A stretch of DNA of 64,000 nucleotides from Auanema rhodensis (GCA_964057225.1 OZ059900.1:9982001-10046000); one strand, 5' to 3'; shown: positions 1 to 64,000, numbered from the stretch's first letter. Numbers and translations are program-made. Notes: a model not told the origin generated them from the letters alone.

Positions 1-11953: not shown

Positions 11954-13103
11954 TTAATGTAGATAGAAGCTCAACGATGCTGGATACTTCAAAAAACTTG
12001 GATCAACACTCAATTTCACCTTTAAGAAGTGAACTTTTTTAAATAGCCTCGTATATTTTCGATCCAGTTGGATGTTCCGCTCATGTTGCTCATTCATTTG
12101 GCTCAATAATATCTTCACCTTCTTCATATTTATTATCAATGCATCATCACTCTGCAATGTATTCAAACTTTGACCTTGTTCTTATCATTCCGTCTATCTT
12201 CCATCTTTTTAGTCTCTTCTTATACAAAAAAAGGTATTTATTTCTTCCATACTATCTCACTCATACCATGCATGTCGGTCAAACGTACTTGCTTTTGAAC
12301 TCGATCGACCAATTTCTTCAAGTATTGTAAACGATTGCTTTGGAACTGTTGAATCAATTCGTTTTTCATCTTCTTTTCCATCTCACGCCTATACGTTTCC
12401 AGTTCTATTCGATACAGCTGTGATGTTTCTGAAAATTTTGGTGAAATCCTAGCAAATCACATGTCCATAATTCTTATTTTCTTAACTTTCATATGATAAT
12501 CCATTTTTATTTTATTTTTTATTTTTTCATTTTATTTTATAAATGTAAAATAATATATTTATGGTTAACCTTTATAATCTGAAGACATTTGCATCAAGCG
12601 CTCACAAGTATCGATCAATAGTTTTCCCAAATCTTTTTGAATTTTGATCAATTCTATGTAGAATTCATCCAAATGACTAATGAGAATATCTTCATTTCTA
12701 TCCTTCATATTCACCATCTCAACCGCAATCAAATCACTAAATGATCTTTCATTGTTTATACCTATACATTTAACCTTTTTCATAAAAATATAATTAATTA
12801 TAGTTTCAAAAATCATACGTTAATTGCATAATATAGTCAAAAAATTATCTAAAAGTTGTCTTTGATAGACAAAAGATTGATTATATAATAACAAAATTGA
12901 ATCGAACATAGAACAAACCTATTCAATGGTTGTAATTTCTTTCCTTTTCCTGCATTTTCAATTTTTTGAATGAAATCATCACGAAAACAGTGAATAAAAG
13001 CTTCATGCTTTCTTGCTACCAATCTATAGGATTCAATGACAGCTTGTAATTGTGATTGAGCATTGTATAGCGAATCTATTTCATATGAAGTATTTGATGA
13101 CAT
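11954..13103 (-). pseudogene. Orphan helical/coiled-coil gene or pseudogene (possible family C copy)
   Basis: Consecutive minus-strand coding-like blocks at 12849-13103, 12565-12816, ~12428-12220 and 11954-12166. Splice phases could not be fully reconciled. Confidence 0.4.
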
Positions 13104-13957
13104 TAGTGAAAAATGGAATAGTTATGTATAAATATAGTTAGTTTAAAAATTTTAATATATTTTTGAAGTGAGTAATATTGAAAGGTTAAATATCCTGAGT
13201 AAGTCAAGCATACTCTAATTCTTATATGCTTCATTAAACTATATACTATTACTACTATAGGTTAAAAATATAATATTATAGTTAAAGCATGAGAACGATT
13301 ATTTTCAAAATAAGAGATGAAGGAACAAATTTTGAAATTGAAAATAACATTTTGTCATCATAAAATGATGATAATTCCTATATTCATCAACAGTATTCAT
13401 TTATTTTTGATAACATATTTGAACCTGCTATCACGTTCTTGTACCTTATTTGTTATCTTAACATTCCCTTTTTCGGTACATCATGCCATAATCATGTCTT
13501 AAGGAACAATATTTCTATTTCACATGCTTATCATGTGATTAAAATCAACCATTTTAATTCACAAAATTATTCGTCTAAATGTCATTAATGCATTTGTCAT
13601 CATTTTTTCGTTTTCAATCTATCATATAATATAATCAATATATTTATGTGTTTTAATCGAAAAATAGTATAAAAATCAATGAGGGATCATACAGAAATGA
13701 AAAAAAAAAGATATTGGCTGCTAATTACAATCATGCGATAAATTCAATACATTAAAGAGAGATATGCATTTAAGAGTAGAGACGGAGAGGGGGCAAAGTA
13801 CTAGTGTATGGAAATTATTTTATGTATTTAAAAGAGAATTAGAGATTAATGAAAGAATGATAAAAACATAGCTAATAGTTGAGATTTCAGAGAGAATACA
13901 CATAATTCTATAGTTTGTATGATGTAGTGATTCTATCTGCCTTTCTATCTTTTCATT

Positions 13958-13963
<6 letters not shown>

Positions 13964-13988
<25 letters not shown>

Positions 13989-14001
13989 GGCTCTCTCTCT
14001 C
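13964..14001. repeat. (CT)n microsatellite upstream of the bZIP gene
   Basis: Directly visible. Confidence 0.9.
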
Positions 14002-14247
14002 TTTTGTTGTATATAATATGTGCGCGGCAAATGCTTGTATGTATCTATACATATGAAAAGCTGTGTGTAGCGCATATCGTTCTCTCTATCTATCGTTGCT
14101 TCTTTATCGGAAAAACGTTATACTCGGCTGACCATTCGTTTATACGCCACTTTTAGCAGACGCCTGTTCAACCCGTCCGCTTCTCTCATCATCCTCTCTG
14201 TGTCTGTTTCTTCGACCGCTCGTCAACCAATCTTATTGATTTTTGAA

Positions 14248-14634
14248 ATGGCTCACACATATCTGCATCGTGTAAGTTTATATTAATTATATATGTTTAA
14301 ATGAGAATTAAAGTTAAAAAAAGATTATTTTTGATCCAATTTAGAATTATTTCGATTCAATTACAGTTCAAAAAGTTCATTCTATGATAAACTATTTCCG
14401 TTTCCTTATCACATTTCGTTTAATCATTGATTGTTCTTTAGACACCTTCTCCACCTGCATATTCTAGCTTTAACAACATCACTACCTCTGTAGCCAATAC
14501 TTTCACTACTCCCTGTTGTCAAGTAAGTTTTTGAATCAGAATATAGTATTGATTATTTTCCAGCATACTATTTGTTTTTTTAAAGCATTGTTAATTATTT
14601 GAAATTATAGGAAAGCATGTGTTGGGTTTGTTGA
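14248..14634 (+). CDS. Spliced upstream overlapping ORF (42 aa) of the bZIP gene
   Basis: Exons 14248-14271, 14442-14522 and 14611-14634, both donors GTAAGT: MAHTYLHRTPSPPAYSSFNNITTSVANTFTTPCCQESMCWVC*. Confidence 0.65.
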
Positions 14635-15516
14635 GGCTGCAACCCCCGAAATTAGTAATTACAATACAAGCTTTGTTCCAACTCATCCATATTCGCTGCC
14701 TGAATTATCCATTCATTCCGATTTTACTTCATATAATCCTCAAGAACAACAACAATCGATCAATACTTCAATCAATCCATCAACATATATTTCATCAGAC
14801 AATTCATACACATCACCATCATGTATAAACTTTGATAATCAATTATCTTTATCGCCGAGCTATCGCTTACAAGAAAAGGTATTTTCATACAAATATACAA
14901 ATCATTATATCATCTTTATAGAATGAGATATTAGAAGAAATCGTTCGAGAATGCGAAGCCATTATCGATAGACAGTCCTCTTCATCACCCAGTTGCTTAT
15001 CACCAACATCATCCTTCTCATCCTTGGTTAGTTTATGCTGTTTTTATAAAGTATAGTAAACATGACATTCTCAATTTGCCAAATTTAAACACCTTCTATG
15101 ATGAAAAAGTGTGAAAAATAATTTTTTCTTCCAGGAATCATCACCAGAACCATCATCTGATGGTAAACCTGTTCATCGTGTTCAACGGAAAAAGGTATTA
15201 TATAAACTTTATATTACACATAGGCTGATTATTATATATTTTTGAATATTTTATAATTATTTTTACAGGAGCAGAATCGAGCTGCTGCTATTAGATATCG
15301 TGAGAAAAAGCGGAAAGAACGCGATGAGCAATTTTCCGTTATGAACGATTTACAAGTAATTAACAAGCAATTGCGTGGAAAGGTTTTATATAGTCTTCTC
15401 TAATCTATCTTATTTTATTTTTTTTCAAGGTTGATGATATCTCTCGCGAAGTGGCTGTTATGAGAAAGTTAATTATAGAATTAGGAATTAGTCCAGAAAC
15501 TGACCGGCTTACATAA
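14248..15516 (+). CDS. ATF4/ATF5-family bZIP transcription factor (atf-4/zip-3-like)
   Basis: Exons 14611-14878, 14922-15026, 15135-15194, 15269-15382 and 15430-15516 encode EILEEIVRECE and RKKEQNRAAAIRYREKKRKERDEQFSVMNDLQVINKQLRGKVDDISREVAVMRKLI, an ATF4-type basic region and zipper. Confidence 0.9.
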
Positions 15517-17112
15517 AACACATAGTTATGTCTAACTTATGATCTGAATTGTTGTTTTTACATATAATAATAACCAGCTAACTATTTAACTATATCTTCT
15601 ATTCATATATATTTTATAATTTTTGTATTGGAACACAAGATTTGTAAAGTAATCCTACATTTTTATGCTTGTTTTTTTTCTAAAAAGGGGGAAATAAACA
15701 AAGAAAATAACTTATTTATTGATCAAATATTCTTCAAACTATACAAAAAAAGTTTGAAAATGAATTATAATCTGGTAAAATCGCAACAATTTGCAAGAGA
15801 ATTACTTAACAGATGGTTAATGCTCTAAACTTCTTACAGAAATGCCGCCCTCATCAATGTCTCGAAAAAGAATTCGAAGACAATTTTAATATAGCTGACT
15901 ACTTGCTTAATGATGCCAGCGTAATTAAATGTTGTGCCAGCCTCTTCTTATACTCCCAACGCAACAATACACTCGTTTTCTTCATCATGATCTAAGTTAG
16001 ATCAATTTTTGGTCAACAGACGGACAATTTGTTTGTGAACTAATAATTTTCTTTGCATTTTTCATAAGTTTAGCTTTTCAAGTTACTTTGAATGTTTTAT
16101 GGATTTAGTTTTTCTTTTAATCTTAAAAATTCTCATTCAATAAAGAAATTGGATTTATACATTCAGTCTTGGCAAACTTTAACAGCTGAGACCGCTCCTA
16201 TTTAAACTTAACCAACTTCAAAATAGTTCAAACAACATTATATCACAAGAAGCCTGTAATTTTATTTTTTTTCTTCGTTCAACAATTTAATTATTTCGTT
16301 TTTTATTTTTTTTGATTGATAAGTATAGGAAGAATGAGATTTATGGAAGCTTGACCCTGTAATTCTTACTGCAATTTTCAAAACTTTAGTACGTCGTACT
16401 CAACATATCCTTTTTCGACGAAAAAAAGATGAAGCTTCTTGTAAATTTCTATTCAATTTTGATAGCGAAAAGAGTTTTTCTTCTTCTTTCAAACACAGAC
16501 ACAATGTTTGATGAATGTCTTTTGGCACTGCCATCATTGGGCCAGTAAGATCCGCCTTGTTATATTTGGTTGCTTCTTTATGAAAGAAAAGAAAATTCAG
16601 AGAGCAATCAAATCAGTGGACTTCTTCTTATTCTTCCTTTTCTAAAGCTAGTGGACATGCGTGAATATCTTAAATTAGGCAACAAGCCTTCAACAAGTTC
16701 TATGGGGCAGATGGTTTCGTCTCCAGAGATTGCACAAATTTCTCATCGTCTTGTACTAGCCACTAGCACTTTGCGTGTCAAAAATTGTGAAAAAGTTCAA
16801 GCTATTGGCTTAGCCAGATTTGACGCGGGTTTTTCTTACAATTTTTTTAACTTTTTAGCTCTCGTAATTACATGAGATCATGTACTATTCCAATTTTTCA
16901 AATGCAATAACTACTAGTAAGAGATCTTGCATTTTCATTGTGCATGATCTTGGGTCTTATGCTCAAGTTGACAACTATTTCAGTCAAACTTTTTCAATTT
17001 TGGCCATATTTAACAAATGTTTTCTTGAAAATTTTGTAGAGATTGAAATATACGCATATTCTATGATTTTACAAGTTTAGCTACTTCATTCTATATTCAT
17101 TAATGTTTACAG

Positions 17113-17545
17113 ACATTATGCCCCAACCATATGCAATTAACGTCACCCAGTTTCCGGGATTTGACGCGCAGACACCTGGACCACCAGTTCGAGGAGGCGG
17201 CTTTTTTGGAGCTGTAATAAGCCAGATTATCTTTATTTTAAAAAAAAATCAAAACTTTTACAGGGATTATTGCGTCCCCGGCCACTACAGCCAACAAACT
17301 CAAAAAAGAAAACATATTCAATGGCACCACTTTCGGAAGCTGATAGTCAAGATGAAGCTGAAAAATATGTCAGTATCTCTTCTGCTTCTACCTTTTGGTT
17401 ATTTTTACCCCTCATTATCGCTTTTCAGTCACTTTTGACAAATGAACGTGGGAAGCTTTCAAATAGTGGAATAAGACGAGGGAAATTCTATCAAATGTCA
17501 CAAGATGAAACATTTGATCTACTATATTATTTGAATCAAGGTTAG
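17113..17545 (+). CDS. 3' exons of a small protein with a hydrophobic segment near the C-terminus (TM/GPI-like); 5' end unresolved
   Basis: TTTACAG acceptors at ~17112 and ~17263 give ...PQPYAINVTQFPGFDAQTPGPPVRGGGFFGA|GLLRPRPLQ...TFWLFLPLIIAFQSLL. Confidence 0.4.
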
Positions 17546-20512
17546 TTAAATTTTCAATTTCAGAATTATTGACATTTGAAGTAGAGTAATCGATATTATA
17601 ATGCATATCGTCAACAGAAAATGTTATTTTCCTTCTTTTTTATTTGAAATAATCGTTCTGTGCTACATCCTCAATGTGACTTGAAATGAGATGATTCATT
17701 TGTATGCATCATATCATACATTCATCTTTTCACTCTTGAATATTTGTACTCTTAGCCGGAACAGATGAAAAAAAAGAACAAAAACGAGTATGTAAAGTAT
17801 TAATGAAGGCAAAAAGGAAGCCAATTCATGTAGAAACTTTATTGATATTCACTTTTTATTCAAAACTTTTAAACTGACATATTGAACTTTGAGTAGATAT
17901 GCATAGCATAAGCATTTTTATGAATAAGAACAAGAGAGCTATATGAACTATTATACATAGTATATGCAAAAATTATAATACACAGTCTTCAAAAATTTTG
18001 GTATTTTGAAAGATAAATACGTTAAAGGATCTTAGAAGTATGCTTAGCCTCAACAAGAAAAGCAGCTCATACAAGCAGATAGTTGTTCCTTTTTTTGTTT
18101 TTTGTTGCCATCTTCATATTCTCTTCGTTATTTTTTTGTTGAAAAAAGTATAAACGAATGTTGGAATTATCTATTTTTTCTTCAGCTCACAAGTTGATTC
18201 CTTTTTTTCCTATTTTTAGTTACAAAGACAAAAATTTACGAAAAAAAAGGATACAAATGATGCTGCAATCGTATATGACATGACACCGTGGTTCATTCTC
18301 AAGCTGCTGTATGTGCAGTTGAACCATTTTGTATTATGCTAGCTCTTCAATATGTTCTGTTATTGCTGTCTAAAAATCATGTAATGCCTACACTTCCATT
18401 TATTATGTCACAATGAATGGCTTTCATGATTTCTGAAACAGTTAAACGGACACAGTAATGAATAATTAAATCGTAGACCGCACTGAGTAAGAAATTGAAG
18501 AATATATCCTATAATCTCAACAGCATTCATCCACAACATCCATTTATTGTTCTATTATTTTATTTATATTTTAATATATATACATAAATATATATTTTTT
18601 CTAATAGTTAGCTATTTCGAGAAAAAAAATACTATTGAAAAATCAATAAATCTCAAAAATTCACTTGCGAATAATTTTTTTTCGACCTACTATACGCTAT
18701 TTGATCTATATGCCAATGCTATTTTGCTTTTTTTCGCTAAATTTCTTGTTTGTTTGTCTATTTACATAAACCAAATTTATAAAAAAAACCTGGTTTTAAA
18801 AAGATTGCTTCATTTAATGATTGGGCTATTGCTTGAATGTAAATTTTTCACATTTTTTTCGCTGCTTTTTCATCTCTTCTACTGACCAGTCATCTGTCAT
18901 TATGTCATTCCTCCCCCCTTTATACTCATGTTTGATATCGGTTAATGATCATTGTCTGTGCACATTTATAAGAAGTGCTGGCAAGTTTTTATCCGAAACT
19001 TGTCGTTTTCATCTTTTTTCGTGCTTTTTTTCTATTTGTAAGGGGATTATATTGGAATTTTTTAATTTTATTCATCTAATCTTATGAATAAACTATATGA
19101 ATGGCTTTTTTATATTTCCACATAAAAGCATTAGATTAAATGAAGTTCATCTCTCTATGACCTTTCATGTAGCTTTGTTGTATTTCATCAAGAAACTGCT
19201 TAGACGTTTAGTAATTATTGCACTCATGACTTAGATGAGAATAGTTAGAAGCCTATAAGTCCATCTATCTAAATAAGAGATATATTATACAGATGTAGGT
19301 TATGGTTTATAAATAGACGAACATTCGAAATATAAACATAAAAGTCTTTTCTCACCCAAATTCAACGAAATACACAGCAAGTCAACAGGCAAATCTGTTC
19401 TCCTTGCTCTGTTAGTTTCATATGAGCCATCCATTTGCTACTTTTCTCTTCATAGTTTTTCAATTTCTCTAAATCTCTCATATTCTTTCAAACATATATT
19501 TTCTTTTTTCTGTTCTCTCACATTTGTTCTTCTTCAACACCAACAATATACATGGATTGGAGCAGAAGGAAGAACACGTCGCCTTTCCCCCCACTCCACC
19601 ACCACCAACACTCACTTACTCGGCATATCTATATTATGAAGAGAATAAGGAACAAGAGAGAATAAGAGAACAAGACAAGAGAAAGATGATGATGATGATG
19701 GGAGCAAGAAAAGCTAAGCAAAACTCATGTGTGTTCCCCGAATACTCAGAAGCAAGTGCCCTAATCCTATCTGTTATTCTTCCTTTCAATATAACTCTTC
19801 AAGTCATTTTCGGCCTGTATCAAGTGTTCTTGTTCTGCATTGTCAAAGACAGCAAAAGCCTTACACTTGGAATCAATTTATGAACTTTTTTTGTCATTCA
19901 ATTCATATAGGCTGTTCAATTTTATAGTTTACACTTGAAAGATAAATATCCAGCATCTTTTTGTGTATTGTTTTTTTCATTTTATAAAAATTGTCTTATT
20001 TCGTTCATTTTTTTGAACTCAAACAAGGACTTTTTTCACATTACTATGTGAAGCAGGAGACGCTTTACTGATATCATTTAACAAAATGTTCTCATTATTA
20101 TGTTCGTTTGTTCTATTGATTAACGTAACTATTTTAATTCAGACATCTGCTTGACCTTTGATATAACTTGTAAGGAAAAGCCATAATCATTGAGCTAGAT
20201 TATACAACCATTGTGGTTGTTGTTACTATCCAGTTTTCTTTTTGAATTTTGTGAAGCTTAATTCAAAATATTCAACTATATTCTTCATTCTTCTATATAT
20301 TCAGCTTATCTATATTTTATTTTATAGTATAATTAGATTAATTATAACATATAGTTATACAGAAAAATATATAGTATATATCATATTATTCATTATCAAC
20401 TTAATCTGCAAAAAAAGGAGCTGAAACCAGCGAACCGTTAACTCAACTCAACCGACATCGTTACTTCCTTCTGTTGGGCAACAGCTTCTGCATAAAGTTT
20501 CTATATTATCTA

Positions 20513-20564
20513 ATGGAACATAAAAAGAAACTTCTACGTAAAATGGTCATATTTGACATGCCGG
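20513..20564 (+). CDS. Putative alternative first coding exon of the TWK channel gene
   Basis: ATG...MEHKKKLLRKMVIFDMP followed by a phase-1 G|GTAAGT donor. Confidence 0.45.
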
Positions 20565-21264
20565 GTAAGTTTTATTTGTTCTAAAACTCTTAGACATAGT
20601 GGTGAAAATAAAATATGTTGCATACATTCATCTACACATAGTTATAATAGTAAAATGCTATAAATATAGACTTTTTCCATTAAATTGTTGCATACCAATA
20701 TCTTTCTATTACATTCTCTTCTCATTCTTATTCTCATTCTTTTTCTCTCTCTTTCTCTATCTCTCTAACTTGCTCTTCCTCTCCTAGCTTCCCCTTTTCC
20801 ATCTGTATTGCAATCGTTTCTAAATTACTTTGAATGCCACAGCAAAACTTAATGGAATAAGAGAAAGGTTAATGTACCTCTCTGATCGACGTCCACCCCC
20901 CACCCGCTTTCAAATAAAGCAACATGGAGAATTAGGACTGAAAAATAGAAAGAAAGAGAGAGAGAGAGAGAGCAATGTATTTTAACTAACTGACAGACTC
21001 TAAGAACGAAAGGTTAACAGACAGCAGTATCTCTGCGGGGTACATTGTGCACAGCCTCCCCCCCCCCTTTCTCCTATAAAAGTAAAAACGTAGAAGCACA
21101 ACTAACGGACTTCTTATACTGCCGTACAACATTCAACCAGAGCCAAGTAAATCTAGCTACTTGTCCATTCTTATGAGTTTTCATGCAGTTTTGTTGATGT
21201 AATTAGCCAAGTCATCCCTTCAAAAAATATAATATTGGACTAATCTGTGTATTATCATCTTGAA

Positions 21265-22260
21265 ATGCCAGGACAATCGCATAATTCTAAGTCAACTATG
21301 TGTTCTCGGGTTCAAAAGGTATGTTATTATTAAATTGTTTTGTTTTAATTAAGTAACCGCACAACACTTTCACTACTAAGAATAGTAATTTCTATAAATT
21401 CTTCAAAATATTAATTTTTCATGAATTTTGCTCAGTATAAGCTAATTTATATCTAAGTTATAATAAAATCTTTTTTAATTCAAATATCATTAAATTAAAC
21501 ATAAAATTATATTTATAGTTACTGTAATAGTTTTAATTTCGAATATATATCTAATACTTTCTCTTCTTCTCTTCCTATATGAGAAATCTGTTGTGTTTAG
21601 CACATTACTGTATTTTAAATTCTATCTAACATACTTCTTGAGTTAATTATATTTTTTTGCACTTTTTTTAATAGACAAAAGAGGTTTTGATATTCTTTTG
21701 TCTTTATGGTACAATAAAACAAAAGCTTTCTGGAAATCTGGTTGAATACGCATAGTTCTCACACATTGTTTTAATTTCTAAGTGATTCAATAGGTTTTGA
21801 TACGTGGTCAGTATTTTCCTAAATTGCCTTTCATTTCAATAAAATGAAAACCTATTTCCTTATGTTTCAAAAGTGCAGTTTTTCTTATATTTTTTCGTGT
21901 GAAAAGTACAATAAACTTTGGTCTATCGTACTAAACTGTGATTCATAACCGGAACTTATTAAGAAGCTTTAACAAATGTACCGTAAATTCCTCTTAGAAT
22001 ACTTTGTTCTTATTTCACATTTAGCATGCATTTTGCATTTTTATTATTTTTTATCAATAAGCTAATTATGTGTTAATTTTGGGCGCCAGTCTTTGTCACA
22101 TGGGCTTTGCGCTGTGTGCGTGATTCTCTTGTACAAATAGATCCAATATCATCCGCGATTACGTATGATTCATCATCATCGGCTAATAAGGCATTGCCGA
22201 CCATATCTCGGACACCATTGTTACTACAATTTACACCATTTGGTGCGGCAACTAATTCAT
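21265..22260 (+). CDS. Putative two-exon alternative 5' end of the TWK gene (21265-21318; ~22083-22260)
   Basis: MPGQSHNSKSTMCSRVQK|GTATGT, then ...WALRCVRDSLVQIDP...RTPLLLQFTPFGAATNS with a phase-1 GTGAGT donor. The acceptor of the second exon is unclear. Confidence 0.45.
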
Positions 22261-24331
22261 GTGAGTTTTCTATACAAATATTTACAATGCATAATAGCAT
22301 AATATTTAATCATATTATATGATATAGTTAATTCAGTATAATTATATGTTGATTATATAAGTTTGCGCTTCAAACTATGTACTAAAAGTTTCTTTTGTTT
22401 CTCATTAGGTTTTGGCAGTTTTGTGAAGGTGAACTTGTATTCCTTATATAATATTTTATGAGAAACTGGCCTTAACTAATCTGTATGTAGTTTATTATAT
22501 ACTATATGATATAATATAAAGAGTTAGCAAGCATAAAAGGCATTAAATCTAAAAGGAAGTACCGAATATGAGCACTTTATAGCAAAATCATTCATGTGAA
22601 TACTAATCGCGAGATATGTCCTCTTATGCTCATTGTAGTTGAAATTAAAAGAAAAAAGGGACGAAAAAAGAAGAATTTAGCAAGAAAATTATGAGATAAA
22701 GCCAGTTATTGCATTCGAGATTTTGCAGACAGACGATAAAATGCCAACTAAGTTTTTGATGGCCTTTAGAGATGTTGAGGGCACAGAGATATAAAGTAGC
22801 TAAGAGATTCCGATGTATAGATGAAGTATAACAAGTTGAAAGAGAAGTTCTAGAGAGACAGGAGAAGCAAAAGAACGAAAGTCAAATGAGATATTTTGGA
22901 CTTATTCCGAATAGCTCTTGGCGGGATTTTGAGCCTAAAAAGAGTCTTTAGCTGAGAGTTGTATGGCTTAAATTGTCGTCAGGGGAGTACTCATGAGTAT
23001 TGGAGTAATGTGATGTTTTTTCATATTTTCTGATGAAGCTCCCAGAGCGATTTAGCACTCTTCTGCTTCAACTTTTTTTTCTCGTATGGCGGCCTCCTCA
23101 ACGTCTACAAACGCATTGTGCCTGCAAGCTGGAATATCTTGATAGAAAAGGCGCATGATGAACGAAGCTCTGCATATAGTTATAGGCTCAGTGGCTTTGA
23201 TGCATTTTTTTGGTTGAAAGCCGAAAGGAAGGTCTACAGGGTTCATATGTGCACGTTTGTCAAAGTCCAAAAAAAGCCGAGAACATTGCCTTGTCAGAAA
23301 GAAAAAAGTGCTTCCGCTTCACAATTCGATATGGAAGAAATCAGTGAAAGATTGATGAAAACATGATGATGTATGAGAGCTATTGCATCATAGATCATCA
23401 TATCCGATGTAATCGCCAAAATCTCAAAAATTCTTTTTTTTTTTAGAAAAAAAAACTGTAGTTTATGGCTTGATCTAACCCTCCCTCTTTCTTCTTTACT
23501 CAATTTCACTCCCTTACAATCGTTTTTTACAAACAGTCAGCCAGCAGTCTGATAATTCAGGTGGCAGTAGTGTGCTGGATGAATCGTGTGAAAGATTGCA
23601 TCTCTTCTTCTGAACTTTAGCAATCATCTTAGCTGACAGCCAATGCAGATTTTTGTTTTCTTGATCTAACACTTATCCTTCACCCTCCCTTCTTTTAGCT
23701 TACATATCTATCTGTTTCTTTCTCTTCATTGCTCTTAATAGATGAAAGATGATGCGTCAAAGGCTGGCAGTTTTTAGGAATGACGAGCCGTTATGCACTC
23801 GAGGCAGTTTTGCTGTCCATCGAGACAATCTAGGATATGCTCATGATGATTTATCTGATATTGCTCTTGGTCTAATGACCGTCCGAAGTTGTCCGATTGC
23901 GACTTCTCAGCAAGAAATAACCAGTGGCTATCTCTCTATTCGTCTAAAAAGATACCAAATCACAATCCGCTTTATCAACGTTCCTGTTCCAGCTTTCCGT
24001 TCACTTCGTTTTTTTTATATTTTTCAAATTTCTTTTTTGGATATACCTTTGAGAATACTTGAGCGATCTCAGAATTTTTGTGTTCCAGCCTGAAAGAGAG
24101 CATTTTTCGTAGGAAAAAAACTTTTTTTCACCCTTTAAACTGACAATGATTATAAATCAGAGTTTGCATAGTTTAAATATGAGATCAATCTGGTATAATA
24201 AGTTTTATTTATGTTATTTCTTCAAAAGTTTTCAAGTTCTTTCATATATAATTCATAACTTTCTCATAATTTACTGTACAATTTGTGTTGTAATTCGGTT
24301 AACACATATATATTTAACTAAATATTCAGAA

Positions 24332-24464
24332 ATGAAAATGATGAAGTTCATAGATGCCGAATCATATAATTCATACTCTGACAGTCAAAGTGTCAGTTCA
24401 TGGGATGTGTTCAGTACACCATCCGATCCAAATATATTTTCTCGGTCCATCACTTGTTTTGTTG
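24332..24464 (+). CDS. Putative alternative first coding exon of the TWK gene (GC donor)
   Basis: ATTCAG acceptor just before ATG; MKMMKFIDAES...ITCFV followed by phase-1 G|GCAAGT. Confidence 0.45.
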
Positions 24465-27400
24465 GCAAGTTTTATATTATAAAACCAATATAGAAAGCGA
24501 ATACATTAATTTCTATGGTGAAAATTAGAATTATTAATTTTATTACAAAAATACGTGAAATACGTGTTAATATACGAGTTTTTATAATAAATACGGTAAC
24601 CTATGTATTGGCGTTTAATAGATATTAACTTTCTTCTCGAGTATGTCTTTGTGTTGTTTATGCGTAAGCTTATGTGATAATAATCAGAGTTTATCTCATG
24701 CTGGTTAGAATAGCACTGATTTTATCCAAATGAATAATGCTCGTATTTCGTTTTCTTGGAGTGGTTTTGGGTAAAAAAAAAATAAAAAAAAAACAGAAAA
24801 AGAAGTTTAAAATCCAATAAATCTTGATAGTTAACGATCAGTACATTTTTTTTGTTCCAGTAGTCGAATACATGAATTAATTACGTAATTTATCTGATTG
24901 TAATTTTGTTTTGAGAACAAGACGTTTTTTAAAATAATTTTTCTGTTTTTAGATGTCTCTTTGCTTTGTCTTTTTTTTTCTTTCTTTTTTGTTGCTCGAA
25001 ATAAAATTATAGTTGTATGCTACTCTTCTACGAAATTCCAAATCCTAATCTGATCTTGAGATTCTCGAATAGCAGTGTAGAGAGTCAAACGTAAAGTTTG
25101 TGCTTTTTTCTCAATATGTTGAATATATTTTCTTTACTTTTTTTTGATTTTGTCGAAGTACACCTAACCAGATGTAACCTTAACTCATGTAACGACCAGT
25201 TCCGCGTCAACTGTGTGACCTCAAAGTGTAATATGATGATCTCGGATCAGTTACCACGTTCCTAGAGTCATCTCGGCTTAAAAAATGGAACGAGGTGGCT
25301 GCTATCTCTTGAGTCCATAATTCATAATTTTAGTTTTAAACTTAAAACTGATTTGCATTAATTTTTTTAAGAAAAACATTTTGATTATTATTATTATTTT
25401 GTGAATATATGACTGTTTTTTCACACAATCTAAGGCTAATTTTGGCATAACTCATTAATTATGATGATTTATATCTTGAGAAAATGTTTGTTTTAAAGCA
25501 AACATTTCGTTTATATTTGTTCGGAAATTAGCTTTCTTCTATAGCCTATAGCTTCATATTGGGTCATCGTTTAAAGCCGCATTTGTGCTCTTCTTTTGTT
25601 TCTTTTCTCTCTCATATATAAACAACAGTCAGTTCTTGCAGCTACAGGCTGACTCCGTTCAGCCAGTCGTAGCTGAATAATCATTATTTCCTTGCACATT
25701 AAACGAAATGATATAGACATAAAATGTCTAAGCTTAAGAGAATAGCTATATCGGAAAAAGCGTTTGAGAGACATGCAGCTTATTCTACGCATTGACAGGC
25801 TATGAACGAAGTACAGATTGATGAGAATGTGAGAAGAGCAGCAGCAGCAAGCTCAGTGTTAGCTCGGAAAAGTGAGATGATGATGACAAATTTGTGTGTT
25901 CCGCCGAGAAAAAAAAAAAGAACTTTTTTTTTGATTCTTAAAAAATGTCTGATCAATATGGTTTCAAAGTTTAAAATAGAAGCAAAATAAAAGAGTCATT
26001 GATAAAGAGTATGAAAGATCAAGTGAAAGTCGAGAGAAAAATGTAGACAAGGCTGAAGAAAGAGAGAGAGAGAGAAACTCTTTCTGATGAGAGGAAAACT
26101 CTCTTTCAATCTTCTCTTTTTTTCTCCGTTTTTACAGTTTACTTTCTTGATCTCTCGCTTACTCTCTCTCTTTTTAAGACAATCGTCGTTTTTCTTTGTC
26201 AGAGCTTGTAAACTGGAAAGCAGCATAATTTATGCTTTAGAAAGAGCTCGTCGACATTGGGAGGGCTACTATGTTTTGTTGTGTGTATGTATCTAAGATG
26301 AAGGAAAAGGCCATGAGAGAGCATGGTTAAGCATGAGATGTCTGAGATTGGAACAGAAGCATGAGATGTGTGGTGGTTGGCGGTCTAAGATGGGTGGTAG
26401 AATGGTGGCAAATGAGTGAGAAGGCAAATGCAAGAGAGAGCATGAGATGAAAGAGTGGTAGTTTTTAGATGTTAGAGGGCACCCAATAGAGAAATTTGTT
26501 GAACAAGGCAAAATGAAGAAGAAAGAGATAGCGGGTGGATAGAGGAAAAGACAGAAAATAACATGGCGGCCCCATGTAGCCAAAGAAGTCGAGAAAAGAC
26601 CTACTGGTCGATGAGAGTCTCTTCTCTTTTCTCTAGTCTTTGTAGAAAATAGAAAAAGAAGTGAGTAGACGAAGATATTTTTGCCGTCTCAATGGAAATC
26701 TTAAATCCATATCAAAGCTGATGCTTTTTCTCTTTTCTTGTGGCTCGCTTTTCATTTTATTTTCAATTCTGTGTCGACCCTCTTCCACTCTCTATGACTC
26801 CCTCTTAGCCTTGTCATGTTCTGCTTCCTCCCCCACACACACACTCAAGTTCCTCAAAACTGCTGCCGCTTGCTCTTCTCAACTTTTCACATACTCGTGT
26901 ATCTATAAGAACTGCAATCCATCTCTTCTCTGCTTCCGACAATTTTTTTTGTTTCTTACCTTTTGATGCTTTTACCTACCTCAATTTTTGATGAAATATG
27001 TATTTATTTTTTGTTGGTCCGCCTGTTATTGCTTCAAAACTCGCTTTCAGCTATATTGTTTCCATTTCTTTACGCTAGTCGCGATGACAGACATCCTTCA
27101 CCCATGCCCTTTCATGCGTTTTTTTGTCTCTCGCTGTACAGCTTGAACTATCATTTACTCCCGTCATTGAGCCAATATAATGGTCAGCTCGTGTCATATC
27201 ATCCGCCGACTTCCAGATGCTCATCGACACTATCATCATTCATCTCTTCACGTTGCAATTTTTTTTTCATTAGTCTTGGCCATCGTGAATGCCTCAGATG
27301 TTGCAAATTGAAATAGCCAGTCATGCAACTTGAAGACAAGAAAAAATAGAAATAAATCTCAACTATTTCGAAAATTCAAGTTTCATGCTTTGCATTTTTT

Positions 27401-28574
27401 TGTACAACATCAGAAGCGTTGCCCCTGTTCTGCCACTCATCTTTAGCTCATTCTTTTTTCTGTTCAGCTCACTCATTCATTTTCGAGCCTAATCAATGTC
27501 ATCATTCATTCACTTGTGTTTGTCTAACTTTTTTTTGCATTGTTTCTTTTCCCTCCTGACCGCACTTCATTCCCACCCAGTTTCACCGCTTTTTCCTGTC
27601 CACATGAAGCTGGCAAGCTGTAACTATAAAGACACTTTAAATATATTTTCGAACATGTACTTAACTTTCTGAAAAAATTTTTTATAGCGCATTTCCAATA
27701 GCTAATATTCTAATTTTCGATAATATATTGCTTATGACTATGTTATAAATTTTTTTCGGATTGCAACTTGTCATCTTTTACAATTTTTATTAGAGGCTTT
27801 GTGACTCAATCAAAAATTAATAGACGACATCAAGAAATTTTTTTTCCTCATATCGTTCCATTCGTTTCTCATTCCCGAACCAATTTTCCTAGTTCTGTAG
27901 CTTAGTCTGCTAGTTCATTCCTGCCTGCTTATCTGCACTTTCATATTTTATTTCTTGTTTTAAGTAACAAATTGTGCTTATACTTGCTCTTCTTATTGTT
28001 CTTGTTCTGCTTGTTCATCTCACTGCCTTGTGTTCTCATCTCTCTTTCCTGCATATGAGCTCTGTCTTTATTCATACACTATCAGCTGGCTTTTTGTTAA
28101 CAATGCTTGTTTGCAAACACGATGTAACTTCATACACGACTGTCTCAGATGGATCTGATTCCGTTTATCGCAGATAATCTCAATGCTCGCCTTTGCTCTA
28201 AGTGTATCAAGCTGCATTATATTGCTTTATATCCAACATCTTATTGCCTGTTTTTACATTCTGCAACATCTTGTTTTAACCTTGTTTCGTTATTTTGTTA
28301 TAAAATAGAAACAGTCACGAAATAGTTTCAAATAGCAATATTTCCGCTGCAAAATCGTGGATTCAATTTTTCAGTCTTAGTATTTTCTCTATTCGAGCTG
28401 CTTCTTGCACTCTATTATCTACTGTCTCATCAAGTCATTAAAAACTCTCGTAATTAACAAATTCCTTCTTAAGTATGTGTGTGTATAGAAAATTTCACTT
28501 TATATCTCATATTCTGATCAAGTCTGTTAACTTTCTTTCTCAAAAATCTGCTCTATTTAATCCGTCCATACAGA

Positions 28575-28725
28575 ATGTTTCTACGAAAATTTTGGAATCA
28601 ATGGACATTAGAAGAAAATGCTCGTCGTATGACCATTACGGTTTTACCATCTGGCACAAAAAAAGTTCATTTACGTAGTACTGAGATCAGTGATCTTATC
28701 TATCAAGAAAGTCTAGACACTAATG
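28575..28725 (+). CDS. Putative alternative first coding exon of the TWK gene
   Basis: ATACAG acceptor then ATG; MFLRKFWNQWTLEENARRMTITVLPSG...LDTN followed by phase-1 G|GTATGT. Confidence 0.55.
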
Positions 28726-31700
28726 GTATGTCATTTTTTTAAAATTTCAATATCAATCAATCAATCAATATATATATATATTTGAATATTATAATTAATG
28801 GAACTCTAAGCATATCCAAGATATGCTCGATATGTTTATTACGCTTTGGTTAACAATATGTATATTATGCTAGAGTTAAGTATATGATACTCTTATATGT
28901 AATTAGAGAAAATATTTTGGACATTATGAAGAAGAACTTCAAAAACTTGTAAAGCTTTCATATGTCTTACCTCAACATCCTCAACAACTGTTAGTTTTGT
29001 TTGCCTCTTTGCTATTATACACATATTTTTTCTAAAATACTTGTATATATATATAGTTAAAAAAGAAAAAGAAAATATATATATATATATATATATGTGT
29101 ATATGTGTGCATGTATGGCACCATATGTATGTATCCATTCATTCCCCGGAGGGATAACCCGGTTTTTTCTTGCTTTATTAAACGACCCAAAGGCATAATA
29201 TCTCAATTAGTTTGTCTTCGGTTTTTTCATTCATGGGGGGTATCGACTCTCTTGAAGTCATGCACTCGCTCATCTGTCTCATAGATGTCGAGGATCAAGA
29301 TTTTTCTGAGTTTTTTGTGCTTTTCTCATTTTGCTTTGTCATCCCGTCAAGCCAAACAAAAAAAGTAAAGCAAAATTCCAGTGTCTTCATTTATTTTGTG
29401 AGTTTGAATGACACGGAAGGTTTTTTTGCATGTTTCTTCGGTTTGTATCTTGGTTGAGATTATCTAGCCTCTGCCCAGCTTCAGCTCATTTAGCATATTT
29501 GAGAAATGAAGTCATACGTTCTAGGCTGTGTCAAGCTTTCCGCTATGAGTGATTTGCCCTCTTCCCCCCATGATTCATAATAATCTGTCAGAAGTGGATG
29601 AATTATTTCCCACTTATCTTTAATTGGATGGATGACAAGTGCCGTTTTTGCATCACTCACTTGAACAACTTTCATAGATTAGGCATTTGAAAAATCTCTC
29701 TCCTTTTCTTTGAAAATTTCAATCTAAGTAGATAATTATGAAAAGCTCATACATCGGCTGATCAAAAAAAAGTTTAGAGCCTAGGGATCACGATGTAGTT
29801 TTAATTTTTTTGAAAAAATGCCCAAATCGATTAATAAACAAACTTTTCACATCAGGGAACAGGAAAAAAAATCTATAAAACACATCAATTGACTGAGTAT
29901 AGTCTCAGATTTGATGCAAACATTTATGATTCAACTTATTTCTGTAAACTGCATAGCGAACAACATGAAATTCGAATGTTTTAAAATGTTTACATGATGA
30001 AATATTCATCAGATTAAGCTATTAAATGGACATCTATGACGATTGCGCATGCATAATGGCAAATGCCATTGATCTAAAGATCTGAAGAGAAAAATGCTAA
30101 GAATTAATGAGATACTTCAAGAAATTTCACTAAAAAAAATATTTCCAGAAGCATGCCTTACTTCAAGTAAAAGTTGGAAAAGAAAACAAAAAAAAGTTTT
30201 GAAAAAGCATATATAATGAGAAAAATGTAACAAAAAAATAAACATAAAATAGTTATTTTTATAATTTATATCAAAATCTATCTATATGTATACAAATTTA
30301 TGCCAAAATGTACATATATATGTATATAGTTAACATAATATATACTATATATAGTCATTTTTTATTATTTCCGTTCGTTTATACGTATGTATGTCATGAA
30401 CAGGAGAAGAGAAAAAGAAAAAGAGAACTTGATGAAACAAAGTTTCATGAGATTCTAATTGAATTTCAGAGGGAAAAATGAATTTTTAGCCGGTTCTCTG
30501 TTACCAAGTGACTGTGATAGTGTTTTATGAAAAGCGAACGAAGTGTGATACCTATCCCATACTTATTATCAGTTATGACGTTAAATTATATCTTTTGCTT
30601 TAAATCGAAACTTTTCTCACCTCTACTGTGGCGCCAAAAACTTTAATTTGAATATCAGAAGGATTGTATTGATCGTTTTTACTGAATAATTCTGTATTTG
30701 AACCCTTTTCTTTTTGCAGAAAAAAGACTTTCTTGTTCATGTTCGGAAGATATTCTCTATTTTTGTTCCCCTTTGTTCAGTCTTGTACTTTTATTTTGGC
30801 CATATGTTTACATATCCTACTGTCGTTTTCAGTCTAAGTATAATAGAATTTCGATTACGACCTAAGGATTACCTTGTTTTTCTGCAATATTATCCACATT
30901 CGAAGCTATAAATCTATTATTAAATTTGGTTTTCTGAGCATAAGCTGTAGATTTCTAAATGGTTGCAAAGCTTGTTAATGGCTTAAAAGATCCTAAATGA
31001 AGGATTACGCTCTTATGATGGTTTTTTACTTTTTATAAAGACATAAAAATGGTGGGAAAGCCTTTTTGTTGGAAAAGAAATTTGTAATCTTCGACTGTGA
31101 ATCTTGTTTGAAATCCTTTTTTTTTCATTTTAATTCTTTTTCTCAACTTGTTGTCTAATATGGGTGTTTGGTTATGAAAATTTCATACTGACTCAGATTG
31201 AGAGAGATGAATTGAAGATGTTGTGGGCAGTTGAAGGAGAAGGCAGACTTCAGTGGCCTCTGAAAGACATATAAGAAAAATGCATAGAAACTGATAGGCT
31301 TAAAATAGCAATATCTTGAGAAGCATGCTGAGATCGCAGACTTGAGAGTAAAACCAGTAAGTGAGAAAGAGGGAATGCGAGAGCGTGAGATGGAAAAAGA
31401 TTTTACAACTGCGAAAGACAATAGAGATATTGGTGAAAGGCAAAGAAATCGTGTATAAGTTTGCTCGTATGTAAGAGTTGTGGATAAGATTGTCGGTCAA
31501 ACCAGAGTAGATTGAGAGTGAAAGAGATAGATAGGGCCGGAGAAATGACATTGTCTCTCGCCAAAAACGTCGACTGGCTCATCGCTTTCGCTTCGCTTCT
31601 TCTATTGGCATCCATATAATGTCTTTTTTCCCTTCATGACTCGTAATAATAGCTCCGCCTTCAACTTTCTCCCTATCTCTCTCGTTAAAGCAGTAAGTCT

Positions 31701-32765
31701 GACTCATAGATATATCACTTGCCTAACTTCTCTAGTATCTGTTACTGCTGAGAATTTTCGGATTTTATTTTATTCTGTCTTATGCGTCCGTCAGATATAC
31801 TAACTAGCCGTTCACTTCACTGCAAATACAAGGATTTGTGAAGAAAAAAGTTATTTCTGTTCTAACACATAGTTGTTGCATTCATCAGTTGGATCAGCTT
31901 GGAGTAGCACTCACTGACATATCTATCTATTCGTAAAGAGTTTTGTGCATACGCACTGACTCTAGTTGACGCTAAGCCTTATCGTCCCAGAAGCAAAACG
32001 TGCTAATTTAATTTTCTGGCTGGAGGCCAGCTCACACTCGCCCATTTCACACCATCATCATCGTCATCTTCAACCGCTTCGACCCTATACGCTAGCACCA
32101 ATAGTCGCAACGGCAGACGAAAAACGGCAACATCAGCATATTTGTCCAGCAGGCTGGTCTAGAGATTTATCTGGTTAAAACGGTGCTTCTTATTCTTGTT
32201 TGTTCATCTTGGTCCATTTATCGGCCATAGCCTCTTGGGCTGGCATCTCCAGCCGCAATATAGCATCTTGTTAAGAACATTATTGTCTTAGAGTAGCTAG
32301 TGTCTGATCTTTGTTAAGCACTACCTATTCTTTTCTATAATTATTTCTATTAATTATAACAGCTCTTGAGCTTATTCTTTAAACTGTCGTCTAAAGAGTT
32401 TAACAACTTTACGCCTTTCAAGTGTATAAATTTGGACTCAAAAACCAAAGAACGATAACTTGTGAACAGTTTTTCTTCAAGCAGCATCATTCTGATCAGC
32501 TCTTTACACATTGTGTATAAGCTACAAATCCTCACAAAAAAACTCATTCTCTATCGTCTTACTGGCTCTTCATATTTATTGGATTCGCGTTAATCTGCTA
32601 AGGAAGCCATTGAAGATTCAACGATTGTTTTGAGATATTTCACATCGAGAATTGTCTTTTGTTCGCATTGAAAATTTTGCATTTTCTCTGTGTTGTTTAG
32701 TTTACGTGCAGCTGTAAACATTCATTAATTCAAAACAATTGAAGAACTTATCACGAAAACGAACA

Positions 32766-35700
32766 ATGTTCTTCTATTCACCTCATTCGCGTGGTTCAAT
32801 GTCTATGTCCAGACGTATGACGCTTGCACCTACGCAACAACTGAACGTCAACACACTTGAAATGTATCGTAACCTATCCACATCATTTTATTTGGCACCA
32901 AAAACCAGTCAACCAGCCACTTCAACACAAGAAGCAATAACGGATCACCTACGTGTGCGAGCGCTATCGGGTGATGGACGAGAACAGCTAGCCTTATTAA
33001 GATCCTTGAATAATGGAGTATCGCCTGTATCATCTGTATTATCAAATTGCGACTTGGTGTCAGCTTCTCGTAAGCCAAGCAAAAAGCTACTTCTCCGTAA
33101 ATCTACAATATCAACGGGTGAAGGAGAGAGAATATTAATAGGTAATTATTCATGTTGTACTGTTGAAAATAGTTTCGCAAGCATTACTTCTAACTTGTTT
33201 TTCGATTTCTTCAGCTTACTCGCTTTTTCAATCTTAAATCTATAACTTATAATTCAAATTCTTTATCTTTTTAATTTTTGTAGAGTTCACCAGTTTTATT
33301 TTACAGTATTACTGTATTTGTAATGTTATTCTAGCGCAAACTCTCACATTTGACACATAACTAATTGCTTATTCATCACAATTCTCATGAAAATTCTGAT
33401 TCATATTTGGAATAACAAGACTGATATCATACTACATGTTTATATCTATTTTGTTGACAGATTCTATTTTGCTATTACAAGACAAGTAATATGATGACGT
33501 ACTGAGTATAAACTGGCAATCAGACTTATGTATGTCTCATTGAATTTTTGAATGAAAATCAAATTAAAACATTGCATTGATTACATACAATTGAATTGTA
33601 TATTTCCTAGTTATCTGCTATGCACACATGTTTACGTAATGTAACAACATTTCACGCTTGAACTATTTTTTAACTTTCTGATTATCAGCACCAGATTATG
33701 AATGTTCATGTTGCTCTAATAAGCTGAAGTAGTGGTACACTCTAGCAAAGTTCAAAGACAAAGACATAAAAAACAAAGCTGAAGCAAATGAAGATGGACT
33801 AGTTTACGCGTTCAACTCACTTCATTTAACTATATTTGAACTTTATGCTCATTTTTCACCCTTCATAGTGCAATAAATAATCGCATTTTCATCATATAGT
33901 TGGCAGATATATTAAGCTAGTTGCTTGTTATAAGGGTAAACTCTTGACTATATTTTCATCTTGAAAATGCTTCCGAAAATTTTCCTTTTTTCTCCGAAAA
34001 TGACACATTGTACTCCCATGAGACTTAAGTATTTCTTTTCTTGCCCAATGATTTATGGATCTAATTTCAAATGTGCTATATATGCAGAGCAATTTTTAAC
34101 ACAAATCTCTTCTCACACTAAGAATGTCAGCTCTAAAAATAAAAAAAAAGAGGACATTTGATCTGAGAAACTATTTCAAAACTGGACATAATTGAGATGA
34201 TTAATTTTGCATAATTATGCAATCAGGAAATAACTATTCTCACATTTACTCAATCGACTTAATCTGACAGTTAAATGTTTTGGATAAAATATACTTTTAA
34301 GCATACTTAGCTAATTCACGACATGTTTTTTTTATGTTTCAAAAACCATTATGTTATTTTCAATATAGATTAGGTAAAGAGTCAATTCATAAAGTCAGAC
34401 AGCTCTCACTAAAGCTACTCACGTCTTAAATATTCATTTGTTTTTTTGTTGGAATAGTTATATTAGCGTGTGTCCTGCTACACATCAAGCTGATTTTGCA
34501 CGAGGATTAGAAAGCATGCACTAATTATACGATGAATTAACTTACATTTTGTTCTTAAAACAAGCTGCTTCCTATAGACTCTACGCGAATATTGACGAAT
34601 GATAGTCCAAAAAGAAGACAAACTGATACGAAAAACCGTCTTAGTAGATAATTCCACTTGGATTAAGTGAAAGGAAGTCTTTCATTTCTGACCATTCGAA
34701 ATTAAGAAAATACGAGACAAATAGCTAGATTTAGTTTTTTTTTCTTATTTTTTCTTACAAACCAAACACAATTTTTTCTCTATGCAGTCTGAATTGCAAA
34801 ATTCTTAGCTTTTTTTTTACTTGGATTTGTCATTATGTTCACAATTAGCAGTGAAATCGGTAAGTGTGCGTCTATTCGAATGATGTTTGAGCTTTGAATG
34901 CTATCAGACATGAAATATTGTTTTAACTTTTTAAATATTTAACATCCGATAATTCATTTTCGGTTCCAAAAAAAAAAGAATGATTGCAGATTTTGGAAAG
35001 TCAAAAAACTAAACGAAATGTTTCAAACTTCACCATGTATATTACTTTTTTCTAGATCATGTAACAGCACGATGGGAAGGAGTTCAGCTAAATCCACAAT
35101 CCAGTATACTTGATGGAGATGATGCAACAGTTCTGACAGACACAGTGAAAGGCGAAGAAGAATCAACAGAAGAGCCAAAAAACTGCTTACAACAAACTGT
35201 TAAGGTATATTAACAGATGGAAATAATATAAAAAAGTGAAATTGAGCCATTTCGTTAAAAAAAATAAGAATAAAAATAATGTTTTTCTAATAATTCTGGT
35301 TGAAAACTGATTTTTGTTTCAGTATATCAAAATTTTAATTCCACATATAATACTTGTTGCTGTATTAATTGGATATCTCTGTCTTGGTGCATGGATTTTA
35401 ATGTTATTAGAAACAAGAACTGAATTATTGGCTCGTTCTCGCAAGCTAGTTCGGTATGTTATTCAGATAATTTTAGTCTTTTTTTTCATATTTCAAAAAA
35501 CATCTCACAACATCTTACTATTATTTATAATATTTTGAAAAATTAGTCCTGTGATTCTTCTGAAATTTGTAGATTGACTAATATGATGTCAAATTTTACT
35601 GCAAGTAGTTGGATGATTGTGAATGATGCGCAACATGGCATGTCGAAAATCGAACAAGAGCAGTGGGCCGCAGCTTTCAGGTCTGTTTATGTGTTGTCTT

Positions 35701-37905
35701 AAAAGCTGCATTATAACAAACATGGCCGCAAAAAAGGCTGAAAATCAATGTTTCATTAAAACTAAGCAAAAATTCAATTTTGAAATATGTATGCTAGAAA
35801 ACAGTGAAATCAAACGATTCAACAAACTTTTTTTCTGTAATATAATCTAATATTGAAAAGTTTATGTGTTGTTTACACGTTGTCTTGATTCAATATATTG
35901 ATGCACGTCTCATACATATATGTGTGCTTGTGGGTGGAGCAGAGAACAATGAACAAAGAATATGCTTTAGAAAACTTAAAAATTTTAGAAATTCAATCAG
36001 AATACTTTAATGAGTTGACAAAATAAAAAATTGAAATTTTAAGGGAATGGATGCTATCGATATCTGAAACCGTAGATGATCGACGTCCTATACGTAAAGA
36101 GCTGAATCGGCCGGATGATATATCGAATATGCATAACAAATGGACGTTTCCAACAGCATTGTTATATGTATTAACTGTCTTAACTACTTGTGGTATGCAT
36201 TTTCTCAATTTGATCTTATACAGAAAAGTTTTTGAGTATTTTCATCTATTCCTATCTATATTATATGATAATTTTATTAATTATAAGACTATGATCAATT
36301 AATTTTTCAGGTTATGGCGAAGTTTCTGTAGACACTGATGTAGGCAAAGTATTTTCTGTTGTTTTTGCATTGGTTGGTATACCACTTATGTTCATAACAG
36401 CTGCTGATATTGGTAAATTCTTGTCGGAAACATTGCTCAAGTTTGTCAGCAATTGGAATCGTATGACACGTAAAGTTAAAGTAAGTTTTAGAGCATTTTT
36501 AAACTATAATTAGCTACTGCTAAATGTGAAAGATATGAGAATAAGAAAGAAGCGTTTCTTCTTTATCAAGTAACAAACGCTTTTCAAGGGCGTTAGAGAC
36601 AGATGGGTGCATAGGGAATATTAACTACTTGTTCTTGAAAAACTCGAATAAGCGGTTTTGAAAATAGAAAAAAGGGTTTAAAAAGTTTAAAAAATATAAT
36701 TCAATATATTAAATTATATTATATAATACAAACTCAATTTTTCTACCTTATTATTATATTTTGAAGCAATTCATTTGTCGTACAAGACATGGAAGAAGAA
36801 AATCTTTACAATCATCTATTGGTAAAACGGATACTATGGATATACTGGGTGTTGATGGAACTGAAGAAAAATTATGGTTTCCAATTGGTATAAATCTTAA
36901 TTGATGCGTTGATTAAATAAAAAAACTATGATTTCAGGTGCATATGTTTCATGCATCTGCTTGTATTGTTCTATGGGTTCAGCCATGTTCATTAACTGGG
37001 AACGGTAAGTTATGAATGATTTATCAAAAGAAATTTAAAAATTGTTATGAAACTTATTAATACAAAAATACAAATTATACAATTTTATAAAATATAAAAT
37101 AAGAAAATATCAAATGTGCTTGAGGAAAAATGATTATATCACATAGCTTTGTTCAATTTTAATTTGCAGAAGTTGGTCTTTCATTCATGCATTTCATTTT
37201 GGCTTCAATCTCATCGTGACAGTTGGGCTGGGAGATATTGTAGTAAAAGATTACATCTTTCTATCATTGATTGTGGCATTTGTTATCGTTGGTAAGAATA
37301 CAACCTAACTATCAATCGTAAATGAACTAATCATTATGTATATTAGGTCTGTCCGTTGTAACTATGTGCGTTGATTTGGCGTCCACCCACTTGAAGGCAT
37401 ACTTCACTCGCATTCACTACTTTGGACGTGCAAAACGGTAACGAAATAGAACAATAGAATAGGCTTGAAGCTTCTATTCATTTGTAAAATATAACAAGAT
37501 AGTAATGGATATATTTGCAGTTTCTTGGGTATGAGTGAAGAATTAAAGGAAATTGTAGCATTACTGGGTGCTATGAGAAGAAAGAAAGGTGGAAAGGTAT
37601 ATACATATCAATTCATAAAATAATAAATATCAAATCAAACCTGATAGGTAACATGGAACGATGTTCGAGACTTTTTGGACAACGAGTTACGTGATCGACC
37701 ATTTGAACCACATGAGCTTCTAATGAAATTAAGGTTCATTGACGAAACATCATCAGGTATTATCGCATATAATCTCATTGTATCATAATTTTTAATAGGT
37801 TTATCAACTGTGCGCCATAATTCATTTCAATCTGATTTCTTCCGTGAGTCAGAGTATATTAGGAGAGTACAAGCATTACGACCGGAACAACCAGCATTTT
37901 TATAA
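32766..37905 (+). CDS. TWK-family two-pore-domain (K2P) potassium channel
   Basis: First exon 32766-33141; common exons from 35056. M1 LIPHIILVAVLIGYLCLGAWIL, P1 WTFPTALLYVLTVLTTCGYG, M2 FALVGIPLMFITAADIGKFLSE, P2 WSFIHAFHFGFNLIVTVGLGD, M4 FVIVGLSVVTMCVDL, IHYFGR. Stop at 37903-37905. Confidence 0.95.
34835..34859 (+). CDS. Putative short alternative first exon of the TWK gene
   Basis: MFTISSEI followed by phase-1 G|GTAAGT, 196 nt before the common exon. Confidence 0.5.
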
Positions 37906-38831
37906 GAAATCACTAGGTATATATAACATAATTTATATGAAAATGAAGAAGAATCAGAAATTCATAATATTTATGCTAACTATATTATATATTATATTTT
38001 TAGGCCATCAATTTTTTCAAGATTATATTAGGAAAGTAAAATACTTGAATGTTACATCTTCCTTCTACTTTGTATCAAAACATATAGTTCACATGGAATT
38101 TTTATATATACATATATATTTCTAAATATATTGTTTAAAAGTTTATTAATACTATATATTATATTAAAATATATTATATATATATACTATATACTATATA
38201 TTATATATTTAATAATATCGTCTTCTTTTTTCTTTGTCAAAGAAAGAAAAATGAAACATTTCCAACAATCTGTTGTCTTCCATTGTCTTATTTCATATGC
38301 TCTTTGTGCTTTGTACTCATTTTCATGTCTTTTCTGTATTCCCTTGAATTTTCTTGATTTTATCAAGCATATGTAACAGGTGTCCATATGCTTTGTCGTC
38401 GTTTTATAAATTCTTTTGACTCTTATACATGTAAAACGTTTCAATATGTTTCGTCTCTATCAATGTTATCTTATTAGTTTTGCGTGAGTCCATTCATATC
38501 GCTAAAGTATATTAATATGAAGAGCACTTCATGGTTGTTCATAAGTGAAAGTTTTTTCCTGTACTCTCATTTCGTCTTTTTTCTTTGATTTTCTTTCATT
38601 TTTAAACATTTTTTTCATATTTTTAGCTACTTAGTCTTTGATATATTATATATTATTATACACTTTTTTTGACAATTATTTCTTGAATCTGCCACCTCAG
38701 CAGGTCCAATAAATTATCTAATTTTCCAATTGTTTGCCATATTTTCATGTTTTCCGTTGTGATTTGTCATTATTTTTGTAAATATAAAGAATTCATTCAA
38801 AACATTTATTACATATTAGCATTTTGACAAG

Positions 38832-39338
38832 TTATTCCTCGTAGTCATATCTATCAGAATATACTGGAGCATGCAGAACAATACGTCCCATGCGCAAATC
38901 ATCGTAGCGTTTACGCTCCTCCGCATTGCAGCAAAACTGCTGTAAGAATGCTTCTGAACACCGACCACGCATACAACAATGACGAGTCAGAGTCACCCTG
39001 TCTTTATTCTGTAGAGTACCTTCCATAAAACGATCACGCTTCTCTTTATGTCCTATAATTTGTATTTTAAAGCAATGGAAGCATATTTCATTTAAATTAT
39101 AAAGAAAACGAGCAATTTTGAATTACAATGAAAACTTACCAATCCGAACAGGCTTAGATCGAAAACAGTTGTTGCACACAGCAAGCATTTCTCTTAGAAG
39201 AGAAGTTCCGCAAAGTTTTTTGTGAGTTGTATCACTTTTCAGGATTCTAACCAGCATCTCTGGATCCAAGTGCCGATGATATGAATAGACTGAGCCAATC
39301 ACAGAGAATGTAACTAGAATGAGCACAGCAACTTTCAT
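38832..39338 (-). CDS. Insulin-like peptide, beta-type (8 Cys), 2 exons (39338-39140, 39052-38832)
   Basis: Signal peptide MKVAVLILVTFSVIGSVYS; B chain KLCGTSLLREMLAVCNNC; dibasic KEKR; A chain LTRHCCMRGRCSEAFLQQFCC. Confidence 0.92.
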
Positions 39339-41465
39339 TGTCGTATATGACTTAAGGTAGCGTAATACGACAATTGAAAAGTTGGCTGCTCGCTCGATAG
39401 CTGCCAAGACTGATTAGTGGCACTCTAAAGTGGCTACTTAAAGAACATCGAGTGATTGACATTTTTTTCTGCTAATTCTTAAGCGGTAACTGATGTCAAA
39501 ATTATCACTTAAACAGCAGCTGCTTTTTTTTGTTCAATTTTGACTGATTTCATCTTTATTATCACAATTTAGTTTTTGATTTTATCAGTTTAGGAAATAT
39601 TCTAAGCAATTTGTCAATATTCTTCCTCTAATGCATACATCAAACGCACACCTTCAGTAGCATCCTGAGAATTGTCATTGTCTTTTTTGCAGCAGCAACC
39701 CCCCCCCCTCGTAAATTCTTCATGTACATCTCAATCTTATCTAAAACTCAATTCATGTTATTACTTGGGCAAAGATTACCTTACTAGGCCAATAAAACGT
39801 AAAAAAAGAATAAAAGAAAAGAGTCGAGTAGTGGCTAAAAAAAGCAAAAAGACAAGACAAGAGAGATAGATAAACAGCCAACGACTCTAATACTATTCAT
39901 AAGCCTTTGTATTTTTTTCTCATACCATCTCTCGTTTTTTCGTTGACATGCATCTGGTTACATCACGTGTTTTAATCAGGAACACAGGAGGAGATGAAAC
40001 GTTCATATTTCCTTTTTTGCCCATTCTTTGCTCACATAATTTATTGCTAATAATGGCTGACAGTATTGTGATAAAGAATTAAGGAAAAAGGCATAGACCA
40101 GAAAAACCTTTAATGTTTGATGAAAAATTTTTTTTTAATCAAAAGATATGTTTTAAACATAATTTTTACAATCCATTTTTAGTTTTAATCAACATTTATA
40201 ATCTGAAAAAAAACCAAAAATTATACATTTTTCAACATTCTTCAGTTTTTTTGTAATAGTTTGTAGTATACATGATAACAAAACTACAGTAATCACAACG
40301 ATACGTATAATTGAAAATGAAAAGAACTCGATCTATCATTAGGAAAATATAAGTTGCTTGCATATAATATATAAATGAATGTATATTATTATTTATTTAT
40401 TATATGATATATGGCATTATAGCAATTTTTATCGTTTATTCATAACACATGACATCTATTCTATTTGTTTTTTATTATAAGTTTCTAAGGAAAATATATA
40501 TAACGCATATTATGACTTTGGTTAAAGCAAAATTGTATATAAATTACATTAATATGCTCATGTTCGTATAAATTGAGTCAATATTGAATAAAGTCATCTT
40601 ATTTTTTGTCTTGATTTCAATGAAAAATTCTATTTTCAAAGTAATATTACACAGATTAACTATCATCATCTGATTTGATTAAAATTTCCTTCTAAAATGA
40701 TTCAAAATTTGAACTTGAATTTCATTTTGATTTTTAACCAAAATTTTCGGTTTCTAAACCAAAATTTTGCTTAATTTTCGATCTTTTCGGACGATAGAGT
40801 GATTTTCAAATTAACATCAATCTAATGAAATTTAGGTTTTGTTTTCTACTCATGTGCTTACATACATTTTAATTTATGGATCAGTTGAATTTCAGGTTTG
40901 TTACTAGTTTATACACTAAAGAATAATTTTATTAATTATATGCAATGATTCTCACTGTTTAATATGTTTATCAACTCAAACTTTCTCATCGCGATAGTTA
41001 ATAGGATGGAAAAGAATCTTTAATGGTTGCGTTCAATTCACTTTCGTATGATGCTGCTATATAAGAAATTGTGTGATGTAAGATGGATTATCATTGATTA
41101 TATTCAACGGTATGTTACAATTACGTTAACAACGAACAATGCAATAAGGGAAGTTTAGAAATTGAAAATATGTGTCATTTCTCCAGACAAGATCAATCTT
41201 TACCGACACAAATGAAGTTCATATGAAGATCAGGACGAATGCGACAAACCCCGCGAAAGGTTCGACCTAATTTTCTCTTTTTCTGTTTCAATTCTTTGTT
41301 CCCATTATCATTGTTAATTCTCGTTTCATCCAGAAAGAGGTTGGTACTCATCTTCCTTTCATCATCAACATTTATTCGTTGATACTTATTTTATTTTTTT
41401 CTTTCTTTTTCCTTAAAATGGTTTTTGATTTGAATATGAATATCATACTAATTTATGAATTCAGA

Positions 41466-44201
41466 ATGATCAAGAAGCTGATGCTACTTGAGCTGCTGTG
41501 TTTCGCTGTGGTTTCAGCTCAATCCACAGAAAAGTCTTTGAGTTTGGCTGAGCGTTTGGTATCCACATTGCCCGAGTTACCATCAATGATTCGCGGAGGA
41601 ATAACTGGAGATACTGGAGGATTCCAGTATATATAGATATAATTTTTATTGCTAAACGATTGTTTATTACAGAAAAATCATTTCAAATGTTCTCGGAGAT
41701 GGTCTTATCAGTCAATTGGTTAACGACCCTCTTCAGGTAAAAGGCATAGTTCGGATCGGCTCATATAATTTTCATATTAGGTCGCTGGTGAAGTACTGCC
41801 TGAACTGGGAACAAACATCTCTGAAATAAACGGAGTTGATTCTAAAGAAGCACGTGCGCTCTCGAAAGGATTATTTGGATTATTGTAAGATGCATGATAT
41901 ATACAAATGCTTTAAAATAATATTTATATTAGAACAACCACTAATAAGCCAACAACAGAGGCAGCTATGCTAGTTGATGGAGTGCCTGTTGACTTTGATG
42001 CATTCATCAGGTATATATCTTCGTACAATGCATGGTAATTCTTATGTTTTTCCAGAAAACATAATCTTGAAAATCAATTTTCAACTAAAAAGCCTCGCCC
42101 AACCACACCTCCACCACCATCAGCTGAGAAGGTATGGAACATAAATTAAAATAGCCATAATCTGGAGTTCACGTTCAGATTGCCGATGTAGTGCTCAATA
42201 AGCTTCAAAGTCAAATGAGAGAAAAAGACAGAGTATGCATGAATTGTTGTAAACAAAAACAGAAAATAAGCTGAAAATTGTTTTAGGATACTGAAAGAAC
42301 ACCAAAAGTACAGCCCATGATTTTACCTCCATTCAGCCCCGATCCATCATCTATGTATAACATGGATTATATTCAAAGATATATTCAAAGTCAAAGTTTG
42401 TCTTGAAAATGCTGAACTTTTCTATAGCATGATGTGTTTTCTAGCTGGTGCTTCTATGGCTACTAACAATGGTAATCTTATGAGTGGTAGTCCACCTGGA
42501 TTCCAACAAACATCAACACAATCGCCTTTATCTGTTGTAGCAAATGCTTCCCCCACTAGCTATGAAGTGAGACGCAGCCCTAACTATATTGAATATTCTT
42601 TTTTCATTGCAGGAAATCAAAAGATTGAAAGAAATGCTGGGAACTTATGAAGAGATGATTCAAACAAAAGACTTTTTTGCTAAAAGAAAGCAACTTCAAG
42701 TATTGGAAAATCAATTAGAACAACATCGTAATCAAATCCATGAACAGCAAAAGCTGGAAACTACTTTACGTGAGAAGGTATAGTAATTGATACTAACTAC
42801 AGGCTAATTGAGATGTTTTAGGAACGGCTTCTGCAAGAAAAGAAAAAAGAAATGGAGCAAGAACTTCATGCTCAACTCAAAAGCTGGAATCTGACTGATA
42901 TCCCTGAAGTCTCTTCAACAACAACCTTGACTACCCCCATTCCCACAACAAGAACTACACCAGCTGCCCTTATTCCCGTACTAATTCAAGATCCTATTCA
43001 GGTTCTACTTTCATCAGATATGACCTAATGAATAACTGAAAATATCGTTTAGGAAAATCATTCAGTTCGAGATTTCAACGATGAAATTGTTGTTTTGGAA
43101 GATATTCCACATGAAGAAATTGTAGCTTCAAGATTACATTAGATTAGCTTCATGTTTTATGTTTCAGAGAAGAGCACCCCAACATTTTGAAGCAACTGAG
43201 CAATATCCCGTTGTACATAAACAGTCTTATCAATCTGGCTTTGGATCATTTTCTATTAAGCCATCGGCTATAGTCAGGTATTCAATACTTTACTCAAAGA
43301 AACAATGCTTATTCTCAATATTTAAGAGATGCTGAACGTTTGCACAGCAACTGCGAATGCAAGAAGTTATCGATGAACATGATGAAGGCATGAACATATA
43401 CAACAAACTGTTTTTATTTTATGAAGTTTTCAGGGAGATTGGATTATTGCATTTGTTACCGAAAATCTTCTCAGCACAATTTCTGAAAAAGTTATGACAA
43501 CTCTCAACTCGCATGAGCCCGAAACGCCAACCTGCAGCAATTTGTTTATCTCTGGCAGTAGTCCACGCAATATTCGTGAATCACGTGTCAGCTGGGAATT
43601 CCGTACTGAACAATCACCAAAACTGAACAGGGTTTGTCATACAGTATTGCATAATATGTATGTACTAATATTACATTTTGCAGATATCTGGTTATCTGTA
43701 TCGTGATGACGATAGAACAATGCGTATTCAATCAAGTGATGCTCTCGATGATCTATTCAGCAGAACAGGTTTGTTATACAACTTCTCTTCTTTTTTTTGA
43801 TTACGGAAAGCTGATAAATATTCATTTTTGCCTTTCAGTTTGTGCATTGAAGACAAATGAAGGAAATCAGTACGAGTATATGCTCTTATCAATGGTTGAA
43901 GGTATAGTATAATCTTAGTGTTTTTTAGTAAAATACTTCCTGAATTGCATAAGCATAAGCAATATAATTTATCATTTGTAATCAAAATGATTCAGATTCA
44001 TGCAAAGAAGCAATGCTATTGGTACGTGATCCAGCACAATTCTTCAATGAAGAAAACAGAGAGTTAACTCAATATCTCAAAACGGTATACTTTTTTCATT
44101 TTTATTCAAATCACTTATAAATTTATTTTTTTAAGAGAATTGATGATGGAAAATTGCAAAAACTTCAAATGGCTCCATTTGCTCATTCCTGCAGTGAGTA
44201 A
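41466..44201 (+). CDS. Secreted multi-exon protein with coiled coil, Thr/Pro-rich linkers and a C-terminal lipocalin/calycin-like domain
   Basis: Signal peptide MIKKLMLLELLCFAVVSA and many short introns. C-terminal CECKKLSMNMMKGDWIIAF...YEYMLL...LLVRDP...PFAHSCSE* fits lipocalin GxW and terminal-Cys patterns. GC donor at 43388. Confidence 0.75.
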
Positions 44202-47200
44202 AGTATCGATTTATCAGCCTAGCCTGTCTTTCAGTACTGTAATCTCTTGAGTAATTTTATCCTGATTTCATTTACTTCTAGTTGAAATTGAAAACAAAAC
44301 ATTCTTAAAAAAAAGTAAATTCAACCGAAAAATGTTTGTTTTGACCGCATTTGCGGCACCTATCTTGAAAATTTTTTCTAAAAACGCTTTGTTTAACGTT
44401 TACATGCACTTCTCAAATCAAATTTGATGATCAAGTCAATATAATTAATACGCAAAAAAAAATAATAAGTAATAATTAGTCGTATTAATTATAATTAATT
44501 TAGATAATCAATTTATAATAATAATAAGATTGTATACCATATGTTTCTTAACTTTTTGTATAATTATTGATATTTTTACTTAATAATATTAACTATAATA
44601 ATAATAATTGTCATAATTTAATTCCAATGATAATCATGTTTGAGAAATTGTACGAAAAATAATAAAACTTTAAATCGTTTCAAAGGTTTTGCCGTCTAAA
44701 GATCAGGAAAAATCATGCGACTAGCCAGTGAGATGTACAAGCCTATCTGTCATTGCTGAATGAGTGACAGGAGGTATTGAATGGTTTGCAGTTAGATATA
44801 GCACAATACTTTATACTTTAATTGAATATGACAACAGAAGAGGTGCAAGGCTCTATTCGTGTCATTTGAACTACAAACCTGCCAAAATGTGACATGTTCC
44901 TGTTATGTACTAGTATTGGTGCAATAATTTTTGAGATTACTTAGCTCAGTTTTTTTTCGCGAAAACACTGTCTGTTTCCTTTTTTTTGAATAAAAATACG
45001 CAATGTTGATGGTCACTTTTTGTTTTTTTTTTGAGATTCTAGTAATTCGTTTCCTCTTTTTTGCCTGCCTCCTTCATCATTCATTTGTCTTATTTAACCA
45101 AAACGTTTAGATTAAATGAAATGAAGAATTACATAAGGGAACAAAGACAAATGAGAATTGATTGATTGAAAATACGCAGATTAGAAAAAGAAAGAGGAGA
45201 TGAATGTGCAGCATATTTCCACTATTATTCTTGTTTACAGCTCATCCATACACCAACATCAGCTGGTCGTTGTATTTGAATTGAGCATTAGAGCTTGCAA
45301 CAAATGGCATTTTTACGTTTTATCCGAGCAGCCTTAATACACACAACGCATTTTTCTTATTATTAACGCTTGTACTAACTATTATGAACTATTTTCTATA
45401 GCATTACGCTATATTTCTAATTATCTCATCTATGTTCTGAATAAACTTCATAATTCGCTTGCTGGTTTGATGCACTTATCTCAACATATCCATTGTTGTT
45501 CAATTCATTTCTGATCTTTTTACTAATCTCTCATCCCTTCAACCTCCTTTCTCAGTTAATCTAGTGCTTTTTCAATTTTTTTTTCGTCATTAGTACTGTC
45601 TTACTTACGGCAACCGTTGTCCCAGATGAGTGCAGATAAGATAGCCATGATCGCATGACATCAAACAGGTAGGGAGACTGAATAGAAAGAATGCGTTTGA
45701 AGTTTTTTTATGATCCATGCGCTAGAAAAGCAGCTATTGCTGGCTTTCAAGATTGAGAAAAGATATTGAAGATGATGGGTTTCAAACGGTTTGGTTGTAG
45801 GATTTTTTCGGAACAATATCATAGTGTTTGACACGCTATTTGGCCTCATTCTCGCATCTTCCATTCTTTCTCCAAGCCCTTATTGAGTTTGATATTTCTC
45901 TACTTTTCTTATGTTTTATCCAACAATTTTTTCCGTTTTTTCAAATCGAAATCATCCTTTCGTTTTTTTCATTTTCATCATTTACTTATCTTTCATCCGT
46001 TTTCGATTCATTAACGCAAATCAGTCAAGCGGAAAAACGTGAAATGTGCTAACTTTTTCTCTCACATCTTGTCGGAAAGAAAAAATCTTACATTATCACA
46101 TCGTTTTTCAACCAAATTTGGTACATGAAGTTGTGTAGCAAAAACAATCCGTTTTCCGGATATTTTTGATAAAAAGAAAGTATTTTTGTTGTATGCAATC
46201 AAGAAAAATAGGGTATCCTGGGATCCAGATGAACATGTATGAACTAATTGCGTAACCTCTTTATCTTGAACTTTAATTCTTCATATCGGATTAGAAGCAC
46301 AAATTATATTTTATTCAAGATTTTAGTTGCTATATCTATTATCACAGCAAATGTTTACATCATGTATTTTGTTAGAATGAGGATAGAAATTCGAATTTAG
46401 AATCAGCTGAGGTATTTCTCCGATTGCGAGGGAGTGAGGAGATTGAATTAGGCAGCAATATATTGTCATTGTGATATTGAGGGATATCAAGCCTGCACTA
46501 GAAATTTGAGGTGCAAAATGCATAAGAAATGAGAGATTGTTGTGGGATTAAGAAGAGATGCCTCACACATGGATGAGATAGCTCACTCTCAAGATGAACT
46601 AAATGTATAATATATTAACTGAGATAATTCTCTCAATCTCTCAATGTATCAGTTGTATTGAAAAAATTGGTAACATTGGTGTGTATGTGTGGTATGGCAC
46701 AAGGCCAACGCACCGACAGCTGACTCATTTCACCATAGGTGGCTCTTTGATCTTTTTTTTGTCTTGGCCTTTCGTCGGAAAATTTTGTGACAATTTAATG
46801 ATTGATATTGGATATATACTTATATCTTTTACACTGAAATGAAGGTGTCTCTCTCACAATTGAGTCTTCGAATCGCACGCTCCCATACATCTTCCACTCC
46901 CGCAATATCCCTACAGGGGATCTGAAATGCTTGACAGCAACAGATCCATTGCATTTCAATTGAAGGGACAAAATATCTGTCAGAACTGTTACGTAAAATC
47001 AAGACAATAGGACCAGTTTTCAAATATATTATTCAAATTTTAGAGCCTATCATTCTGAAACTAATAAAAGAGAAAGTATAATCATCAATAATAATTAGAT
47101 TACTAAAGGATGCGCATCATATCAACTCACTTTAACCATATGAAATATCACTAAAACTATTCAATTTATTAAATTATAATAACCGTAACAAATTCAATTT

Positions 47201-47316
47201 TTATTTTCAACTTTTGTATATTTCTTGAACTTTTCCATTTACTTTTCTTAAAAAACTGAAAAAAATTATAATATTGACCATTCTAGAGGTCATTACTTTG
47301 TGGTATTGCCTTCAAA

Positions 47317-50300
47317 ATGTCTATTAATGGGCTCAGGTATGCTATTGTTTTTTCAATCTTGTACTTCATAGTTTAAACTCAAATTCATTCTGTATTTCTA
47401 GTATGGAGTCACTGAACTTACTACGGAGTCCTATAGGATTTTCCATGGATCGCATCTCAGTGAGTCTATGTATAGTATATCGATTTATTGAGAAATACAT
47501 ACTATAATATATTTGTATAAAATACAAAACAGCGTCTTATGTAATTTTTCAGAATATTCATATATCGATATACTATTGGGAAATTTATTATTTTATTCGA
47601 TTTTATACCAAATTTAATGAATTATAATAGAATATTACAATGCGTAGTCTAATACACACTATCTATCATTAATTTAGATACTTTCAATGATATTTCCATT
47701 TCTAATTAAGATGATAAAAACTTTTTTTTCTATTTGAAATTGTTCATCTTTGTTCAAGTTAACCATTTTAGTTTGGCGGAGAAAGCGAGAGAAAACGCAC
47801 CAGATGGCTATCAAAGTTAGAAGAGATAGAGGCCAAGCTAGGCGAATCAGAAACAATAAACTCTGAACTGATACAAATAAAAGCTGAATTGGTAAGATTA
47901 ACGTTTATGGTTGTCTTTTTATAACTTGTTCTTCCGAAAGTTGTTTTCTTTGTTCTTTTACTATGCTTAATATTATAAAATTAGTTAAGATTAATGATTT
48001 AGAATCGCAAAATAATCGAATTGGAAAAAGCTCAAAGACCTCTGATCGACGAGAATCGTAAGCTCCAAGGACGAAATAAAATTCTGCAGCAAGAAATGAA
48101 AAAGTTGGAACAGCAACTATCACATACCAAGGACGACTTCTTCACAATGGTAAGTTGAAATGTTATTCATTTTCTTTCTGCTTTTTATTACAAAAATCAG
48201 CCATTATATGCGACTACGACAGCCAAAATTATGAAAAGAACTGCTTTAGCTTATATTTGACCGATTTTTTCTCATAAATGCATAGCTCTATGTCATAGTT
48301 TATCTCAAGCGCATTCACAGAGAGATGCTCACGAACGGGTCCGCAAAGAAAACTGTGCGCTCAAAGGTAAACGAGCAAATGCTGAAAAATTGGAGCAACT
48401 TAACCGATATCGACAACAAATTATGGAATATTCTAAATGCATAACAGCTTTACGCAGTTCTGGCCTGGTATATTACTCAATCAATATTGCTCTTAACATA
48501 GACACATTCCCATTAAATACAGGAAAAAGATAGACGATATGAATTGCTAATCAATAAGTACAGACGACTACGCAAATGTTTTAGAAATGGGGAATTTGAC
48601 AATGATACTAGAAGGTTATTCATTCCTTTCATTCAATACGTTTTTTTGTTCAATTTCTAAAGTTTTCATACAAAAATTCGAAATTCTTGATCACAAAATG
48701 CCCAATAATTCACAATTATTTAGCACAAATGGCAGTGATTGCTCTATAGACGATTTAATTAATTTAAATACAATAAATGAAGACTTTGAAGAGGTTAATT
48801 ATAATCTTTTATTCACATTATTTTGCATGATAGTAAAACATATAATCAATCACATAATATATTACACATAAAGTTAAAATGGGATGGGTTTATCACTATA
48901 ATTACATCGTTATGACACGTTTATTAAGTTATAATAATCATATAATCACAATAATATCACATTATTACTATTATTATTATATTTATGCATGATAATATAA
49001 TATTTTATGTTAATTTAACATCACATCAAAAACTTTTAACTATAATATTGGTAATAATTATATGTAGTTGAATGTTTTTAATCATATCAATAATTTTTAA
49101 ACTTATTCTTTAGAAACTTTTAAGAGCATTTGCTATTTTTTTTCTGTTTTTGCACCTACCACATGATATATATTACTCTTGTAATTTTTGAATACTATGC
49201 TGTTTATGCAAATAATTAAAATATATTAAACAAACATTCTTTATTTTATATCTGCACTGTAAAAGGAGACCGCACTTTCGTTCATTCCTTCTCCCTATCC
49301 CTCCTTAGCTGTTTATGCATTTTGCGTCTCTATCTTTGTAAATTATTCGAATTGTTGCGCAAGTTCTATATACTGCACATGGCGAATTGTCTTATCCTTC
49401 CCCCCCTCCAATTCTTCTGTCCACATATATCTTCATTGCCGCACACAGACACACATAATAACAGTTATATACAGCATATTATTCATCTCTTTTCTCCAAT
49501 CAATTACATAAACCACATATATCGTATCTTCTTTCGTTCACATCACCTCATTTAACTGTCAACATCAACACCAATTATCCTAATACTGTCCGCAAAATCT
49601 AATCTTCAATTTCTGATAATCCTATTTTTCATTTAAGAATGCACTCCATTCGACATCATCTGACGGACAGTGTAGCAAGATGGCCAGCCGTGAAGAGGTG
49701 AATTAACTTGATTTATTATATTCAATTAACTATGCTTATATTGCTTTTGTTTTTCAATATTATTTTTTTGTTTCTCGTATTCATTCACATGTTTAGGAAA
49801 TCATATACATGGCTCGCATCAAAGAACTTGAATGCCAAATTGAAGAGTTAAAGCAAGAAGTGGCAGCTTCTCGTGATCAGAATGAACTATTGGAATTCCA
49901 AGTTTTAGAAATGGAAGAGACTACCAAGGTTTTTATTAACACATAAGTAGCATATCATAACTAGTTTGTTAAAGGATTCCAATTCGAATGAAAGCAGTTT
50001 TGCCGATACCGCAATTGATTCAGAAAGCTATTGTTCAGATAATGTAATTTTTTTGTATTTCACCTCATGAAATTCTATTATAACTTATAGGATACTTCAT
50101 CCCTTCAAGACGATATTGATCAATTACACCAAAGTGCTACTTTGTCAGAAGAAGAGAAACGAATTGTTCGGAGAATTGCTAGTCATATTGAAATATTGAA
50201 ACAGGTTTAAGCTACTTGAGCGTTACCAGGTTTCACTGACTTATAAACTTTAGAAATGTAAGCAGTTAACTAGTGAACTGGAAGAAAATGCTAGAAGAAA

Positions 50301-51457
50301 TGAAGCAAGCACTTGTAGTTCTTGCGAAACTTTAAGAAAGGAAACTGAAACTAAAGATGAAGAATATAAGGTCCAGAAAAGTTGTCATCCTCATTCAGAG
50401 GTACTTTTCAATTTTTTAGATCGAATGTGACAAGTTCAACAGTGACATTGCTGCATTAACTCGAGTTGTTCAAGAAACTGCTCTAAATTTGGAAAATGAG
50501 AAAACTAATTGTTCCGAATATAAAAAGTTAGTTTAGGACTTAAACCTAGTAAATGTGTTTAAATTATGTAGAAAACTCGATTTTCTTACTACTGAGAAAG
50601 AGATGAACGAGAAGAAAATGGAAAAAATTTCAAATTCCATGAACGAACTTCAATCTAAAATTGGACAATTACAAGACAAATTAACTAAGTTGTCGGCAGA
50701 GAAAGAAGAGGTATCATTTCTTCCCTTGAATGTTGATATCAGCCTGAAATTCTATAATTTAGTATATTCTCAAGAATTCTTCCTTAACTGAAGAAAATGA
50801 GAAGCTTAGAGAGCAAATTCGCCCAATTAAGTACGTTTGTTGGTTAATGAATGTCGTTAAAGCCCTTTATTACAGAACGGATTTAGAAAGAAGATATGAG
50901 GAAACAAAATATAAATTGGCAGAAGCTCTTGAAAAGATTCATGATTTAGAGGTTAGTATATCTCTTCATTATACTTGCGTTTATGCTAATTATAACCTTT
51001 TCAGTCGTCATCCGTAGCTAATAATGATGCTAATGAAGTACATACTGAATTAACTGAGGTAATTAAGCAAGACAAACAGAACTCATTTATTTGGTTTATT
51101 TACAGATGAAAGAATATAATAAGCACCTCGAAGAGCAGATACAAGCTCAAACTGAAATGATTGATTTGTTGAAAAATAAGGTTATGGAGGTCTGGAAAGA
51201 TTGAGCTGATGTAGTATATTCAATGCATTTTCAGCAAAAAGTTCTAACTGATTACATAACAAATATTTGTCGATCAGAAGATGGCGAAAAGCTATTATCT
51301 GAATTGGTTGCATATAAGAAAGAAATGAAAGACGGGAACGAATCCAAGTGCTTGGTAGATGTAAGTAATTGCATTGCTTTCCTTTTATTTCCCCCAGATA
51401 AAAGGCACATCGTTCTATTTTCAGATAATTCAAAGCAAATTCATGCTTCCAGCTTGA
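47317..51457 (+). CDS. Long coiled-coil protein, JAKMIP/Marlin-like (5' end uncertain)
   Basis: Spliced heptad-rich exons (LEKAQRPLIDENRKL...; YMARIKELE...SRDQNELLEFQVLEMEE, resembling JAKMIP QNELLEFRILELE). Last exon IIQSKFMLPA*. Confidence 0.75.
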
Positions 51458-51863
51458 ACGTAACATACACTCGATGCCACAGCTTTGAACAATGAAATGT
51501 GTATTGCATATTTAATAATCTCAAAATGTATTTTAATAAAATATTCAAAAGATAGAGGTGAAGTAGAATTTATTTCACTAACTAGAGTAACAATAGAAAT
51601 ACGTTTCACAACTTTAAAAATGGAAAAGAATGAAATGTAAATATGTAATGATAGTATAAAAAAGAAGAACAGTGCATAATTAACAAAATTAACACATAAA
51701 ATAGATAAAGTTAGTAAAGAAATTAATTTCTAGTAACACTTTTTACAACAATATGTTTAATTTAAACATAAGTTAAAGCCATTTCAAATGTACATAAAGA
51801 GAAACAATAGCAGGGAAAGTTGAAGTTGGAACAGTATGCAGCATAGATAGATCTTTAAGTTCT

Positions 51864-53564
51864 TTAATTATTGACATAATCAACGTCAGAGTTAGACCTT
51901 TGATTACAATTGAAGACTCTAGAGATGCATTCCAGGCGTGCTCGCTGATTTCGACTAGCAACACGTGCTTCTCTTCCTTTTGATACCATGCGAGAGATAA
52001 GCTTCGTTGGTGTGTATGCCTTCACATTGTGTTCTTCCAGAATCGATGTAGCAAAACCAGGGGGGCTGACTCTCTCTATCCAATCTAGTACATCTTGAAG
52101 CAGCGTTGGCTTACCACTGCATATTTTGCGTAGACCGAACAAACTCTGAGCCGATATGCTTTTGAGATACATTTCGCTAGCATCTTCAGCGGGAATCATG
52201 CTTTTTAGTTGTTCGTCGTAGTAACGGTAGCGAATTTCCTTACATGAGAATGCATCCTTTAGTCTTTTCTTCGCGTCTTCGTAGTCTCCAATATTCCCTT
52301 TCATCATGTCCGGTAATAATATGTCTCTAGCCGGTCCATGGACTTTATTCATCAATGCTGTTAGCTTCATGTCTGTGGTATACTTATCTTGCTTATCAAT
52401 AAGGTTTATGAATGGTGTCCAAAACATATCAAATTCATGTGGATTTCCAGTAAAATCAGGAATTAGATCAAGAACTTCATTCACCGGTAAATGGCTGTGA
52501 ACATCTTCAACGAGCGTGAATTTGATATCATCTTTCTCTAATACTGCCGAAAACAGAAGCGTATGCGACTTTTTCTTCTTCTTCTTTTGTCCGTCTTCTC
52601 CACTACTTCCTGGTGCATCTGATGTATCCTGCTCAGGCTCTTCATGAAATCTTTTATGCACATCTGGGGGATAGAAAACAACATTTTTTTCGAGAGCTCG
52701 AGCTTTAGGAGGAGACTTATCATGCTTGAAAGCAAATTCAACGCCATCAAATGGACTTTCCGTATTATTATTATCACATCTACTAAGTGCTATTCTCTTA
52801 TGGTATAAATGGCCAGTTAATCGTTCTGCTACAGCTCGTAGATATGCTGGATTGTCATTGTCAGTAGGATAGGTGCCGAATTCTTTAGCCATTTCATGTA
52901 GTCTTTCAATGCACTGCTTATTCAGATATCCAGGCAAAGGTCCATCAACAATAACATGAAGAGAACGATTTTCCTTAAATGCTTGATCAAGAAAAGCCAT
53001 CATTTCTTGAATTCCAAATTCAATACGGCCTATTTCATTGCCACGGTCAAGCAGATCATCCATAAACTTCTGGCATTCAGCAATCATAAATTCTCTTTTG
53101 CTAGTAATGGCAAGCTCCTCTTTTGGAAATACAACGTTGAGAAATTTCATTCCTGCTACGATTCCGGCTCTAAGTAACTCGAATGAATGATCTCGCATAT
53201 CTCTTAAAGCATCCAAATGAAAAATAATTGCATCCTTTGGTGTTGTGCCTGTTCGTTTGCAAACATTGAATTGTAAATCAGCAGGATCTTGTGGAATACT
53301 GTTTATGTCAGAAACATACTGCTTGAATGCTCTCTTGAATTCTGCCTTTTCTGCCTAAAATTTAAATTACATACAACAATTCTCATTAAATCAACCCACA
53401 TTTTTTCTCTTAGGATGTTCTTTTCTTCGAGCTAAAATTCTAATTGCTTGAGCTTCCGCACTTTCCTATAAAAATAATTATTAACTTCCTGAAAAGTTTC
53501 GAAGAGAACTCACTTCCACATGCGGCGGAAAACGAAAATTCACAGGCAGGCTCACAAATGGCAT
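51864..53564 (-). CDS. Intron-containing gene (~535 aa) with a BEL/Pao Gag DUF1759-like domain; putative domesticated gag
   Basis: Exons 53564-53514, 53465-53400 and 53354-51864, in frame with GT-AG introns. IPDFTGNPHEFDMFWTPFINLIDKQDKYTTDMKLTALMNKVHGPARDIL...DYEDAKKRLKDAF matches the DUF1759 pattern P.F.G...W..F...F...I......K...L...L.G.A......Y..A...L...[YF]. Confidence 0.75.
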
Positions 53565-54925
53565 TGCCAAATTAAAAATAGGCTATCTGAAGTGAGTATG
53601 ATAAAACTAAATATGGAAATATGCATATGCTGCATCTAAAATAGGCACGTGATCAGGAACAAGAAAAAGAGAAATTAAAATTTAGGGGGGAGGGGAATGC
53701 TAGAGATAGAGAGCGCGCGCAATAGTGTGAATGCGAGGGAGAAACATGTGAGAAAGACGGAAAGGCAAGATGAGAGAATAGAGCAGCACTAATCAATGAA
53801 TAGGATGTATATCCCGCTATGGACGAGTCGTATGTAAAAACTAACGACTGGAGACATATGCGAACGGAGAGAGAGAGAAAGAAGGTCATTCATTGAGTCA
53901 TGTATACCATCTCAGTTGTGAGGTTCGCTTGTGTAAGTTCAACGTAATATGTAAAAAATCAGACCGTTTTCAAACAAAAAAAATTGTTTAATGTTGAAAC
54001 GAGAGATAGAGAAAATACGAAATTCTTGACATTTATCTCCTAATATTATACAAAATGTTTTGAAACAACGACATGAACATAGATGTATTTCCAACTTTAT
54101 ATTAGCCACAACTATCACTGATTCATTTCATGCAATTGTTAAGCATATGAGAAGAAATTAATGAAAAAGAATGTAGCCGTCAGAATACATGAATGAAAAC
54201 TGCGAGTAACAATAGCGTTAGTCGTTATTAAGGATGAAACTAATGAATTATATATATTTTTTCATAATCTTATTAGAAATATTAAAGAGTTTTAGATTGA
54301 GAAGAACAATTTTGGAAATTTAAAAATGAAGAACTATTGGATTAAAGATGAAGAGACTTCGATAAGAATGAGCCGAATGGAAAAGCATGAATACAAGAGG
54401 CGGAGCATAAAGAACGCTGTTCATGCAAGGCGGCAAATCGATTGAGCGGCACCAACTAATCCGTTAGACGCACAAAACGCGATTAAAGCTGTTACCATGG
54501 ATATAGGAAAAAGTATTAGCGAAAATATCAATAAATTTTCAATAAAGTATTAAAATTAAAACTTAAATAAAGCTACCAAAATATATTTACATACTATATA
54601 CCATATATAATACCATATACTTTACAATATAACATAAATATTTGATATTCAAAAACAATAAACAACGATAGAATGATTTAGTTCACATATATACTAACCT
54701 CTAGTTTAAATATAGTATTTAGAAGCTGTTTTGTCATTTTCTTGTCCACATTATTACCGGAAGAGAAGCCCTGGATTGAAGTCTTTATATTCACCCAATT
54801 ACAAATTTTTTTTTCCAAATATTCTTATGTACTTTCAATTATGGAAGAGGAACGTTTCATCTCTATATCATCAGCTCTATTACTATGAAGTTTCACCAAC
54901 AGTTATTAGTAGTATATATATGAGA

Positions 54926-56417
54926 ATTTATTAGGAAAGATATTTCTCGTAAAAGTCTCATGAAATAAAATGATTTATCATTCTTTTTTTCCTACAGAAA
55001 TCGCAAATATCATATAATATTTTATATGAAATTTCAAAAATAATACACTTTTTCAAGTATGCTCATATAGAATACAGTAATTTCTGGAAATGGTCTAGAA
55101 ACACAAAAAAACGAATCGAATATGCTTTGCCTTATTCAAAATAATGTCCTGAAGGATTCACTTATTCTCACGAAAAATCTTATAACGTTCACATAGAATA
55201 AAGCCATTTTTAGATTTTATCTCTCCATTTATAAAACAAAAAGAAAGATTTATGTTATAGGAAATATTACTTTGTTAATTGAATTTATGAGAGGAAGCAA
55301 TTAAAGCCATTTTCGGGTATACAGTGCAGTTTATTGCTTAGTTAGGATAACACAAAGTGTTATATCTTTCTTCCAAGTACAGTAATTTACTGAAGAAATA
55401 ATGATCATATCATATCATTATAGCAAATTTTAACAATAATATGATATACATTACACATACAAACTCTAAATTAGTTTCAAAAAACTAAAACTAAAAAAGA
55501 AAAATGAAATGGACATCCAAACCAAAAATTAGTTCAAAGTAACAAAAACTTGGTTAAAATAAGCACTTTTTAGTGCTTTGAAAATTCACATATTTTTCAC
55601 TTTTTTGAAAAAAGTGTAGTAAATGAGGTGATTCTCTGACTTCAAAGAAGGAAAATGTGTCTAAAAAGGCTGAAATCTCGAAATGGTACTATAATCCCTC
55701 ATATATATACTACTGTTATTGATTTGTACACATGCGCCGTGATTGAATAATAGGACGTATCAGATATTGATATTGAGCTATAAACTACAATTATCCTATT
55801 TTGAATGGAAATGTGAGAAAAAATCTGAACAATGACTTTATTATCGACTGGAAACTAGAATTATTTAGTTTTTTGAAACTAATTTAGAGTTTGTATGTGT
55901 AATGTATATCATATTAATGTTAAGATTTGCTATAATGATATGATATGATCATTATTTCTTCAGTAAATTACTGTACTTGGAAGAAAGATATAACACTTTG
56001 TGTTATCACTAAGCAATAAACTGCATTGTATACCCGAAAATGGCTTTAATTACTTCCTCTCATAAATTCAATTAACAAAGTAATATTTCCTATAACATAA
56101 ATCTTTCTTTTTGTCTTATAAATGGAGAGATAAAATCTAAAAATGGCTTTATTCTATGTGAACGTTATAAGATTTTTCGTGAGAATAAGTGAATCCTTCA
56201 GGACATTATTTTGAATAAGGCAAAGCATATTCGATTCGTTTTTTTGTGTTTCTAGACCATTTCCAGAAATTACTGTATTCTATATTTTCAAAAAGTGTAT
56301 TATTTTTGAAATTTCATATAAAATATTATATGATATTTGCGATTTCTGTAGGAAAAAAAGAATGATAAATCATTTTATTTCATGAGACTTTTACGAGAAA
56401 TATCTTTTCTAATAAAT
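54926..56417. repeat. Foldback/MITE-like long inverted repeat (arms ~54926-55489 and ~55864-56417, ~375-bp spacer)
   Basis: The arms are near-perfect reverse complements with scattered substitutions and one short divergent patch (~55050-55068 vs ~56283-56292). Confidence 0.9.
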
Positions 56418-57838
56418 CCTTTCAGTTCAAATTTTAACTTTAGAGAATAAGTTCATCCTCAAGAGTTGATTGTAATTGGATTCTGCTCTCATAAATTCAA
56501 TATACATATGTATGTTAGAACACCCTTATTAGAATATTTTGTTATATTTCAACAATAAAACTTCTTTGAATTAATAGTGAATGGCCCTTTGAATGCTATC
56601 AGATGGTTGGTTTCTGAATATCGTAATTAGTGAACAGTGGTTGTCATAGTTAATAGTCCATACGCATCAATCACTAGACTGCTCCAATACTCTAAAATTT
56701 TGGCCTAATACAGCTGCTTCTTCTATATAAGAAAAATAGGACTGGGGAGAAACAATTAGAAGTAGTTGAAGGTTAGAAAAGTTGACCTATTATGAGAATA
56801 AAGAACACCTGTCTTGTATTGGAAAGCTTCTAATCTTAAGTTTCAGTATTATTGTACGTTTGTATGTGCATTATACTAATAATTACAGCAATTTGAATAG
56901 AAAACACTTGATTTTATTATTTGTTACCTGTAAAGTTTCTTAAGAATAGAGTCTTTTGAACAAACTCTCAATATTGTAGATTTTTAGATTAGACAACCTT
57001 CTAGTATCGCTTCTCGGCTTTTCCAATTTTATGGGCCTATTAGAACTAGAAGTGGTTTATATTATTTTGGCTTATGTTGGCCCATAATTGAACCATGCAC
57101 TACTGGGCTTGATTTTCATGTTACGAAAAAAGAAGGAGCTATTTTATGATAAAAACTAAGTATTGAGATGATTAAACCAAGTTGAATTTTGAATTCACTA
57201 CTCGAAAGATTTGCAAATTACATGGGAAGAAGCGTATCGATGGTACATAGCTGATTACTGGGTTGGCAGTTTCAACTTATAAGCTCCGCTGTTTTTTTTC
57301 AATTTGCAAATCAGACCAATTACAGTTTTTAAGTTAGTGAAATCAAGGCAGATATGTGCAGACTGAATATCTAAAATGAGTTCTGCAAACATGCTCTGTT
57401 GATAATAACTGGTTTGAAGCTTAATAAGTCCTATAATGATAATTACAGTAATTCAATAAAAGGTCATTAGGGAAGGCCCAAAATTATTTCTTTAATATAT
57501 TTACTTTTTGTTGTTTTTATTTATAAAAAAAGCATGTACTAATAAGGATACAATATTTTTGAGGGCGGTAATTGATTCACAAGGGAATATTATAGTAAAC
57601 TTAGACTCTTATCTCTTTCTCTTTGAAACATATTACGATCTATTGATAAGTAAAGTTTTTTGACTGTTAAGTGCACTCTGACATTAAACGTTTTGATAAT
57701 AATCGTATTTAAATAAAAAAAGCTGTTTTGATATGCAAATACTTCAATTATCCTATGTTGCGTTTTTCGCTAATTTAATTTTTTGCAGGTTTCAAAAACC
57801 TATATATCTAGTTGTCTAACAACTAAACTGTATAAAGG

Positions 57839-58514
57839 ATGGTCAGTGAGATTCGAAATATACATGGTAATTTCTTTCGTAGGGTTCTTACGTTGATTAT
57901 GATCGTTTACTGGAGGATGATGACGATGAGGATAATAAGCTGGTTGAAGATCTTGATGAACAAATAAACGAAACTACCGCCTTAGACGCACAGATGCACA
58001 GGCGCCACGAACGCGTTCTAAACATTGGACAAGAATTTCCTCAATTGGTTCATCTAGCTCAGGCAGATAGTGATATCCTGGATCAACAGGAACATGAAAT
58101 ATTCGCGCTTATTGGTGTAAATCACCAGTTGGTTGAAGAAATGATGAGTTTAAAGCATAGGATTTACTTGTTGAGAAAAGACATTGAACTCACTACGCAC
58201 ACAGCTTGTGGGGAGCAAAGATTCAATATTCTGCATCAGCTGGAATACCGCAAACTTCATAATATGATGCTGGATTACATGAAGTTTGTTCAAATTCAAG
58301 TCAGGTTTTATAGAAAAGCTGGTCATCGTGTTCCTCGTAAAATGCTATCTGAGTTCGTAGCTAATCGCGCTCTTTTCGAAAGAATTAAAAATCACTTGAA
58401 ATCTGTGTAGTGAGTTTTCATAATAATCTCATTTTGTTGAAAATTTTTTTTAGTGCTGAGGCCCGTGCCATTTTCGATACTCAGAGAAGGAATAGAAATT
58501 TGAACGAAGACTAA
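57839..58514 (+). CDS. Orphan helical/coiled-coil protein (family C candidate, ~195 aa)
   Basis: ATG then a 41-nt intron (57842-57882), GSYVDYDRLLEDDDDEDNKL... continuous with ORF 57994-58410, then an intron from a GTGAGT donor and YAEARAIFDTQRRNRNLNED*. Confidence 0.7.
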
Positions 58515-59832
58515 TTGTTCGATATTTTTGTTAAAATTTTTCGAAACTGTTTATGTTGTGTTTGTTTTCGAAATAAAAATTGTTGTTTTTGCACAGTACA
58601 ACTTAACTTCTCGAGAGCAGTAAACAAATCATGACAAATCAATAGAAAAACAATGAATTTACAGACTCAATTTATATCTAAAGTTGAACTATAATTTTTC
58701 GAAATCTTCCTAAAACCGGTATCCCGCCAGAGGTTATTCAATTCATCGTCTGGCGTGTACGCAGTTGATTATAACCAAACAAGCCTGGTTGTTTAAAAAG
58801 GATTTGTGTTTGTTCACCTCACTTCCAACAAGTCTCATAACCTGACGTCTTGCAATTAACAAAACTGACTGTCATTCATAATATACATTGGATTAAAAGA
58901 AATCATACTTAATTCTGCTGTTTCTTCTGAAATAATGTAAATATTGAAATAGATCAGATTTAGTAAAACATCTTCTAATAATAAACTATTCAAACGAATA
59001 GTTGTTCAAAAAATAAAATGAATATATTAAGGCATGAAAGCCAAGTAATGTCATAATATGGAAATGTTATTTATTATATTTTTACTATTTGAATAAGTGT
59101 TGTTAAGGGAGACATTTCTTATATGAAGTTGTAATGATTACTAATTAATGAATCATAGTGCATATTCCGATTACATATCTTTTAATGGATATAGTATGTT
59201 CATTTCTTATTGATTGCTGTCACTGATTTCCCAGTTGTCTCGAATTTATTAATTTATTTTATTTTAAATTTTCTAATCGTTTCAAGACTAAAAAAAAATG
59301 TAAAATTTAAAATTTCACTATTCTCCCACAAATAAGAGATCATTTTGAAATATATTTTTTCCCTGACTTATAATTCCATTGGGGACCCATTCTCTTGTTG
59401 ATTAGAAATTGCAATTACCTCAACAAGTCATTGTTCTCCCAATTAATCTGAAGGATGTGAGATTGTTTATCATTCTATTTAGTGATCTAGACGTGATTTC
59501 TAATCTAATCAAGCCAATATTTTTCTATTCCATGCAATTAAGATTAATAATTTGGCATAACTTGGTGCTCATTAGATATATGATAAACAGTCAAAACACG
59601 CCTTTCTGTTAGTAAAATCCTGGCTAAATATTTTGATATTTGGTGCTGTATAACATTGTGAAAAGTCTGTTCTTTCTCAAAACTGGAACAGTTCTATTCA
59701 TCCGGCAATTCTATTTATCCAATTATTTTCATATGTTTTATTTTCTTAAATTCTTATTGTTTTCATATACTTTAGATATGTTTCAGTTCTTGATTCTTAA
59801 TCCGTTATCGTTTGTTATTTCATGTTTTTAAG

Positions 59833-61470
59833 ATGGAATCCACTAGCTCAAACAAAGCTATACAGCGATTTATAAATACATCATCTGAATCAGATTCTGA
59901 TTTTTCCAACATTGGAAGTCCAGAGAGAACTCATCCGAATTTCAATTCTTCCTCAGAAACAGATCAATCTGAATCAAGCATTGTCCTATCAGTTACCATG
60001 GGTTACATAGCCGAAGTTGCATCCGCTCCTAACCAAGCCGTTTTGCCTGGACAAGCCACAGCAGCTAACCAGATTCCTGGTCTGGTGGTTGTTCCCATTA
60101 ATGAAGGCGCAGCAAACGATTTACCTGATAGTCAAGCTGTTTTGAATCATCATGAACAAAGCAGAGAACAGCCTTCTGCAAGGCAAACAGTATCAGAACG
60201 CTTCGATGAAATAATAGCAAAATATAAGGTAACTACAACTACGAGTTTGAAATGCTCACACTGTAAAAATTATTTTCAGCCATTTACTTTACATAATCAT
60301 GGACCAGCGAACGATATTTACCAATCTTTTAATGACATCCCTACAGTTGATGAAGAAGGAATCAAAGAAAGAAGAGCCGAATTTGAAGAAGCTATGGATC
60401 TTATGAGAAAGCAACTTCAGAAACATAATAGCTGCTCTCAAATGTTGCTCGAAAAAATTGAAGTTCAATTTTCTAGTCATTTCTGGACAATGCATGACTT
60501 GTCGTTCTATTACAAAGAACTGAAGCATTTTAACAATTGTGATCAGTCCGAGAGGGTTGAATCATTCGGAAATGGACAACAGAGAGACAAACTTCACGAC
60601 ATGAGCGCCTTATGTGAAGAAACACTGAACTCCATGGATATTCTATACGACATCATGACAATAAGGTCAGAGGACATGAAAAGATTGGGCAAAGTTCCTG
60701 CTCAAGTTATCAAAGAACAGACCGAAAAAATTCGTACACTTAACAAGTGTAATAATTATTTATTCAGCAGATGCGATGAGAAAGTATGAAATGTGTTTTT
60801 TCTCAGATAATTGTATTTGTTCAGAGATTTGCTGAAGATTTCAGTAGTGACATCTCGAACCAGGAAACTATCGACTTGATCAAGCATATCGTAAGTGATT
60901 GTTGATTTTATCAGCTATTATTTTATTTAAGATTATGTTTGGATCCAAAGTTCATCCTGATATGGTGCCGAGTTTACCTCAAATCTTCGTAAGTACTATA
61001 GCTTTGATGATTATACAAAATTTCTGTTTCAGATTAATCCACAGCAAGGAGAGAAGTTACAGTTAAAGGATATCAGTTATGGTTCGTTCTACCGTATCAG
61101 AGACTTGGTATGTTGTTTTCAAACTACTTTTGAAATAATATTTTTGCTTATACGCATTTTTAGTTAAGTAAAAAAGTTCATCCTCTCGCAAACGACATAC
61201 CAAATTTGGTTTACCCTTACCTTAGTACCAGAAATCTGACTTATTCTCAAGAAGAACTTGACACAATCAATGACATTGTAAGTTATTTTCTTATTCTTCG
61301 TTTAATATTATTCTATTAGTTGGAGCACGATAGGATTGCCCTGATCAAGCGAAACCTATTTAATAACGCTAACACAAATGTAAGTAATAGTTCATTTTCT
61401 CATAAATATCTTTTTTTTTCAGCCAATTGTCAATGTAGACTTGGTTGATGAGCCAATGGAGATGGATTAA
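59833..61470 (+). CDS. Family A copy 3
   Basis: Long first exon (ORF 59812-60789) ending YLFSRCDEK at a GT donor. Then RFAEDFSSDISNQETIDLIKHI, IMFGSKV..., INPQQGEKLQLKDISYGSFYRIRDL, ...YPYLSTRN..., LEHDRIAL..., PIVNVDLVDEPMEMD*. Confidence 0.85.
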
Positions 61471-63198
61471 ATCCCCAATATTAATTGTTTCTAAACCAAT
61501 ACAACTTGTTTATAAATTGATGGTTTCAAACCGATTTAAACCATTAATGTGAATATTCATTCACAATATCTTTAATTATAATAACTACAAATGTATTTAA
61601 TTGATCTTATATGACTTAATATTTTACTTCATTGGTTAATAAATTTTTTTTTTTAAATCAGTTTCTGCAATTCACAAAATTTACAAATATATGAAAAGCC
61701 TTCTACTTGATTTCAACAAAGAGTACTGTATCAAGCATAGTACAAAAATTTGTTCTGAATACAAAATTTGACCTATATAGTTTGATCTTTCAGATCAATA
61801 ATATTCTGAAAAATTGTCTTTTTTCTATATTTTCGTTTAGAATGTATAAAAAGTATCTTTTATTCTATCTTCTATAAGTCTTGTTATATAATTTTCAATT
61901 GTTCTTTATTCAACTAACCCTGTTCTCTGAATTCAAATTATATAATTCTCAGAATTGGCGATAGTTCATTATCAATGAGAAATTAATAAGTGGCAACTCC
62001 AATGCAAAAGAATAGAGTACAAACGATAAAAACTATATTAATTCTGCAATTGTTGAACAGAAATTGGCTGTTAGCTAACAGTAGTAATGTTATTTTAACG
62101 ACCGTGTAGAGGAAGACAAGTTGTACATTGAATTTAAGAAATAAAATGTGTTATGAGTATGTTGATATGCATAATAAAGATAAAGAAATAGAAGAAAAGA
62201 ATATGTATAGCTTAGGTTTTAATTTCAAAATTTATGGAAGATTTCTGAAGCGACTCTTGATATCGAAATTATTTCACCAGAAACGCTAACTCTAATTAGA
62301 TGATAGTCTTAGCAATGATACCACAGGTTTCACCACCTATCCTTATCCGACAATATAAGATTTATCGTATTTCATTCTCTTGGTAATATATCGTTCGGTT
62401 GATTAAGAAAGCTGAAAAGCAAGAACCATGTCCATCAAGATATGATCATTAAAATGTTTTTCCTTTTAAGGATTTTTAATGTTCAAACTTTAACAAATTC
62501 AGTTTGTACTAAAAAAAACTCTATTCATTTACTAAATTTGTAATTTTTTTGAATTTTTTTGTTCCCAAATGGTTTCTACTTAGGAAATATCCACAAATAT
62601 CAATATATAATACCGAGAAGAGAAATATTTATTTAACCATATGATACTATGTGCAAAAAAGAAGAGAAAAGTTCTCTGTTAGCTTTGAAAGCTCAGGCAC
62701 CTACTAAATTTACAGAAATCGAGTGAAACTTCGGTGTTGACTATTTCATAGATATGTGTGAGACCAAGCAATTATAAAGTTTTTATTGCTTGGCTGACCG
62801 TTTCAAATTTCTTCTTTGACGTTACCATACTTTTTGTTTCTTTCATTGTGTTATCTAAGAAGATAACTATCAGATTGTATTTTGGTTAACAACGGATATC
62901 GCATTTCGTGAAATTTGGACTTTGATTTCATTTTATGTAGTTATAGTTGACAAATATCATGATAATAAATAGAAATTAATCAATAATATCAGTGTAACAT
63001 GAAAATATTATAAAATTTTCAAAATCAAACAATTCTCTCTAATAAAAGAATTGAGATTTTCTGTTAATATTGAGAATATTGTCTTTTGTCCTCACATAAC
63101 TTAATATTTTCAAATTGTCATAAGTTTGCTGCGATTTGCAAGAAAAAAACATTTCTGTGATATGAAGCCACGAGAGACACCCCTTTTTGATATCAGAT

Positions 63199-63242
63199 AA
63201 TAGTTTTCTGCGTGGGTGCCGAAGAAGGCAGAACAATCCAAA
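63199..63242 (+). promoter_or_regulatory. Conserved upstream element of family B copy 2
   Basis: AATAGTTTTCTGCGTGGGTGCCGAAGAAGGCAGAACAATCCAAA matches the reverse complement of 3347-3390. Confidence 0.65.
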
Positions 63243-63419
63243 CCTCAAAAAACTTAATTTTATGAATTCATTCATTACCACTTGCTACTGCTGTTGTCAA
63301 GTTTCAAATACCTTTCTCTCATATATACTCTAAATTCATTTCAACCTTTTGGTTGATTTGGATATATACCAAATTAATATTTCCGAAAAAACTTTCCTCA
63401 AACCTTAAATTTGAATATT

Positions 63420-63820
63420 ATGGATGAATTTCCTTATCTGTCACGTCACCTTTGTAAGTTATGAGATTTAAAAACTTTTATATTAGTTTTACTTGTAGAC
63501 AATCGGAGTGGTTCTCTAATCATTGAAAACCAAGCTCGAGAGGTAGACGAAAAACATTGTGAAATCCAAACTTATCAAACAACACCGCGTGTTACTCAAC
63601 TTTGCATTTTTAATGAAAAGGATTCTGACATGAGTGAGTATAGCTTGTGTGTTCAAACGTTATCAAGTTTTTTCTATTTCATTTCGAAATATCAAGTATA
63701 CTCACTTGTTTAGAACCTTCCCACCAATTTGATATTCAAAAAGAAGCTCCGCCTGTTTATGATGATAGTGATGTTGAAGACGACGATGAAGACGCTTTTA
63801 TACTCTATCAGGCTGTATAA
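63420..63820 (+). CDS. Family B copy 2: small acidic orphan protein (~91 aa, exons 63420-63453, 63499-63633, 63714-63820)
   Basis: MDEFPYLSRHLYNRSGSLIIENQAREVDE...DVEDDDEDAFILYQAV* with canonical GT-AG introns. Confidence 0.75.
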
Positions 63821-64000
63821 GTCCACATCCTGGATCAAAATAACAACAAGTAGAATTTTCCAACTTTTTTCTTGAAATGTTTTCATTTAATTTTAATGTA
63901 GAAATTTAATAAAAAATTTGATCTAATATCCTATTTCAATTTTATTTTCTCGGTCGGCGCTTTTGATTGCATATTTATTCCGCCAAGCAATTTCTCAACT

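Follow-up and report, generated by a model that had tools for sequence, protein, structure and literature searches.

A start-less bZIP frame in an ATF4-like gene of Auanema rhodensis and a possible +1 frameshift from an overlapping upstream reading frame

Gene Structure and Main Transcript

Within a 64,000-nucleotide stretch of the genome of the nematode Auanema rhodensis (GCA_964057225.1 OZ059900.1:9982001-10046000), hereafter the window, we focus on an expressed gene of seven exons that lies on the + strand at positions 14070-15715 and encodes an ATF4-like bZIP factor. The structure of its transcript was taken from RNA contigs, one spliced contig from each of four runs of a single study. These agree with the window without a mismatch or a gap in each of the four runs, which excludes the 1-nt assembly error that an earlier note on this DNA had listed among the conditions refuting its own reading. 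As the introns are absent from them, the contigs represent RNA. All four have the same six joints (14271^14442, 14522^14611, 14878^14922, 15026^15135, 15194^15269 and 15382^15430), and each of the six introns runs from GT to AG. The contigs display the major form only, rare variants being dropped, and expression can hardly be read off their word depth, about 16 to 213 over the four runs.

With a GC of about 0.32 the window is AT-rich, and the introns are short. A putative promoter (13960-14019), proposed from the sequence alone, consists of a (CT)n tract and, behind it, TATATAAT (14010-14019). It lies 50-110 nt ahead of position 14070, where the contig reaching furthest 5' begins; the remaining contigs begin at 14095, 14134 and 14138. 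The contig-covered 5' leader (14070-14247) is free of AUG throughout its 178 nt, which is no more than mildly unusual (P about 0.07). The coding part of exon 1 (14248-14271) holds codons 1-8 of an upstream reading frame, ORF1, and exon 2 (14442-14522, 81 nt) holds codons 9-35. They are separated by intron 1 (14272-14441, 170 nt, GT..AG), whose joint is found in four of four runs. Intron 2 (14523-14610, 88 nt, GTAAGT..TATAG) was predicted from its splice sites in the earlier note, and the main transcript does use it, again in all four runs. Exon 3 (14611-14878) is rich in Ser, Thr, Asn and Pro when read in what we call the bZIP frame, while exon 4 (14922-15026) reads NEILEEIVRECEAIIDRQ..., an acidic helix and then a Ser-rich stretch. 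Exon 5 (15135-15194) is followed by exon 6 (15269-15382), to which the Pfam and PDB matches and the ORF map assign the basic region and the first zipper heptads, and by the coding part of exon 7 (15430-15516), which holds the remaining zipper and a TAA at 15514-15516. The 3' UTR (15517-15715) has an AATAAA at 15693-15698, and the contigs end between 15575 and 15715. No Rfam family was matched, and tblastn of the joined sequence against the window found no paralogue within it.

The bZIP Domain and Its Relatives

The earlier description of the product as an ATF4-like bZIP factor stood as far as the bZIP domain is concerned. Exon 6 matches the Pfam family bZIP_2 with an E of 7.1e-5 and 23.2 bits, above the cut-off of 22.3, and also bZIP_1 with an E of 0.0017, under the cut-off of that family. 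The basic region carries an intact N-x7-R motif, EQNRAAAIRYREKKRKE (NRAAAIRYR), and directly after it the translation of exons 6 and 7 shows the zipper heptads L-L-I-M-L with a spacing of seven residues. The ATF4 part of the description, for which a basic region nearest to that of ATF4 (AAxRYRxKKR) would speak, proved weak. The sole PDB sequence match is human ATF4 (1CI6_A, E 0.0085, over 36 residues), and the Atlas features correspond to generic bZIP and C/EBP clusters only, with all scores under 0.9. From the sequence, then, the ATF4-like assignment is weakly supported.

Relatives were sought with several other parts of the gene. Word searches returned no relatives of exon 3 in the bZIP frame, no matches to the stop-free stretch of exon 6, and no transcript ORFs of relatives for the third-frame ORF of exon 3. 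A HMMER search of exon 3 against 1.84 billion representatives returned only P0001 and P0002, low-complexity repeat proteins that we judged to be spurious, and a degenerate DNA pattern for the basic region had no match among metagenome contigs.

Two Reading Frames and Their Overlap

The first AUG of the mRNA, at 14248, stands in the context GAAAUGG, with an A at -3 and a G at +4. The frame that it opens, ORF1, comprises 42 codons (8 in exon 1, 27 in exon 2 and 7 in exon 3) before the UGA at 14632-14634, and its product is MAHTYLHRTPSPPAYSSFNNITTSVANTFTTPCCQESMCWVC. The bZIP frame, which is +1 to ORF1, is shut upstream by the TAG at 14491-14493 and then stays open for 220 codons up to the TAA at 15514, and its earliest in-frame AUG, at 15341 in exon 6, is already within the zipper. 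The bZIP part of the protein, in the +1 frame, is without a start codon of its own. What the earlier note gives of this had been read correctly from the DNA, namely the AUG at 14248, the TGA at 14632, the TAG at 14491, the CCC-T at 14511, the overlap of about 50 nt, the +1 relation of the frames and the lack of a Met ahead of the zipper. At this base composition an opening of 220 codons has a P of about 1e-6, and the bZIP frame is therefore a genuine coding sequence, under selection now or very recently. That its first 178 codons are free of AUG is mildly unusual (P about 0.06).

The stretch in which the two frames are open together amounts to 50 spliced nt, 29 of them in exon 2 (14494-14522) and 21 in exon 3 (14611-14631). 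With a stop frequency of 0.06 per codon, this dual-open stretch is no longer than chance would leave around any frameshift point. Unlike in zip-2 of Caenorhabditis elegans, then, dual coding cannot be argued from the overlap itself. The two frames were also compared in composition. Ser, Thr, Pro, Asn, Tyr and Gln make up 0.60 of ORF1 in exons 1-2 and 0.64 of the bZIP frame in exon 3; in the two remaining frames of exons 1-2 their share is 0.24 and 0.44. Because the two sides match in this respect, ORF1 resembles the beginning of the same protein, and it looks like the N-terminus of the bZIP factor rather than a plain uORF. Either the factor is made by slippage of the ribosome, or it is made by a rare splice form, or it is not made at all.

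The last of these outcomes would follow if an ordinary bZIP gene, read in one frame from its AUG to its stop, had recently been disabled, through a 1-nt indel within 14494-14631 or through a new upstream AG (14609-14610) that captured splicing. In such an event, at the level of the species or the strain, the mRNA would persist with its downstream frame as yet undecayed, there would be no programmed mechanism, and little or no factor would be made. A plain frameshift leaves exactly the anatomy described here, with an N-terminus of matching composition, an AUG-less downstream frame and a window of chance length, and neither a signal nor a structure was found. The RNA and the genome may also come from the same strain, and exon 3, with no relatives among the 1.84 billion representatives, would suit a young or fast-evolving gene of a kind that is often lost. 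Yet the transcript was assembled in all four runs (at the word depth of about 16 to 213), and the 220 codons, four splice phases, basic motif and heptads are all intact. The +1 direction is moreover the same as in zip-2 (PMC11831180), although this is only a 1-in-2 coincidence. Weighing these points, we regard recent loss as unlikely.

Alternative Splicing

A rare splice form could join the two frames by means of the AG at 14634-14635 (uugAG|G), 25 nt past the main acceptor. The earlier note had allowed that the main mRNA might use this acceptor, or one shifted by 1 nt, but all four contigs use the one at 14610. The junction 14522^14636 is found in none of the four runs, every contig having 14522^14611, which argues only against its being the main form; since rare variants drop out of contigs, there is room for a minor isoform. 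Frame arithmetic places the AG exactly in phase, such that codon 35 of ORF1 would continue in the bZIP frame (...TTPCCQ|AATPEISNYN...). Removal of the 25 nt would join two sides that are both rich in Ser, Thr and Pro, and the removed segment is G-rich and odd in both frames. Animals, besides, have alternative 3' splice sites far more often than programmed +1 frameshifts. If a few transcripts did use this site, the abundant form joined at 14610 would by default be unproductive, and the 25 nt, GU-rich and containing GCAUG, might serve to regulate which of the two acceptors is chosen. Against this, the acceptor would be a GAG, the rarest class, whereas the bases at -3 of the six acceptors in use are T, T, T, C, C and A. 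By a rough estimate (some 10 in-phase positions, each with a 1 in 16 chance of AG), about 4 to 5 of 10 stretches of 30 nt would hold an in-phase AG by chance. The unproductive form would also need to dominate at steady state, although its early stop is followed by four introns. A minor productive splice form of this kind strikes us as rather unlikely, though not negligible.

The segment that would be removed (14611-14635) has some features of its own. In ORF1 it reads ESMCWVC followed by the stop, and in the bZIP frame (K)KACVGFVE. From the CCC at 14511 to 14635, 12 of the 37 nt of spliced mRNA are G, and G makes up 15% of the whole mRNA. The 25 nt contain GCAUG and UGUGUUG / UUGUUG motifs, which are candidate Fox-1/SUP-12/CELF sites. 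At least four Cys within 10 codons have a P of about 1e-4, a figure that was calculated post hoc. In the other frame, the patch with the UGU codons reads GUU GUC ... UGU GUU GGG UUU GUU (V V ... C V G F V). From the sequence, the Cys codons of ORF1 may be a by-product, either of reading Val codons (GUU) of the bZIP frame out of frame or of a GU-rich splicing element. The proposal in the earlier note that the gene acts as a sensor of cysteine or of elongation is pure inference.

Other ways of splicing the known exons were tried and rejected. Apart from the acceptor at 14635, no alternative donor or acceptor in the sequence restores the frame. Retention of intron 2 gives CAA GTA AGT TTT TGA, an immediate stop, and skipping of exon 2 leaves the frames unchanged.

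A start codon might also be supplied by another form of the mRNA altogether, with an alternative first exon or after an excision of the IRE1 type. Cytoplasmic splicing that shifts the frame is the switch of the bZIP factors XBP1 and HAC1, and the contigs come from one study only. As in unproductive splicing and in XBP1/HAC1, the frame would be switched, and a bZIP factor made, by taking out 25 nt (3n+1). None of the hallmarks of XBP1/HAC1 splicing is present, however: a pattern scan of the spliced mRNA found around the overlap no pair of CNGCNGN loops, such as would flank a segment of 3n+1 or 3n+2 nt, only a one-off CUGCAAC at 14637, and the bZIP domain lies downstream of the switch here, whereas that of XBP1 lies upstream. 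None of the contigs from the four runs has another 5' exon or a loose end, and no alternative donor would yield the frame. We consider such a form very improbable.

Initiation Control

The overlapping, out-of-frame upstream ORF is a hallmark of ATF4, and initiation control of the ATF4/GCN4 type has to be weighed as well. In that case ORF1 would be inhibitory, and the bZIP frame would be entered by leaky scanning or by reinitiation at a non-AUG codon, such as the AUA at 14497, the AUU at 14654 or the CUG near 14706. A possible uORF of five codons, from an ATG at 14053 to a TAG at 14068 (14053-14070), is located just upstream of the contig ends and might serve as uORF1 if it is transcribed. In C. 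elegans, atf-4 is under the control of two uORFs, which are combined with a normal start (PMC8857226). The A. rhodensis gene shares with ATF4, GCN4 and atf-4 an upstream ORF that overlaps the main frame out of frame and perhaps the ATF4-like basic region, but it differs from them in having no short uORF in the observed leader and no main-frame AUG within or after ORF1 before 15341. With no AUG at which to reinitiate, the gene is not a reinitiation switch of the ATF4/GCN4 type. The near-cognate codons of the bZIP frame are few, stand in poor context and lie downstream of a strong AUG, past which leaky scanning should be rare, and ribosomes scanning beyond ORF1 would come first upon five out-of-frame AUGs. 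ORF1, moreover, has the composition of the protein's own N-terminus and does not look like a regulatory peptide. Entry into the bZIP frame by initiation therefore appears improbable to us.

A Proposed +1 Frameshift

Programmed +1 shifts are rare among animals. We nevertheless favour, with a probability of roughly 0.4, a +1 frameshift of the zip-2 type that would carry ribosomes from ORF1 into the bZIP frame. Scanning ribosomes reach the AUG at 14248 first and translate the 42 codons of ORF1 to the UGA at 14632, and the default output of the mRNA would be the 42-residue peptide only. The full factor, an ORF1-bZIP fusion of about 250 residues, would be made only by a ribosome begun at this AUG that slipped +1 within the 18 dual-open codons. 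Slower elongation or termination would be expected to give more factor, and the whole scheme would be that of zip-2 taken further, the main AUG being gone altogether. The stronger claim that an obligatory +1 shift within these 18 codons (14490-14631) is the only route to the bZIP stress factor is put forward still more tentatively.

Several observations argue for this frameshift. The junction in the main transcript of the four runs is out of frame with no indel to account for it, the first AUG stands in good context behind an AUG-free leader, and the composition of ORF1 in exons 1-2 fits the N-terminus of the factor. The 220 open codons, the N-x7-R basic motif and the five heptads are intact. 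No alternative donor restores the frame, and ahead of the zipper the bZIP frame has no AUG and only near-cognates in poor context. Finally, there is the precedent of zip-2, with the same protein class, phylum and +1 direction and with an oORF stop ahead of later introns (PMC11831180). The reading is weakened by the chance length of the 50-nt overlap, by finding neither a downstream structure nor, in searches with parts of the gene, an orthologue, and by the contigs, which hide minor isoforms while an in-frame AG is present at 14635.

There are two candidate sites for the shift. At CCC_UGU (14511-14516) the CCC is the only ORF1 codon of the overlap with perfect +1 re-pairing in the P site (CCC to CCU), after which the next +1 codon is GUU. 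The site may be shift-prone, re-pairing taking place while the A site waits at a slow Cys codon. The second candidate is the stop of ORF1 itself, UGU_UGA_G (14629-14635), where a +1 shift, at the same position as that of antizyme, would lead into the bZIP frame at GAG GCU. A UGA with a G after it is not known as a leaky or shifty stop context. As for a stimulatory structure downstream, the segment 14611-14760 has a minimum free energy of -19.1 kcal/mol, against a mean of -21.6 for shuffled sequences (z = +0.74), and 153 of 200 shuffles fold as well as it does.

Comparison with Known Systems

If the frameshift is real, the gene works most like zip-2. For this C. elegans gene, Kniazeva and Ruvkun (PNAS 2025) proposed a +1 frameshift from an overlapping upstream ORF (oORF) into the main ORF (mORF) and showed the AUG of the mORF to be dispensable (PMC11831180). 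The earlier note had cited this precedent, and it is a genuine one. In zip-2 the oORF has 146 codons, 121 of which overlap the mORF, its stop is upstream of an intron, and the position of the mORF AUG varies among Caenorhabditis (PMC11831180). Both genes encode nematode bZIP factors with the domain at the C-terminus. In both, the upstream ORF starts at the first and stronger AUG, overlaps the bZIP frame (+1 to it) over a shared open stretch, and ends ahead of later introns. The two differ in the size of ORF1 (42 codons here, 146 in zip-2) and in that of the overlap, which at 50 nt, as opposed to 121 codons, falls short of the long overlap of zip-2 and gives no statistical sign of dual coding. 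The main frame is AUG-less here, and the zip-2 mRNA has further uORFs, whereas none is present in the 178 nt of leader seen in the contigs.

The zip-2 model of 2025 comes from genetics in one gene, without a detected transframe protein, and allows the shift to occur anywhere in 121 codons (PMC11831180). If a frameshift were true of the A. rhodensis gene, it would provide a natural experiment in which the main-frame AUG is already missing, and a narrow target, with the shift confined to 18 codons around one exon junction, at which both the site and the trigger could be tested. The zip-2 mechanism would then be known from a second and independent case, delimited much more closely and found in a different genus and a different bZIP factor. 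This would suggest that rhabditid nematodes have frameshift-gated bZIP factors as a family trait, and that zip-2 is no oddity. Should splicing into a rare isoform, or a gene in the course of being lost, prove to be the explanation, the case would be an ordinary one, and a caution against calling every out-of-frame junction recoding.

Antizyme (OAZ) offers a second comparison. Its shift site is UCC_UGA_U, with the +1 shift at the stop of ORF1. As in antizyme, the second frame here is start-less and +1, and skipping U14632 would read GAG 14633-14635, though the likeness is one of geometry only. The P-site codon differs, the proteins are of unrelated families, nothing links the gene to polyamines, and no 3' pseudoknot or other structure was found.

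A further route to a +1 shift is found in ribosomes that stall and collide, as described for yeast Mbf1 and human EDF1 (PMC8848926, PMC7486125). It resembles the case considered here, in which it is a candidate, in being a route into the +1 frame that needs no signal and acts when elongation is slowed, as was invoked for zip-2. Collision-induced shifting is known, on the other hand, as an error that is curbed by quality control, not as a device of gene expression. In yeast, the ribosome that shifts +1 is the stalled one in the lead, and the shift is suppressed by Mbf1/EDF1 (PMC8848926); with the leading ribosome as the shifter, this would point to the ORF1 stop itself. We also note the spacing of the two candidate sites. 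The CCC is codon 32 of ORF1 and the stop is codon 43, and if a ribosome paused at the UGA, a second one colliding with it from behind would sit about 10 codons upstream, with CCC in its P site and UGU in its A site; the footprints of such disomes measure 58-61 nt (PMC8848926).

Spacing of the candidate shift site and the stop codon

The bZIP gene, a seven-exon ATF4-like gene (14070-15715, + strand), carries its bZIP frame in +1 relative to ORF1, a 42-codon open reading frame that runs from the AUG at 14248 to the UGA at 14632-14634. Codon 32 of ORF1 is CCC, the first codon of the candidate +1 shift site CCC_UGU at 14511, and the stop is codon 43, giving a spacing of 11 codons (14511-14634). 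A follower ribosome collided behind one paused at this UGA would have its P site on CCC and its A site on UGU. That the collision spacing matches CCC/UGU is a coincidence of geometry, one expected by chance in about 1 of 16 cases.

Between the acceptor used in the spliced RNA contigs and the alternative AG at 14634-14635, which would restore the bZIP frame, lies a GU-rich segment of 25 nt (14611-14635). It contains GCAUG followed by UGUGUUG and UUGUUG, putative motifs that we take to resemble the sites of Fox-1/ASD-1, SUP-12 and CELF/UNC-75. A search of the whole window (1-64000) against Rfam at gathering thresholds gave no match; 5S rRNA genes are therefore absent from it, positions 1-2000 included.

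Upstream region of the bZIP gene

Immediately 5' of the 5'-most contig end (14070), a 5-codon open reading frame (ATG AAA AGC TGT GTG TAG) can be read on the + strand at 14053-14070. If part of the transcript, this frame would amount to a short, ATF4/GCN4-type uORF1. Farther 5' are TATATAAT at 14010-14019 and a long (CT)n tract at 13960-14001, the latter directly 5' of the bZIP gene's putative TATA box. A divergent multi-exon gene, which starts MSSNTSYEIDSLYNAQSQLQ..., is found about 1.1 kb 5' of the bZIP gene (11957-13103, - strand).

Other frames in the window

A 496-codon open frame at 51867-53354 (- strand) had no Pfam match at E 0.01. Two frames on the + strand gave weak matches below the cut-off, one to Ty3_capsid (904-1380, E 0.007) and the other to a Sleeping Beauty-type transposase helix-turn-helix (10258-10551, E 2e-4); the latter is probably a Tc1/mariner remnant. 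Finally, an exon-like frame at 36027-36299 (+ strand) with a weak match to an ion-channel pore (Ion_trans_2, E 0.0076) possibly belongs to a two-pore potassium channel gene.
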